Below, in pieces: positions 1 to 64,000 of a stretch of DNA of 64,000 bases. The stretch comes from Candidatus Poriferihabitaceae bacterium (GTDB taxonomy: Bacteria; Pseudomonadota; Gammaproteobacteria; Arenicellales; Poriferihabitantaceae), in NCBI GenBank assembly GCA_965237995.1, contig CBDEGO010000003.1:192511-256510 (forward strand), given 5' to 3'. A program made the position numbers and the translations under genes. How positions within the stretch are numbered: position 1 is the stretch's first letter; the number at the start of each line of letters is the position of its first letter. The notes beneath the pieces were generated by a model, which saw only the letters and a list, made by a program, of their open reading frames with translations, did not search any database and was not told the origin of the DNA.

Positions 1-335
1 GGTGCCGCTTCTGGTTCTTCAACTTTAGCCAAAGGAGAGGGCTCAGTAATTGCCTTCTTCTTGCGGATGACTAAAGAACGAATGACGGCATCATTGAATT
101 GAAAGTTATTTTCAATTTCGCGCAAAGTTTCAAGGCTAGCCTCGATGTTCATCATCACGTAATGTGCTTTATGTACGTCCTTGATCATATAAGCCAACTG
201 CCGTCGACCCCAATCTTCGGACCGATGAATGGTACCACCGCCTGTTGTTACCATATTCGAGTATCGCTCGATCATGGCCGGGACTTCTTCGCTTTGATCC
301 GGATGGACCAAATAGACTATTTCATAGTGTCGCAT
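1..335 (-). CDS. rpsF: 30S ribosomal protein S6 (C-terminal end runs off the window)
   Basis: Reverse translation from the ATG at 335-333 gives [67 protein letters not shown]..., a canonical S6 N-terminus. AAGAGGAG lies just upstream. It is absent from the ORF track because there is no stop inside the window. Confidence 0.9.
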
Positions 336-750
336 TGTGCTCCTCTTGGAAATTTCCCCCTGACTTACATAAGCAGTGGAGAAAGGAGTTAAAATTCGGC
401 CAACCGCCATAGGCGGCTAGACCAGTAAGGCGCGCGATTCTATTGACATTGACAATAGATAGCAAGCAGCAAATGGCCTAAAAAATAGATGGGTTATCCT
501 GTTTTAGTACAAAAACGACCGACTTTTATATTTTGCCAGTCAATATTTGCTGATTTACAGCGAAAATGTGGGCTTGTTATACCATAAGCATTATTTATTA
601 CTTGATGATAAGCCGCTTATGCAGTTACACTTCGAAGTTGGAGTTGGCACATTAAAAAATTATAGCACGCTTCATTTTTTAACAAGACTTCAACTTTCAA
701 TAAGCCAGTTTGCAACTCGCGAACTCTTATCATTCAATTCGAGGAAAATT

Positions 751-1773
751 ATGAAACTCACTAAAATCGCAGCGATTGCTGCAACAATTTCTTTTGCAGC
801 AACTGGTGCTGTTCAAGCAGGTACTCTGGCAGACGTTCAAGCACGTGATGAATTAAACTGCATTGTAACTACAGGTTTGGCTGGTTTCGCAGCCCCTGAT
901 GAAAACGGCCGTTGGGACGGCTTTGATGCTGGATTCTGCCGCGCGGTAGCAGCCGCAGTATTAGGTGATGGTGAAAAAGTTAAGTTTATACCTTCTACTG
1001 GCAAAACACGTTTTACACTATTAAGTTCTGGCGAAGGGGATATCCTGTTCAGAAACTCTACTGAAACATTATCTCGTGATGCTGATTTAGGTATCGTTTT
1101 CTTACCCGTTAACTACTATGACGGCCAAGGTTTCTTGATCCGTAAGGCAATGGGTGTAAATTCAGCTAAAGATCTAGACGGCGCATCTGTATGTATCCAA
1201 ACAGGTACAACAACAGAACTTAACTTGGCTGATTACTTTCGTATTAACGGCATGAACTACGAGCCAGTTAACATCGAAACTAACGAAGAAGGTATCTCTA
1301 ACTACTCTGCTAACCGTTGTGACTTATATACAACAGACGCTTCAGGTTTAGCTTCAACGCGTGCCGCATTAGATAATCCTAATGACCACGTATTGCTTCC
1401 TGAAATCATCTCTAAAGAGCCACTAGGTGGTGCAGTACGTGAAGGTGATGACGAGTGGCGAGCGATTGGCAAGTGGGTTGTAAATGCTTTGATCAATGCA
1501 GAAGAGTTAGGCGTTACTAAAGCCAACGCAGCAGATCTAGCTAAAACAGCTGGTGACAATCCAAGCATCAACCGCCTTTTAGGTACTGAAGGCAATATGG
1601 GTGAGATACTTGGCTTAGACGCTCAGTGGGCACTACGTGCTATTCAAGCAGGTGGTAACTATGCTGAATTGTTCGACGCCAACATTGGCCCAGATACGCC
1701 TCTAGGTTTAGCGCGTGGTTTGAACGCGTCTTGGAGAGATGGCGGCATCTTATACGCGGCTCCAATTCGATAA
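751..1773 (+). CDS. aapJ: General L-amino-acid ABC transporter, periplasmic substrate-binding protein
   Basis: The start is trimmed to the ATG at 751, preceded by GAGGAAAATT, which yields a signal peptide MKLTKIAAIAATISFAATGAVQA. The protein resembles AapJ/BztA and is followed by two permeases and an ATPase. Confidence 0.85.
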   Translation: MKLTKIAAIAATISFAATGAVQAGTLADVQARDELNCIVTTGLAGFAAPDENGRWDGFDAGFCRAVAAAVLGDGEKVKFIPSTGKTRFTLLSSGEGDILFRNSTETLSRDADLGIVFLPVNYYDGQGFLIRKAMGVNSAKDLDGASVCIQTGTTTELNLADYFRINGMNYEPVNIETNEEGISNYSANRCDLYTTDASGLASTRAALDNPNDHVLLPEIISKEPLGGAVREGDDEWRAIGKWVVNALINAEELGVTKANAADLAKTAGDNPSINRLLGTEGNMGEILGLDAQWALRAIQAGGNYAELFDANIGPDTPLGLARGLNASWRDGGILYAAPIR

Positions 1774-1805
1774 CCAAGTTAGGTTACTGAATTTTAGATC
1801 GTACA

Positions 1806-1833
1806 TTGGGGCGCTTAGGCGCCCCAATTTGGT
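1806..1833 (+). terminator. Intercistronic hairpin/partial terminator after the binding-protein gene
   Basis: TTGGGGCGC-TTAG-GCGCCCCAA is a 9-bp perfect stem followed by TTTGGTT. It lies between aapJ and aapQ. Confidence 0.6.
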
Positions 1834-1953
1834 TCTACAGTTTGCACAACCAAAGATGCAGAACTTCAAGCCACCTACCCTTACAGACAATCATTCAAGG
1901 CGGGCAAGCTTTATTGGCCTTCCGTTATTTGAAGCCTTCAAAAATTAAAATCA

Positions 1954-3156
1954 ATGAGTGAATCTACCATCACCCCAAATGCGCTAGCGCAGCGCAGTGT
2001 TATATCCAGATTATGGAATGACAAAGAAACACGATCAGTGATAATTCAAGTTATTGCCATGGTGTTAATCTTCGCCTTTTTTGCCTATGCCATTCGCAAC
2101 GCAGTAGTGAACTTGGAAGCGTTAGGCAAAGGATTTAGTTTCAGCTTTTTAGCTCAACCGTCCAGCTACGATATCAACCAGCATTTTATCGAATATACCT
2201 CTCGATCAAGTCATTTTAGAGCCATGCAAGTGGGTATTCTAAACACACTGTTGGTCGCAATCGCTGGCATCGTACTCGCTACAATACTAGGTTTTATCTT
2301 AGGCGTACTACGTTTATCGAAAAATTGGCTAACCAACAAACTGGCTTATTTTTACATCGAATACGTACGTAACGTACCCGTGTTACTACATATCTTGTTA
2401 GTACATGGCATTATCGTACATAGTCTACCTGTTCCCAAAAAGGCGATTACCGTTGGCGATGGTGCTTTTTTGACCAATCGTGGTTTCTTCACACCTAAAC
2501 CCCTTTACGAGCCGCTATTTTGGATAGTCGCTGCTTTATTTGTTGGTGGCGTTATTTTTACTTGGCTGTTTCGACGTCATGCCAAGAAAGTCCAAGATGC
2601 AACCGGCAAAATCTACCCAGTTGGCTGGATTAGTTTAGGAGCCATCATTGGCGTTCCACTATTAGCTTATTTCTTATTAGGTAGTCCGATTACCTGGGAG
2701 ATTCCCGAATTAAAAGGGTTTAACTACAAGGGTGGTATGGTAATTCGCCCTGAATTTATCGCGTTATGGCTTGCTCTGTCTTTGTATACGGCCGCATTTA
2801 TCGGCGAGATCGTTAGAGCAGGCATTACTGCGGTTAGCTACGGGCAAACCGAAGCGGCCTCTGCGTTGGGAATTAATCGAAACCGTACGCTTAGCTTAGT
2901 GGTTATACCGCAAGCATTACGTATCATCATCCCACCTCTAACAAGCCAATACCTTAATTTAGCAAAGAATTCTTCTTTGGCAGTTGCGATTGGTTATATG
3001 GATATCGTAGCAACCATCGGTGGTATCTCACTCAATCAAACTGGGCGAGAAATGGAATGCATGACCATTGTGCTATTGCTGTATTTGGTGATCTCCTTAT
3101 TTATCTCCGCGGTGATGAACTGGTACAACAACCGCATGAAACTGGTAGAGCGCTAG
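1954..3156 (+). CDS. aapQ: Amino-acid ABC transporter permease
   Basis: The 400-aa protein is multi-TM and has the EAA-type loop region (SYGQTEAASALGINRNRTLSLVVIPQALR) typical of polar amino-acid permeases. Confidence 0.85.
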   Translation: MSESTITPNALAQRSVISRLWNDKETRSVIIQVIAMVLIFAFFAYAIRNAVVNLEALGKGFSFSFLAQPSSYDINQHFIEYTSRSSHFRAMQVGILNTLLVAIAGIVLATILGFILGVLRLSKNWLTNKLAYFYIEYVRNVPVLLHILLVHGIIVHSLPVPKKAITVGDGAFLTNRGFFTPKPLYEPLFWIVAALFVGGVIFTWLFRRHAKKVQDATGKIYPVGWISLGAIIGVPLLAYFLLGSPITWEIPELKGFNYKGGMVIRPEFIALWLALSLYTAAFIGEIVRAGITAVSYGQTEAASALGINRNRTLSLVVIPQALRIIIPPLTSQYLNLAKNSSLAVAIGYMDIVATIGGISLNQTGREMECMTIVLLLYLVISLFISAVMNWYNNRMKLVER

Positions 3157-3165
3157 GACATAAAA

Positions 3166-4275
3166 ATGAAAGAAAATAATTATACAGTAGGTGAACACCC
3201 TGATTTAGCACCACCCGCTAATCTGGTCGGGCCAATGGCGTGGATAAAAAATAATTTATTCGCAACGCCGGCAAATATAGTCATGTCTATTCTGGTGATG
3301 TGGCTGTTGTATAAAATCATCCCGCCGATGGCGAATTGGATGTTTTTCGATGCAGCCTTTACAGGCGAAGACCGTAATGCTTGTCGGGCTGTCGCAGATG
3401 GTGCGTGCTGGGCGTTTATCAATGAACGGATGCAACTATTCACCTACGGGTTTTACCCGCATGCAGAGCGCTGGCGAGTCAACCTTTCCTTTATTCTACT
3501 GGTAATTGCCGTTGTACCTATCTTGTTCGACAAGGTCCCATTTCGTAAGTATGGCTTGTATTTCTCATTGGCTTTCCCATTTATTGCAGCGTGGTTATTA
3601 TTGGGCGGCCTTGGTTTAACGCCTGTCTCTACCGATCGCTTTGGCGGGTTTATGCTTACCATGGTCATCGGCGTAACGGGTATTGCAGCATCCTTGCCAA
3701 TCGGTATTTGTTTAGCACTAGGACGACAATCTCAGCTTCCGCTGATTCGCATATTTTGTGTCGCCTTTATTGAATTTATTCGTGGCGTACCGCTGATTAC
3801 ACTGTTGTTTGTATCATCGACCATGTTGAGCTATTTCCTACCACCAGGCACGAAATTTGACTTACTGCTGCGTGTATTGATAATGGTAACGCTGTTTGCT
3901 TCAGCCTATATGGCAGAAGTAATCCGCGGCGGCTTACAAGCAATCCCTAAGGGGCAAACTGAAGCCGCAGACTCCATGGGCCTTAAATATTGGTCTTCAA
4001 TGCGTTTGATCGTATTACCACAAGCCTTAAAAATTTCTATCCCTGGCATTGTGAATACGTTTATCGGTTTATATAAAGACACCACCTTGGTGCTGATTAT
4101 TGGTTTGTTTGACCCACTGGGTATTGGTCGAGCATCCTTGGCCGATACCAAGTGGACAGGCCTTTCAACCGAAGTATATTTATTCGTCGCCCTATTCTTC
4201 TTCATATCTTGTTTTGCTATGGCCCGTTACTCACTCTATCTAGAAAGCAAATTGGAGACCGGACACAAACGATAA
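3166..4275 (+). CDS. aapM: Amino-acid ABC transporter permease
   Basis: The 369-aa protein is multi-TM with the loop KGQTEAADSMGLKYWSSMRLIVLPQALK. It is the second permease of the operon. Confidence 0.85.
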   Translation: MKENNYTVGEHPDLAPPANLVGPMAWIKNNLFATPANIVMSILVMWLLYKIIPPMANWMFFDAAFTGEDRNACRAVADGACWAFINERMQLFTYGFYPHAERWRVNLSFILLVIAVVPILFDKVPFRKYGLYFSLAFPFIAAWLLLGGLGLTPVSTDRFGGFMLTMVIGVTGIAASLPIGICLALGRQSQLPLIRIFCVAFIEFIRGVPLITLLFVSSTMLSYFLPPGTKFDLLLRVLIMVTLFASAYMAEVIRGGLQAIPKGQTEAADSMGLKYWSSMRLIVLPQALKISIPGIVNTFIGLYKDTTLVLIIGLFDPLGIGRASLADTKWTGLSTEVYLFVALFFFISCFAMARYSLYLESKLETGHKR

Positions 4276-4328
4276 GAACCCGTTAAGGCGCTTATTAGTA
4301 AGCGCTCACAAATTTAAGAGATAAAACT

Positions 4329-5102
4329 ATGACAGATCAAAATCAAGCTGCCACTGCAACCAACTCAGAATTGGCGATAGAAATCCGTAACATGCATAAG
4401 TGGTACGGACAGTTTCATGTGCTTAAAGACATCAATCTAGATGTCACACGTGGAGAGAAAATCGTAGTTTGCGGCCCTTCTGGTTCAGGCAAATCAACCA
4501 TGATCCGCTGCATCAACCGCCTAGAAGAGCACCAAAAAGGTGACATCATTGTTGATGGCACCGAGCTTACTAATGATTTAAAAAATATCGAAGCGGTTAG
4601 ACGAGAGGTTGGAATGGTATTCCAACACTTTAACTTATTTCCACATTTAACCATTTTAGAAAATTGTACACTCGCGCCAATTTGGGTACGTAAAACACCT
4701 AAAGCGGAAGCAGAAGATATAGCCATGCAGTTTCTTGAGCGGGTCAAAATTCCAGAGCAAGCGAATAAGTACCCCGGTCAGTTATCAGGCGGGCAACAGC
4801 AACGTGTCGCCATTGCGCGCAGCTTATGTATGCGCCCACGCATCATGCTTTTTGACGAGCCTACATCAGCACTTGACCCTGAAATGATCAAGGAGGTTCT
4901 CGATACAATGATTGAACTTGCGAATGAGGGGATTACCATGATTTGTGTTACCCACGAAATGGGTTTCGCCAAAACAGTGGCCGACCGCGTCATTTTCATG
5001 GATGGTGGAGAAATTATCGAAGAAAATAACCCACAAGAATTCTTCGAAAATGCGCAACACGAGCGTACCAAATTATTCTTGAGCCAAATTCTAGAGCACT
5101 AA
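4329..5102 (+). CDS. aapP: Amino-acid ABC transporter ATP-binding protein
   Basis: Walker A is GPSGSGKST, the signature is [13 protein letters not shown] and Walker B is [10 protein letters not shown]. Confidence 0.92.
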
Positions 5103-5123
5103 ACACCACTCGGTACACTATTT

Positions 5124-5158
5124 AGGGTGCGTATTCGTTAGATTACGCGCCCTTTTTA
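5124..5158 (+). terminator. Rho-independent terminator of the aap operon
   Basis: AGGGTGCGTA...TACGCGCCCT forms a stem with one G-U pair, followed by TTTTTA. It overlaps the last codons of the convergent ORF 5143..5598. Confidence 0.6.
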
Positions 5159-5598
5159 TGCACTTTTGTTTCCCAAATAGGGTTTAGCTGGTCATCTTGA
5201 TGCCAAGCCCACGCGCAATCTAACAAAGTGCGTATTTTAGCTAATCCCTTGCACCCATCTTGTAATATACATTGAATCGCTGTACGACCGCGTAGCTTAC
5301 TGTTACGTTGTTGCATCCACGCGACCCCTGCGCCGCTTTGAGAAGGGTAACTAGTTTGCAACGCGGTATCTATCCCTAATACATGGTCGACTCTTTGCAC
5401 CGAATCTGGCGACTCAGGTATTGGCTTCATCCCGCTGGTGTAGCTAGATAGCTGTCTTTGCTTAATGCACTCTTGCAAACCTAGAATGGTTAAATGCGCA
5501 TCACTACTGACACCCCAATGGTTTAACACTTGTATAGCGGTAGCTAGTTGTGCAGCACTTATCGGCGGCAAAATACCAATTTGTGTAGAAGGTGACAT
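5143..5598 (-). CDS. Hypothetical protein, DUF2384-like (Xre/MbcA/ParS antitoxin-type C-terminal domain)
   Basis: The C-terminal segment WMQQRNSKLRGRTAIQCILQDGCKGLAKIRTLL resembles the DUF2384 signature (W..pn..LgG.tP.e.l..g....v...L). No RES-type partner gene is adjacent. Confidence 0.4.
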   Translation of the reverse strand: MSPSTQIGILPPISAAQLATAIQVLNHWGVSSDAHLTILGLQECIKQRQLSSYTSGMKPIPESPDSVQRVDHVLGIDTALQTSYPSQSGAGVAWMQQRNSKLRGRTAIQCILQDGCKGLAKIRTLLDCAWAWHQDDQLNPIWETKVHKKGA

Positions 5599-5676
5599 AC
5601 GATAAGAATTGATAACTGGATGGTTGCCCCCAATAATACGGATAAGTTAAGTAAACCTATACCCCCAATTGTGCCT

Positions 5677-6354
5677 ATGCAGACAAAAATACTGGTTATT
5701 GAAGATGATAAAAAGACAGCAGATTTCATCGAGCATGGGCTAAAGACGTCGGACTACGACGTTACCCTTAGTCACTCGGGAGGAGACGGCTTTGCATTAG
5801 CGCTGCAAGGAGAATTCGATATCCTAATTGTAGATCGTATGCTGCCCATCATGGACGGATTATCTATCGTTGAGAAACTACGTGCGGCGCAGATTCCTTC
5901 AGCTATTTTATTCTTGAGCGCGCTGGGCGAAGTAGATGACCGTGTCGCTGGTTTGAATGCGGGTGCCGATGATTACCTCCCAAAGCCATTTGCAATGCCA
6001 GAGTTGATTGCGCGTGTCGAAGCTTTAACCAGGCGTTCGCAAGCGGAGCAACCTGCAAGTGTGTTACGAGTAGGCGAACTATCGATGGACTTAATCAGCC
6101 GAACGGTCGAACGCGATGCAACAGAAATTATTTTAAAACCTAGAGAGTTTCGATTATTAGAGTATTTCATGCATAATAGTAACCAAGTTATCACCCGCAT
6201 GATGTTGCTAGAGAAAGTCTGGGACTATCACTTTGATCCGCAAACCAATGTGATTGATGTCCACATAAGTCGCTTACGCTCAAAAATTGACAAGCCGTTT
6301 AGTTCAGCCATGTTAGAGACTATTCGCGGCTCCGGGTACATGCTACGTGGCTAA
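5677..6354 (+). CDS. OmpR-family two-component response regulator
   Basis: The start is trimmed to MQTKILVIEDD. The receiver domain carries the phospho-acceptor context ILIVDRMLP. The C-terminal winged helix includes VIDVHISRLRSKI. Confidence 0.9.
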   Translation: MQTKILVIEDDKKTADFIEHGLKTSDYDVTLSHSGGDGFALALQGEFDILIVDRMLPIMDGLSIVEKLRAAQIPSAILFLSALGEVDDRVAGLNAGADDYLPKPFAMPELIARVEALTRRSQAEQPASVLRVGELSMDLISRTVERDATEIILKPREFRLLEYFMHNSNQVITRMMLLEKVWDYHFDPQTNVIDVHISRLRSKIDKPFSSAMLETIRGSGYMLRG

Positions 6355-7720
6355 ACGGCCACTGTTGGTCCAAAATAGCTTCAGCGTTAGACTGGGGTTG
6401 ATGTATCTTTTGCTTTTCTTGCTATCTAGCCTAGTACTATTTGCATTTATCTATTTTGCGAATACGCGTGATTTAGAACAACAATTGTCGGATAACTTAA
6501 AGCAAGAAAGCGCCTTATTTAGTGAACGCTATAAACAGTTTGGCCTAAATGGTGTGATCCGCTTGTTAGCGTTTAGAGCCCAAAATCACACTGATTTAGG
6601 CGTCTTTGCCTTGAGCGATAACAATGACGATATTCTAGCGGGTACCATTGGGCAATGGCCCAGTTTAATTGATCACAGCGGCAGCACCGAGTTTCAACTA
6701 CGCCTTGACGAAGACCAAAATCCGCATCCAATCATTGCAGAAATAAGCCATTTAGATACTAACTATAAATTACTTCTAGGCAAGTCAAAACGCAGTATAG
6801 AACACATTCAAAGCCGCTTAGTTAAAACATTTATAAGCGCATCGGTTGTGACGCTACTCCTAGGAATAGCGGGGGCATTTTGGCTATCTAAACGTGCGAT
6901 ACGACGGATAGAGAGAATAAACCGGCTGGTAAATACCACCATACAAGGGGACTTAACAAAGCGCCTTACTGTCAGCGATCCAGTGGATGACCTTGACGAT
7001 TTATCTCTTAACATTAACGTGATGTTAGATCGCATTCAAACGCTGATGTCTGAGGTATCTGGCGTTGCCAATAATATCGCACACGACCTACGTACACCGC
7101 TGTCTCACTTGCGGCTACAACTAGAGGAGATGCAAGACCATACAGATGATCTTGACCCAAGTTCACATGAAAAGCTAGAGGATGCTATCCAATCAGCAGA
7201 TCATATCCTTGACACCTTTAACGCCTTATTACGGATTTCAAAAATAGAGTCCACTAAACAACGAGAGTCGTTTGCGATGATAAAGCTGCACGAAATTGTG
7301 GAAGACGTCATCGATTTGTATGAGCCTCTGGCGGAAGATAAAAATCAAACTCTTAACGCGGTCGAATTAAGCAACTGTATTGTCCATGGTGATAAAAATA
7401 TGCTGTTTCAAGGCTTATCAAACCTAGTAGACAACGCGATAAAGCATACCGAAAGCGGAACCCAAATAGATATATCGTTAACTAAACGCAAAGGCAAAAC
7501 CAACTTAAGTGTATGTGATGATGGTGTCGGTGTCGCCGACGACGAGTTGCACCACCTCACTAAACGTTTTTTTCAAACAGATAGCAGTCGATCAACCAAA
7601 GGTAACGGGCTAGGCCTTAGCCTTGTCGACGCGGTCGTCAAACTTCATCGCGCTACCTTAAGTTTAGATAACACTGATGGCGGGTTTTGCGCAAACATTG
7701 AATTTCCTCAACACTCATAG
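6347..7720 (+). CDS. Sensor histidine kinase (two TM segments, HAMP, HisKA, HATPase_c)
   Basis: The H-box is IAHDLRTPLSHL, the N-box is LVDNAIKHT and the G-box is GNGLGLSLV. The GTG start overlaps the regulator stop (GTGGCTAA). Confidence 0.9.
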   Translation: MAKRPLLVQNSFSVRLGLMYLLLFLLSSLVLFAFIYFANTRDLEQQLSDNLKQESALFSERYKQFGLNGVIRLLAFRAQNHTDLGVFALSDNNDDILAGTIGQWPSLIDHSGSTEFQLRLDEDQNPHPIIAEISHLDTNYKLLLGKSKRSIEHIQSRLVKTFISASVVTLLLGIAGAFWLSKRAIRRIERINRLVNTTIQGDLTKRLTVSDPVDDLDDLSLNINVMLDRIQTLMSEVSGVANNIAHDLRTPLSHLRLQLEEMQDHTDDLDPSSHEKLEDAIQSADHILDTFNALLRISKIESTKQRESFAMIKLHEIVEDVIDLYEPLAEDKNQTLNAVELSNCIVHGDKNMLFQGLSNLVDNAIKHTESGTQIDISLTKRKGKTNLSVCDDGVGVADDELHHLTKRFFQTDSSRSTKGNGLGLSLVDAVVKLHRATLSLDNTDGGFCANIEFPQHS

Positions 7721-7735
7721 CGCACCGCTAAAAGC

Positions 7736-8911
7736 CTAGTTTAAGCTAGCGCTCAAATCATCTATTAAATCATCTGCCGCTTCTAGTCCAACTGAAAATC
7801 GCAGTAAAGAATTGGTGATTCCACAACGGGCACGCTCTTCATCAGACAGCCTAACATGTGTAGTGCTGGCTGGGTGCGTGATAATCGAACGTGAATCCCC
7901 TAGATTGACTGAGATCGAGATGAGTTCGCATTGATCAATCAACTTCCATGCCGCTGCTTGCCCGCCTTTTAAACTAAACGATAACATTCCACCAAAGCCA
8001 CTTTGTTGAACGCAAGCTAGTTGATGGTGTGCGCTAGTTTCAAGGCCGGGGTAAAACACTTCGTCCACTGCATCTTGCGTTGTTAACCAGTTAGCTAGTG
8101 TCAGCGCATTATCACAATGCTGGCGCATCCTTAATGACAAAGTATGCAAGCCTTGATTCATAACCCAAGCGTTCATCGGGCTTAAGCTCGCTCCTGCGGT
8201 ACGTATAATTGAAAAAATATCATCGTAGGTTTGTTTATCGTTCAAACAAATCGCGCCTGCCATTACCCTTCCCTGGCCATCTAGGTATTTAGTTCCAGAA
8301 TGAACGACGATATCCGCACCAAGCTGAAGTGGGGTCTGCAAGATAGGAGTACTGTATGTGCTATCAACGACTAATAATGCACCGCGCCGGTGCGCTATAT
8401 CAGCGACAAATTGAATATCTTCTAGTTCACATAACGGATTAGTGGGAGTCTCCACAAAGAACAACTTAGTGCTACTTTGAGCAGCTTGCTCCCAGCCATC
8501 TTTATCACCTATATCAACGTATGTGACAGATACACCAAACCGCTTTAGTATTTTTTCAAATAAAACGATCGTCGCGCCGAATAAAGAACTCGAAGCCACA
8601 ATATGATCACCCTGCGATAGCAAACCCATCATAATGGCATTAATCGCCGCCATGCCAGTTGCAGTGGTGATGCAGTACTCCGCGCCTTCTAGCGCCGCCA
8701 GCTTGCGCTCAAAGGCTTGTACAGTAGGGTTAGTGATACGGCCATAAACAGGGCCTTCTTCATCGCCATTAAAGCGCGCCGCAGCTTGCGCTGCGGACTC
8801 GAATACGAAACCCGAGGTTAAATAAAGTGGCTCGCTATGTTCGCCAAAACGACTTCTTTCTTGCCCAGCCCTAATCGCTAGTGTTTCTGGACGATAGTTC
8901 TTTTCTTTCAT
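7736..8911 (-). CDS. metZ: O-succinylhomoserine sulfhydrylase (Cys/Met-metabolism PLP enzyme)
   Basis: The start is trimmed to MKEKNYRPETLAIRAG. The protein aligns by eye with MetZ-type sequences along its length (SGFVFESAAQAAARF, HSGTKYLDGQGR with the PLP lysine, ITHPASTTH). Confidence 0.85.
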   Translation of the reverse strand: MKEKNYRPETLAIRAGQERSRFGEHSEPLYLTSGFVFESAAQAAARFNGDEEGPVYGRITNPTVQAFERKLAALEGAEYCITTATGMAAINAIMMGLLSQGDHIVASSSLFGATIVLFEKILKRFGVSVTYVDIGDKDGWEQAAQSSTKLFFVETPTNPLCELEDIQFVADIAHRRGALLVVDSTYSTPILQTPLQLGADIVVHSGTKYLDGQGRVMAGAICLNDKQTYDDIFSIIRTAGASLSPMNAWVMNQGLHTLSLRMRQHCDNALTLANWLTTQDAVDEVFYPGLETSAHHQLACVQQSGFGGMLSFSLKGGQAAAWKLIDQCELISISVNLGDSRSIITHPASTTHVRLSDEERARCGITNSLLRFSVGLEAADDLIDDLSASLN

Positions 8912-8931
8912 ATACCTGTTCACCAAATAAA

Positions 8932-8962
8932 AAACCCACCTTGCAATTGCTAAAGCGGGTTT
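8932..8962 (-). terminator. Leader terminator/attenuator about 20 nt upstream of the metZ start
   Basis: On the minus-strand RNA, AAACCCGC...GGUGGGUUU forms an 8-bp stem including one G-U pair, followed by UUUUUUAUUU. Confidence 0.6.
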
Positions 8963-9039
8963 CGTTAAGATCAGGCCCATCTTTAGCGGTATTTATAGAG
9001 CGCCCGCAAGCTTGATTCAAATCGGCGCGTTATGGTTGC

Positions 9040-9068
9040 ATTATGGAGACAGCATACTAGGTTGTCAA
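9040..9068 (-). promoter_or_regulatory. Sigma70-type promoter for the metZ leader
   Basis: On the minus strand, TTGACA (9068-9063) is separated by a 17-nt spacer from CATAAT (9045-9040). Confidence 0.55.
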
Positions 9069-9117
9069 CGTCATAAGGAAAATAGACTGCAACAACTCGC
9101 TATAAGGTAGCTGTTAA

Positions 9118-11400
9118 CTAGCTTGTCTTGGTATGTATCTGCGCATCTGATACCGCTATAGCGGTCATATTAACAAGGCCCCTTACGCTCGCCGAGTTAG
9201 TCAATACGTGAATTGGCAGATCTGCACCAATTAAAATGGGGCCAACCGACACCCCTCGACCCAACATCTTAAGCAAGTTGTAAGAAATATGTGCCGAATC
9301 AGGGTTGGGCATAATCAGCGTATTTGCACGCCCTACTAGCGTACTTTCTGGCATGGCAAGGGAGCGTAACTTTTCTGATAAGGCGGTGTCAGCATGCATT
9401 TCGCCATCTACCTCTAGTTCAGGCGCGCGCATTTTAACCAGTCTTAACGCTTCTTGCATTAGACTAGAAGAGTTAGCTTCCTTCATACTGCCAAAGTTTG
9501 ATCGCGACAATAATGCCACCTTTGGCGTAATTCCAAATCGTGCTACTGCGTTGGAAACATCAATAGTCAGCTGCGCTAACTCATCAGAATCTAGATCAGA
9601 TGAAACATGGGTATCACTAATAAAAAAGGTGCCACTAGGCAATGCCAAAACCATCAAAGAAGTCAATTGCTTCGCGCCCTCTCGCAGCCCTGCTACTTTA
9701 CGTACATGGGCAAGATGACTAGAGAACTTTCCGACAGTCCCAACCAACATTGCGTCTGCATACCCTAATTTAACTAAAAGCGACCCGACTACTGTGGTGT
9801 TGCTGGTCACCGTGGCTTTTGCCGTCGCAGGCGTAGCCCCTTTTCGCCCCATTAGCCGATGGTATTCTTGCCAACATTCCTTGAAGTGTTGGTTGTTCAA
9901 TGGATCAATAACCTCAAAGTCTTTATCGACTTCAAGAATGAAGCCCAATTTATCGATTTGATTCAAAATCATTTCTCTTCTGCCAATCAAAACTGGAAAT
10001 GCAAGCTTTTGATTGACCACTTGCTGAACAGCTTGAAGAGTTAAACGCCGCTCCCCTTCAACATAGACCACTCGTTTTGGATCAGTACGCGCCTGACTCA
10101 TAATCGGCTTCATCAACGAACCTGACTTATAAATAAATTCAGTCAAGCTTTCAATATAAGCATCAAAGTCTTCTATTGGCCGCGTAGCTACACCGGAATC
10201 CATCGCCGCTTTCGCAACAGCAGGTGCGATCTCAATAATGAGTCGCGGGTCAAAAGGTTTTGGAATTAAATTCTCCGGACCAAAGGCTCCGATGGCTCCA
10301 CCATAAGCCATGTCGACTTCTTGAGTAGGGGCACGTTTCGCTAGATTAGCAATGGCATCAACGGCTGCAATTTTCATGGCTTCATTGATGACCGTTGCCC
10401 CGACATCTAATGCGCCGCGAAATAGAAAAGGAAAGCACAAAACATTATTTACCTGGTTAGGGTAGTCAGAACGCCCGGTGGCAATAATTGCGTGAGGCCG
10501 TACTGCTAAGGCCTTCTCCGGTAGTATTTCTGGCTCTGGATTTGCCAGCGCTAAAATCACTGGTGAATCCGCCATCAATTTAATATCTTCTGGCTGAATA
10601 ATACCCGCCGCTGATAGACCAAGGAAGATATCAGCGCCAGTTAATGCTTCGAGCAAAGTCAGTTCTTTTTCTTGGGTGGCGTAGACTGCTTTGTATTCAT
10701 CTACGTCTTTCTCCCGCCCTTTATGAATCATCCCTTTACTGTCGAAAATAGTGACATTCTCACGCGGTAAGCCCATCTCAACTAGTAAGTTAAGGCAAGC
10801 TAAGGACGCAGCGCCTGCACCTGTGGCGACTAGCTTTATTTTTTGTAGGTCTTTGCCATTAATTGACAACGCATTACGTACCGCAGCGCCCACGATTATG
10901 GCCGTACCATGTTGATCGTCATGAAAGACGGGGATATTCATTTGCTCCCGTAGCGCTTTTTCTATAATAAAACACTCCGGCGCGCTTATATCTTCCAAGT
11001 TTATGCCGCCAAATGTGGGTTCTAAACTACGAATAATTTCGATTAATTTGTCGGCGCGCTTTTCATTAATTTCAATGTCGAATACATTGATTCCAGCAAA
11101 CTTCTTAAATAATACGGCCTTCCCTTCCATCACCGGCTTCGAGGCCAGCGGCCCGATGTCTCCTAAGCCTAACACCGCAGTTCCATTTGATATCACCGCG
11201 ACTAAATTGCCTCTCGCAGTTAGAAAAGCCGCTTCTCCCTCATTTTCAGCAATCTCTAAACAGGCCGCTGCAACACCCGGAGAATACGCTAGAGATAAAT
11301 CTCGTTGTGTGGAAAGTGGTTTAGTTGCCACCACTTCTAATTTACCGTAAGGAATGCGGCGGTGATAACTTAAGGAGGGTTTAGAAAAATCTTCTGCCAT
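9118..11400 (-). CDS. maeB: NADP-dependent malic enzyme (malic enzyme fused to a PTA-like domain)
   Basis: The 760-aa protein has an N-terminal malic enzyme region (LSLAYSPGVAAAC, VFHDDQHGTAII) and a C-terminal phosphate-acetyltransferase-like domain. Confidence 0.9.
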   Translation of the reverse strand: MAEDFSKPSLSYHRRIPYGKLEVVATKPLSTQRDLSLAYSPGVAAACLEIAENEGEAAFLTARGNLVAVISNGTAVLGLGDIGPLASKPVMEGKAVLFKKFAGINVFDIEINEKRADKLIEIIRSLEPTFGGINLEDISAPECFIIEKALREQMNIPVFHDDQHGTAIIVGAAVRNALSINGKDLQKIKLVATGAGAASLACLNLLVEMGLPRENVTIFDSKGMIHKGREKDVDEYKAVYATQEKELTLLEALTGADIFLGLSAAGIIQPEDIKLMADSPVILALANPEPEILPEKALAVRPHAIIATGRSDYPNQVNNVLCFPFLFRGALDVGATVINEAMKIAAVDAIANLAKRAPTQEVDMAYGGAIGAFGPENLIPKPFDPRLIIEIAPAVAKAAMDSGVATRPIEDFDAYIESLTEFIYKSGSLMKPIMSQARTDPKRVVYVEGERRLTLQAVQQVVNQKLAFPVLIGRREMILNQIDKLGFILEVDKDFEVIDPLNNQHFKECWQEYHRLMGRKGATPATAKATVTSNTTVVGSLLVKLGYADAMLVGTVGKFSSHLAHVRKVAGLREGAKQLTSLMVLALPSGTFFISDTHVSSDLDSDELAQLTIDVSNAVARFGITPKVALLSRSNFGSMKEANSSSLMQEALRLVKMRAPELEVDGEMHADTALSEKLRSLAMPESTLVGRANTLIMPNPDSAHISYNLLKMLGRGVSVGPILIGADLPIHVLTNSASVRGLVNMTAIAVSDAQIHTKTS

Positions 11401-11596
11401 TTGAGTAAGGTTTTTTGCGTTATAGAGTCACTCAATCATAACGTGTCAAGCGTCCATATGCGATAAGCGTACCCTAGTTATCTAGAAAAATGATTTAGCT
11501 TAGATAAATAGAAGTGAGTTGCGCATCTCGCTTCGAGCGTTGTAGTAAGGAGTACTACAGGTTTAGTTTTATATCTTTAACAAGCCGTATAGCTAT

Positions 11597-12904
<1,308 letters not shown>

Positions 12905-12930
12905 TTAGACGCTGTGATCGTCGCGCCGTA

Positions 12931-13116
12931 TTAAGCTAAATATAAAACAACTAAGCCAAGCGCTATCGAAAAACCACCGGCAATACGCAAATGATCATTG
13001 GACAGAGACTGGACTTGCGCAAGAAAGCGCTTGAATACGTCTGGGGATGCAAAAGGCATTAAACCCTCGAACACCAAATACAAGCCAAATGCCGCTAAGA
13101 AATACTTCCAATCCAT
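12931..13116 (-). CDS. DUF2065 small membrane protein (YjeT-like)
   Basis: The 61-aa protein has two TM segments and sits in the conserved position between hflC and purA. Confidence 0.7.
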   Translation of the reverse strand: MDWKYFLAAFGLYLVFEGLMPFASPDVFKRFLAQVQSLSNDHLRIAGGFSIALGLVVLYLA

Positions 13117-13141
13117 CTTAACGGCTTATTCGGTTAGCTTA

Positions 13142-14017
13142 CTAATTAGTTTCAGGCTTCGAGTTTTTCAAATATTGCATGAACTCAGAACCAGGGTCTA
13201 CAACAAATAGATCTGACTTACTATTAAAGGTATTTTGATAGGCATCTAAGCTTTTATAAAACTTAAAGAATTCCTTATCTCGAGTAAATGATTCAGCATA
13301 AATTTTTGTAGCCTCGGCATCACCTGCACCTTTAGTTTCTTCAGAATCTCTTCTCGCTTCCGCTAATAAGACCTGGCGTTGGCGGTCAGCATCAGCTTGA
13401 ATCTTCTCTGCTGCCTCTTCCCCTTTTGCGCGCAGTTCTTTCGCGACACGCTTACGTTCTGCACGCATACGATTGTAGACCGTTTCACTGATAGCGGGGT
13501 CAAGATCAACACGCTTAAGTCGGACGTCTAGCACTTCGATTCCTAAACTAGCCGCCTCTTCATCCATTGATTTTCGTACTAAGTCCATGATTTTAATACG
13601 ATCACCAGAGACCACATCTTGCACTGAACGTTTACCCACTTCGACACGAATCGCGTCATTAACGCGTTGCGATAAGCGAGATCGCGCAGCGATTTTAGAG
13701 CCGTTTAAACGAATATAGTATTCACGTACGTCACGAATACGCCATTTAACAAAGGAATCAATCAGCAAGTTTTTCTTTTCTTTGGTTAAGAAACTCTCTG
13801 GGTCAGCATCCATTGTTTGAACGCGCGCATCAAAGTATTCTACGCTGTTAACGATCGGCATTTTCAAATGCCAGCCTGGTTTATCATCTGAACGAATAAT
13901 TTCACCAAATCGAAATACTACCGCCTTTTCACGTTCGTCTACCGTGTAAAACGCCAAACTAAAAAAGGCGGCTACAATGATAACCAGCGCGATTAATATT
14001 ACTTTTAAGCCTTTCAT
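13142..14017 (-). CDS. hflC: Protease modulator HflC (SPFH/band-7)
   Basis: The 291-aa protein has an N-terminal TM segment and an SPFH domain. It overlaps hflK by 4 bp. Confidence 0.9.
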   Translation of the reverse strand: MKGLKVILIALVIIVAAFFSLAFYTVDEREKAVVFRFGEIIRSDDKPGWHLKMPIVNSVEYFDARVQTMDADPESFLTKEKKNLLIDSFVKWRIRDVREYYIRLNGSKIAARSRLSQRVNDAIRVEVGKRSVQDVVSGDRIKIMDLVRKSMDEEAASLGIEVLDVRLKRVDLDPAISETVYNRMRAERKRVAKELRAKGEEAAEKIQADADRQRQVLLAEARRDSEETKGAGDAEATKIYAESFTRDKEFFKFYKSLDAYQNTFNSKSDLFVVDPGSEFMQYLKNSKPETN

Positions 14018-15252
14018 CGTGTGGTACTCCTCGTTGTAGAGCGCGCGGCGCGTGAACTCGATGCATTATTGAAATCTCCGGCTGCACTATTGCTTGGAGA
14101 ACTCGTGCTTTGCGTTCCCAAAGACCGAGAGTTGCCAGCAGCGGCGGCCCCATTTTGGATCATTTTATCAAGCGGCAAATACATTACGTTGTTGCTAGAT
14201 GATTGGTCAATCACCATCTTACTACTATTGCCGAGCACACTTTGCATTGCGTCTAAATACATGCGGTCGCGAGTAACTTGTGGCGCTTTTTGATATTCAG
14301 TCCGTACTTGATCAAAACGCGATGCTTCACCGTGCGCATCTGCTATAACACTGGCCTTATAGCCTTGAGCTTCTTCTAATATTCGAGCTGCCAAACCACG
14401 AGACTTCGGAATAATATCATTGGCATAAGCTTCAGCTTCGTTTATCAAGCGTTGCTCATCTTCACGCGCTCTAACCGCATCGTCAAATGCATCTTTCACT
14501 TGACTAGGTGGTTGCGCGTTTTGCATTTCAACAGAGCGGATGTTTATGCCCGTTTGGTAACGATCTAAAATCGCTTGCAGTAGCACTTTAGTCTCGGCTG
14601 CAATTTGCGCGCGACCTTCGGTTATCGCGAAATCCATCGTATTATGGCCAACGATTTCACGTACCGCGCTTTCTGTTGCTTGACGCACTACCACTTCAAT
14701 AGGGTCACCTACATTAAACAGTAAATCTGTTGGTGACTTAATATCAAATTGCACTGCAAAAGCGATATCGATGATATTTTCATCTTCTGTCAGCATCAAT
14801 GCCTCTTTTGGCACAGAGGCATTGCTTCCACGACTTCGATATCCAACTTCTACCGTATTCACATTCTGAATATTAATGATGTTTACAGATTCAATCGGTG
14901 ACGGCCAATGCCAATGCAAGCCCGCCCCAGTGGTGGAATGCTCTCGACCAAAACGTAGCTCTACGCCCTGCTCACCTTGGTTCACTTTATAAACGCCACT
15001 AAATAACCAGAAGCCCAATGCGACAATAGCGCCAAGCAATAACATGCCAGCACTCATACCTGCGCCCGGTAATTGCACGCCGCCAGAGCCATTGCTTCCA
15101 CCGCCGCCTCCGCCAAACGATTTAGTTAAACGCTCTTTAGCGTCTTTAAACACTTGATCTAAATCAGGTGGGCCTTGTTGTTGGCCTTTACGCTTGCCCC
15201 AAGGGTCGTTAGGGTCTTTATCTCCACCCGAACCGGGTTGATTCCAAGGCAT
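14014..15252 (-). CDS. hflK: Protease modulator HflK (SPFH/band-7)
   Basis: The N-terminus MPWNQPGSGGDKDPNDPWGKRKG is typical of HflK. A Gly-rich linker, a TM segment and an SPFH domain follow. Confidence 0.9.
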   Translation of the reverse strand: MPWNQPGSGGDKDPNDPWGKRKGQQQGPPDLDQVFKDAKERLTKSFGGGGGGSNGSGGVQLPGAGMSAGMLLLGAIVALGFWLFSGVYKVNQGEQGVELRFGREHSTTGAGLHWHWPSPIESVNIINIQNVNTVEVGYRSRGSNASVPKEALMLTEDENIIDIAFAVQFDIKSPTDLLFNVGDPIEVVVRQATESAVREIVGHNTMDFAITEGRAQIAAETKVLLQAILDRYQTGINIRSVEMQNAQPPSQVKDAFDDAVRAREDEQRLINEAEAYANDIIPKSRGLAARILEEAQGYKASVIADAHGEASRFDQVRTEYQKAPQVTRDRMYLDAMQSVLGNSSKMVIDQSSSNNVMYLPLDKMIQNGAAAAGNSRSLGTQSTSSPSNSAAGDFNNASSSRAARSTTRSTTR

Positions 15253-15420
15253 GTTTTGTCCTCTGTATTGGATTAAATGTGATTGTTAAATTATAGCATG
15301 CAGCAGATAAACTACGGGCCGCTTTACACGCCAAATCTCTAATTATGTGGGGCCAAAAATAGCGGGTTCAATCGGATATAACAAATGCTTTTCGTTGTTA
15401 CAATCATTTTGCTTAGGTCA

Positions 15421-16056
15421 TTACTTACTTGCAGAGTTAATTACATTCAGCGCATCAAATAAGGCGACGAGCTTATTTTTATCTTTGACCCCCGGTTTCA
15501 GTTCTACCGAACTAGCCAAATCAAGCGAGCGCACGCCAGAGTCGGTAACCGCCTCTGCCAATGTTTCGTGATTCAAACCACCCGCTAAAATAAGCCTTGG
15601 GTCATCAATTTGTTTTACCCTACTCCAGTCAAACGTGTTACCGGTGCCACCATACACATCGGGCACGTATGTATCTAACAATACACCGCTTGCAGAACTA
15701 TATTTGTCTAATTCACGTTGCAGATCAATCGTATCTGACATCCTCAATACTTTGACGTAAGGGATGCCAAACTGCTCGCAAAATTCTACGGTTTCATCGC
15801 CATGAAACTGCACCATATTAAACGGTGCTGAATGCAGTATTTCCTCGACTAAGTCGGCAGTAGGGTTAACCACCACCGCAAGCGACTTACAAAGTGGGTT
15901 AAGGGCTTTTATTACTCCCGCTGCGTCATCAATACTCGCAGCTCGAGGACTTTTATCATAAAAAATCATGCCGATGGCATCCGCACCTAAATCAGACGCC
16001 AACTTCGCATCTTCAGCGCGTGTCATTCCGCAGACCTTTAGACGTACTCGATTCAT
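15421..16056 (-). CDS. trpF: Phosphoribosylanthranilate isomerase
   Basis: The 211-aa protein begins MNRVRLKVCGMTRAEDA and contains GADAIGMIFYDKSPR, matching the monofunctional TrpF pattern. Confidence 0.88.
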   Translation of the reverse strand: MNRVRLKVCGMTRAEDAKLASDLGADAIGMIFYDKSPRAASIDDAAGVIKALNPLCKSLAVVVNPTADLVEEILHSAPFNMVQFHGDETVEFCEQFGIPYVKVLRMSDTIDLQRELDKYSSASGVLLDTYVPDVYGGTGNTFDWSRVKQIDDPRLILAGGLNHETLAEAVTDSGVRSLDLASSVELKPGVKDKNKLVALFDALNVINSASK

Positions 16057-16065
16057 GCCATTAGT

Positions 16066-16863
16066 TTACCAAAATCGAGGGGCGGCATTCGCTTGTGGTA
16101 ACGCATATTCGGTTGGGTATTCAATGTGCGTTAAATATAAACCAAAAGGGGGTGCGGTCACCCCGCCTTGCGTTCGATCTTTTGACTCCAATACTTCACG
16201 AGCCCAATCTGTAGGTGCTTCTCCAGCTCCGATTTTACAAAACACGCCCATCATATTACGCACCATATGATGCAGGAAACCGTTTGCATGAATATCTGTG
16301 ACGACCCATTCGCCATGACGTTCAATGTTGATTTTCTTCATATGCTTAACGGGGTCTAGTGACTGACAACTACTCGCCCGATAAGCACTGAAGTCATGTT
16401 CACCTATTAATGCTTGCGCCGCTTCATACATTTTCTGCTCATCTAGCGCGCGATAATCCCATGTAACCTTACTCGCTAGATAGCTTGGCTTCATCGGACG
16501 GTTTAGCAAAATATATCTATATTCACGACGTATCGCCGAAAACCGTGCATGAAAGTTAGTGTCAACCTCATTAATCCAGACTAAGCTCACCCCGTCAGGT
16601 AGCTTCGTATTGATCCCTCGCAACCAACTGCGATTTGACCGTATTTTCGCGCTATCAAAGTGAAATACTTGCCCGCTAGCATGGACATTCGTGTCGGTGC
16701 GCCCTGCCACGGTGACGCTAACGGCCTCATCGGCTACATGCGAAATAGCTTTTTCAACAGCTTGTTGCACCGTTTTTACGCCTACTTGAGTCTGCCAACC
16801 GCAGAATAAAGCCCCATCATATTCAATAATGGCGGCATACCGCTTTAATGCAGATTCGATCAT
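16066..16863 (-). CDS. truA: tRNA pseudouridine(38-40) synthase
   Basis: Motifs include YDGALFCGWQTQ and the catalytic AGRTDTNVHASGQV. Confidence 0.92.
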   Translation of the reverse strand: MIESALKRYAAIIEYDGALFCGWQTQVGVKTVQQAVEKAISHVADEAVSVTVAGRTDTNVHASGQVFHFDSAKIRSNRSWLRGINTKLPDGVSLVWINEVDTNFHARFSAIRREYRYILLNRPMKPSYLASKVTWDYRALDEQKMYEAAQALIGEHDFSAYRASSCQSLDPVKHMKKINIERHGEWVVTDIHANGFLHHMVRNMMGVFCKIGAGEAPTDWAREVLESKDRTQGGVTAPPFGLYLTHIEYPTEYALPQANAAPRFW

Positions 16864-16877
16864 TACGTTAATTCAGA

Positions 16878-16903
16878 AAAAAAGCGGCTATCAGCCGCCT
16901 TTT
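16878..16903 (-). terminator. Rho-independent terminator downstream of fba
   Basis: The minus-strand RNA reads AAAAAGGCGGCUGAUAGCCGCUUUUUUU. Confidence 0.7.
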
Positions 16904-16924
16904 TAATATTTTACGTTGCTGTCG

Positions 16925-17989
16925 TTAAACTACTTTTTGATCTAACTCGCCTGAGTGATAACGTGCTGTCATATCTTCTAAGTTGATCGATTTAATTTTG
17001 GACGCATTGCCCGCTGTACCAAACGCCTCGTAGCGCGCAATGCAGATATCACGCATCGCGTTTGTAGCTGACTTCAAATATTTACGTGGGTCAAATTCCG
17101 CTGGATGATCTGCAAAATACTTACGTATCGCACCAGTTGAAGCCATCCGTAAGTCAGTATCAATGTTCACCTTGCGTACGCCATGCTTAATGCCTTCGAC
17201 AATTTCTTCAACCGGTACGCCATAGGTTTCACCCATTGCGCCGCCGTGGTCATTAATTATCTTAAGCCAATCTTGCGGCACAGAAGAAGAGCCGTGCATA
17301 ACAAGATGGGTGTTAGGAATACGCGCATTAATCGCCTTGACTTGGTCGATAGCCAGTATGTCACCCGTTGGAGGGCGTGTAAACTTATAGGCGCCGTGAG
17401 ACGTACCAATTGCGATAGCCAAAGCGTCAACACCTGTCTTCGCTACAAAGTCAGCGGCCTCTTCGGGGTCCGTAAGCAATTGACTATGATCAAGCACGCC
17501 TTCAGCGCCAACGCCGTCTTCTTCACCTGCCATGCCAGTTTCGAGTGAACCTAAACAGCCTAATTCGCCTTCTACCGATACGCCGCAAGCATGCGCCATC
17601 GCAACGGTTTGCTTGGTAACATCAACGTTATATTCATAGCTAGAAGGTGTTTTGCCATCGCTTTCAAGAGAGCCGTCCATCATCACAGAAGAAAAGCCGA
17701 GTTGAATTGATCGCTGACAAACGGCCGGCGAAGTTCCGTGATCTTGATGGACGCACACGGGAATATCTGGCCATTGCTCAACAGCTGCCTGAATTAAGTG
17801 GCGTAAAAATGGCGCACCTGCATAAGCACGAGCACCAGCGGAAGCTTGCACAATAACCGGCGAGTTAGTCTGCTCAGCCGCATGCATAATTGCATGCATT
17901 TGCTCCATATTGTTTACGTTATACGCAGGAACGCCATAGTCGTGTTCTGCGGCATGATCAAGAAGTTGTCGTAATGAGATGATTGGCAT
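16925..17989 (-). CDS. fba: Class II fructose-bisphosphate aldolase (354 aa, Calvin-cycle/FbaA subtype)
   Basis: The protein contains [27 protein letters not shown] and the Zn ligands of class II aldolases ([18 protein letters not shown]). Confidence 0.92.
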
Positions 17990-18019
17990 AATCGAAGCCC
18001 TATAATATTAAATAATGTG

Positions 18020-19453
18020 TTATTGAAGCGCGACTTCACCCACACGAACGATCTTCATCGTATTTGTGCGTCCTTTAATGGAGCTGTCGCCTCGGGTAAT
18101 GATAATTTGTTCTCGGTCTTTTACTTGTCCAGATTTCTTAAGTGATTCTACCGCAGCGCGGTTAATCCCGGAAGACTGCCAAGCAGTTACGTCGAATGAA
18201 ACGGGTTGTACACTGCGGTACAAGCAAACCTTTCGCGCAGCATTGGGGCTACGCGTCATAGCGAAGATGGGCGTATAGGCATTGGTTCTAGACATCAATA
18301 GCGCTGTTCTACCTGACTCAGTTAAGGCGATAATAGCGGCAACTGGGAAACGAGAAGCGGTAAACATCGTTGCCATTGCAATGGATTCTTCCGCGTTACC
18401 AAACTCTACGTCCATGACGTATTTAGTCGCATGGCCATCTTCACCTTCTGAACCAACACAAATTCGGTGCATTGCTTCGATGACCTTTTCTGGATACTTA
18501 CCGACGGCTGTTTCTGCCGATAACATCACTGCATCTGTGCCATCTAACACGGCATTGGCTACATCTGAGACCTCTGCACGCGTAGGTAGCGGACTTTCGA
18601 TCATCGACTGCATCATTTGTGTAGCCGTAATAACGACTCGATTAGACTCCCGCGCTTTACGAATTAAGTGTTTTTGTACACCCGGCAAATTTTCGTCGCC
18701 AATCTCAACACCTAGATCACCGCGAGCGATCATTATCACATCGGTATCTTTAATGATTTCGTCTATGTTATCGAGTGCTTCTTTGCGCTCTATTTTTGCC
18801 ACAATAGCAGCTTCATTCCCTAAACCACGCATTAAACCACGTGCAATGTGGATATCTTTTGCATTCTTTACGAACGAAATAGCCAAAAAGTCGACGTCTA
18901 ATTTGGCCGCAAGCTTTATGTCATTTTTGTCCTTTGCGGTTAAAGCACCGGCTGACAAACCGCCGCCCTTTAGGTTAATTCCTTTGTTATTAGATAGTTT
19001 TCCACCGATAAGTACCTTGGTGTGTATTTCACTATCTGTTATCTCAGATACTTCTAGGGCAATGTTACCGTCGTCAAGAATTAGAGTGTTACCTACTTCG
19101 ACGTCATTGATCAATTCCGCGTAAGTCAATCCGACTTGATTGATGTCACCGTCGGTTTTGCCGAGCGTGGTGCTTAAAGTAAATAGTGCGCCTTCCTCTA
19201 ACTGAACAGCATCATTCTTGAATCGTTCAATACGAATCTTTGGACCTTGCAAGTCGCCCAAAATTGCGACTGTTAAGCCAAGCTCAGCTGAAACTTCTCT
19301 AACAAGTTCCACTCTGCGTTGGTGTTCCTGCGCATCTCCGTGCGAAAAGTTAATCCGTACGACATTTACACCCTGAGTTAGGATGTTTTTCATTACTTCA
19401 GGGTCGTCAGTAGCAGGCCCTAAAGAAGCCACGATTTTAGTGCGACGCATCAT
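18020..19453 (-). CDS. pyk: Pyruvate kinase
   Basis: Motifs include MRRTKIVASLGPA, VVRINFSHG and MIARGDLGVEI. Confidence 0.93.
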   Translation of the reverse strand: MMRRTKIVASLGPATDDPEVMKNILTQGVNVVRINFSHGDAQEHQRRVELVREVSAELGLTVAILGDLQGPKIRIERFKNDAVQLEEGALFTLSTTLGKTDGDINQVGLTYAELINDVEVGNTLILDDGNIALEVSEITDSEIHTKVLIGGKLSNNKGINLKGGGLSAGALTAKDKNDIKLAAKLDVDFLAISFVKNAKDIHIARGLMRGLGNEAAIVAKIERKEALDNIDEIIKDTDVIMIARGDLGVEIGDENLPGVQKHLIRKARESNRVVITATQMMQSMIESPLPTRAEVSDVANAVLDGTDAVMLSAETAVGKYPEKVIEAMHRICVGSEGEDGHATKYVMDVEFGNAEESIAMATMFTASRFPVAAIIALTESGRTALLMSRTNAYTPIFAMTRSPNAARKVCLYRSVQPVSFDVTAWQSSGINRAAVESLKKSGQVKDREQIIITRGDSSIKGRTNTMKIVRVGEVALQ

Positions 19454-19491
19454 GATGTAACCGTATCCATATTCCGATAATTATAGCGGCT

Positions 19492-20666
19492 TCAAGCGCG
19501 CGACTTAAGCATTTCAACCGCGGGTAGTTTTTTACCTTCTAGAAACTCTAAAAAAGCGCCGCCGCCAGTAGAAATATACGAAACCATCGGTTCAATATTA
19601 TATTTGTCTACTGCCGCTAAGGTATCACCGCCACCGGCAATAGAAAACGCTGAAGAGTTTGCAATCGCTTGCGCTAATACTTCAGTGCCATTGCCAAATT
19701 GATCAAATTCAAATACGCCAACTGGGCCATTCCAAACGATCGTGCCCGCATTCGACATTAATTCCGCAAATTGTTGCGCAGTTTTTGGCCCGATATCGAA
19801 AATCATATCATCGTCCAGCACGTCTTCAACACGTTTTATCACGGCTTTTGCTTCTGGCGAAAACTCTTTTCCAACGACCACATCAACCGGAACAGGGATT
19901 TCTCCGCCTTTAGCTTTAGCCGCGTCCATTAGGCGCTGCGCTTCAGGAATTAAGTCTATTTCAACTAGAGATTTACCTACGTTGTAACCTGCTGCAGCAA
20001 TAAATGTATTCGCTATGCCACCACCGGGAATGAGTTGGTCTACGATGCCGGATAACGCCTCTAGTACCGTGAGTTTAGTTGATACTTTTGACCCGCCTAC
20101 AATCGCTGCCATAGGGCGCTTTGGCTGGTTTAGCGCTTCACCTAAAGCCGCTAGCTCTCCTTCCAATAAAGGCCCGGCGCAGGCTTGAGGTGCGAATTCC
20201 CTACGCCATGGGTCGATGCTTGTGCTCGATGCGCAGTACCAAATGCATCCATTACATAGACATCACATAATGCCGCATAGGCCTTTGCTAGATCTGTATC
20301 ATTTGATTTTTCACCGCGGTTAAAGCGTACGTTTTCTAGCAACACTACTTCACCATCGTTTAAGACGGGGGCAGTTTGTAGATAATCATTCACCAATCGA
20401 ACAGTTTGCCCTAATACCTGACTTAGATAGTCTGCAACCGGTGCCAGTGACAAAGCCTTATCAACTTCCCCTTCAGTCGGGCGGCCCATATGTGACATGA
20501 GTATCACGCGCGCGCCCTTTTGCAAGGCTAAGCGAATGGTTGGTAAAGAGGCGTCGATTCGTTTTGCGGAGCTAACAGCGCCGTCTTTAATTGGCACATT
20601 TAAATCTTGACGAATAAGTACTGACTTACCCGATAGATCAAGCTGTTCCATTGTGATAATTGGCAT
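19492..20666 (-). pseudogene. pgk: Phosphoglycerate kinase split by a 1-nt deletion (or sequencing error)
   Basis: Two ORFs (20151..20666 and 19492..20166) together cover a full-length Pgk. Restoring one G in the run at 20199-20201 turns ...[19 protein letters not shown] into ...[33 protein letters not shown]..., continuous with the second ORF. Confidence 0.9.
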
Positions 20667-20747
20667 TATATTTATACTTATTATTTATTAATATCAGTTA
20701 TTTAATAAGGCTATTTAAACTAACCTAGTGATATATATGCAACTTTT

Positions 20748-20777
20748 AATAACAAAAGGCTGCCCATAGAGCAGCCT
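20748..20777 (-). terminator. Rho-independent terminator downstream of gap
   Basis: The minus-strand RNA reads AGGCUGC-UCUAUGG-GCAGCCU followed by UUUGUUAUU. Confidence 0.65.
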
Positions 20778-20810
20778 ATCTAAAGCAAATAAACAGAGTA
20801 GATTACTTTA

Positions 20811-21812
20811 TTATTTAGCGTTCATTAATGCCATTGTGGTATCTAGCATACGGTTTGAAAACCCCCACTCATTATCATACCAAGAGCACACTTTGACCAA
20901 TGTGCCCCCCGTAACGCGCGTCATGCCTGCGTCAAAATTAGAGGAGGTAGACACATGATTAAAATCAACTGAAACCAATGGTGCATCAGTATAAGCCAAT
21001 ACCTTATTATCGGCTGCGTCTTGCATAATACTATTAATTTCTTCAACTGATGTTTCACGCGCCGCAACAAAAGTTAAGTCCACTAAAGACACATTGATGG
21101 TGGGAACGCGCACTGAAAACCCATCTAACTTGCCATTTAAGTCTGGCAATACAAGCCCTACCGCAGCCGCAGCACCAGTTTTAGTTGGAATCATCGATTG
21201 AGTAGCAGAACGTGCGCGACGTAAGTCACTATGAAATACATCTGTTAGCACTTGATCGTTGGTGTAGGCATGAATGGTGTTCATCAAACCGTGAACAACG
21301 CCAATGGTGTCGTTTAATGGTTTCACTAACGGAGCTAAACAGTTAGTCGTGCAAGAAGCATTAGAGATAATTGTATCGCTTGACTTAAGTACATCTTCGT
21401 TTACACCGAAAACGATTGTCGCGTCGACATCTGAACCACCTGGTGCAGAGATAATAACTTTCTTAGCCCCTGCTTCAATATGTGCGCTTGCTTTGTCTTT
21501 GGATGCAAAGAAGCCTGTGCATTCCATTACCACATCAACACCTAATTCGCCCCACGGTAGTTTTGCTGGGTCGCGCTCGGCACAAACCTTAATGCGGTCA
21601 CCATTGACGATAATATCGTCACCTTCTACGCTTACGGTACCGGGGAAACGACCATGTGCAGTATCGTATTGCGTTAAGTGTGCATTGGTATTTGCATCAC
21701 CTAAATCATTGATGGCTACGATTTCAATGTCATCACGACCTGATTCATAACGTGCCCGTAAAATATTGCGGCCAATGCGACCATAGCCATTAATTGCGAC
21801 TTTGATAGTCAT
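20811..21812 (-). CDS. gap: Glyceraldehyde-3-phosphate dehydrogenase, type I
   Basis: The protein begins [16 protein letters not shown] and has the catalytic [12 protein letters not shown] motif. Confidence 0.93.
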
Positions 21813-21887
21813 TCTTAATTCTCCAAGTATAATTTTAAGATAAAGTGTTCAGCAAATGGCATACAGAGCATTTGCGTATTATAAGGT

Positions 21888-23891
21888 TTAGCTTACCCGA
21901 TCAACTGCCGCGCAGACATTCTCAACAGTAAAGCCAAAGTGTTCAAACAGTTGCCCAGCAGGTGCAGACTCGCCAAAGGTGGTCATTCCAACTACTTCGC
22001 CCTGCGAGCCGACATACTTCCACCAACCATCCATAATAGCTGCTTCTACAGCCACCCGAGCGGTGATTGCTTTCGGTAAAACCGACTCTTTATAGTCTGC
22101 TGATTGCGACTCGAATACATCCACCGATGGCATCGAAACCACACGGATATTTTTAGATGAAGCGTTTGCCGTTTCAACAGCCAGTGCCACTTCAGAACCC
22201 GTTGCAATAATAATCGCGTCAGGTTGACCGTCACAGTCTTGCAACACATACCCCCCTTTTGCAACATTATTGAGTGTTGTCGTGTCACGGCTTTGGAACG
22301 GTAAATTTTGTCTAGAGAAAATCAAGCAACTTGGGCCAGCATCATATTCAATAGCGTGTTTCCACGCAATAGCGGTTTCTACCGTATCGCACGGACGCCA
22401 AACAGACATATTTGGAATCATTCGCAAGGTTGGGATTTGCTCAACGGCTTGATGCGTTGGGCCATCTTCACCTAAACCAATAGAGTCATGGGTATAGACG
22501 AAAATACTACGTATCCCCATAAGCGCTGCCATACGTAAAGCATTGCGCGCGTATTCAGAAAACATGAGAAAGGTTGCACCATAAGGAATAAACCCGCCAT
22601 GTAGTGCAAGGCCATTCATGATTGCGCTCATACCGAATTCCCGAACGCCGTATGACAGGTAATTACCAGTAAAATCTTTCTCTGGACCGGTGTTGGAATT
22701 GATATAAACGCTGCCATCGTGAAAAGTGTTGTTTGAAGGCGTTAAATCGGCCGAACCGCCAAGCAATTCAGATAACAGCGGCGCATAGCCATTCAATGCT
22801 CCTTTAGAGGCAACGCGTGTGGCTGGTGATTCCGCCTTTTCGTTGACTTCAGCTATAAATGCCGCGGCATCCGCCTGCCAGTTTTCTGGTAAAGCGCCTG
22901 ATTGGCGCCGTGTAAATTCAGCAGCCTCCGTTGGATAGGCTTTAGCGTAGGCAGAAAACTGATCATTCCACACTGCTTCAGCAGCAGCGCCTGATTGTTT
23001 TGCACTCCACGCACTATAAATGTCGTCAGGAACGCTAAACGGCGGGTGTGACCAGCCAATATGCTCTCGAGTCGCTGCAATTTCATCATGACCTAATGGC
23101 TCACCGTGTACTTTATGTCCGCCCCCTTTGTTTGGCGCGCCCTTACCGATAACGGTTTTACAACAAATTAACGTTGGTTTATCTGTATTCGCAAGCGCTT
23201 GTTCCGTAGCCACTTTAATTGCCTCAGCATCGTGACCATCAACATCAGCGATCACCTGCCAACCATAAGACTCAAAGCGTTTAGGAGTATCATCGTTAAA
23301 CCAGCCAACGACATCGCCATCAATCGAAATACCGTTATCGTCATAAAAGCAGATCAGCTTGCCTAAACCGAGTGTTCCAGCTAACGAACAAGCTTCGTGA
23401 GAAATGCCTTCCATTAAACAGCCATCTCCAACAAATGCAAAGGTGTTGTGGTCGACTATTTGATGATCTTCTTTATTAAATTGCGCTGCTAAGACCTTTT
23501 CTGCTAGCGCAAAACCTACTGCGTTACTAACGCCTTGCCCTAATGGACCTGTTGTTGTTTCAATGCCAGGGGCATAACCATATTCAGGGTGTCCTGGCGT
23601 TTTTGAGTGTAGTTGTCTGAAATTACGAATATCGTCCATTGATAAGCCATACCCTGTTAAGTGCAACAAGGAATACGGCAACATCGATGCATGACCATTT
23701 GACATTACAAATCGGTCGCGGTCCACCCAATCGGGGTTAGACGGGTTATGCTGCATAAAATCGCTATAAAGCACTTCAGCAATATCAGCCATACCCATCG
23801 GTGCACCTGGGTGACCACAGTTGGCTTGTTGTACTGCATCCATGCTTAGCGCCCGAATGGCGTTGGCTTTATCCGATCGACTGACTGTCAT
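21888..23891 (-). CDS. tkt: Transketolase
   Basis: The 667-aa protein has the [12 protein letters not shown] and TPP-binding [13 protein letters not shown] motifs. Confidence 0.95.
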
Positions 23892-24035
23892 AGAAGGTTC
23901 CTCAAAAATTTCTTAATATAGAAGTTGAGTGAAAATAATAGATAGTTGCTACTCGCAGAATAGCTTTGGATAATGTAGGTGATAAAACTCAAAACGGCTG
24001 TTGGATTAAGTTGCTAGAGCTTGGGTCAATGCAAA

Positions 24036-24716
24036 TTATTGGCTATTTTCTATTTGTTGCTCTGATGAAGGCTCATCGGTAACAACAGTTGGTTTTTCAA
24101 GGGCAGTGATTCTAACACTTTGTGCGTTATGAAATACTAGCATTGTTGGCCAATCCGTTCCTAATGAACGTAATCTTGTTAAACAAGCAGCAGGAACCTC
24201 TAATCTTAAGTTAGATTGTTTGCGCATGGCTAACACCTCACCCAAAATAACGCGCATTGGCCCACCATGCGTCACCACCAAGATACGCTTACCTTCATTT
24301 TCTTTAAGTATCCTTTCCCATTCCTTTAGCACGACATCATGAAATTCTTGATAAGGTTTGGCTTTAGGTGGAGGCGCATCGAATGGGTCTTGCATAAACG
24401 CCTCGAACAAGGCAGGAGACGCTTGGATTATTTTCACAACTGCTTGATTTTCCCAAGAACCGTAATGATATTCCGTTAAGCTTTTACGAATTTTGCACGG
24501 AATCTTTTGTTGCTTAGCGATCGCTTTAGCAACGCTAGCGCAACGCTTAAGCGGCGAACTAAGCACAATATCCCATTCTCCCTGCTGCGCTTGTGCCAAC
24601 ATATTGGCGCGGCCTTGTTTGGTTAACGCCACATCAGTACTGCCAATAAATGAACTAGCCAACTCAGCGGCAGCCACTTCACCATCCCGTAATAAATCAA
24701 TAAGCGTCTCGCTCAT
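24036..24716 (-). CDS. Histidine-phosphatase-superfamily protein (PGM/CobC-like) with RDG in place of RHG
   Basis: The family pattern is present (SSPLKRC, VVTHGGPMRVILG). However, the N-terminal motif reads LLRDGE, with the Asp codon GAT at 24686-24684, instead of LxRHGE. Confidence 0.7.
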   Translation of the reverse strand: MSETLIDLLRDGEVAAAELASSFIGSTDVALTKQGRANMLAQAQQGEWDIVLSSPLKRCASVAKAIAKQQKIPCKIRKSLTEYHYGSWENQAVVKIIQASPALFEAFMQDPFDAPPPKAKPYQEFHDVVLKEWERILKENEGKRILVVTHGGPMRVILGEVLAMRKQSNLRLEVPAACLTRLRSLGTDWPTMLVFHNAQSVRITALEKPTVVTDEPSSEQQIENSQ

Positions 24717-24861
24717 GGTAAATAAGGCCTATCATATTTGATGGCCCTTTCAGGCGCAGACAGGCAAAGAATAAAACTAAGCATATATAGAGGAGGTTGA
24801 GGAGCGCTTATTAAATGTAAGGCTAAATAGAATAAAACGGCACAGTCGCTATTTTAAATCA

Positions 24862-26259
24862 TCAAAGTGTAGACAAGTCGATTCTATCGCCAATTTGACC
24901 AAAGGTAACGCCTAATCCCAAGCGTTTAGCAATTTTCTTTTGCAAGCCTTCTCGGGCTTTTTGCTCTCCATGGATAATGCATACGTGTGGCTTAGTCTTG
25001 AAACAGCCAAGCCAGCGTAACAAATCAGCTTGATCCGCGTGCGCCGATAAACCACCGACTGTATGTATCTGGGCGTTAACTGGAATTGATTTATTGTGAA
25101 TTTTTACGGAATTAGCCCCTTCTACTATTTCTCGGCCCAAGGTTCCGCGCCCTTGGTAACCCGCAACAATGATATGGCTATTTGGGTTTGGTAGATTCTG
25201 TTTCAGGTGGTGCAAAATGCGCCCCGCGGTCATCATTCCGCTGGCGGCGAGAATAATGGCGTGGTGCTTTACTTTATTGATCGCTTTAGACTCTTTTGCG
25301 CTTTTAGTTAAGTGCAGGTTTTTAATCGCCGGCATTTCATTTATTTGTTTGCGTAGCCGCGTTGCGTCTTCGTCGTAAAGATGCGGGTAATTCCAATAAA
25401 TAGCAGTCGCTTCAATTGCCATTGGGCTGTTGAGGTAAATTTGCCAATTTTTCAAGTTCCATTGCTGATAATGGCTACCTAACATATACAGCAAATCTTG
25501 GCTGCGCCCTAGCGCAAAGGCTGGTATCACAATGTTTCCATTGTCTTTGTCTGCTTGCGCAATGATACCAGCAATCTCATCAACCGTATCTTGCCTGTCG
25601 CGATGATGCCGATCACCGTAGGTGCTTTCCATTAAGATTAAATCTGCTTCTTCGATTGACGCAGGGTCATTTAGTATGGGTGAATTATATTGGCCCAAAT
25701 CACCACTAAACACGACTTTACGCTGAACGCCATCTTCTTCAAGCCACAGCTCTACTGAACTCGACCCAAGGATATGCCCCGCATCTTGAAAGCGGACAGT
25801 GACTCCCGGCAATATCTGTTGTTTTTCACGGTATTTACAGCCGACTAACTGCTTGAATACACTGCTGACATCTTTGACTTCGTAGAGAGGCTGAATGAGT
25901 TCTTTATTTTTACGACTGCGCCAGCGGTTTTCATTCTTTGCATCTTCTTGCTGTATCCTAGCGGCATCTTCTAATAACACCTTGAGCATATCGCAGCTTG
26001 CATTTTGCGCATAGATCGCGCCCTTGTAACCACGATTAACTAACAACGGAAGGCGCCCGCTATGGTCTAAATGCGCATGGCTTAACACCACCGCGTCAAC
26101 TTGTTTTATATCAAAGGGAAAGTCTTGATAATTTAAGGATTGCGCTTGGCGACTACCTTGGATAAAGCCACAATCTAATAATAGTCTGCGCCCACGGATA
26201 TGAATGATATGACAAGACCCGGTGACGCGGTCCGCAGCACCATAAAATTCAAGCTCCAT
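24862..26259 (-). CDS. MBL-fold beta-CASP family hydrolase (RNA-metabolising metallo-beta-lactamase type)
   Basis: The HxHxDH motif (SHAHLDHSG) is present. Beta-CASP-type motifs include ESTYGD and, near the C-terminus, GLSAHAD. The protein is 465 aa. Confidence 0.8.
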   Translation of the reverse strand: MELEFYGAADRVTGSCHIIHIRGRRLLLDCGFIQGSRQAQSLNYQDFPFDIKQVDAVVLSHAHLDHSGRLPLLVNRGYKGAIYAQNASCDMLKVLLEDAARIQQEDAKNENRWRSRKNKELIQPLYEVKDVSSVFKQLVGCKYREKQQILPGVTVRFQDAGHILGSSSVELWLEEDGVQRKVVFSGDLGQYNSPILNDPASIEEADLILMESTYGDRHHRDRQDTVDEIAGIIAQADKDNGNIVIPAFALGRSQDLLYMLGSHYQQWNLKNWQIYLNSPMAIEATAIYWNYPHLYDEDATRLRKQINEMPAIKNLHLTKSAKESKAINKVKHHAIILAASGMMTAGRILHHLKQNLPNPNSHIIVAGYQGRGTLGREIVEGANSVKIHNKSIPVNAQIHTVGGLSAHADQADLLRWLGCFKTKPHVCIIHGEQKAREGLQKKIAKRLGLGVTFGQIGDRIDLSTL

Positions 26260-26411
26260 TGGCTAATCTCGCGTAAAAGCAGTTATCCGATTTTGCTTTA
26301 TTCATTGACACAGTGATTCAAGTTAATTAAGTACCATGCTTAGCTGAAGATGGGTGATACGCTTAATCAACCGCAAAAACAGAGCGCCGAAGCCAATTAT
26401 AACGACAAAAA

Positions 26412-27965
26412 CTAATGATTTTTTTTGCGTTCTTCATATTTTGAGCTCTTTATATATCTAAAATAGGATACACGACCTACAAGCACGATAAAACAAAGAA
26501 AAAATAGCGGTAGGCGCCCCCATTTCACATAAGGCGTTGTACCTGTATACCCATGTACTTCATCAAGCATTGCTACGGCTTCAAACTGCGGACTAATTTG
26601 TTTGAAACTGCCATCTGTGCGAATGACAGTCGATAAACCGCTATTTGATACCCGTATCATTTCTCTACCTGTTTCGATAGCGCGAAAACGACCCATCTCT
26701 AAGCGTTGATGTGGGGCGATCGAATCGCCAAACCAAGCATCCTCACTGATGTTAATCAGTGCGCTCGCTGATTCAGCGCCCACTCGCCAGTCTTCTGGAA
26801 ACGCATCTTCATAGCAGATAGTAGGCAACAATTTGATGCCATTCACATTCAAATGCGCTTGAGTGCCTGGCCAAGAAGTCATATTTGACATTGGCACTTG
26901 CAACTTCGCTAACAAGCCTGACAGCAACCATTTAAGCGGGAAAAACTCACCAAATGGTACAAGATGCTGTTTACGATAAAACTGTTCGCCGTTTTGGTCA
27001 CGCAGCACCATAGAGTTAAAAAGGTCTGTGTCTGTATTGTCTGTTAATTGGCGACGCTCCAGCGTTCCAAATAACAACTTTGACTCTAACCCATCCATAT
27101 GCTGTAGATAACTAGATGGTATTTGGTTGTGTAACAACGGCAGCGCACCTTCTGGCCATACGATTAAGTCGGCATCATCCTTAACCGCACTGCTGGCCGC
27201 TAGATACCTGTCTAGAATTTCGCCTTGTTGACCTGCTTGCCACTTTAAATCTAATGGGATATTAAGTTGGATTAAACCAAGCTTCAAAGTTTCACCCGTT
27301 GGTTTCACCCATTTGACATGACCAAGCCAAAAACCTCCGACCACTAAAACGAGGCTTAAACCAAGTGGTATTATTAATTGAGTGAATTGTTTTCTCATCA
27401 CGCTCCGCCAAACTAGCACAATGGCTCCAGCCAACGCAGATAAAATAAAACTCAATAGCAGAACGCCGCCCATTGGAGCAAACCCAACTAGCCATGTATC
27501 AATAGAGACATAACCAAGCAACAACCACGGAAAACCTGTAAACAAAAAGCCCCGCAGTGCTTCGAGTAAAATCCAGCACACTGGAGCGATGCACAATGCG
27601 TTGACTGTTAAGGATGGCGATTTACCCCAAGCAAACAACAACCCCGCTAACAAGGGGTAGCAGGCTAGGAATATACCCACCAACACCACCGCAATCACAG
27701 CTAAAACAGGCGGCAGATTGCCAAAGTTAACCATGCTGACATAAATCCATGACACGCCGCCAAGAAATTGCCCAAGCCCAAAAGAAAAGCTGATAATGGC
27801 TGTATCGACTTTATTGCATGATAACCATCCATTAAACAACACCGCCATCGCAATCAAGGACAAGGGCCAATAGCCAAATGGAGCAAACCCGAGAACAAAA
27901 ACAGCGCCCATCACTAGGTAGAGCAAAGCTTTCAATATTCGACTGTTAAGCTTCATCGCTTTCAT
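26412..27965 (-). CDS. lnt: Apolipoprotein N-acyltransferase
   Basis: The 517-aa protein has an N-terminal multi-TM region and a C-terminal CN-hydrolase domain (VWPEGA, ICYE). It lies downstream of ybeY. Confidence 0.88.
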   Translation of the reverse strand: MKAMKLNSRILKALLYLVMGAVFVLGFAPFGYWPLSLIAMAVLFNGWLSCNKVDTAIISFSFGLGQFLGGVSWIYVSMVNFGNLPPVLAVIAVVLVGIFLACYPLLAGLLFAWGKSPSLTVNALCIAPVCWILLEALRGFLFTGFPWLLLGYVSIDTWLVGFAPMGGVLLLSFILSALAGAIVLVWRSVMRKQFTQLIIPLGLSLVLVVGGFWLGHVKWVKPTGETLKLGLIQLNIPLDLKWQAGQQGEILDRYLAASSAVKDDADLIVWPEGALPLLHNQIPSSYLQHMDGLESKLLFGTLERRQLTDNTDTDLFNSMVLRDQNGEQFYRKQHLVPFGEFFPLKWLLSGLLAKLQVPMSNMTSWPGTQAHLNVNGIKLLPTICYEDAFPEDWRVGAESASALINISEDAWFGDSIAPHQRLEMGRFRAIETGREMIRVSNSGLSTVIRTDGSFKQISPQFEAVAMLDEVHGYTGTTPYVKWGRLPLFFLCFIVLVGRVSYFRYIKSSKYEERKKNH

Positions 27966-28413
27966 AGGGGTTAGCGACCCCTAGTTTGCTTAAAATGCTT
28001 ACTTCTAACGGTTCCATTATCGCTGCATCGGCTTGCTCACTATGATCGTATCCGATTAGATGCAAGATACCGTGCACCGTTAAGTGTGCCCAATGTGATT
28101 TCGCTAGTTTGCCCTGCTCCGTCGCTTCTTGCTCAACCAGCGGCACACAAATCACGATGTCCCCCCAACTTAATGTAGATTGCTCAGGGACAACAGCGTC
28201 AAATGGAAATGACAACACATTAGTTGGTTTATCGGTGGCACGAAATTGCTTATTTATACTCTGCATGGTTTGTGAGTCAACGAGCTGAATGGATAACTCA
28301 CGTCGTTCATTTTGGGTGCAGTGCAGTGCAGTGCTTACCCAATGTGTAAACTCGATCTCAGACGGAATGCCTGTCTGACCCGAGTTATTTTCAAGGAAAA
28401 GCCATTCATCCAT
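27946..28413 (-). CDS. ybeY: rRNA maturation endoribonuclease YbeY
   Basis: The start is trimmed to MDEWLF (ATG at 28413), which overlaps the phoH stop by 8 nt. The zinc motif is HGILHLIGYDH. Confidence 0.88.
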   Translation of the reverse strand: MDEWLFLENNSGQTGIPSEIEFTHWVSTALHCTQNERRELSIQLVDSQTMQSINKQFRATDKPTNVLSFPFDAVVPEQSTLSWGDIVICVPLVEQEATEQGKLAKSHWAHLTVHGILHLIGYDHSEQADAAIMEPLEVSILSKLGVANPYESDEA

Positions 28414-29443
28414 TATCTGCTTGTACTGAGTGCAACGCACCTTCTTCGCTTTGTGCACTACCCGTCTTAACTTGTGCTTGCTGAGCCGCCTGACCTTCAT
28501 AGGCTTCAACAATACGCTGCACTAATGAATGCCTCACCACATGTTCGGAAGTAAATTGAGTGAATGAAATACCTTTAATGTCCGTTAGCACTCGGCGAGC
28601 ATGCACGAGGCCTGACGTCATGTGTTTAGGTAAATCAACCTGCGAGGTATCGCCCGTAATCACCATTTTAGAACCATAACCCATCCGCGTCAGGAACATC
28701 TTCATTTGCTCTTTAGTGGTGTTTTGCGCTTCGTCTAACAGTATGAAAGATTCATTGAGCGTTCTACCACGCATATAAGCAAGTGGCGCTAGCTCGATAA
28801 TGCCGCGCTCTATGAGCTTACCCACTCTGTCAAAGCCTAGCATTTCGTACAATGCATCGTACAATGGGCGAAGATAGGGGTCTACTTTTTGTCCAATGTC
28901 TCCGGGTAAAAACCCCAACTTCTCCCCTGCCTCAACTGCCGGTCTAACCAATACAATTCGCTCTACCTCATTATTCGCTAAAGCCTGCGCTGCGCAGGCG
29001 ACTGCTAAATAAGTTTTACCTGTACCCGCTGGTCCTAACCCAAAGCAAACGTCATTAGTTAATATTTGTCTAAGATAGTAATCTTGTGCGTCATTTTGAG
29101 GTCTGACATGGTGCTTACGTACTTTTATGACTACATCAGCAACTCCCTTTTTTACGGCTTGCGAATCATTGATAAGAGCTAAATGTACCGCTTCTGCATT
29201 CACTACTTGCGCTGACTTCGTCAGTTTATACAACTGCTTGATTACCTGCTTGCAGCGCTGCGCAGGAGCAGTTTCGCCTTCGATGTAGAACACTTCAGCA
29301 CGGTGACTAATTTGCACACCCAGTTGTTCTTCAATTTGTTTGAAATTGGCCCCGCGCGCTCCGCTTAAGGCAACTAATCGATCATTATCGATCGGTGCAA
29401 GAGAAAAGCTGATGCCTTCTTGCTTCGGTGTGGGCTTAGCCAA
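28406..29443 (-). CDS. ybeZ: PhoH-like ATPase
   Basis: Walker A is GPAGTGKTY. The PhoH signature region is LDEAQNTT...ITGDTSQVDLP. Confidence 0.9.
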   Translation of the reverse strand: MAKPTPKQEGISFSLAPIDNDRLVALSGARGANFKQIEEQLGVQISHRAEVFYIEGETAPAQRCKQVIKQLYKLTKSAQVVNAEAVHLALINDSQAVKKGVADVVIKVRKHHVRPQNDAQDYYLRQILTNDVCFGLGPAGTGKTYLAVACAAQALANNEVERIVLVRPAVEAGEKLGFLPGDIGQKVDPYLRPLYDALYEMLGFDRVGKLIERGIIELAPLAYMRGRTLNESFILLDEAQNTTKEQMKMFLTRMGYGSKMVITGDTSQVDLPKHMTSGLVHARRVLTDIKGISFTQFTSEHVVRHSLVQRIVEAYEGQAAQQAQVKTGSAQSEEGALHSVQADNG

Positions 29444-29497
29444 ATGATAGACCTAAAATGAGAGTGTAAAAGTGCGTTGAGATGAGCAAATGCAACA

Positions 29498-30868
29498 CTA
29501 AGCTACATTTAAAACAGGCTGAAACGCCATGCTTTTAGCTTCACCGCGTAAGGAGTTTACAAAACCTTCGTTTATATCTACATTCACAAACTTACCTGCC
29601 CAATCAGTCGAACCTTTGAATAGGACTGAACGATTGTTCTCGGTGCGCCCGGTTAACTCTGCAGGGTCTTTTCGTGAAGGCCCGTCAACTAAAACAGTTT
29701 GCTCTGAACCAATCATCGATTTGCTGATTTCTGAAGACATTTCATTGATACGAGCTTGCAATTGAGCTAAGCGTTCCTTCTTGACATCCATTGAAACATT
29801 GTCTTCCAATTCAGCCGCAGGCGTACCTGGACGCGCGCTGTAGATAAAACTAAACGATTGATCAAAATACACTTTTTCAATCAGTTGCATAGTCTGCGCG
29901 AAATCTTCATCCGTTTCACCCGGGAAACCAATAATAAAATCCGAAGACATTGAAATACCTGGGCGTGCTTTTTTTAGCCTTTCAACCACATCGAGATAAA
30001 ATTCAGCGGTATACCCGCGCTTCATCAATTGCAAAATGCGGTCTGAACCCGATTGAACAGGCAAATGCAAATGGCTGACTAATTGCGGCGTGTCAGCATA
30101 AACTTGTATCAAAGCATCATCAAAATGCACAGGGTGCGAAGTGGTATAGCGCACTCGGTCGATACCATCAATAGCTGCAACATAGCGCAATAAATCCGCA
30201 AAGCTAACTTGCGCGCCATCATGTGTGTTGCCAAGGTAGCCGTTTACATTTTGGCCTAGCAGATTCACCTCGCGTACGCCTTGTAATGCTAGGGTATATA
30301 CTTCTTCAATGACATCGTCGAATGGTCGACTGAACTCTGTACCGCGGGTATACGGGACCACACAAAAGCTACAATATTTACTGCAACCTTCCATGATTGA
30401 TACAAACGCTTTGGCCCCTTCTACTTTCGGCGGCGGTAAGCAATCAAATTTCTCAATTTCAGGAAAGCTAACGTCAATTGCACGTAGTTTACTGTTTCGC
30501 GCGCGTTCCGCCTTCACTTGGTCGAGCATTTTGGGTAAACGGTGCAATGTCTGAGGACCGAATACAATGTCTACATAAGGCGCGCGCTTGAGGATGGCTT
30601 CACCTTCTTGGCTGGCTACACAGCCTCCAACGCCTATAACCAAATCAGGGTTTTGTTCTTTAATTTTACGCCACCGCCCGAGCTGCGAGAACACTTTTTC
30701 TTGCGCCTTTTCTCGAATAGAACAGGTGTTAAGCAACAACACATCGGCAGATTGTTCATCTGGCGCTTTGCCTAAATGATGGCTGTCTGCTAGCAGATCG
30801 GCCATACGCGATGAATCGTATTCATTCATCTGGCAGCCGTTAGTTTTAACAAATAGCGTTTTAGTCAC
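29498..30868 (-). CDS. miaB: tRNA-i6A37 methylthiotransferase (radical SAM)
   Basis: The protein begins [14 protein letters not shown] and has the radical-SAM motif [11 protein letters not shown] plus a TRAM domain. Confidence 0.93.
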
Positions 30869-31051
30869 TTTAGATAAGCATCGATTAGGCAGAACAAGGC
30901 GCAGATTCTACCTTTGTGGCGACCAAATTGAAATAATTGCTACTTAACTTAAGCCACATAGCGCGATAAATTGACGATTGAATGAAAATACGCATAGCTA
31001 ATGCACTACGAAGTGATTACCATTACTTAAACAACTTGCCACAGACAAAGC

Positions 31052-31693
31052 ATGAAACACGTTAAATTCTCTCAAATGAAAGATGCAGATCGCGCGGATT
31101 ATGAATTTCTCGAGCCTCTAGAACAAGCCTATATCGCGGAACTTCCCGGCCGATTAGTTAAATCACTGGAAGAATTAGAAACCAGTCTATCGGGTTATAA
31201 AATCACTCGGTTAGAGCACTCCTTGGAAAGCGCAACCATGGCTTGGAGGGCAGGAGCAGACTTTGATTGGGTAATGAGCGCTTTACTGCATGATATTGGT
31301 GACGGCCTTGCGCCCTACTCGCACGATAAGCTAGCGGCAGAAATAGTAAGGCCATTTATCCGAGAGCAATGCACTTGGGTCGTTGAGAATCATTTCGATT
31401 TTCAAAAATATTACTTCATGCATTTTTTCGATGGAGATCGAAACGTAAGAGACAAGTTTCTTGGCAACCCTTATTACGATGATTGTGTCGACTTTTGCGA
31501 ACATTGGGATCAAACTGCATTCGACCCAGATTACGACTATTTACCACTGAGCTTTTTTGAACCGATCATTCAGCACGTATTTAGTCGCCAACCTTTCTTG
31601 GAAAAGCATATTCAACAGGGGCAACGTAAGCCCTTATTTGATGAAGCCGTTGCAGCCGAGAGAGCCTCTACTCAGCCGCAGAAAATAAGCTAA
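31052..31693 (+). CDS. HD-domain protein of the PhnZ/TmpB/MIOX-like diiron oxygenase type (orphan)
   Basis: RLEHSLESATMAWRAGADFDWVMSALLHDIGD closely parallels the PhnZ segment as I recall it (QLEHSLQ...GAD....LAALLHDLGH). Further His/Asp ligand candidates are YSHDK, ENHFD and HWDQ. Confidence 0.55.
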   Translation: MKHVKFSQMKDADRADYEFLEPLEQAYIAELPGRLVKSLEELETSLSGYKITRLEHSLESATMAWRAGADFDWVMSALLHDIGDGLAPYSHDKLAAEIVRPFIREQCTWVVENHFDFQKYYFMHFFDGDRNVRDKFLGNPYYDDCVDFCEHWDQTAFDPDYDYLPLSFFEPIIQHVFSRQPFLEKHIQQGQRKPLFDEAVAAERASTQPQKIS

Positions 31694-31697
31694 TTAC

Positions 31698-32486
31698 TTA
31701 TAATAAAGGAATGTCGGTCATCTCGTAATCTGCTGGCACCGTCATACTCTCACTATCGACCGACAAAGGCATGATAGCCATTAATTCCAATTGGTCTTGA
31801 GCATATGACTTCACCAACACCTCTTTAAAATTCCCAACAAAGCCGAAGGAATTATTTCCCGTAATCGCGCTCATTTTATCTGAGAGAGCACTCATCTTTT
31901 TCATCATCCCGTTCAGCACAGCCTCATCCGCAGCATCTATTCCTAGACTCTTAGCTTTCGCAACACAAACCGTATTTTGGTCACCGTTACCTAACGTCAT
32001 TTCAACGAGTTCACAGCTATAGTTGCCCACGGTTTTATTATCACCCGTAAACTTGAATTGAGTTTTGGGTGGTTCCTTAGGCTCTCCTTTTTCGCCCATC
32101 AAATTGCTCAAGGCACTGCCCATCGCACCTTTCAATTGGGCTTTTTCAGCGTCACTCATACCTTGTATTTGTGCTTCGAGCATCTTTTGCATTTGGCTTT
32201 TCATCTCTGCTGCTTGGCCCGCCATTTTTTCTAAATCCATAACTTGCTTTTTAGCGTCTAACGTTATCAGCAGCTGGTCCGTTTTCATATCGTAGTAAAG
32301 ACCGCCATTTCGCTGATCTCCATCCATCATATCAATACGTAGCTTGTCACCAGCAATATGAAACAGAGTTTTGTCTGTTGCACCACTATAGTGCAAACTA
32401 ACATCTGCTAAAACGTAGTTTGTAGCCAATGCGCATACTACAACGCTGCTGATTACTAGTTTGCTTACAATTTTTATAGCGCCCAT
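31698..32486 (-). CDS. Exported hypothetical protein with a Met/Gln-rich insert
   Basis: An N-terminal signal-like segment (VISSVVVCALATNYVLA) is followed by beta-rich flanks around MAGQAAEMKSQMQKMLEAQIQGM. I recognise no family with confidence. Confidence 0.5.
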   Translation of the reverse strand: MGAIKIVSKLVISSVVVCALATNYVLADVSLHYSGATDKTLFHIAGDKLRIDMMDGDQRNGGLYYDMKTDQLLITLDAKKQVMDLEKMAGQAAEMKSQMQKMLEAQIQGMSDAEKAQLKGAMGSALSNLMGEKGEPKEPPKTQFKFTGDNKTVGNYSCELVEMTLGNGDQNTVCVAKAKSLGIDAADEAVLNGMMKKMSALSDKMSAITGNNSFGFVGNFKEVLVKSYAQDQLELMAIMPLSVDSESMTVPADYEMTDIPLL

Positions 32487-32579
32487 CTTTGTTCTCTTTA
32501 CAAATAAAATGTGTACTTATTATAAAAAGTATCGGATAACTTTTGGGTATAATCGCGCATCTAATTTTTCTTAGTTTAT

Positions 32580-33008
32580 GTGGCTGTTATGACCTTAAAA
32601 AACACTGTTTCTTTATTATCAATCTGCACATTATTGATCAGCCCGTTTTATACGAGCCTTGCTGACACCGATGCCGAAATTGAAGCGCGCATTGAAAAAA
32701 TCGGCACCATCAACATGTCTGGTGCAGCTGAATCTACACAAGCAAGCGACAGCCAAGCTAATGCACCAGCTGATGGGGCTGCTTTATACCAAGCGAGTTG
32801 TTTCGCATGCCACGGCACGGGAGTAGCTAATGCACCCAAACTAGGTGATACCGCGGCTTGGGCTGATAGAATAGCGAAGGGAGAAGACGCTTTGATTAAC
32901 AATGCCATCAACGGCGTTGGTGGTATGCCTCCTAAAGGTGGCAACGCAAGCTTAAGCGATGATGAAATTCGAGCGATCGTTGTACATATGATAGCTGGTT
33001 CTCAATAA
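32580..33008 (+). CDS. Class I c-type cytochrome (cytochrome c5-like)
   Basis: The protein has a signal peptide, the heme-binding CFACHG motif and a distal Met region (GGMPPKG). The start could be the GTG at 32580 or the ATG at 32589. Confidence 0.8.
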   Translation: MAVMTLKNTVSLLSICTLLISPFYTSLADTDAEIEARIEKIGTINMSGAAESTQASDSQANAPADGAALYQASCFACHGTGVANAPKLGDTAAWADRIAKGEDALINNAINGVGGMPPKGGNASLSDDEIRAIVVHMIAGSQ

Positions 33009-33061
33009 GCCTATTTTGTAAGCACTCCACCTGCGTGCATACTGCTTAGTGGTCGAACTCC

Positions 33062-33685
33062 GTGCTTATATCTGACGATAAGCAGTTTATATTTATCCAT
33101 GTTGAAAAAACTGCTGGTACTAGCATTCATAAAGCCCTCGCGTCTTATTGCGTAGACCATCCCTCTTCGTTGCGTAACTCGGTGTTACGCACATGGGGCG
33201 CGCCTAAGCATTATCACCTTTATAAATTCCCCACCCATTGTTCCGCCGCTGAAGCACAGCGCCGAATTCCATCAGAACAGTTTAATCGTTATTTCAAATT
33301 TGCATTTGTACGTAACCCTTGGGACAGACTAGTCTCAGACTACAATGCTGCGATTAAAAAAGACCGCAGAACGAGGCATAAAAAAATCAAAGCCATGTCT
33401 GGCTTTGCTGAATACGTAGACTACGAAATACGGCGTAACAAATTACAGCAGCACCGCATGTTATACGATAAAGATGAACGATTATTAGTCGATAAGGTGG
33501 GACGTTTTGAAAATGTAACGAGTGACTACACTGACATATGCGCGCACCTAGACATTACCGCCCCACTCAAGCAATTTAACGCCTACGCGCATAAAGAGTA
33601 CCAAACTTACTATACAGACGAATTACGCGATAAGGTAGCAGCACACTGGGCCAAAGATATCGCGCTATTTAAATACACCTTTTAG
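33062..33685 (+). CDS. Sulfotransferase-family protein (family 2-like)
   Basis: FIFIHVEKTAGTSIHKAL matches the 5'-PSB loop pattern (hPKTGGTS) of Sulfotransfer_2. FVRNPWDRLVS matches the 3'-PB motif. The start codon is GTG. Confidence 0.65.
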   Translation: MLISDDKQFIFIHVEKTAGTSIHKALASYCVDHPSSLRNSVLRTWGAPKHYHLYKFPTHCSAAEAQRRIPSEQFNRYFKFAFVRNPWDRLVSDYNAAIKKDRRTRHKKIKAMSGFAEYVDYEIRRNKLQQHRMLYDKDERLLVDKVGRFENVTSDYTDICAHLDITAPLKQFNAYAHKEYQTYYTDELRDKVAAHWAKDIALFKYTF

Positions 33686-33700
33686 GCACTCGGCAATTTA

Positions 33701-36049
33701 TCAGCCGCCAAATAAGCCCTTAAGTAGTTTTTTCTTTAACTTCGCTTTTTCTTCGTCTAGCTTTTCGTCTAGCTTTTCTTTTAGCTTATCTTCAACACTG
33801 ACTTGTTCACCTGTTTCTTTATTAACAGGTAAGTCAATTCCGACTTCTTCCGCTAATTTAGTCGTTAACTCTTTTTTAAATTTTTTCTTTAGTAACGCAG
33901 CGGTATCTATTCTGATTTTCGGCGCTGCCAAATTACCCGTTATTGTAAGCGGTAGTTCTTCTCCTTTGAGCTCGTCAATGCTTTGCCCACCTTGCCCTTC
34001 CAAGCTATCAACAATGGCAACCACCATCTTCAAATCTAATATTTCGGTATTCAAATTAACATTACCTCTACCTTTAAGACGTAATGCAGGTGCTTGTAAG
34101 TCAATATTTTCTGAGACTAATACACCATTTTTTACTTTCACTAGCGCTTTGAAGTTGGAAAACTCAGTCTTGTCACCTACTTTTGAATCTGACACTAAGT
34201 TTTTACCCTTCAAGCTTTTATAAACCTTAGCCACATTGATCAACGAATTTTGAATATTCGCGCCGCTGATCGCACCGTCATCGAGATTAACGCGAACTTC
34301 ACCGTTCATATTCGAGATAAACTCACTAGCCGTTAGACCGAAACTGGTCACTTCTGCCTTCACATTCCCCAGCCCTTCGAACCGGTCAGTAACCTGCATG
34401 GCTTGTAGAAATGGCGCCAAGTTAATATTGGCTAAACTGGTTTTGAAGTTCATTTTGGGCGTTTCACCGGAGATATCATAAGTAATATCATTGACACTCT
34501 CGCCGCCATATAGATTAGCGCGCAAGGGAGAAATGTTGATTTTATCTTGAGTGGTATCCGCATCAACTACCAAGTCATTAGACACTAAACCCTGATAATC
34601 GAGCGTACCGATTTTCAGTACCCCTTTTGCATTTAAGCCTTTTAGCGCTGCAAACGGCAATGCAACCACACCCGCTGGCCCAGCATCTTCAGCACTCTGC
34701 TGCCCGTCCTCGGTTAAATACTGGTCCACCGTTAACGTATCAACGTCCAGGTCGTAGCGATAGGCCGGTTGGCTAAAAGAATCTAAGTTGAACCACCCTG
34801 AAATAGTCGATTGATCGACAACTGCATTGATATTCGGTAGTTTGATCGCATCCATTGTGAACTGATAATCCGTATCAAGATTAATATTTTGCAACGCCGT
34901 GTTGGGTAGACCATCAATATCTACTCCCAAATTCGCCAGCATTTCTCTAGGTTTTAATGTATTTGTTTTAATGTTGCCACTCGCTGATAAATCAGAAAAC
35001 AATTGCTCAACTTGCGCTGACATCTCAATCGACCCTTCTCCTTGCTGAATTGAAACCGAGGGAGCACTTAGCGTTTCGTTTGGAACCGACAAACTGAGCG
35101 CAGGAATACCTGCGAGTAATTTCGTTCCTAATAGCTCCGCTGAATAGTTTTGACTGACTATTTCAGCCAAACCAGACTCTAAGTGATAGTTAATACGTTC
35201 AATTTCTCCTGTGATTGGAATGAGGTCATATTGACCTGAAAATAGCACCGCTTGTGCGTTTAAGCTTGCTTGATTAGAGTCAAATTTTATATGACCTAAA
35301 TCGACATTCGCATCAATATTATCCATTGTTATCGCCACTTTGCTTCCAATCAATTCAACTGAATTTAAGTCGGTACTTACATTCAATGAACCCCCTATAT
35401 TTAGGTTGGTCGATTCGGGCAATACATTGCCATCCAATTTTGCCGACAGGTCAAAGTCAACGGGCTGACCTGGTTTAATTTCTCCAGTAGTGAGATTGAA
35501 ATCCGTTACTTTGATACTTTGCTGCGCCGTCGCATCATCCCAACTAACTGATCCGTTATTAATATTCACGCCTTTTACAATTAAGCCGCCCAGCAAAGTC
35601 CCAGCCTGAGCACCTGCATCGTCTGCAGATGATGTATCCGCTGCACCTTCTTTTATCAAATCACTCCAATTTGCAACCCCCTGCTCGTTAATCGATAGGT
35701 TAAGCACTGGTTGTTCGAGGTCAATTTTTCCGATTTCAATTTTCTTTTCTAGTAATGGCATTACCGCCACTTGTACTTTGGCCGACTGCGCAGAAACCAT
35801 TAGTTCAGGAGAAAACCCCGCTTGGTTTTGTAAACTTAGCTGCCCAATGTCTAAGCCCAGCGAAGGATAGAAACTCCATGCAATATCGCCCGCTATGGAT
35901 AGTGACCGCCCTGTGTGTTGTTTCACCTGTTCAGCAATTTTGTCCTTGTAGTCATTAGGGTCAACTTTAGTGACAATAAATGCCCCCGCTGCTATCACCA
36001 ATAGAACTGCGAAAATAATTAGATAAACTATCCACTTAATTAACTTCAT
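33701..36049 (-). CDS. asmA: AsmA-family outer-membrane biogenesis protein
   Basis: The 782-aa protein has an N-terminal TM anchor (MKLIKWIVYLIIFAVLLVIAAGAF), a long beta-rich body and a Lys-rich tail. Confidence 0.75.
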   Translation of the reverse strand: MKLIKWIVYLIIFAVLLVIAAGAFIVTKVDPNDYKDKIAEQVKQHTGRSLSIAGDIAWSFYPSLGLDIGQLSLQNQAGFSPELMVSAQSAKVQVAVMPLLEKKIEIGKIDLEQPVLNLSINEQGVANWSDLIKEGAADTSSADDAGAQAGTLLGGLIVKGVNINNGSVSWDDATAQQSIKVTDFNLTTGEIKPGQPVDFDLSAKLDGNVLPESTNLNIGGSLNVSTDLNSVELIGSKVAITMDNIDANVDLGHIKFDSNQASLNAQAVLFSGQYDLIPITGEIERINYHLESGLAEIVSQNYSAELLGTKLLAGIPALSLSVPNETLSAPSVSIQQGEGSIEMSAQVEQLFSDLSASGNIKTNTLKPREMLANLGVDIDGLPNTALQNINLDTDYQFTMDAIKLPNINAVVDQSTISGWFNLDSFSQPAYRYDLDVDTLTVDQYLTEDGQQSAEDAGPAGVVALPFAALKGLNAKGVLKIGTLDYQGLVSNDLVVDADTTQDKINISPLRANLYGGESVNDITYDISGETPKMNFKTSLANINLAPFLQAMQVTDRFEGLGNVKAEVTSFGLTASEFISNMNGEVRVNLDDGAISGANIQNSLINVAKVYKSLKGKNLVSDSKVGDKTEFSNFKALVKVKNGVLVSENIDLQAPALRLKGRGNVNLNTEILDLKMVVAIVDSLEGQGGQSIDELKGEELPLTITGNLAAPKIRIDTAALLKKKFKKELTTKLAEEVGIDLPVNKETGEQVSVEDKLKEKLDEKLDEEKAKLKKKLLKGLFGG

Positions 36050-36062
36050 TTTTTGCTAAACC

Positions 36063-37031
36063 TTATATAGTTGTTGTTAAAATTTGATCTAAAGCATGTT
36101 TAATTGCGCTACAATCCCTATGCTCACCTCGCGTGTCTTCTGCCATTGTGCGGCGCCACTGTTTTGCGCCGGCTTCACCCTTGAATAAACCCATTAAGTG
36201 CTTGCTCATATGTCTAAGCCAGACACCTTGCGCAAGTTGTTCATCAATATATTCACAATAAGTCTCGACTATGTCACGCCGCGACTTAAACGCTGCTGAA
36301 TGTTTGAACACATCAGCACACAATTGGTTCAACATCCAAGGATCGTCAAAGGCGACTCTTCCTAACATGACGCCAGCCGTTTTAGTTAAGTGGCTATGTA
36401 CGGCAGCCGACGTTGTTATACCGCCGTTCATTACGAAACGTAGTTGCGGGTGATTTTTTACCAGCCGATAAACGCGGCCATAATTAAGCGGCGGAACATC
36501 ACGGTTTTCCTTAGGACTTAACCCTTTTAACCACGCCTTACGCGCGTGTACCGTAAACTCGGTGCAGCCCGCGGCGCTTACAAGCTCTATAAAATGATTA
36601 AGTGCCTCGTCTTCGTCTTGGTCATCAACGCCTATACGATGTTTAACAGTAACTGGCACGTTAACTGCAGCGCACATCTGGGCAACGCATTCAGCAACCA
36701 ATGTAGGCTCGCGCATCAAGCAAGCTCCAAAGCGGCCCGCTTGCACTTTGTCGCTAGGGCAACCCACATTCAGGTTTATTTCGTCATAGCCCCAGTCTTC
36801 GGCTATCTTTGCTGCTTCACTGAGCTCACGCGGGTTACTGCCCCCAAACTGGATTACCACTGGGTGTTCTTTGGGGTTAAACTTCAAAAAGCGTTCACGA
36901 TCACCGTATAAGATCGCACCAACATGGATCATCTCCGTATATAACTTCAACTGCGGCGAAAAGAGCCGATAAAACGCGCGACAATGGCGGTCGGTTATAT
37001 CTAACATCGGCGCTATTGAAAGCAAGGACAT
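36063..37031 (-). CDS. dusA: tRNA-dihydrouridine(20/20a) synthase
   Basis: The protein begins SIAPMLDITDRHCRAFYR and contains INLNVGCPSDKV, matching the DusA pattern. Confidence 0.9.
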   Translation of the reverse strand: MSLLSIAPMLDITDRHCRAFYRLFSPQLKLYTEMIHVGAILYGDRERFLKFNPKEHPVVIQFGGSNPRELSEAAKIAEDWGYDEINLNVGCPSDKVQAGRFGACLMREPTLVAECVAQMCAAVNVPVTVKHRIGVDDQDEDEALNHFIELVSAAGCTEFTVHARKAWLKGLSPKENRDVPPLNYGRVYRLVKNHPQLRFVMNGGITTSAAVHSHLTKTAGVMLGRVAFDDPWMLNQLCADVFKHSAAFKSRRDIVETYCEYIDEQLAQGVWLRHMSKHLMGLFKGEAGAKQWRRTMAEDTRGEHRDCSAIKHALDQILTTTI

Positions 37032-37088
37032 CGCTGTAAAATTCCGTTATATTAAAACTTTAATTTGTAAGCTAGACGCACCAGAAGG

Positions 37089-38648
37089 ATGTCTATTCTC
37101 AATAAAAATTTAGAAAAAGTAATCGACTTAGGCTTAGACAGCCTATTCAATCAGATTAACAGAGGGTTAGAAAAGGAAAGTTTACGCGTTGACACCAACG
37201 GCGCACTGGCCCAGACCTCTCACCCCACAGCACTTGGATCAGCCTTAACTCATCCAAGCATCACGACTGACTTTTCTGAGGCGCAATTAGAGTTCGTGAC
37301 GCCTGTTAGCCAAGACATCGATAGTCTAACTAACTTTCTGACTGAAGCCCATCACTTCACCTATCAAAATATTGGCGACGAAAAGTTATGGGCCAGCTCT
37401 ATGCCCTGCATTATTAAAGAAGGCACGCCCATTCCTATAGCGCGCTTTGGTAGCTCTAACATTGCCCAGATGAAAGAGACTTACCGCCTAGGCTTAGGTC
37501 ACCGCTATGGCCAGCTAATGCAAACAATTAGCGGCATACATTACAACTTCTCGCTACCCAAAGAATTTTGGCCTTATTACTTGGGCATTGATAACGGCCT
37601 ATCATTACAAGACGCCATTTCGGCTGAATATCTAAAACTGATTAGAAACTTCCATCGCAGCAGTTGGATCATTCTCTATCTGTTTGGTGCCTCACCAGCC
37701 GTTTGTAAAACCTTCTTAAAAGGTCGCGATCATTCACTAGAAGAGTACGCCGGAAGCAGTTTTTACGCGCCCTATGGCACTTCATTAAGAATGAGCAACT
37801 TAGGCTATAGTAACGATGCGCAAAGCAGTATCAAAGCCTGCTATAACCAACTTAGTACCTTTACTGAATCATTAGTAGAAGCCATGCATCGCCCGCATGC
37901 AGAATACGAAAAAATTGGCGTAAAGGTCGATGGTAAATATCGTCAGTTAAATGCTAATTTATTACAAATAGAGAACGAGTTTTACGCCACCATACGGCCT
38001 AAGCGCGTGGCTACCAGCGGTGAAAAACCTAGCGAAGCTTTGTCTTCTAGAGGCGTTGAGTATGTCGAGGTACGCAGTGTTGACTTGAACCCCTATGTGC
38101 CAATTGGTATCGACCAAGAAACCATTATTTTCTTGGATATGTACTTACTATACTGCTTATTTAGCGATAGTCCGTTAATGAGCGATGAAGACTTAGCAGA
38201 AAACCATAAAAACAAAGTCGACACCGTTATGTTGGGTCGTCAACCTGATCTTAAGCTAAGCCGTAACGGTAAACCTGCCGCGCTAAAACAGTGGTCGCAA
38301 GAAATAATAGAATCGATGCGACCGATCGCTAAAATTCTAGATTCCATTCACTTCACTCGTCGCTACGGCCAAGTGTTAGATAATCAACTTGAGTGTATCG
38401 AAGACCCAAGCAAAACACTTTCTGGGCGTATTCTGCAAGATATGCAATCAAAGTACTCCAGCTTTTACGAGTTTGCCATCGACAAATCAGAAGAACACGA
38501 AACCTTCTTTAAACACTTACGGCTCAACGAATCTGCACGCACTAACTTTACTCAATTAGCTACTTCTTCATTAGCAGACCAAGCCAAAATAGAAGCTAAA
38601 GACACCGTTAACTTCGGCGAATTCTTAGCCGACTATTTTAAAGTTTAG
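37089..38648 (+). CDS. gshA: Glutamate-cysteine ligase
   Basis: The 519-aa protein shows the GshA type 1 pattern (RGLEKESLRV, ITTDFSEAQLEFVTP, GVEYVEVRSVDLNP). Confidence 0.92.
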   Translation: MSILNKNLEKVIDLGLDSLFNQINRGLEKESLRVDTNGALAQTSHPTALGSALTHPSITTDFSEAQLEFVTPVSQDIDSLTNFLTEAHHFTYQNIGDEKLWASSMPCIIKEGTPIPIARFGSSNIAQMKETYRLGLGHRYGQLMQTISGIHYNFSLPKEFWPYYLGIDNGLSLQDAISAEYLKLIRNFHRSSWIILYLFGASPAVCKTFLKGRDHSLEEYAGSSFYAPYGTSLRMSNLGYSNDAQSSIKACYNQLSTFTESLVEAMHRPHAEYEKIGVKVDGKYRQLNANLLQIENEFYATIRPKRVATSGEKPSEALSSRGVEYVEVRSVDLNPYVPIGIDQETIIFLDMYLLYCLFSDSPLMSDEDLAENHKNKVDTVMLGRQPDLKLSRNGKPAALKQWSQEIIESMRPIAKILDSIHFTRRYGQVLDNQLECIEDPSKTLSGRILQDMQSKYSSFYEFAIDKSEEHETFFKHLRLNESARTNFTQLATSSLADQAKIEAKDTVNFGEFLADYFKV

Positions 38649-38687
38649 CCAAATCAAGTTAAGCTATACTCGCACCGCTTCACCCAA

Positions 38688-38764
38688 GTCCCCGTAGCTC
38701 AGCTGGATAGAGCAGCCGCCTCCTAAGCGGCAGGTCGGACGTTCGAATCGTCTCGGGGACGCCA
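38688..38764 (+). tRNA. tRNA-Arg (anticodon CCU), argW-type
   Basis: The sequence folds by hand into a cloverleaf. The acceptor stem is GTCCCCG/CGGGGAC, the anticodon stem is GCCGC/GCGGC with loop CTCCTAA, the T arm is GGACG-TTCGAAT-CGTCT, and a CCA end is encoded. Confidence 0.93.
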
Positions 38765-38865
38765 TATTTATTTATATATTTCATATATTTACATTACATT
38801 TGATCTTTACCCCATTTAGATATATCATCTCTTGCGTCAATTGTGCGTCAGTGAAAATAAACTAA

Positions 38866-39846
38866 ATGGCATATATATCAAAGCACGGAACCTCTGGGTG
38901 GCAAGTTCGTATTAGAAAGAAAGGTCAGCCAAGTCAGTGTAAAACTTTTAAAACCAAAGCTGCTGCACAGCGCTGGGCACGAGATATTGAATCTCAAATG
39001 GACAATGCTACATTTGTTTCAGCGAGCGAAGCGGAAAGCACTACTCTTGAAGAGCTGGTTGATAGATATATTAGAGAGGTCCTCCCGCTAAAGAAATCAC
39101 AGCGCCAAGTAATCTCTCAATGTAAGTTGATTACCCACCAACTAGGTCACTTACACCTAACAGCTCTTACACCATCAGTTCTTGCAAAATTTAGAGATCA
39201 ACGTCTTAAAACTGTCAAAGGTCATACTGCTCGTAAAGACTTACTCCTTATCCGTAGAATACTTGTACAAGCGCAAAAAGAATGGGAAATTTATTTGCCG
39301 CGTGGTAATCCTGTTGATTCTGTCTCTATTCCTACGCAACCCAAAGGCAGAGATCGGAGGTTTGTGGGTGATGAAGAAGGACGACTTCTTAAAGCTACTC
39401 GCTCTTATGGTGGTGAGATTTCCAATATCATTATCTTTGCTATTGAAACAGGTATGCGCAGAGGCGAAATTGTTAGTCTAAAGTGGAGTAATATTGATCT
39501 TTCAAAACGAACAGCAACACTCTTTGATACCAAAAATTCTGAGGGTCGTACGATTCCACTAACAAAGCGTGCTTACGATTTACTTAGAAGTCTACCAGTT
39601 AATATTTCTGACAAAGTATTCAGCATGAGACCTGATTCTATTACTCAGGCTTTTGAGCGTATTCGCAAGAAAGCCCATATTGAAAACTTTCATTTTCATG
39701 ATCTGTGCCATGAAGCAACAAGTAGATTCTTCGAAAAAGGGCTCTCTATTATGGAAGTCTCATCTATTACAGGACATAAAGACTTAGCGATGCTAAGGCG
39801 CTATACGCATCTGAGGGCTGAGGATTTGGTCAAAAAAATTGACTGA
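38866..39846 (+). CDS. Tyrosine-recombinase family integrase, probably inactive (catalytic Arg II is Cys)
   Basis: The gene starts 101 bp downstream of the tRNA. Box I is ETGMRRGE and the C-terminal tyrosine context is LRRYTH. Box II reads HDLCHEA instead of HxLRH. Confidence 0.85.
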   Translation: MAYISKHGTSGWQVRIRKKGQPSQCKTFKTKAAAQRWARDIESQMDNATFVSASEAESTTLEELVDRYIREVLPLKKSQRQVISQCKLITHQLGHLHLTALTPSVLAKFRDQRLKTVKGHTARKDLLLIRRILVQAQKEWEIYLPRGNPVDSVSIPTQPKGRDRRFVGDEEGRLLKATRSYGGEISNIIIFAIETGMRRGEIVSLKWSNIDLSKRTATLFDTKNSEGRTIPLTKRAYDLLRSLPVNISDKVFSMRPDSITQAFERIRKKAHIENFHFHDLCHEATSRFFEKGLSIMEVSSITGHKDLAMLRRYTHLRAEDLVKKID

Positions 39847-39912
39847 CTACCTGGTTGAAGAAAGCCAAGACAGTTTAAAATCGATCACTGAACGAGGCAT
39901 TCAAACCAAGGC

Positions 39913-40215
39913 TTATTCGGTTTTTTTTTGTATACAATCAAGCTCTATTTCAATTTGTTCCTTAGATAAAGTATTACCGCCTGAATAATCTTTTGAGGCG
40001 TTTACCATAACAGTCTCACTATCTAATTCTTCTGCACTGCCAACCTCTTGTTTACACTTTTCGTCGGGCTTCAAAATTTTCACAATTCCTCGAAGCTCGT
40101 CAATTTCCTTTGATACCGCCAGATCTTTACTGTTTATCATTTCTCCTAATCCACCACCAAAAGAAGTTTGCGCTAGCAACAGAGATGGAATAAGTATTAA
40201 TATTCTAGTGTACAT
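39913..40215 (-). CDS. Small exported hypothetical protein (100 aa)
   Basis: It has a signal peptide (MYTRILILIPSLLLAQTSFG) and is very AT-rich. It overlaps the upstream ORF by 19 bp. Confidence 0.5.
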   Translation of the reverse strand: MYTRILILIPSLLLAQTSFGGGLGEMINSKDLAVSKEIDELRGIVKILKPDEKCKQEVGSAEELDSETVMVNASKDYSGGNTLSKEQIEIELDCIQKKTE

Positions 40216-40787
40216 TTTTTATCTTTCTCAAATTCGTAAAAGTTTGAATGCTCCCAAAATACCTCTCTTTTTTGGGAAGATAAGTTCGTTGTAACCTTTA
40301 CTACTTCCACGGTACAAAGTATCACATATCCATAATAGCTGGTTGCAACTTCCTTTGGTGAGACCTTAAATGGCTCTATATTATACATTGCGTTTTCACC
40401 ATCATAATTTAACAGAAGTGGCAGTGGAATGTCAGTTATTGGCTTATCAACCATATCAGGGTCTCGCAAAATCTTATCAACCTGATCACTCAAAGGAAGC
40501 ACTTTTTGTACATATATGATGCCTTCGTCAATGATATCCTCAGCATTGCCCACATTTTCTACTTGAACTCCAATAGAAACATACCTTTGACTACTGTTTA
40601 AAACATAGCTGTCAATTGTATGTTTTGTGTTCAACCTCGAAGTGTATTCAGATGTATAGATAAACCAAAATGCTGCACCCATTATGCCTAGAAGTGTGAA
40701 CAGATCTTTATACCAAGTAATTCCTCTAGAAAACATATGACGAATCAAGTGCACTTTCATATATAAATTATGCAAGATTCGAGACAC
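40197..40787 (-). CDS. Single-pass membrane hypothetical protein (196 aa)
   Basis: One N-terminal TM segment (LFTLLGIMGAAFWFIY) precedes a beta-rich domain of about 150 aa. I recognise no family. Confidence 0.5.
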   Translation of the reverse strand: MSRILHNLYMKVHLIRHMFSRGITWYKDLFTLLGIMGAAFWFIYTSEYTSRLNTKHTIDSYVLNSSQRYVSIGVQVENVGNAEDIIDEGIIYVQKVLPLSDQVDKILRDPDMVDKPITDIPLPLLLNYDGENAMYNIEPFKVSPKEVATSYYGYVILCTVEVVKVTTNLSSQKREVFWEHSNFYEFEKDKKCTLEY

Positions 40788-40806
40788 ACATACTATTTAC
40801 AAAGGC

Positions 40807-41487
40807 TTAAGGCTTTACTGAGTTAAAGGGTAATCCCGCTACAAACCATGCTACTCCAAATGCAATAAGCGCCACAAATTCCGCAACATAAACTGTTTTC
40901 GGGTGGTGAATACCAAAGTTCAGTTTAAAAGCAACAATACCTAAGATTGCTAACAAAATTAGAATGCCACAAATAATGTATATATATTGCCTCATAAATG
41001 CCCAAGTATCATTTTTATTAAATTCATATTTCTCCTTAGCTCTCAGTCTGAACGGGTAAAAGCAAAAGTAAGCTAAAATTAAAAACATAGTACCCGCTGC
41101 CAAGACATGCACTAAAGCGTTTTCTGTGACAAGGTGTTTATACTCGCAGTAATCTATACCAACTAGGGGATCACATTCAGTTGGGGCGATAGCCACGAGA
41201 AATGCTGCGAAAGAAGCGATTATGCTTGCTATACCTTCATAGAAGTAATGGCCACGATAGGCCATTAAGAAAGCACCCACAACAAAGAGTAAACCAACAA
41301 AAGCATCTCTCGCATTTGAGTAGTATGAAACACTTATTGAAGTTAAATTATCTTCTCCAGAAAAGTACGTCACTAGAACAGGTAAAAGAATTACAATTAT
41401 TCCAACCAGTAACCTAATCGTCCGATATTGAAATACCAGTTGATTTTCATTTTTTTGTAGCCAAGTGGCCTTCAAACTATCTAGCAT
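40807..41487 (-). CDS. Multi-pass inner-membrane hypothetical protein (226 aa, 5-6 predicted TM)
   Basis: Hydrophobic segments recur about every 30-40 aa. The topology is loosely DUF998-like, which I could not verify. Confidence 0.55.
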   Translation of the reverse strand: MLDSLKATWLQKNENQLVFQYRTIRLLVGIIVILLPVLVTYFSGEDNLTSISVSYYSNARDAFVGLLFVVGAFLMAYRGHYFYEGIASIIASFAAFLVAIAPTECDPLVGIDYCEYKHLVTENALVHVLAAGTMFLILAYFCFYPFRLRAKEKYEFNKNDTWAFMRQYIYIICGILILLAILGIVAFKLNFGIHHPKTVYVAEFVALIAFGVAWFVAGLPFNSVKP

Positions 41488-41552
41488 AATTTTTTCCTCA
41501 AATGTGCCTCTAAATCAAAGAATTGGTGCAGCTTGTAAAAACCTTTGCCTCG

Positions 41553-41732
41553 CTACAGAGTGTTATGTGGCTTCCTGATAACGATACATCCACTGCGTAT
41601 CAAACTACCGAAAGGTTGGCTATTCACGCTCGAAAAATTAGCGCTAGGACCATCATTCAAATACCTCGTCACCACGATTTTCGAATTGCCATTGACATTA
41701 AACAATGCAGATGGACTGGAACCAATGCTCAT
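41553..41732 (-). CDS. Possible unannotated 59-aa ORF
   Basis: By hand translation the ATG at 41732 gives MSIGSSPSALFNVNGNSKIVVTRYLNDGPSANFSSVNSQPFGSLIRSGCIVIRKPHNTL*. A GAGGGG sequence lies 7 nt upstream but sits in the 3' arm of the hairpin at 41735..41765. The ORF is below the 60-aa cut-off of the track. Confidence 0.25.
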   Translation of the reverse strand: MSIGSSPSALFNVNGNSKIVVTRYLNDGPSANFSSVNSQPFGSLIRSGCIVIRKPHNTL

Positions 41733-41734
41733 GT

Positions 41735-41765
41735 AAGTACCCCTCAGCCGAGCCGAGGGGTACTT
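41735..41765 (-). terminator. Strong hairpin downstream of the 764-aa gene
   Basis: AAGTACCCCTC-AGCCGAGCC-GAGGGGTACTT forms an 11-bp perfect stem. There is no clear U-tract on the minus strand. Confidence 0.4.
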
Positions 41766-41904
41766 ACCGTCATTTCAGAAACGTCCCTATCCATATTTCA
41801 CCAAACACTTGCAATTGTTACCACGGTATGCATTTAAATCTATTTGTTGCCTATTTTGGTTGGGCAAGATAGATTAGCTAAGCGTGCAACAAACTGCTAT
41901 CTAA

Positions 41905-44199
41905 TTAAATATCTTCCTCCTCATCGCAAAAACAGGGGGAGCAAGGTTGAGCTAGTGAAAACGCAGCAGTGTCAGCATGACGTAGGTGATTAAGTCGGGT
42001 ATAACCATTTTGCGCCCACGGGACAACATCCAGCCGTTCAGCAAATGCTGCGTTTGAGCATGTGGTTAACAATACCGATACTGTAATGTCTTTTTCATAC
42101 TGAAACCCACTGGTATTGATATATCCGTTATTACCTGCTTTTCCAGCTAGGCCTGTAGTAGCTGCTACAGGAATTGCCGGTCCGCTAGCCTTGAATGAAT
42201 TAAAAGTATAGGTAGCAAGATCATTGGGATGCCTAGCAATAAACCTGAGACGCGCATCATCGCCGGGCTCGTAATTGTGGAAACCACAAGCTGGGTCAGG
42301 CGTAACATCACCTGCTACTGGCAACACCTCTGCATAGCAATGATTATTGTCTATACGTACCGTCATCTTGAAGCCAATAGTTTTACCTGATACATCGAGT
42401 ATTCTGTTGTAAGCAGGTGCAACACTCGATGTGATTGTGCCAGTACCAAAAGGTGCGTTTTGATCAGTTATACGAAGATCAATGCCCTTGTCTGTCCAAT
42501 TTACAAGATTGCCTGTATCATCGAACAACTCAAACTTAAGCTCGTATCGTCCAGCCGCTAAATCATCAGGTGCTGGCCCTGGGGTTATCCCTGTTATTGG
42601 ACCACTGTCAGGAGTTCCGGCCAAGCTGGCAGATTCAAAATAAGCCGTTGCAAGGTCTACATGTTCATTGAATACCTTCCATTCAGCACCGACCGGAGGA
42701 TTTACTGGACGAATCCTGAAAAGATTTTCGATAGGTGCCACGCTGGTTGGCATCGGCCCCATCAAATCTGCAGGATAACTGGTACCATCACGATAGTGTC
42801 TGAAGACCTCTTTTGTCAAGATAGTCCAGTCACTTGCCGGTGCATTTGCCGGATTGAGAACCGTCGAAATGGGCTCTGAAGCAGGTTCCGATACGGCGGT
42901 ACTAATACCATCAGGACCACTTAGCCTCCGATATGACCACCGGTAATATGGAACGTTTTTGGTATCGATCAGGCACGTTCTGCTAAAGTCAACGCGAGGT
43001 TCAAGTGTTGCACCAAAGGGTTCACCGGTGGTGAGCAATCCTTCAAGTGCAGACCCAGCAGAATCAGAATTGATCTCTTGAATCGCAACTTGATTGCCAA
43101 TTGACTTCATAAGAACTTGGCATCCAGGCAGATCGGGCTCATCTGTACAGCCAGGTACTCGTGCATCCGAAACGCGAACGGTCACTTCAGAGCCACAAGA
43201 AAAGTTCCAGTAAGTATGACAAGGAATCGGAGGGTGATAAACCGTCTCGTAGCCACTTCCAAAATCATACTCGACCCAGAAATACAAATCTGGATGATCA
43301 CCGAGACGAGGATAGGATATGTTGGCCTCAAATCTGCCATAGTCATCCGTTGTAACAACAGCAACCTCGTCACAGCGGAATTGCCACCACGGCCAGACAC
43401 AAAACCAGGGATAAATCAGCTTCCAGTTTTCGGACAGCACACTCCGAAGCACTTCGGTTGATGATGTCCCAAGCTGTAGGACAAGCTCGGACGTTGATTG
43501 TGGCAGTGATCTCGTCACATCTTGCAAATTAGTGTTGAGGTGCCGTTTTCCAGCAGATACAAACTCCGGTTGAGGTTGAAATTCATCTAGTGAAGTGTCA
43601 AACCGGAACACCGATCGATCAAACGGTACAGAGTCCTGGTTAGGAAATGGACCTGTTGGAAACGGATCACTGGGGTCAACAACCGGTGGATTTTTAATCA
43701 CATCCAAAAAATCATCTCGCAGTCTATTCAATTCAATCTCAGGTAATCTCCAAATCCATAAAGGAAGTTTGTCAACCTCACAAATATGGACACGTGCACC
43801 GCAAATGGCACGACTATCGCTACTGCGTATTACCTGGCCGTGTACATAGCAACGACCATATAACCACCTCTCGACTATTGAGTCGGGGATATGGATATTA
43901 TCGATGAGTGTTCCCTGCGTTGACACAAGCGCCTGGTATGCCCCGACGCGATACATTGTTTCTAGTGTTAGTTTTTTTTCGTTAGTGTTGTCTGTGATCG
44001 GTGTTATAAATACGCGTGCGCGGCGTAGCGCCGATTCAGATATATCTAATTTAACTTTGCCGGATTTAACTTCAGCTCGGTCGAGTTGATTGCCCGATGA
44101 ATCAAACACAACCGCATGCAGTGTCTCATCAAAATCTGATCGTTCTTCGTACGTTACCTTAAAAGCAATGCCAGATCGTTTACCTTTATTCTTTTCCAT
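41905..44199 (-). CDS. Large orphan protein (764 aa), Cys/Trp/Pro-rich, no signal peptide, no recognisable catalytic motif
   Basis: This is a long uninterrupted ORF. A CarboxypepD_reg/prealbumin-like signature appears to be split by an insert (CYVHGQVIRSSDSRAICGARVHICEVD ... CDEVAVVTTDDYGRFEANI). There are about 16 Cys residues, and the C-terminus is PCSPCFCDEEEDI. Confidence 0.7.
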   Translation of the reverse strand: MEKNKGKRSGIAFKVTYEERSDFDETLHAVVFDSSGNQLDRAEVKSGKVKLDISESALRRARVFITPITDNTNEKKLTLETMYRVGAYQALVSTQGTLIDNIHIPDSIVERWLYGRCYVHGQVIRSSDSRAICGARVHICEVDKLPLWIWRLPEIELNRLRDDFLDVIKNPPVVDPSDPFPTGPFPNQDSVPFDRSVFRFDTSLDEFQPQPEFVSAGKRHLNTNLQDVTRSLPQSTSELVLQLGTSSTEVLRSVLSENWKLIYPWFCVWPWWQFRCDEVAVVTTDDYGRFEANISYPRLGDHPDLYFWVEYDFGSGYETVYHPPIPCHTYWNFSCGSEVTVRVSDARVPGCTDEPDLPGCQVLMKSIGNQVAIQEINSDSAGSALEGLLTTGEPFGATLEPRVDFSRTCLIDTKNVPYYRWSYRRLSGPDGISTAVSEPASEPISTVLNPANAPASDWTILTKEVFRHYRDGTSYPADLMGPMPTSVAPIENLFRIRPVNPPVGAEWKVFNEHVDLATAYFESASLAGTPDSGPITGITPGPAPDDLAAGRYELKFELFDDTGNLVNWTDKGIDLRITDQNAPFGTGTITSSVAPAYNRILDVSGKTIGFKMTVRIDNNHCYAEVLPVAGDVTPDPACGFHNYEPGDDARLRFIARHPNDLATYTFNSFKASGPAIPVAATTGLAGKAGNNGYINTSGFQYEKDITVSVLLTTCSNAAFAERLDVVPWAQNGYTRLNHLRHADTAAFSLAQPCSPCFCDEEEDI

Positions 44200-44390
44200 T
44201 TCTATCGTCCCTCAATTTTGGTTTATCTAAAGCACAAATATTATTCATATTTATTTGTACTAGATTAACTGTACGCTCTAATTAAAAATTTATCTGTGTG
44301 AGAACCCACATAATCTATTTAAATAATTGACCCTACCTGCTTATCCTAGGGAAGCGCTGATAAACTCTGATTTTTGGTAATGAATCAGGT

Positions 44391-44700
44391 GGCATTGTCA
44401 GACTAACTTTAGCTAGCCACAAGATATTGGCTGCAAATACCTACTAATATGCACAGATTTCTCGCCACTGTCGTAGCGCAGTGAATCGCAAGTATGTGTA
44501 TTGCTCTCTTTTCTGAAGGCGTCTCTGATTATTAAAGTGATTGTAAAATTGTGCGTGAATACTAGTTAGTTTCTGTAACGTTTTTAGTTTCCTGAACCTC
44601 AACATTGCACGTTCTCGACGTCGAAGCGGCATGTGTGAACTCTCGCAGCGGTTGTTTAAATACTGCTCAGCATCTTGTAAGTGAACTTGCTCCTAGGTCT
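44391..44700 (-). mobile_element. IS6-family remnant (terminal IR plus C-terminal third of the transposase only)
   Basis: The minus-strand translation ...VHLQDAEQYLNNRCESSHMPLRRRERAMLRFRKLKTLQKLTSIHAQFYNHFNNQRRL matches the IS6 C-terminal signature (KYLNNRxExxH..RRRER.M..FKS...QRFL..H....N.F). An IS6-like end, GGCATTGTCAGAC, lies at 44391. The frame breaks by stops above about 44700. Confidence 0.7.
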
Positions 44701-44762
44701 CTCAACAGTTCTGATTAACTGTGTGTTCCTACTTTTACATATTGTAAGCAGACCCCAAATGC

Positions 44763-45026
44763 ATGCAAATAACATTTAACTTTTTTGAAGCAGTTCAAAT
44801 CAGATGGCCAGTGTCTTGGAACGATAGAGAAACTAAAGGAAATGTTCTTCCTACTACCAACGGATTTAAAGCTCTAATGAGGTTCCTCAAGCCTGTATAT
44901 TTTGAACTCGTCAAGGAGAGTAATATTGGTAGGGTTCCAAGTATAGATGAGTTCTTCTCAATATTAAACGGAGTAGAGCTGGAGGATAATCAGTTTAATA
45001 CCTTTAAGCCTGGTGTTCTAGGTTGA
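44763..45026 (+). pseudogene. Gene fragment truncated by the IS3 insertion
   Basis: The 87-aa ORF takes its TGA stop (45024-45026) from the first bases of the IS3 terminal repeat (TGAT...). It is bounded upstream by the IS6 scrap. Confidence 0.45.
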
Positions 45027-45061
45027 TTTAATTGCACACATTAATAAGAGGATTTTCGTAT

Positions 45062-45629
45062 TCATTCGGACCTACATAGTCCAATAGTTGAATGCAGCCT
45101 AGTTCCGTTATAGTAACGGATGTATTTATTTACGTCATTGATTACTCCGTTGCGAGTCAGACGAATAACATTGGTTAGCCATTCATATTTCAAGCTACCA
45201 AAGAATCGTTCTACAACTGCGTTATCATAGCAGTTGCCTTTGCCACTCATTGAGCTTTGCATGCCATATTGGGTTAGCTGCTTACGATAAGCATGGCTCG
45301 TATATTGAATTCCCCGATCACTGTGATAAAATAGACCTCGAGATGGTTTACACAACGCATGAGCGTAATTCAAAGCACGCATTACTAATTCAGTAGTCAT
45401 GCGTTGTTCATAGCCCAGTCAACGATCTTGCGAGAATATAAGTCCATCATAATAGCGAAATAAATCCAGCCTTGCCGCGTGGGAAGATAAGTAATATCAG
45501 TACCCCAAGCTTGGTTCACCTTGACTGGCTTTCGGCGTCAATGATAATACGCGCTAGTACTGACACGTAACGCTGAGCATAAATCCACCACTGAGTAGTT
45601 TAACGTCCACTGTGCAATAGTCTTGAATT
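45062..45629 (-). pseudogene. IS3-family transposase OrfB, disrupted
   Basis: The intact C-terminal rve region is HSDRGIQYTSHAYR...GNCYDNAVVERFF. The region 45401-45629 keeps only frame-shifted pieces (FKTIAQWTLNYSVVDLC; GTDITYLPT-like) and is about 300 bp short. Confidence 0.8.
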
Positions 45630-45923
45630 TCACTTCATTTCTTTCGCAAAGTAGGCGCTGGCCTTTTTTAATATCTCCTTCTCAGTACGGGGCTTTTTAA
45701 CGTCCTTACGTAACCTAAGCAGTTCTTCTCTATCTTCACCCGTTAAGCGTTCGCCGCTTGCCTCTTCAGCGATACGCTGTTTCCATCCATATATTTGGTT
45801 TGCTCGAACGCCGACAGCATCAGCAGCTTCAAGCACGGTGTAGCCCTGGTCTGTGACTAGAGCAACTGCTTCTTCTTTGAATTGCTTGGTATATGTTTTA
45901 TTCTTACGTTTTGTAGATGTCAT
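45630..45923 (-). CDS. IS3-family transposase OrfA (HTH)
   Basis: The protein begins KTYTKQFKEEAVALV and ends in a leucine-zipper-like tail. The canonical A-AAA-AAG slippery heptamer is at 45671-45663. Confidence 0.85.
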   Translation of the reverse strand: MTSTKRKNKTYTKQFKEEAVALVTDQGYTVLEAADAVGVRANQIYGWKQRIAEEASGERLTGEDREELLRLRKDVKKPRTEKEILKKASAYFAKEMK

Positions 45924-46007
45924 TTGAACCTCGATAAGTGATTAAATTATCTCTTATCAATCTGGTCAATTCCATCAACTTAGAACACCATCATCAAATA
46001 GTGCAAA

Positions 46008-47492
46008 CTAAGTACTGATCTTCTCAACCGCAGTGTTCCAACCGTTAAGCAATAAAGTACGCTCATCCTGATTCATAACCGCATTGAACTCGCGTTCTAA
46101 CTGCCATTTTCCCGCAATGCTTTCGAGAGATTCATAAACCCCTACCCTGATCCCTGCGAGAAAGGCTGCCCCCAAGGCAGTGGTTTCTACTTCTGATGGC
46201 CGCTCAACAGTCACATCAAGAATGTTAGCCAGAAAACCACATAGCCAATTATTTTGCACCATGCCGCCATCCACCCTTAATTTGCTAGGCAACACACCAT
46301 CATCTTCCATCGCCCCTAACAAGTCTGCTGTTTGGTAGCACACTGACTCAAGTGTTGCGCGCACTAGCTCTGCTTGGCCTGTATCACGCGTCATTCCGAA
46401 TATCGCCGCTCGGGCATCTGGGTTCCAGTGCGGCGCGCCCAACCCTGTAAAGGCAGGAACTAAATAGACACCAGAATTTGATTGCAAACTGGATGCCATT
46501 GACTCAGTCTGCTCAGCCGAATCGATAATGCCAATACCGTCCCGTAGCCATTGCACTGCAGCGCCTGCCATAAATATAGAGCCCTCAAGTGCGTAGGTCG
46601 TAACGCCATTTAAACGGTAGGCGACTGTGGTTAATAATTTGTTGTTTGATCTAACCACTTGAGCACCTGTATTTAGAATCATAAAGCAACCCGTTCCATA
46701 AGTGCTTTTAACCATACCCGGTTTGAAACAAGCTTGGCCAATTAAAGCCGATTGCTGGTCACCCGCTACGCCACAAATGGCTATTTGCTCGCCCACTACG
46801 CTATTGCTTGTAAGCCCGTAGTCATCTGAGCTATCTTTCACCTCAGGAAGAACTGAATACGGTACCTCAACAGCATCAAGCAGTTCTTGGTCCCAACATT
46901 GCTGATTAATGTCAAATAACATCGTGCGTGAAGCATTAGTGGCATCTGTGGCGTGCACTTCACCGTCTGTTAGCCGCCATATCAAGAAACTATCGATCGT
47001 ACCGAATGCGAGTTCTCCACGTTGTGCGCGCTCAAGTGCGCCGTCAACATGATTCAAAATCCAATTGATTTTCGTTGCTGAAAAGTAAGGGTCTAATAGC
47101 AAGCCCGTCTTCTCAGAAATCATGGCCTCTAGCCCACGTTCTCGCAGCAAATCGCAATACCGCGCGCTACGTCGGTCTTGCCACACGATGGCGTTATAAA
47201 CCACTTGGCCTGTCGCCCTATCCCAAACAACCGTTGTTTCGCGTTGATTGGTGATACCCATTGCAGCAATTTTTACTTCATGTTGCTTGGCCCAAGCAAT
47301 CGCCTGTTTCATCACATCCAATGTTGTTGACCAAATTTCTTCTGGGTCATGCTCAACCCAACCATCTTCAGGAAAGTATTGTGTAAACTCTTTTTGTGCA
47401 GTAAAGCACGAGCGCGCATTTTCATCAAATAAAATGGCGCGTGAACTCGTGGTTCCTTGATCGACGCTAAGTAAATATTGTTTCACTGACAC
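46008..47492 (-). CDS. glpK: Glycerol kinase
   Basis: The protein has [18 protein letters not shown] and other FGGY-family motifs. The start is the GTG at 47492, or the GTG two codons downstream. Confidence 0.95.
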
Positions 47493-47504
47493 ACCCCGTT
47501 ACTT

Positions 47505-48062
47505 AACAACCACCGTCTAAAGACGGTGGGTTAAAAGATTGGACTGGAAGTCCAGTTTATCGGCTAAAGCTGATTGATCACTCGACATCGAAATGGTCAT
47601 TTGGATTCCTCTCAAAATGATGCTCCAAGTATTCTTTTATCATCTCTTTCGTTAATTCCCCTGCCGTCACACAAAAATAACCTCTGGCCCAAAACTGTCG
47701 ACCCCAATATCGCTTCTTTAAATGCGGAAACTCTTGAAATATCTTTGTCGAACTTCTCCCTTTAATTCGCCGCATGATCTCTGATGGGGACAAATTCGGT
47801 GGCGCCGATATCAATAGATGTACATGATCTTTACTTACCACTCCGCGCAATATCTCTATCTCTAAATACTCACATGTTTGGCGTACTAATTCTCGAACCC
47901 TTTCTCCAACTTCTTCTATAAGGACTTGATAACGATACTTCGTGACCCACACAAAATGGTACTCTACCTTGTATTTCGTATGCGAACCATGACGATATTT
48001 CATCGTCATATCTTAAAGCCAACTGCTAGCTTAAAGCTACCCGTCTAAAGACGGGGGTTTAA
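47505..48062 (-). mobile_element. IS200-type insertion sequence (IS200/IS605 family, tnpA only)
   Basis: tnpA is flanked by similar subterminal hairpins in the same orientation. These are CCACCGTC-TAAA-GACGGTGG (47510-47529) and CCCGTC-TAAA-GACGGG (48040-48055). The exact ends are uncertain. Confidence 0.8.
47578..48009 (-). CDS. tnpA: IS200/IS605-family Y1 (HUH) transposase TnpA
   Basis: The N-terminus is KYKVEYHFVWVTKYRYQVL, the HUH motif is DHVHLLIS and the catalytic Tyr context is WARGYFCVTAG. The protein is 143 aa and appears intact. Confidence 0.92.
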   Translation of the reverse strand: MTMKYRHGSHTKYKVEYHFVWVTKYRYQVLIEEVGERVRELVRQTCEYLEIEILRGVVSKDHVHLLISAPPNLSPSEIMRRIKGRSSTKIFQEFPHLKKRYWGRQFWARGYFCVTAGELTKEMIKEYLEHHFERNPNDHFDVE

Positions 48063-48096
48063 ACCTTTATATCGGACGAATTAAATTTGCTGAATC

Positions 48097-49701
48097 TTAC
48101 ACCCGAAAATACTCATCATATTTTACCTTTGCTTCATTGCCAAATAAGTGTTCACAAACCGCGAATATGGCTGGCGATATTTTGAGTTCATCATGTGACA
48201 TCACCATCGCAACTTTAGAGCGACGCCGCAGAAAATCTTCTAAGGTAACGACTAGTTCATTGTTCGCAATATAACTTAACTCACAACGACTTACTCCCGC
48301 ACTATCTATCGTGTAATCGCTAAGCGAAGGGTCTTGCTCAATGGCATCCAACATCGAATTTGCGGCACTTAAATAACGCCGCCAAAGGCGTTGACTTAAT
48401 ATTTCACCCGTATCTTGCGCAACAATTTTATCAAGCCCTAGTTGTTTAGCTCGACGAAAATAGGCCAAGCGCACTGCCTTTCCGGGTTCACCATACCATT
48501 TGTGAGCGGCAATGGGCAAATTCACCCCGAGTTGCGCAACACGGTCACAGACTTCATCACCTACATTTAAGCAATCGGTAAGCTTACCCCCAAATATGCT
48601 GATATGCCCTAAGTCAGCAGACACCTCAACAACGTGTTTTCGTGACAACTGTAGAAAATCACTCTGCCTTTCTTGGTCGTTTTTAACGGCTAATGGCCGT
48701 ACTCCACAGCGTTCTGATATAACATCATCACGCGTTAAAGGCGACGGTAGATCAAGCTTGGCATTTATGTTCGATAGAATGAATTCTCGGTCTTCGTCCG
48801 TCACCTCAGTATGCATATCATCTAAGCGAGTATCAGTAGTGCCGATGCAAGTGCAAGCCCCCATGGGGATAGCAAAAAATAAACGCCCGTCATCGGCAAA
48901 AAAGGCAAGCACTCTATTGTTATCAGAGATACGCGGCACGATCAAATGAACGCCCTTTGAAAACAAATGGTTATAATTTGTTTTAACTCCTACCAGCTCG
49001 TTATGTTGGTCGGTAAACGCCCCAGTTGCGTTGATTAATAATTTTGATTGAATATTAAATTCTCGCCCACTTTCGTTGTCTTTAACTTGAGTTGTCCAAC
49101 TACCTGACTTAGCTCTGCTTGCGCCTAATGACTCAACATAATTTACAGCACTCGCGCCGTTATCCATCGCGCTCTTCACAAAATTGAAAACAAACCGAGC
49201 ATCGTTGTCCTTCAAATACGCATCTGAATATTCAATGCTACCGCGGCTGGTTTCGGTATCGATGACGGGTTCTCGAGCTTCAGTTGCCGCTACAGAATAC
49301 AATCTCGGAGTACGTGTCCTACCCCGTCCAAATAGCCAATAAAGCCATGTGCCCGCTAGCATCATTAGCGGATGAAAGCGAAACCCTGTTGAGATGGTGG
49401 TCAAAAAGCGAACCTCCTTTACGACAGAAGGAAAACTACGCAACAGCTCATTGCGAGACTTGCATAAGCCAGCAACCAAGCCAAATTCATAGTTTTCCAT
49501 GTACTTGATTCCACCCCAAACTAAATTGGATGATTCTTGGCTGGTAAAACCGGCAAAATCGCGCGCGTCGATCAGCCCAACTTTAACGCCTCGCGCGGCA
49601 AGCGCGGCGGCTGACACTGCGCCGTTAATCCCACCACCTATGATCAAAACATCGAACATTGTGGACTCTAACTGCTCTAGATTCTTTGTACGCAGGTCCA
49701 T
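48097..49701 (-). CDS. glpD: FAD-dependent glycerol-3-phosphate dehydrogenase
   Basis: The dinucleotide fold is FDVLIIGGGINGAVSA. The protein is 534 aa and shows the GlpD pattern. Confidence 0.9.
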   Translation of the reverse strand: MDLRTKNLEQLESTMFDVLIIGGGINGAVSAAALAARGVKVGLIDARDFAGFTSQESSNLVWGGIKYMENYEFGLVAGLCKSRNELLRSFPSVVKEVRFLTTISTGFRFHPLMMLAGTWLYWLFGRGRTRTPRLYSVAATEAREPVIDTETSRGSIEYSDAYLKDNDARFVFNFVKSAMDNGASAVNYVESLGASRAKSGSWTTQVKDNESGREFNIQSKLLINATGAFTDQHNELVGVKTNYNHLFSKGVHLIVPRISDNNRVLAFFADDGRLFFAIPMGACTCIGTTDTRLDDMHTEVTDEDREFILSNINAKLDLPSPLTRDDVISERCGVRPLAVKNDQERQSDFLQLSRKHVVEVSADLGHISIFGGKLTDCLNVGDEVCDRVAQLGVNLPIAAHKWYGEPGKAVRLAYFRRAKQLGLDKIVAQDTGEILSQRLWRRYLSAANSMLDAIEQDPSLSDYTIDSAGVSRCELSYIANNELVVTLEDFLRRRSKVAMVMSHDELKISPAIFAVCEHLFGNEAKVKYDEYFRV

Positions 49702-49740
49702 ATTAATAAAACAAACTGAAAGAAGTGTGGTGAGTGTTAC

Positions 49741-50022
49741 TCAAACTCGTTTAAAAACAAAAATTGCCCACATAATAGACAAAACAAGTCCGCCCCAAAG
49801 TGGCGCACCAAAAAAATACAGCCAAGCCATGTTAATAAACCCAGCACCGACCCATGACAGAAATAATCGGTCGCCGCGTGTGGTATCTATACCAAACACT
49901 CCGCGCCGAGGATTCCCTCCCGGTGAAAGCTTTTCCCACACGCCCATAATGACAATAGACAAAATGACACAAATAAAAAATGTAGCCGAAGGCCAAGTCC
50001 AAGCCATCCAAGATAAATTCAT
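49741..50022 (-). CDS. DUF2160 small membrane protein (GlpU-like)
   Basis: The start is trimmed to MNLSWMAWTWP. The gene follows the two permeases, as in Rhizobium-type glycerol ABC loci. Confidence 0.7.
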   Translation of the reverse strand: MNLSWMAWTWPSATFFICVILSIVIMGVWEKLSPGGNPRRGVFGIDTTRGDRLFLSWVGAGFINMAWLYFFGAPLWGGLVLSIMWAIFVFKRV

Positions 50023-50041
50023 ATCAATACTCCGCTTACTT

Positions 50042-50845
50042 TTAGACCCGACCGAGTGCAAAGCCCTTGGCGATATGATGCCGCACGAAATAAATGACGA
50101 ATGCACCAGGTATGATGGTTAGCGATCCCGCAGCCGCTAACAAGCCGAGTTGGTAACCAGACGTACTTGCGGTTCGTGTCATTATCGCAGCAATCGGTTT
50201 GGCATCGACAGAGGTAAGCGTTTTAGCCAATAATAGTTCTACCCATGAATACATAAAGCAGAAAAATGCGGCTACGCCTATCCCTGCTGCAATCGTAGGG
50301 ATAAATATTTTGAGAAAAAACTTCCAAAACGAATAACCGTCGAGGTAAGCCGTTTCGTCGAGCTCTCTGGGTATGCCCGACATAAAACCTTCAAGAATCC
50401 ACACTGCTAACGGAATATTAAATAAGCAATGTGCTATCGCCACGGCTAGATGGGTATCAAACAATTCAATGGCTGAATACAATTGAAAAAAGGGTAAGGC
50501 AAAAACTGCGGGTGGCGCCATGCGATTAGTCAGCAACCAGAAAAATACATGTTTATCTCCTAAAAACCGGTAACGGGAAAACGCATAGGCAGCAGGTAAG
50601 GCAACTGAAATGGATAGAACCGTGTTGATTACCACGTAAATTAATGAATTGATGTAACCGTTATACCAACTCGGATCGGTAAAGATAGTTTTATAGTTTT
50701 CCAAAGTGAATTCTTGCGGAAAGAACGAAAAACCGCCAAGAATTTCGTTTGTCGTCTTGAACGACATCGATACCAACCCATAGATAGGCAACATCAAGAA
50801 TACGATGTAAAAAGTTGGCCCTATCCATTTTTTATTAAAACTCAT
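50042..50845 (-). CDS. Carbohydrate/glycerol ABC transporter permease
   Basis: The 267-aa protein has six TM segments and a MalG/UgpE-type EAA loop (PRELDETAYLDGYSFWKFF). Confidence 0.85.
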   Translation of the reverse strand: MSFNKKWIGPTFYIVFLMLPIYGLVSMSFKTTNEILGGFSFFPQEFTLENYKTIFTDPSWYNGYINSLIYVVINTVLSISVALPAAYAFSRYRFLGDKHVFFWLLTNRMAPPAVFALPFFQLYSAIELFDTHLAVAIAHCLFNIPLAVWILEGFMSGIPRELDETAYLDGYSFWKFFLKIFIPTIAAGIGVAAFFCFMYSWVELLLAKTLTSVDAKPIAAIMTRTASTSGYQLGLLAAAGSLTIIPGAFVIYFVRHHIAKGFALGRV

Positions 50846-50848
50846 TGT

Positions 50849-51709
50849 TTATTCCTCATTACGCATCATGATCGTGTAAAAAGCCCAGCAAATAACCAGC
50901 ACCACCAAGAAATAAATCAAAGACATGGCCGCAGCCGGACCTAAGTCAAACTGCCCTAAGGCAATTTTAACGAGATCAATTGAAAGGAATGTAGTGGTAT
51001 TACCCGGACCGCCGCCCGTCAGCACAAATGGTTCTGTGTAAATCATAAAGCTATCCATAAACCGGAGCAGCACCGCAATAGTCAGCACTCTTTTCATTTT
51101 TGGTAGCTGAATATACCGAAAGACTGACCAATCGCTTGCGCCGTCAATGCGAGCTGCTTGGTAGTATGCGTCAGGGATCGAGCACAGGCCCGCGTAACAA
51201 AGTAAGACGATTAATGAAGTCCAATGCCAAACATCCATCAACACCGTTGTCATCCACGCAGCGACTGGTTGCTGAGTAAAATTGTAATCAAACCCCATTG
51301 AATTCAAGGTGTAACCTAACAAGCCTATGTCGGGTAAGGCAAAGATGTTCCACATCGCCCCGACGACATTCCACGGAATTAACAATGGCAGTGCCATTAA
51401 TACTAAACAAACAGAAACCCAAGGCCCTTTACGTGGCATCGTCAGTGCTACTGCGATACCTAAGGGCACCTCGATAATCAAGATCATGCCAGTGAATAAT
51501 AACTGTCGCTTAAGTGACTCGTGAAAGCGCTCAGAGCGCAGTACCTGTTCAAACCAAGTTGTACCTTCCCAGAAGAAAATATTGTCTCCAAAGGTTTCTT
51601 GCAGAGAGTAGTTAACGACGGTCATTAGCGGTATAAACGCGTTAAAAGCAACCAGTATTAGAACCGGCGTTATCAACCACCATGCCTTTTGATTCGTTAC
51701 TTTATTCAT
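50849..51709 (-). CDS. Carbohydrate/glycerol ABC transporter permease
   Basis: The start is trimmed to MNKVTNQKAWW, which overlaps the ATPase stop (ATGAATAA). The EAA loop is MalF/UgpA-type (YYQAARIDGASDWSVFRYI). Confidence 0.85.
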   Translation of the reverse strand: MNKVTNQKAWWLITPVLILVAFNAFIPLMTVVNYSLQETFGDNIFFWEGTTWFEQVLRSERFHESLKRQLLFTGMILIIEVPLGIAVALTMPRKGPWVSVCLVLMALPLLIPWNVVGAMWNIFALPDIGLLGYTLNSMGFDYNFTQQPVAAWMTTVLMDVWHWTSLIVLLCYAGLCSIPDAYYQAARIDGASDWSVFRYIQLPKMKRVLTIAVLLRFMDSFMIYTEPFVLTGGGPGNTTTFLSIDLVKIALGQFDLGPAAAMSLIYFLVVLVICWAFYTIMMRNEE

Positions 51710-52775
51710 ACTCAGCCCCTTCCACCAGCCAATCGTCACAATAAATCCTTGTATGTTCAGGCTTAAACCGAATACGCGGGTTTTCGGATGGAATCACTTG
51801 GTCTTCGCTTACCACCATTTTTATCTGACTCACTTCGTGCCGAACTGACACCACTTGGTAACGCCCTAAGTCTTCTACTTTCTCTATTTCGACTGAAAAC
51901 CCATCATTACTAAATTCAACAAATTCAGGTCGAATTCCGATTTCAAGCTTTCCATTCACAGCGCTGACTGGTTGACATTCAATAAGATTGTTATGAAACC
52001 TGACCTGCCCAGACTCAATATTACAAGGTAGAACATTCATTCCTGGCGAACCAATAAAATAACCGACAAATGTATGCTTCGGCTTGTTGAACAATTCAAC
52101 CGGTGTACCCACTTGAACAATGCCGCCGTCGTGCATAACCACCACTTTATTCGCGAAAGTTAACGCTTCCACCTGATCATGGGTAACGTAAATCATCGAA
52201 ACCCCAGTTTGCTGATGCAGCTCTTTCAATTTAGACCGAAGTTGCCATTTTAAATGAGGGTCAATGACGGTTAGTGGTTCGTCAAACAATATTGCGTTCA
52301 CATCGTCTCGTACCAGCCCACGCCCTAAAGATATTTTCTGTTTACCATCAGCAGTTAGACCTGATGCCCGCTGGTCCAGTCGTTGCCCTAAGTCGAGCAT
52401 CTTTGCTATGCGTAAAACCCGCTGTTTAACTAAGTCTTCTTTAAGCCCTCTATTTCGTAGTGGAAAAGCCAAATTATCAAATACGGTCATCGTGTCGTAT
52501 ACAACCGGAAATTGAAATACTTGCGCAATTTGCCGCTCTGAAGTCGGCAAAGAAGTGACATCTATGTCATTAAAAAACACGCTACCTTCAGACGGGGTTA
52601 ACAAACCTGAAATTGTGTTCAATAAAGTGGTTTTACCACACCCTGATGGCCCTAACAGCGCATAGGCATCACCGTTTTCCCAAATCTGATTGACCTCTTT
52701 AAGCGCATAGGTAATCTCTTTACCTAGAGGCTGAGGATAGGCATGCCGGAGATTTTTGAATTCTATACGGGCCAT
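51702..52775 (-). CDS. ABC transporter ATP-binding protein (MalK/UgpC-type)
   Basis: Walker A is GPSGCGKTT and Walker B is LFDEP. The signature is degenerate (DGKQKISLGR). A C-terminal TOBE-like domain is present. Confidence 0.88.
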   Translation of the reverse strand: MARIEFKNLRHAYPQPLGKEITYALKEVNQIWENGDAYALLGPSGCGKTTLLNTISGLLTPSEGSVFFNDIDVTSLPTSERQIAQVFQFPVVYDTMTVFDNLAFPLRNRGLKEDLVKQRVLRIAKMLDLGQRLDQRASGLTADGKQKISLGRGLVRDDVNAILFDEPLTVIDPHLKWQLRSKLKELHQQTGVSMIYVTHDQVEALTFANKVVVMHDGGIVQVGTPVELFNKPKHTFVGYFIGSPGMNVLPCNIESGQVRFHNNLIECQPVSAVNGKLEIGIRPEFVEFSNDGFSVEIEKVEDLGRYQVVSVRHEVSQIKMVVSEDQVIPSENPRIRFKPEHTRIYCDDWLVEGAEYE

Positions 52776-52796
52776 ATCAATGCCGATGGATGCTGA

Positions 52797-53855
52797 CTAT
52801 GTTTCAATTTTATTACCTACTCTATCAAAATACAGACAGCGGTCAGGTTCAAAGAAAAACGAACTTAATTGCTCATACTCATAACGGTATATCCCGCGCG
52901 ACTCACTCACCCAATTATTGCCTTCAATATTGACGCGGGCAATACTTTCTGACCCACTGATTTCTGCAATCTGCACAATACCTTTCACTTCGACACCGTC
53001 TCCTTCAGGCAACAGGTGATGCGGACGTAGGCCAATTTGGTATTCACCGTCAGGCAAATTGGCTAGCTTAACGGGAAGCTCCCAACTTACCAAATCGCTT
53101 AGATAAGCTAAGCTGTCTCGCTTTACCATTGGAGCCACATTAATAGGTGGGTCGGAGAACACTTGGGCGCTCATCAAACTGTCTGGGTTTCTGTAGGTTT
53201 CCGAGGTCTGTCCAAACTGCACAACCCGGCCCTCACTCAGCGTGGCCGTATGCCCCCCTAACATCAAAGCCTCTAAAGGTTCGCTGGTGGCATATACGAC
53301 CGTTGCCCCTGAATCAGCAAATAGTTTTGGTAAGTCATCGCGCAACTCTTCGCGTAGCTTATAATCTAAATTGGCTAATGGTTCATCGAGTAAAACTAAA
53401 TCAGCCCCTTTTACCAATGCCCGCGCCAACGCGATGCGTTGCTGTTGTCCACCCGATAATTCGCTAGGTAAGCGCTCTAACATCGGTGTTAGCTTCAGCA
53501 TGTCTGCAAATGCGTGTACTTTGTCTGCGATTTCAGCGTTCGGCAAGCCAGCCACTTTCAGTGGCGAAGCAATGTTATCGAACACCGAGAAACTAGGGTA
53601 ATTAATGAAAGCTTGGTACACCATCGCAACACTGCGTTTTTGAACCGGCACTCCGGTCACATTCAAGCCATTACTCCAAAGCTCGCCGCTTGTTGGTTTT
53701 TCAAGCCCAGCCATCAACCGCATCAACGATGTTTTGCCACTCAAGGTTGTACCTAGCAAAATATTAAACCCACCAGACTCGAGCGAAAGGCTGGTTTCAT
53801 AAATATATGTTTGCGCCGCTACACGCAAAGAAACATTTCGCAGCTCGATCCCCAT
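52797..53855 (-). CDS. ABC transporter ATP-binding protein (MalK/UgpC-type)
   Basis: The start is trimmed to MGIELRNVS. Walker A is atypical (GTTLSGKTS), the signature is [13 protein letters not shown] and Walker B is LLDEP. Confidence 0.85.
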   Translation of the reverse strand: MGIELRNVSLRVAAQTYIYETSLSLESGGFNILLGTTLSGKTSLMRLMAGLEKPTSGELWSNGLNVTGVPVQKRSVAMVYQAFINYPSFSVFDNIASPLKVAGLPNAEIADKVHAFADMLKLTPMLERLPSELSGGQQQRIALARALVKGADLVLLDEPLANLDYKLREELRDDLPKLFADSGATVVYATSEPLEALMLGGHTATLSEGRVVQFGQTSETYRNPDSLMSAQVFSDPPINVAPMVKRDSLAYLSDLVSWELPVKLANLPDGEYQIGLRPHHLLPEGDGVEVKGIVQIAEISGSESIARVNIEGNNWVSESRGIYRYEYEQLSSFFFEPDRCLYFDRVGNKIET

Positions 53856-53859
53856 TGGT

Positions 53860-54657
53860 TTACGCGGACAACCCAACAATAGCAGGCGCCACGCTGGCAA
53901 TTTCTAATTGGACGTTATACTGCTCACACAATTGAACAGCTTCCGCGGAAACACCTTCATCCGTCACCAATATGTCAACTTGCGATAGATCTCCAATTTT
54001 AATTGAGGCACGTCGTTCAAACTTCATTGAGTCAGTGACTAAAATCACCGACCGCGCCCGCCTGATGATAGCTTGAGCAACGCGCACTTCGCGCAAATCG
54101 TAATCAAAAAACTCGCCATTAGCATCAATAGCCGAGCAACCAATAATGGCATAATCCACTTTAAACATATCGATGAACTCTTCGGTGTTAGGCCCAACGA
54201 TACCACCGTCTGATGACCTAATTGAACCGCCAGCAATCATGACGTCAATGCCTTGAACTGGCCATAAAGTCGTCGCGACGTTTATATTGTTGGTGATCAC
54301 CAGCATGCCTTTGACCCCTGACAAATATTCAGCGACGCGCTCCGTTGTGGTTCCTATGTTGATAAATAACGAAGAATTGTCAGGTATTAATTCTGCTGCT
54401 CGCTTAGCGATTTCAGCTTTCTCTTCAACCATTAGCGTTTGCCGCGCTCCATAGCCAATATTTGCAAGCGTATCCTTGATTACCGCGCCACCATGAACGC
54501 GCTCTATCAAATTCAAATCGTACATCTGATTAAGATCCCGCCTGATCGTTTGAGGGGTAACCCTTAGATGAGTTGAAAGTTGATCAACCTGCACTGAACC
54601 ATGCTGGCGGATAAACCCCATTATCGATTGTTGTCTTGCTGTGATGTCGGGTGTCAT
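53860..54657 (-). CDS. glpR: DeoR-family glycerol-3-phosphate regulon repressor
   Basis: The N-terminal DeoR HTH is RQQSIMGFIRQHGSVQVDQLSTHLRVTPQTIRRDLN. A sugar-phosphate sensor domain follows. The gene is first in the glp operon. Confidence 0.85.
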   Translation of the reverse strand: MTPDITARQQSIMGFIRQHGSVQVDQLSTHLRVTPQTIRRDLNQMYDLNLIERVHGGAVIKDTLANIGYGARQTLMVEEKAEIAKRAAELIPDNSSLFINIGTTTERVAEYLSGVKGMLVITNNINVATTLWPVQGIDVMIAGGSIRSSDGGIVGPNTEEFIDMFKVDYAIIGCSAIDANGEFFDYDLREVRVAQAIIRRARSVILVTDSMKFERRASIKIGDLSQVDILVTDEGVSAEAVQLCEQYNVQLEIASVAPAIVGLSA

Positions 54658-54871
54658 AATTTAGTTCAGGCGTTTCGCTAGCCTAAAATGATTAGTTATT
54701 ATTTGATTTGACTAGGCAATACCCTATTGAAAGATGGCTGGCCTAGTACGCAATCGGCTTGTCGATTAAGCCAACATGAAACGCATAGCCATAGTCAGCT
54801 CAATACACTAAGTCAAATTTAAATGCATTGCCGTTGATTATGATTAGGTCGGTGTCGATCTATCAGAATTT

Positions 54872-54901
54872 GAAAAACTTAGCCCCGATTTCACACGGGG
54901 C
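54872..54901 (-). terminator. Rho-independent terminator of the binding-protein gene
   Basis: The minus-strand RNA reads GCCCCG-UGUGAAAU-CGGGGC followed by UAAGUUUUUC. Confidence 0.7.
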
Positions 54902-54938
54902 CAAATTTCACAACATCATATTAAGCCGGTTAGCTTAA

Positions 54939-56666
54939 CTAGCTTTTCCAGCGTTTAATTAGCTCCTCATACTGGATAGTTTCACCTTGAGGCTTTTCTT
55001 CAACTTTTGCTTTTGGTGAGCCCGGCTTATTTAGCCATTCAGCAGGGTCTGATTCAGGGTTCAATCGTGGGCCACAGCCACCATAGATGTTCGCTTTTTC
55101 ATCCGCGGCTTGCATACGAGACATCACTAAATCCATTTCGCTCGCGAGACGATCCATCGCTTCTTGCGGCGTAAAAGCACCCGAGTTCACATCACCAATT
55201 TGCTGCCACCAGATTTGCGCTAACTTTGGATAATCAGGCACATTCACCCCAGTTGGTGACCACATCACTCGATCTGGCGAACGATAAAACTCAACCAAAC
55301 CACCTAATTTAGGTGCGCGCTCTGTGAATGACTCATGATTAATAGTGGTGTCGCGAATGAATGTTAAACCAACGTGACTCTTCTTCACGTCAACCGTTTT
55401 AGAGACCACAAATTGCGCGTACAACCAAGCCGCTTTGCGGCGGTCAACAGGTGTCGACTTGAACAAAGTCCAAGAGCCTGCATCCTGATACCCGAGCTTC
55501 TGACCTTCTGTCCAGTAAGGACCATGAGGTGATGGTGCCATACGCCAAAGCGGTGCACCGTCGGCGTCAACTGTATTATTGCCTGAGTCAGCAGGGGCAA
55601 CCATCGATGCTGTAAATGCGGTGTACCAGAATATTTGTTGTGCTACATTACCTTGCGAAAGCGCAGGCAAAGACTGATAAAAGTCGTAGCTTGCTGCACC
55701 TGGAGGCGCGTATTTACGCAACCATTCATCCCATTTGCGAATCGCATAAACCGCCGCTGGGCCGTTAGCCGCACCGCCGCGTGAAACTGAAGCACCCGCA
55801 GGGTTACAACTGCCCTCTTCCATTCGAATGCCCCACTCGTCTACTGGAACACCATTTGGCAACCCTTTACTTCCTGCGCCAGCCATTGAAAGCCACGCAT
55901 CGGTCATACGCCAACCGAGGTCTGGCGCACGTTTACCGTAGTCCATGTGGCCGTATATATCTACGCCATCTATATTTTTAACATGCACGGAAAAGAATTC
56001 AGCAATGTCTTCGTAAGCTGACCAGTTAACCGGCACGCCTAAGTCATAGCCGTATATGCCTTTAAACTGCTCTTGAAAATCAGCCCGGTCAAACCAATCT
56101 TTCCGAAACCAGTATAAGTTTGCAAACTGCTGATCTGGTAATTGGTAAAGTTTACCGTCAGGCCCCGTTGTAAACGATGCGCCAACAAAGTCTGCTACAT
56201 CTAGCATTGGGTTGGTTACATCACTCCCTTCTCCGTCCATCCAATCGGACAGATTCACAGCAAGCTGCAGACGAGAATGCGTACCAATCAAATCAGAGTC
56301 ATTGATATAGGCATCGTATAAATTACGCTTAGTTTGCATTTGCGTTTGCACCGCCTGCACGACTTCACCTTCTCCCAGTAACTGGTGATTAACCTTAATT
56401 CCTGTAATCTCTTCAAACGCTTTGGCGAGCGTCTTAGATTCGTATTCGTGTGTAGGAATAGTTTCTGACAGTACATTGATTTCCATACCGTCAAAGGGCT
56501 TCGCAGCATCTATAAACCACTGCATTTCCTTCATTTGTTCCGCCTTTGAGAGCGCCGACGGTTGAAATTCATCGTTTACCCATTTCTGCGCATCAGCTAC
56601 ATCCGCATAGGAACTTTGAGTACACAGCGCCGCAAGCGCTGTTGCAACAGCGATTTTCTTAAACAT
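54939..56666 (-). CDS. Extracellular solute-binding protein of the glycerol ABC transporter (GlpV-like)
   Basis: The 575-aa protein has a signal peptide (MFKKIAVATALAALCTQSSYA). It is the large SBP type found with DUF2160 loci. Confidence 0.8.
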   Translation of the reverse strand: MFKKIAVATALAALCTQSSYADVADAQKWVNDEFQPSALSKAEQMKEMQWFIDAAKPFDGMEINVLSETIPTHEYESKTLAKAFEEITGIKVNHQLLGEGEVVQAVQTQMQTKRNLYDAYINDSDLIGTHSRLQLAVNLSDWMDGEGSDVTNPMLDVADFVGASFTTGPDGKLYQLPDQQFANLYWFRKDWFDRADFQEQFKGIYGYDLGVPVNWSAYEDIAEFFSVHVKNIDGVDIYGHMDYGKRAPDLGWRMTDAWLSMAGAGSKGLPNGVPVDEWGIRMEEGSCNPAGASVSRGGAANGPAAVYAIRKWDEWLRKYAPPGAASYDFYQSLPALSQGNVAQQIFWYTAFTASMVAPADSGNNTVDADGAPLWRMAPSPHGPYWTEGQKLGYQDAGSWTLFKSTPVDRRKAAWLYAQFVVSKTVDVKKSHVGLTFIRDTTINHESFTERAPKLGGLVEFYRSPDRVMWSPTGVNVPDYPKLAQIWWQQIGDVNSGAFTPQEAMDRLASEMDLVMSRMQAADEKANIYGGCGPRLNPESDPAEWLNKPGSPKAKVEEKPQGETIQYEELIKRWKS

Positions 56667-56729
56667 TAGATCTCCTCCTCAATATATAGTTATACCGCGC
56701 AAAAGTGCGCGATGTTTTCTAACTATATA

Positions 56730-56795
56730 TTCGTTTTGTTCGTAAATCAATATTGACCGTTCGTATTGGTCATTTTTAATGTTCGTTTATTCGCT
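56730..56795. promoter_or_regulatory. Array of GlpR-operator-like half sites upstream of the SBP gene
   Basis: The GTTCGT core recurs at 56738, 56759 and 56781, with spacings of 21 and 22 bp. Related TTCGTT and TTCGCT cores lie at 56730 and 56790. The E. coli glp operator half site is TGTTCG(A/T)T. Confidence 0.5.
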
Positions 56796-56862
56796 TATCG
56801 AGATTTAACACCCATTTAGCGATAGTCACATGTACAGCACAATCTCAAAATAGCACCCTAAA

Positions 56863-58056
56863 TTACGCACTATAAAATCCATCTTCAACGGACACATATT
56901 CTCGTGAGCTAAAGCCATTAAACTCAGTCGCTGTGGCTGATCCGTAAGCGCCTATTAATCCGAATTCTATGAAATCGCCTTCTCTCAGATCGTTAGGTAG
57001 CGATAGCTTATTCGGCAATCGATCGATAGGGTCGCAAGTCGGACCAAAAACAGTACGCTGTTCCACTGTTGTTACTTCAGATATAAAAGAGGTTATCAAC
57101 TTGCCATCTCGCCAAACTCGATAAGGCAAATCTAAGCGCACCATCATTTGCTCTTGTAAACCACCATATATGCCATCGTTGATGAATACATCTCCGTTTT
57201 CACGCACTCGAATCACTTGTGTTAACAGCGAGACACTAGTCCCAACCAACGCTCTTCCAGGCTCACACAATAAGCTAGGCGCATCATCACCAAAACAGTG
57301 ATCTACTGCCGCGTGAATAACCTGCATATAATCCTTTAATGAGCTGATCGGTGTGTTTTCATAAGGTAGCGGAAAACCACCCCCTACATTAAGATGGCGT
57401 AACTTAACCTCTGCCTCAGCAGCAATGTGCGCCGCTATTTTAATGTGCTCTTGGTACATTTTAGGGACGGTGCACTGCGAACCTGGATGAAAGGTCAGTG
57501 AACAAACCAGCCCTAGTTGTTTTGCCCGTTTTAGTAACTGAGTGGCTTGGGTAGTATCAGCGCCAAACTTGCTACCAAAGTCATAGGCGGCATCGAAATG
57601 ATCGAGCTTGAAACGAATGCTAACTTCAACTTCGCGCAAACCTAACGCGGCAACTTGCGCTAAACCAGCCTCATCATCAACTGCGAAAGATCGTACCCCG
57701 TATTCACGGGCTGCGAGTTCGGTCATTTCATCTGAACGAACTGGATTGTTATAATGGCAACACGCCCCCTCATAGCGATTCATTATAAGGGCAATTTCAC
57801 CAATGGAAGCGACGTCAAAAGTGTTGACCCCCGCATTCCATAAACAATCTAACAACATGGGTTCGGGATTCGCTTTTACGGCATAACTTAGTTCACCATT
57901 AAACGACTGCTGGAACTCATTGACTCGATTTGTAAGAACCCCATCACTGAATAAGTACAGCGGTTCACTGGCCTTAGCTAACCGCATAAGCTGCTTGGCG
58001 TCTGCATAACGATAGCGCGTCAGGTTTTCGTTTAACAGTTGAGACATCATATTCAT
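56863..58056 (-). CDS. Group IV (alanine-racemase-fold) PLP decarboxylase, ornithine/lysine/DAP decarboxylase-like
   Basis: The PLP-lysine motif is YAVKANP. GGGFP and CEPGRALV motifs are also present. The protein is 397 aa. Confidence 0.8.
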   Translation of the reverse strand: MNMMSQLLNENLTRYRYADAKQLMRLAKASEPLYLFSDGVLTNRVNEFQQSFNGELSYAVKANPEPMLLDCLWNAGVNTFDVASIGEIALIMNRYEGACCHYNNPVRSDEMTELAAREYGVRSFAVDDEAGLAQVAALGLREVEVSIRFKLDHFDAAYDFGSKFGADTTQATQLLKRAKQLGLVCSLTFHPGSQCTVPKMYQEHIKIAAHIAAEAEVKLRHLNVGGGFPLPYENTPISSLKDYMQVIHAAVDHCFGDDAPSLLCEPGRALVGTSVSLLTQVIRVRENGDVFINDGIYGGLQEQMMVRLDLPYRVWRDGKLITSFISEVTTVEQRTVFGPTCDPIDRLPNKLSLPNDLREGDFIEFGLIGAYGSATATEFNGFSSREYVSVEDGFYSA

Positions 58057-58197
58057 AAAATTAACTCACTAAGGCGTTACGATAGGTAATTATTATCGGC
58101 GCACTTAACTTCGCAAAATAGCTACGTAAGAGTATTTATTAACTTTTTTATTAGACATTTTGATCAAAAATGTAGTTAATTCGACTATATTTAACTC

Positions 58198-58635
58198 ATG
58201 AGAGCAATAAACCCCAAAGATGAACAATTACTAGAAATACTCAAGACGAATGCCCGATTGTCGATTAGCGAACTGGCCCGGCAGCTAGGTGTTTCTAGGA
58301 CAACCGCCCAACAGCGTCTTCAGCGATTAGAGCGCACAGGCGTCATCACTGGCTACGCTTTGAAATTAGGTGAACCCTATTTAGATAACGCTATTCACGC
58401 GCATGTGAATTTGGTCGTTGAGCCTCGCCAAAGTGTTGACATTATTGCCGCACTTGAGACTAATACCAGTATTGAAACGCTTTATACCGTCAGCGGAAAA
58501 ATTGACTTAATCGCGATTGTGACTGCCCCTAGCGCAAGCGCCTTAGATTCAACGCTAGATGAAATAGGTTTACTTAAAGGCGTAAAATCAACTGAAACAG
58601 CGATAATATTATCTACCAAAATTGATCGGCGCTGA
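58198..58635 (+). CDS. Lrp/AsnC-family transcriptional regulator
   Basis: The HTH is LEILKTNARLSISELARQLGVSRTTAQQRLQRLERTGVI. A RAM domain follows. Confidence 0.9.
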   Translation: MRAINPKDEQLLEILKTNARLSISELARQLGVSRTTAQQRLQRLERTGVITGYALKLGEPYLDNAIHAHVNLVVEPRQSVDIIAALETNTSIETLYTVSGKIDLIAIVTAPSASALDSTLDEIGLLKGVKSTETAIILSTKIDRR

Positions 58636-58661
58636 AAAATAAAACCCCAAGGCTCAACCAC

Positions 58662-59000
58662 ATGAAAGAAATAAGCTGGAACGAATTTGCCCAAGTCGAA
58701 CTACGTGTAGGAACAGTGATAGAAGCTCTACCCTTTCCAGAGGCGCGCAAGCCTGCTTTTATATTGCATGTCGACTTTGGTAAAGATATTGGAATACGTA
58801 AGTCCAGCGCCCAAATTACAGACCACTATAGCCCTGACACGCTTATTGGTAAACAAGTTGTAGCCGTCGTTAATTTTCCGCCAAAACAAATTGGCCCCAT
58901 ACAATCGCAATGTTTGGTCACAGGGTTTCACCAAGAAAATGGTAAAGTAGTGCTTGCTGTACCTGAGCAAGGCGTTCCAAATGGAGCAAAATTAGCCTAA
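58662..59000 (+). CDS. tRNA-binding (EMAP/OB) domain protein, CsaA/YgjH-like
   Basis: The FAQVELRVGTVIEA...VVAVVNFPPKQIGP pattern is characteristic of CsaA. Confidence 0.8.
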   Translation: MKEISWNEFAQVELRVGTVIEALPFPEARKPAFILHVDFGKDIGIRKSSAQITDHYSPDTLIGKQVVAVVNFPPKQIGPIQSQCLVTGFHQENGKVVLAVPEQGVPNGAKLA

Positions 59001-59033
59001 GTTGATAACCCACACTTTTAACCAAAACAAATC

Positions 59034-59828
59034 ATGACCATTGATTGTTACCAAATTGACGCCTTCACCAACCAATTATTTAAGGGTAACCCTGCCGCAG
59101 TGTGTATTCTTGACGAATGGTTAGACGATGCGGTGATGCAGAATATAGCTGCTGAAAACAATTTAGCGGAAACCGCTTTCATAGTACAAACTGGCAAGGA
59201 ATACGACTTACGCTGGTTTACTCCCGAAGTAGAAATAGATTTATGTGGCCATGCAACACTTGCTAGTGCGTTCGTCGTGTTTAATTATTTAGGCTGGGAT
59301 GCAGATCACGTACAGTTTAACTCTATGAGCGGGCCTTTAGTGGTGGAGCTGTTAGTCGATGGCAGTTTACAGATGGACTTCCCCGCACGCGCACCCACTG
59401 TAGTGAATAACTCAGCCCTCGAAGGAGTTTTAGAACGAGCATTAAACCATCAGCCTACCCATATTTTAGGTGCTAGAGATTTGATGTTAGTTTTTGATAA
59501 CGAAGCGCAAATTTCGCAGCTCACTCCCGACCTAAATGCTTTAAGTGAAATAACCGATTATTTTGCGATCATCGTAACCGCCTCAGGAGATCACTGTGAT
59601 TTCGTTTCGCGGTTCTTTGCCCCCAACGCAGGCATTCCTGAAGACCCTGTCACCGGTTCAGCGCACTGCACCTTAGTGCCGTATTGGGCAGAACGCTTGA
59701 ATAAACCCGAATTAATCGCTCGGCAGTTGTCGCCGCGCGGCGGAGAGTTAAGCTGCACCCTAAACGAAGATCGCGTAAAAATGAGTGGCCAAGCAAAGCT
59801 ATTCCTTAAAGGTGAAATATTTTTATAG
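59034..59828 (+). CDS. PhzF-family isomerase/epimerase-like protein
   Basis: The protein begins YQIDAFTNQLFKGNPAAV and contains AETAFI, RWFTPEVEIDLCGHATLA and DPVTGSAHC. Confidence 0.85.
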   Translation: MTIDCYQIDAFTNQLFKGNPAAVCILDEWLDDAVMQNIAAENNLAETAFIVQTGKEYDLRWFTPEVEIDLCGHATLASAFVVFNYLGWDADHVQFNSMSGPLVVELLVDGSLQMDFPARAPTVVNNSALEGVLERALNHQPTHILGARDLMLVFDNEAQISQLTPDLNALSEITDYFAIIVTASGDHCDFVSRFFAPNAGIPEDPVTGSAHCTLVPYWAERLNKPELIARQLSPRGGELSCTLNEDRVKMSGQAKLFLKGEIFL

Positions 59829-59853
59829 GGGATCCCCCAATTGCAATAGTATT

Positions 59854-60768
59854 ATGAGTAAAAGACAAAGCACGCACGATGCAGAACAAGATGATCGAAA
59901 TGATCATATAAAAATTTATGTGAACGGCAATATCGTACCACGCCAAGAAGCGGTGGTGTCAGTATACGACAGCGGCTTTATGTTAGGCGATGGCGTTTGG
60001 GAAGGCTTACGGTTATATCACGGCAAATTATCATTTTTAGATGAGCATATCCGCCGGCTTTACGACGCCGCCAAAACCTTAGACATGGATATTGGTTTAA
60101 GCAAAACGCAACTCATTCAAGCAGTGCAAGACACCTTGCAGGCTAACGACATGCACCATGACGTTCATGTGCGGTTGATGGTAACTCGGGGAGTCAAACG
60201 AAAGCCCTTCCAAGACCCACGACTAAGCCAAGATGGCCCCACCATCGTCATCATCGCTGAACACAGTAAAGTATCAGAGCAATTTGAAGATCAAGTCTTA
60301 CGTTTGCACACCGTGCCTTTTTACCGCGGCTTACCGATGACTCAGGATGCAAAACTCAATACGCATTCAAAGCTCAATTGCATTATCGCACTTAATCATG
60401 CGCTTAAAGTCGGCGCTGACGAAGCCTTAATGCTCGACCCCTATGGATTTGTAAATACCACCAACTCCACCAATTTTTTTATCGTACGTGACGGGGAAGT
60501 ATGGACATCCAGTGGAGATTATTGCATGGCAGGCATTACTCGCAAAAAGGTTATCCAACTTTGTCGAGAAAACGATATTCCTGCATATGAAAAAAACTAC
60601 TCGCTTACCGATGCCTATACCGCTGACGAAGCCTTTGTGACTGGCACTTTTGGAGCGCAAACTTGGGTCAAGGAAATAGATGGCCACACTATTGGTGAAG
60701 GAACAGCGGGCCCCATGTTTCGCAAATTAAGAACACTCTACAAAGAACTGGTTGGGGCGACCCAATAA
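59854..60768 (+). CDS. Class IV (fold type IV) aminotransferase, BCAT/D-amino-acid aminotransferase-like
   Basis: The start is trimmed to the ATG at 59854. Motifs include VSVYDSGFMLGDGVWEGLR and the catalytic Lys region (NTHSKLNCII). Confidence 0.8.
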   Translation: MSKRQSTHDAEQDDRNDHIKIYVNGNIVPRQEAVVSVYDSGFMLGDGVWEGLRLYHGKLSFLDEHIRRLYDAAKTLDMDIGLSKTQLIQAVQDTLQANDMHHDVHVRLMVTRGVKRKPFQDPRLSQDGPTIVIIAEHSKVSEQFEDQVLRLHTVPFYRGLPMTQDAKLNTHSKLNCIIALNHALKVGADEALMLDPYGFVNTTNSTNFFIVRDGEVWTSSGDYCMAGITRKKVIQLCRENDIPAYEKNYSLTDAYTADEAFVTGTFGAQTWVKEIDGHTIGEGTAGPMFRKLRTLYKELVGATQ

Positions 60769-60772
60769 CAAA

Positions 60773-61723
60773 ATGAACCGAACACTAAACCAACCGTTAG
60801 GCGGCAACGATATGCCCCGTTTTGGTGGCATCGCCACCATGATGCGCTTACCCCACGTAACCTCTGCCGCTGGCATCGATGTTGGCTTTGTTGGCGTGCC
60901 GTTTGATATCGGCACCTCTAACCGTTCTGGCGCGCGGTTTGGACCGCGTCAAATACGTGCAGAATCTTGCCTAATTCGACCTTATAACATGGCAACACGC
61001 GCCGCACCTTTTGATTCCTTACAGGTCGCAGATATTGGCGACGTGGCCATCAATACATTTAACCTTGAAAAATCGATCAAGATAATTGAAGACAGTTTCG
61101 ACGACATTCTAGCAAACAACTGTAAGCCCCTCACAATGGGTGGCGACCACACCATCGCCCTGCCGATACTGCGTTCTATGGCAAAAAAGCACGGCCCAGT
61201 AGGCATAGTACACGTAGACGCCCATGCTGATGTTAACGACACCATGTTTGGCGAGCGCATCGCCCACGGCACGCCATTTCGCCGTGCTATCGAAGAGCAA
61301 TTAGTTGACCCTAAGCGTATGGTACAAATTGGCTTACGTGCAAGTGGTTATGAAGCCGATGATTTCGACTGGCCTCGCTCACAAGGCGTCCGTGTTGTAG
61401 CAGCAGAAGAGTGTTGGTATCAATCGCTTAAGCCGTTAATGGCAGAAGTACGTGAACAGTTAGGAGGTGGACCCGTTTACATTACCTTTGATATCGACGG
61501 CTTAGACCCAGCCTACGCCGCCGGCACAGGCACGCCCGAAATTGGCGGCTTATCTATTCATCAGGGCTTAGAAATTATTCGAGGTTGCAGAGGCTTAGAG
61601 ATAGTCGGGGGTGACTTGGTAGAAGTTGCACCCGCTTACGACACCACTGGTAACACTGCACTCACCGCTGCGAACTTACTGTTTGAAATGCTATGCGTTA
61701 TGCCCGGAGTTCAATATAGGTAG
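60773..61723 (+). CDS. Ureohydrolase (agmatinase/guanidino-acid hydrolase family)
   Basis: The Mn-ligand motifs are GGDHTI, VHVDAHADVND and TFDIDGLDP. Confidence 0.88.
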   Translation: MNRTLNQPLGGNDMPRFGGIATMMRLPHVTSAAGIDVGFVGVPFDIGTSNRSGARFGPRQIRAESCLIRPYNMATRAAPFDSLQVADIGDVAINTFNLEKSIKIIEDSFDDILANNCKPLTMGGDHTIALPILRSMAKKHGPVGIVHVDAHADVNDTMFGERIAHGTPFRRAIEEQLVDPKRMVQIGLRASGYEADDFDWPRSQGVRVVAAEECWYQSLKPLMAEVREQLGGGPVYITFDIDGLDPAYAAGTGTPEIGGLSIHQGLEIIRGCRGLEIVGGDLVEVAPAYDTTGNTALTAANLLFEMLCVMPGVQYR

Positions 61724-61736
61724 TACCAAAACCTTC

Positions 61737-62483
61737 TCATCGGCCGCCTGCGACATCCAATAGGGCACCGGTCACATAGGACGCCTCATCGGACAGTAGC
61801 CAAGCGATAGAAGCCGACACCTCTTCTGGTTGCCCACCGCGCTTCATCGGTATAGCCTGTTTTACCCTCTCGACTCGGTTAGGTTCACCGCCGTCTGCAT
61901 GAATGTCAGTCAATATCGGACCTGGCCGCACGCAATTTACCCTGATTCCTTGCTCGGCCACCTCAATCGATAAGCCCACCGTTAAGGTATCTACCGCCGC
62001 TTTGGATGCAGCATAATCTACATACTCAAAGGCGGAACCAAGCTTCGCCGCTAGAGAAGAAACATTTACAATTGCACCCCCGTTTCCACCGTGCTTTAGC
62101 GCCATGCGCTTTATCGCTTCTCGGCAACAGATAAAGTAACTGGTTACATTAGTGCTAAGCACTTTATTTATCCTTTGTGCATCCATTTGTTCAACTGACA
62201 TTTGCGTAAATAGCACACCGACATTATTTACCAATGCTGTAATAGGCCCAAGTCGGGTATCTATTTCCTCAAACAATTTAACAACTTCAGCCTCATTCGA
62301 CACGTCAGCTTGCACACTGATCACTTCGACACCTTGGTGGGTTAATTCTGCTGCTAATTGGTTTGCTTGTGCTTCATTCGATTTGTAATTTAAACAAATA
62401 GCATACCCCTTCGTCGCAAGCACCCTAGCAGTCGCTGCGCCAATTCCCCGACTCGATCCGGTGATCAAGGCCACTTGTTTCAT
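61737..62483 (-). CDS. SDR-family oxidoreductase
   Basis: The cofactor motif is TGSSRGIG and the catalytic motif is YAASK. The ATG at 62483 overlaps the upstream stop (ATGA). Confidence 0.85.
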   Translation of the reverse strand: MKQVALITGSSRGIGAATARVLATKGYAICLNYKSNEAQANQLAAELTHQGVEVISVQADVSNEAEVVKLFEEIDTRLGPITALVNNVGVLFTQMSVEQMDAQRINKVLSTNVTSYFICCREAIKRMALKHGGNGGAIVNVSSLAAKLGSAFEYVDYAASKAAVDTLTVGLSIEVAEQGIRVNCVRPGPILTDIHADGGEPNRVERVKQAIPMKRGGQPEEVSASIAWLLSDEASYVTGALLDVAGGR

Positions 62484-63109
62484 CGTGCTGTCCACTGCGT
62501 TTGCAATAACAAAGTACTCCCTGCGTATAATGAACCCGTATAGACACTCCCACTTTGTATAGCGCCTACGCCAGCGGGTGTCCCCGTCATCACGATATCT
62601 CCATCTACAAGTGTGGTAAAAGCCTGCAACTCTTCTAGGATGTCTTGCGGCTTATTGATCATCAACTCAACGCCGCCCTGTTGCGTGATGACATTATCAA
62701 CCTGCATTTGTAATGATAATGCTCCCCAACTTGCATCCAGTGCTACAAAATCACTAAATAGGGCTGCGCCGTCGAATGCCTTAGCCCGCTCCCATGGTAG
62801 CCCTTTGGACTTAAGCTGCGTTTGTAGTGCACGTTTCGTTAAATCAAAACCAAATGCGACCGCTACATAGTTGCCATCTTCGATCAAATAGCTTATCTCA
62901 CTTTCATAGTGTAAAGGTTCTCCAGCATGCGACAACAAATTACAACCAATAGCCGAATTTGGCTTTGAAAAAATGACCATTGAATCAGGCTCTTCGTTAT
63001 CAAGCTCTTTAATATGGTCGACATAATTGCGGCCAATGCATAAAATTTTAGTCGGCGCAATCTGTTGCCCACTAAATCTAACTGTTTGAAAAGAGGGTTG
63101 TATCATCAA
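62480..63109 (-). CDS. Fumarylacetoacetate-hydrolase (FAH) family protein
   Basis: The protein contains KILCIGRNYVDHIKE, FSKP, YESEI and GTPAGVG. Confidence 0.85.
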   Translation of the reverse strand: MMIQPSFQTVRFSGQQIAPTKILCIGRNYVDHIKELDNEEPDSMVIFSKPNSAIGCNLLSHAGEPLHYESEISYLIEDGNYVAVAFGFDLTKRALQTQLKSKGLPWERAKAFDGAALFSDFVALDASWGALSLQMQVDNVITQQGGVELMINKPQDILEELQAFTTLVDGDIVMTGTPAGVGAIQSGSVYTGSLYAGSTLLLQTQWTAR

Positions 63110-63131
63110 ATTTATTGTTAATCATGTTGGG

Positions 63132-63157
63132 GCTAAACTCTACCGTAAGAGTTTAGC
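63132..63157. promoter_or_regulatory. Perfect 10-bp inverted repeat in a divergent promoter region
   Basis: GCTAAACTCT-ACCGTA-AGAGTTTAGC lies between the FAH start (63109) and the dmdA-like start (63330). Confidence 0.45.
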
Positions 63158-63329
63158 GACTCAGTAGTCACCGGTATACAACATAAACCATGATGAGCGC
63201 GTATTTCTTGCCAGCGACGAATTTATCCACAAATGCGATTTGAGTTTATACGGCCTGCTAGATCAGAAGAAAAATGCCTTAGAATCGGCGCGTTTATTTG
63301 CCTTACCTATATTAAATTTAAACCTTATC

Positions 63330-64000
63330 ATGAGCGCACCCCTATTATCTATCTCTCGTCGTACGCGAACAACGCCTTTTACGTCTAGGGTGACTGACAA
63401 CGGTGTTAGTGCTTACACCGTCTACAACCGCATGTTGCTGCCTACTGTTTTTGAGTCATTGGAAGCTGACTATTGGCATTTATGTGAGCACGTACAAGTT
63501 TGGGATGTATCCGCAGAACGACAAGTAGAAATTAGAGGTACAGATGCGGCTAAGTTAGTCCAGCTGATGACGCCTAGAAACATTGAAAAAGCGCAAATTG
63601 GCCAATGCTTTTACTTACCTCTATGTGACGAGCACGGTAAATTGCTCAACGACCCCGTTGGCTTAAAATTGGCAGAAGACCATTGGTGGTTATCATTGGC
63701 TGATTCCGACATCTTACTTTGGGCCAAAGGTTTAGCTACAGGATTTGGACTCGGCGTAAACATACATGAGCCCGAGGTCTTTCCACTTGCCGTGCAAGGG
63801 CCAAAAGCAGATGAGCTAATGGCACGCGTGTTCGGCAAGGCCATTCATGATATTCGCTTCTTTAGGTTTCAACGTTTGAACTTCAATGGGCAGCCATTTG
63901 TTGTCGCTCGCTCGGGTTGGAGCAAACAAGGCGGTTTCGAAATTTACGTAGAAGGAGCGGAGCACGCCGAGCCATTGTGGAACGCCTTGTTTTCCAATGG
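63330..64000 (+). CDS. GcvT-family aminomethyltransferase, DmdA-like (3' end runs off the window)
   Basis: Hand translation gives MSAPLLSISRRTRTTPFTSRVTDNGVSAYTVYNRMLLPTVFESLEADYWHLCEHVQVWDVSAERQVEIRG...LAVQGPKADELMARVFG...VARSGWSKQGGFEIYVEG. This resembles the DMSP demethylase DmdA N-terminal pattern as I recall it. Confidence 0.7.
   Translation, partial: MSAPLLSISRRTRTTPFTSRVTDNGVSAYTVYNRMLLPTVFESLEADYWHLCEHVQVWDVSAERQVEIRGTDAAKLVQLMTPRNIEKAQIGQCFYLPLCDEHGKLLNDPVGLKLAEDHWWLSLADSDILLWAKGLATGFGLGVNIHEPEVFPLAVQGPKADELMARVFGKAIHDIRFFRFQRLNFNGQPFVVARSGWSKQGGFEIYVEGAEHAEPLWNALFSN

Follow-up and report, generated by a model that had tools for sequence, protein, structure and literature searches.

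The window, i.e., the entire 64,000-nucleotide stretch of DNA analyzed here, carries on its reverse strand a gene for a cysteine- and tryptophan-rich, all-beta protein of 764 amino acids (positions 41905 to 44199, with the stop codon at 41905 to 41907), which is confirmed by the list of open reading frames (ORFs), its homologues, and an AF2 model to be real and to match its earlier description. It begins with an ATG codon preceded by a Shine-Dalgarno sequence (GAGGGA, 8 to 13 nt upstream), and its product starts with MEKNKGKRSGIAFKVTYEER. Since the ORF is the longest possible one, a signal peptide cannot hide in an upstream extension, and the first 40 residues turned out to be hydrophilic, just as the first-pass annotation had stated. 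No transmembrane segment was found in the protein, the maximum hydropathy over 19-residue windows being 1.04. The previously noted 16 cysteines (residues 117, 133, 140, 267, 276, 327, 335, 351, 360, 409, 621, 638, 714, 753, 756, and 758) were all located, together with 15 tryptophans, the tryptophan cluster (YPWFCVWPWWQFRC, beginning at residue 263), and the cysteine-containing C terminus (PCSPCFCDEEEDI); the spaced cysteine pairs are of the Cx6C (133/140), Cx7C (327/335), and Cx8C (267/276 and 351/360) types. A regular-expression scan of the protein for GxxxxGK[ST], HxH, HExxH, and GxSxG, the first three of which had already been described as missing, was empty, and the P-loop NTPase (Walker A), zinc metalloprotease (HExxH/HxH), and serine hydrolase (GxSxG) assignments were rejected on this basis.

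A tRNA-Arg(CCT) gene (38688 to 38764, forward strand), the sole match in an Rfam scan of 38 to 48.5 kb, is the likely integration site of an island whose AT-rich tyrosine integrase gene (38866 to 39846, forward strand; GC3, 0.29) was recognized by Pfam Phage_integrase (1e-26) and PHROG 1 (6e-64). A tyrosine integrase adjoining tRNA-Arg, combined with an atypical composition, is the signature of a tRNA-targeting island. Next come three small, AT-rich ORFs (39913 to 41487, reverse strand; orf100, orf196, and orf226), delimited by the ORF list, GC3, and homology searches; orf100 has an N-terminal hydrophobic segment, and orf226 encodes a DUF998/PF06197-type membrane protein with 6 TM segments. 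In 90 related loci, iterative HMM searches detected no homologue of any of these ORFs; they are unrelated to the 764-aa family and were rejected as its conserved partners. A repeat scan revealed a perfect 16-bp hairpin 138 nt downstream of the 764-aa stop codon (41733 to 41767, reverse strand; dG, −34.5 kcal/mol; z, −4.9), which has no U-tract and is probably a transcript end or a REP-like element. The 764-aa gene looks monocistronic, and a sigma-70 promoter scan upstream of it gave nothing above chance. A decayed IS3-family element with 40-nt terminal inverted repeats (45011 to 45990, reverse strand; repeat scan and ORF list) is situated at the far end of the island or close to it. No second copy of the tRNA 3′ end that would represent attR was found, even with up to 3 mismatches, while a 14-nt AT-rich repeat present at 38763 and 44246 may be due to chance; the IS3 remnant may have erased the far boundary. 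The tRNA-Arg/integrase setting had not been described in the first-pass annotation.

The locus had been proposed to be of mosaic origin on the basis of two 60-nt spot counts of about 55 percent G+C near 42541 and about 25 percent near 39913, and these values proved to be exact (0.55 and 0.25). The mosaicism of the locus was upheld, but the roles of the genes were reversed, as the 764-aa gene is host-like and its AT-rich neighbors are the outliers. The GC3 of the gene (0.382) falls within 1 standard deviation of that of the long ORFs of the window (0.417 ± 0.040), and its slightly higher overall G+C content (46.4% versus 44.5%) is due to an excess in codon positions 1 and 2 and so reflects the amino acid composition. 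The compositional outliers are the integrase gene and the three small ORFs (GC3, 0.28 to 0.32, compared with 0.42 for the host).

The 764-aa protein is a member of a large, undescribed family with a single architecture. It has 592 homologues at an E value of ≤1e-3, and the family comprises 879 representative clusters at 50% identity, nearly all with members of 700 to 820 aa. Compared with 51 members, the window protein showed 44 to 70% identity over 97 to 100% of its length, and it has all the invariant columns, including ARVHICEVD, PDLYFWVE, YYRWSYRRL, VRVDNN, CGFHxY, and ARHPN. The family occurs sporadically, in 307 of about 185,579 species genomes, from many bacterial phyla and some archaea, yet identity between phyla and into the archaea is 35 to 65%. 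The carriers include Pseudomonadota, Acidobacteriota, Chlorobiota, Chloroflexota, Bacteroidota, Nitrospinota, and Methanothrix/Methanolinea; strict anaerobes contribute many of the members, and among the cultured carriers are Lysobacter enzymogenes, Pseudoduganella violaceinigra, Aquincola tertiaricarbonis, Paracoccus endophyticus, and Sphingobium. Membership in this family was an additional observation, absent from the earlier annotation.

Searches of Pfam, NCBIfam, PHROGs, and PADLOC gave no match for the 764-aa protein, and in PADLOC-DB v2 neither it nor its three neighbor ORFs had any match at an E value of ≤1. A PDB sequence search with the protein, both as a single sequence and as a profile, and a Pfam search with 52 aligned family members gave no usable match, and nothing specific was found in the literature on the family or on the terpene-cyclase cassette described below. 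The first-pass annotation had named a known enzyme, adhesin, or tail-fiber family of the same architecture as the finding that would speak against it; sequence, profile, Foldseek, and phage searches all failed to reveal one.

Structure prediction with AF2 gave a full-length model with a pLDDT of 82.5 and a model of the C-terminal 419 aa with a pLDDT of 91.7 and a pTM of 0.88. According to these confident models, the protein would be a chain of beta-sandwich domains in an arrangement that has no counterpart in PDB. All segments are encoded on the reverse strand. Residues 1 to 107 (43879 to 44199), defined by AF2, alignment, and hydropathy, comprise a conserved basic N terminus without a signal peptide, followed by a small predicted beta-sandwich (AF2 strands within residues 11 to 67; pLDDT, 87 to 94), and the motif RxxFxVSTxxRPDF is conserved in this region of the family alignment. 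The first half (strands A and B) of a putative split transthyretin/CarboxypepD_reg-like sandwich occupies residues 108 to 146 (43762 to 43878; AF2, alignment, and a spliced PF13620 search), where C117, C133, H138, C140, and E141 are found. It is followed by an insert, residues 147 to 273 (43381 to 43761; AF2 and alignment), in which amphipathic helices are combined with a disordered Pro-rich stretch and the beginning of the Trp cluster. The Pro-rich stretch (residues 176 to 228) has a pLDDT below 50 and in homologues ranges in length from 30 to 129 aa, with 0 to 5 PQPxP(P) repeats. The second half of the sandwich, residues 274 to 346 (43162 to 43380; FRCDE..TTDxxGRF..PDLYFWVEY..C327..C335), was assigned from the alignment and the PF13620 match across the splice. 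Residues 347 to 752 (41944 to 43161) are predicted by AF2 to form a compact C-terminal module of three beta-rich domains, which holds the majority of the family's invariant polar residues, with the invariant motifs YYRWSYRRL, AAGRYELxLELF, VRVDNN, CGFHxY, and ARHPN and the invariant cluster R615/D617/N618/N619/C638/H641/H657. The protein ends with CxxCxC and an acidic tail (residues 753 to 764; 41908 to 41943; Cys covariation and sequence scan).

The split prealbumin-like signature proposed earlier is supported by weak but consistent evidence. PF13620 did not match the intact 764-aa protein and matched only 1 of 52 intact family members (E value, 0.094), but when residues 147 to 273 were deleted, a match spanning the splice junction appeared in 8 of 10 family members, with E values of 0.0014 to 0.24 and scores of 12 to 19 bits, i.e., below the gathering threshold of 32.3 bits. 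The AF2 strands agree with such a split: strands at residues 114 to 125 and 136 to 142 precede the helical/disordered insert and strands at 276 to 343 follow it, in an order compatible, as a strand pattern only, with a seven-strand prealbumin-like beta-sandwich. The insert that had been put at about 120 aa is present but somewhat longer, about 127 to 130 aa.

Foldseek searches with the C-terminal module returned no PDB match at an E value of ≤1e-3, and those with the full model returned only generic Ig-like matches in PDB and BFVD. Given its architecture of a chain of multiple Ig-like beta-sandwiches, the nearby integrase, and Foldseek matches that include phage tail proteins, Big-domain proteins, and adhesins, the protein might be thought to be a structural component of a phage or tailocin (a tail fiber or receptor-binding protein) or a classical secreted adhesin. 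However, tblastn searches of 50,697 phage records and 72,556 plasmids were empty, as was the PHROGs search, the lone match among 2.9 million IMG/VR contigs places the gene at the integrase end, away from structural genes, structural genes are not recurrent neighbors, and a signal peptide is absent. This explanation is largely refuted, and we regard it as very improbable. A Sec- or Tat-exported adhesin or S-layer protein was rejected, as the ORF is maximal, the N terminus is hydrophilic, and 310 of 314 family members have no hydrophobic N-terminal segment.

The conflict noted earlier between the many cysteines and the missing export signal thus holds throughout the family, in which no Sec, Tat, lipobox, or sorting signals were found and beside whose members no secretion-system genes recur. 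Cysteines are lost from the family in pairs (115/298, phi of 0.86; 133/351, 0.67; 140/276, 0.54), although kinship among the sequences can cause such phi values to overstate coupling. The window protein has lost both Cys 115 and Cys 298, which relatives at 70% identity retain, and C117 and C267 stay above 99% while C115 and C298 disappear together. Judging from the alignment, the pairwise-lost cysteines look like disulfides despite the absent export signal. Based on the known prealbumin-like topology, the 115/298, 133/351, and 140/276 pairs would sit on neighboring strands, and the 140/276 pair would hold the insert together at its base. C360 and C753xxC756xC758 covary as a set of four (phi, 0.5 to 0.87), which fits a Zn(Cys)4 site; this C-terminal group resembles a zinc site more than it does disulfides. 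Zn(Cys)4 sites are a cytoplasmic hallmark.

The latter group leads to a different explanation, namely, a cytoplasmic metal-binding scaffold, sensor, or metal buffer in which C117/C133/H138/C140 and C360/C753/C756/C758 would coordinate zinc or another metal. It would account for the family-wide absence of an export signal, the covariation of C360 with the CxxCxC tail, and the invariance of H138 close to C133 and C140 in the family alignment; moreover, the hosts are often anaerobes, and in Kangiellaceae the gene is located between genes for a His-rich protein and a CzcB-type RND pump. On the other hand, the strongest covariation is strictly pairwise, and a four-ligand site does not predict the joint loss of C115 and C298; CxxC knuckles are confined to the tail, and multidomain Ig-like chains are unusual among cytoplasmic metal proteins. 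RND pumps adjoin the gene in only about 5 independent lineages, and the association with metal efflux was judged too weak to retain. We consider a metal-binding role possible but rather doubtful.

The gene neighborhoods of the family offer further clues. Of the Pfam families represented in 118 flanking genes, only the S8 peptidase is enriched, and S8 and TPR-CHAT proteases, each found in 8 distinct loci, are the only recurrent enzymatic neighbors. ECF sigma and anti-sigma factor genes flank the family gene in Kangiellaceae and in one Acidobacteriota locus, and in Kangiellaceae, Chloroflexota, and Acidobacteriota loci the family gene lies directly downstream of genes for TPR-CHAT, ECF sigma, and an anti-sigma-like protein, an order that fits the family gene being their regulated output. 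A five-gene cassette (c18) that includes a terpene-cyclase-like gene adjoins the family gene in 9 loci, and the TPR-CHAT/S8/ECF/anti-sigma module also flanks this cassette in one locus (L092). Homology between the family gene and the five cassette proteins was rejected (hhalign probabilities below 1%), and the assignment of cassette protein g4 as an ABBA prenyltransferase, unsupported by PDB and NCBIfam, was dropped. A conserved partner is absent from most loci, including the window and the Chlorobiaceae locus (L087), so the regulatory link is limited to roughly one-quarter of the sampled loci. Comparison of the upstream regions of the window gene and its Kangiellaceae orthologues gave no convincing common motif that could be a shared ECF-type promoter.

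One could suppose, given these proteases, that the protein is a proprotein or bait whose Pro-rich insert is cut by the S8 or CHAT enzyme, thereby activating or releasing the C-terminal module or trapping the protease. It would thereby resemble alpha-2-macroglobulin (A2M) and C3, in which the MG6 domain is split by an inserted region, the bait region; the insert of the family is disordered and 30 to 129 aa long, and Foldseek matched the MG-domain arrays of A2M, C3, and CD109 (E values of 1e-4 to 1e-3). However, the TM-scores of 0.09 to 0.14 indicate only a generic sandwich similarity, the thioester motif and the TED domain are missing, a protease is encoded nearby in a minority of loci, and the CHAT protein more likely serves sigma factor signaling, as in DdvA (PMC11506125). 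We find such a role improbable.

The pairing of an ECF sigma factor with a TPR-CHAT anti-sigma factor (DdvS/DdvA) is an established inducible switch, which in Myxococcus controls a defense island (PMC11506125). By analogy, the family might comprise stress- or phage-induced effectors of defense or competition carried as cargo of mobile elements. Besides that switch, the sporadic occurrence of the family despite its 35 to 65% identity across phyla and into the archaea would agree with this, as would the integrase in the window, the position of the gene at a prophage end in one locus (L095), and the IS elements flanking it in two others (L002 and L006). Against it are the empty PADLOC search, the absence of any nuclease, NTPase, or pore-forming signature, the lack of a tie to known defense genes, and the Chlorobiaceae copy, which is embedded among housekeeping genes. 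This too appears quite unlikely.

The reading we prefer, with a probability of roughly 0.3, is that the solitary, horizontally acquired family member of about 750 aa is a nonenzymatic binding or structural effector acting outside the reducing cytoplasm. The paired cysteines (115-298, 133-351, 140-276, and others) would stabilize the protein, whose site of action would therefore probably lie beyond the reducing cytoplasm, reached through release or through export by neither Sec nor Tat. There, the C-terminal module and the Trp-rich loop may engage a target. Where the regulators are present, an envelope-signal cascade (ECF sigma, anti-sigma, TPR-CHAT protease, and S8 protease) would make the protein its output. 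The window copy stands alone on its tRNA-Arg/integrase island, with its own ribosome-binding site and downstream hairpin. We infer localization, binding, and regulation alike. Several observations weigh against this reading: the family has no recognizable export route, the C-terminal group of four cysteines fits a cytoplasmic zinc site, most loci have no conserved partner, and many carriers are strict anaerobes. A broader proposal, which taken with all its components is unlikely, would make the family the effector of an unrecognized inducible envelope-response system. In such a system, the ECF sigma/anti-sigma pair and the TPR-CHAT caspase-like and S8 proteases would induce either or both of the following: the signal-less, disulfide-paired all-beta protein, leaving by a non-Sec route to bind a surface or an invader, and the five-gene cassette, whose core is a monodomain class II terpene cyclase. 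Copies that stand alone, such as the one in the window, would be spread by integrative elements that carry them.

Few families are so large and so conserved (about 880 clusters at 50% identity, with 35 to 65% identity from bacterial phyla to methanogens), yet this one has neither a Pfam or NCBIfam model nor a solved relative, and its confidently predicted structure has no counterpart either. Disulfide-like cysteines in a protein without an export signal pose a biochemical puzzle, which the TPR-CHAT/S8/ECF link, the terpene-cyclase cassette, and the cultured carriers make experimentally approachable. Its study could bring to light a novel route of secretion or a new class of output for prokaryotic caspase-like signaling.

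Among known proteins, the best Foldseek matches (E values of 1e-6 to 1e-5) were the Haloferax S-layer protein csg (7ptp), large adhesin repeats (6xi3), and the mastigoneme (9b4h), all of which, like the 764-aa protein, are chains of beta-sandwich domains; the TM-scores were at most 0.15, however, there is no sequence similarity, and in contrast to Ig-like surface proteins the 764-aa protein has no signal peptide, anchor, or repeat periodicity. A2M and C3 (Foldseek E value of about 1e-4; TM-score of at most 0.14) are similar sandwich arrays in which a flexible or helical insertion divides one sandwich, and the protease association of the family resembles theirs. Unlike them, the 764-aa protein is half their size or less and has no thioester (CGEQ), TED, or CUB, and while A2M proteins are exported, its family has no signal peptide. 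The CarboxypepD_reg/transthyretin-like domains (PF13620 and PF01060) share with the spliced members the motifs hGxVxxxxxxxxhxxAxVxh and TDxxGxFxh, which align to PF13620 positions 2 to 45, but in the 764-aa protein the candidate domain is interrupted by about 130 aa, bears about 11 cysteines, and covers only about 110 of the 764 residues. Finally, DdvS/DdvA of Myxococcus xanthus (PMC11506125) pairs TPR-CHAT with an ECF sigma factor, as is likewise seen beside the family gene. The window has none of these regulators, and the family loci differ from DdvS/DdvA in that TPR-CHAT and the anti-sigma factor are separate proteins, that an S8 peptidase is often added, and that the output, instead of CBASS or CRISPR, is an all-beta protein or a terpene-cyclase cassette.

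The ORF reported by the first-pass annotation was found exactly as described, at 41905-44199 on the minus strand. It opens with ATG, runs for 764 codons, and is preceded at 8 to 13 nt by a GAGGGA ribosome-binding site. Since this is the maximal ORF at its position, no signal peptide can lie hidden upstream. The encoded protein has 16 cysteines and 15 tryptophans, a Trp cluster (YPWFCVWPWWQFRC, residues 263 to 276), the C-terminal tail PCSPCFCDEEEDI, and Cys spacings of Cx6C, Cx7C, and two Cx8C. Walker A, HxH, HExxH, and GxSxG motifs were all absent, and no segment approached transmembrane-level hydropathy. A perfect hairpin of 16 bp, GC-rich and closed by a 3-nt loop (41733-41767; dG of -34.5 kcal/mol in a 71-nt context, z of -4.9, no U-tract) lies 138 nt past the stop codon, and the gap to the next ORF start downstream is 418 nt, which together suggest a monocistronic transcript.

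Searches with the 764-aa protein against Pfam, NCBIfam, PADLOC, and PHROGs gave no match, nor did those against the PDB by sequence and by family profile. Among 5.8 billion proteins it had 592 matches, all "hypothetical" and devoid of Pfam domains, and when 1.84 billion representatives were searched exhaustively with a profile, 879 clusters emerged at an E of ≤1e-3 and 340 at ≤1e-30, with members nearly all of 700 to 820 aa and aligned end to end. Relatives are encoded in 307 genomes (one genome per species), from Gamma-, Beta-, Alpha-, and Deltaproteobacteria, Acidobacteriota, Chlorobiaceae, Chloroflexota, Saprospiraceae, Nitrospina, Zixibacteria, WOR-3, and one actinobacterium to the methanogens Methanothrix and Methanolinea. 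The nearest ones (a Malonomonas MAG and metagenomic contigs) share 64 to 67% identity with the window protein, and those of Kangiellaceae share 58 to 60%. Across 52 diverse members the mean column identity was 50%, and some 90 positions were invariant, among them C117, C133, H138, C140, E141, C267, C276, D277, E278, C327, C335, C351, R615, D617, N618, N619, C638, H657, and C714. A family so patchily distributed, yet so similar in sequence between phyla and even domains, points to horizontal spread under strong purifying selection.

We then modeled the protein with AF2. The full-length model (pLDDT 82.5) was all-beta save for a few helices, with disorder predicted only at residues 176 to 228 and 437 to 455, while the C-terminal 419 residues, modeled separately, reached a pLDDT of 91.7 and a pTM of 0.88, indicating a single rigid module. 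Foldseek matched the full model only to generic multi-Ig-like proteins at a TM of ≤0.18 (an archaeal S-layer protein, adhesin repeats, a mastigoneme, A2M/C3 MG arrays, integrins, and phage Big-domain proteins), and the C-terminal module had no match in the PDB at an E of ≤1e-3. In the models the building blocks are ordinary sandwiches, in an arrangement without precedent among solved structures. No membership test run, save that for the unnamed family itself, placed the protein in a group, and its confident structure lacks a solved counterpart; we therefore rate the family as outside the known kinds, with the caveat that its domains are ordinary beta-sandwiches. We conclude with high confidence that the ORF is a genuine, expressed-looking gene and belongs to an undescribed multi-sandwich protein family.

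A prealbumin-like signature split by an insert had been suspected. PF13620 (CarboxypepD_reg) did not match the intact protein. After deletion of residues 147 to 273 from the window protein, and of the equivalent columns from nine homologues, it matched 8 of the 10, in one continuous stretch (profile positions 2 to 45) crossing the splice point. The AF2 secondary structure agrees with this match: strands at 114 to 125 and 136 to 142 are followed by helices, a disordered Pro-rich stretch, more helices, and five strands within 276 to 343. The E values (0.0014 to 0.24) fell below threshold, and we regard the split reading as probably correct, though unproven. Family members differ in the length of the variable stretch within the insert, from 30 to 129 aa (62 aa for the window protein), and 60% of them carry one to five copies of PQPxP(P) there.

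The coexistence of many cysteines with no export signal, also remarked on in the first-pass annotation, turned out to be general. An N-terminal hydrophobic segment was absent from 310 of 314 family sequences, so the lack of a Sec/Tat signal is a family property and not an annotation error. Disulfide partners show pairwise loss, and the not-quite-invariant cysteines of the family do vanish pairwise: C115 and C298 are both present in 268 of the 314 sequences, both missing in 36, and mixed in 10 (phi of 0.86), with lower values for C133/C351 (0.67) and C140/C276 (0.54). The window protein itself has G and R in place of C115 and C298, both of which are kept by relatives at 70% identity. Judging from the known topology of the prealbumin-like sandwich, the co-lost pairs would fall on neighboring strands, and C140/C276 would pin the insert at its base. 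Running against disulfides is a four-member covarying group, C360, C753, C756, and C758 (phi of 0.5 to 0.87), which with its CxxCxC spacing resembles a Zn(Cys)4 site. Such sites are typical of cytoplasmic proteins. A rival reading makes the protein a cytoplasmic scaffold binding zinc or another metal, which we hold to be only slightly less probable than the reading preferred below. What interests us most about the family is how sharply its disulfide-like cysteines conflict with the missing export signal.

The GC spot counts over 60 nt from which a mosaic origin had been proposed, 55 and 25%, were reproduced exactly. The locus is indeed mosaic, but the 764-aa gene is its host-like part. The GC content of the gene is 46.4% (window mean, 44.5%), and its GC3 of 0.382 lies within one standard deviation of that of the 28 long ORFs of the window (0.417 ± 0.040); the excess resides in codon positions 1 and 2 and so reflects amino acid content. 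The GC3 outliers are an AT-rich tyrosine integrase (38866-39846; 0.29) and the three small AT-rich ORFs downstream of the gene (0.28 to 0.32). A tRNA-Arg(CCT) at 38688-38764 directly precedes the integrase, which marks a small integrative island from 38.8 to about 46 kb; the first-pass annotation made no mention of it. The island carries the integrase, the three small ORFs orf100, orf196, and orf226 (39913-41487, minus strand), and then the 764-aa gene and a decayed IS3-family element (45011-45990). The terminal inverted repeats of this element are 40 nt long and 83% complementary; its orfA (45630-45923) is intact and its orfB (45062-45400) truncated. An attR copy of the tRNA end was searched for and not found. 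The orf100 product has an N-terminal hydrophobic segment, orf196 and orf100 overlap by 19 nt, and orf226 encodes a six-TM DUF998/PF06197-type membrane protein with homologues chiefly from marine bacteria; iterative HMM searches found no counterparts of the three near other family members. Beyond the island, an IS200/IS605-type tnpA (47578-48009; whole feature, 47513-48063) sits between glpK and glpD, flanked by a 23-nt direct repeat containing the hairpin CCGTCTAAAGACGG.

We are highly confident that the 764-aa gene was acquired on, or next to, this island. Elsewhere, tblastn against 50,697 phage records and 72,556 plasmids gave no match, and only one relative turned up among 2.9 million IMG/VR contigs (L095, 1-5888), located at the end of a prophage that bears the integrase and not among the structural genes, beside a 426-aa protein without assignment, an SPFH/Band_7 protein, and the integrase. 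This cargo-like position parallels that in the window. Integrase or IS elements adjoin the family gene in these two loci and in L002 and L006, which fits horizontal spread. A mobile defense or competition effector, a reading that overlaps with the one we prefer below, is rather improbable. Family, structure, and phage searches gave no clear match to a characterized adhesin, tail fiber, or enzyme, a match of that sort being what the first-pass annotation had named as contrary to its view. That the protein is structural in a phage, or is an adhesin of the classical type, is largely refuted.

ORFs extracted and clustered from about 90 related loci were used to survey the neighborhoods. Many copies have no conserved neighbor, those of Chlorobiaceae lying among housekeeping genes, and the sole recurrent Pfam family was the S8 subtilase (7 of 118 immediately flanking genes). 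Iterative HMM searches resolved two modules, of which no partner occurs in the 64-kb window. Module 1, a signaling set, comprises a TPR-CHAT protein (about 1000 to 1135 aa; CHAT E of about 1e-63), an ECF sigma factor, and a single-pass anti-sigma-like protein, often with an S8 peptidase (examples: L001, 2668-9831; L005, 3245-9852; L092, 2578-9687, the last with S8). Directly upstream of the family gene and in the same orientation, it was found in three Chloroflexota loci, one Acidobacteriota locus, and four loci from Kangiellaceae, the last of which also encode a His-rich protein and a small protein with HExxH. In four more loci the gene adjoins S8 alone. An S8 neighbor and a disordered insert might suggest a pro-protein or bait whose insert is cut by a protease, which we consider unlikely. 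In Chromatiales-type loci (L089, 2494-9693; also L036 and L039), a CHASE2-guanylate/adenylate cyclase precedes the gene in place of module 1, with a secreted FecR-TPR protein of 1120 to 1160 aa and two small lipoprotein-like ORFs.

Module 2 is an unannotated five-gene cassette (L092, 10001-14508; L004, 12297-16780; also L093 and L094) of c18 (~274 aa), c17 (~299 aa), g3 (~240 aa), g4 (~350 aa), and g5. None of the 932 database matches of c18 is annotated, and g5 shows a clear relationship to the monodomain class II terpene cyclases (PDB 8pak, 1e-28; MstE, 1e-11). The Sphingomonas g3 carries a cupredoxin-like C-x3-H-x3-M motif. At least the first three cassette genes follow the family gene in nine loci (Sphingomonadales, Paracoccus, Vicinamibacterales, and Acidobacteriota), and in L092-L094 the cassette occurs without it, in L092 divergently adjacent to module 1. 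No homology was found between the 764-aa protein and any cassette protein; it is the shared adjacencies that join the family, module 1, and the cassette into one association network.

Our preferred reading, to which we give a probability of about 0.3, is that the protein is a nonenzymatic binding or structural effector. Disulfides would stabilize it, it would act outside the reducing cytoplasm after nonclassical release, and in some lineages the ECF/TPR-CHAT/S8 signaling module would control its production. The mechanism is a proposal only, for a large, conserved family whose regulatory and cassette partners can now be put to the test. A TPR-CHAT anti-sigma factor with an ECF sigma factor forms a characterized inducible switch in Myxococcus, where it governs a defense island (PMC11506125). 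Module 1 resembles this DdvA/DdvS switch, with the difference that its CHAT protein and anti-sigma factor are separate proteins, and by analogy both the 764-aa family and the cassette resemble regulated outputs.
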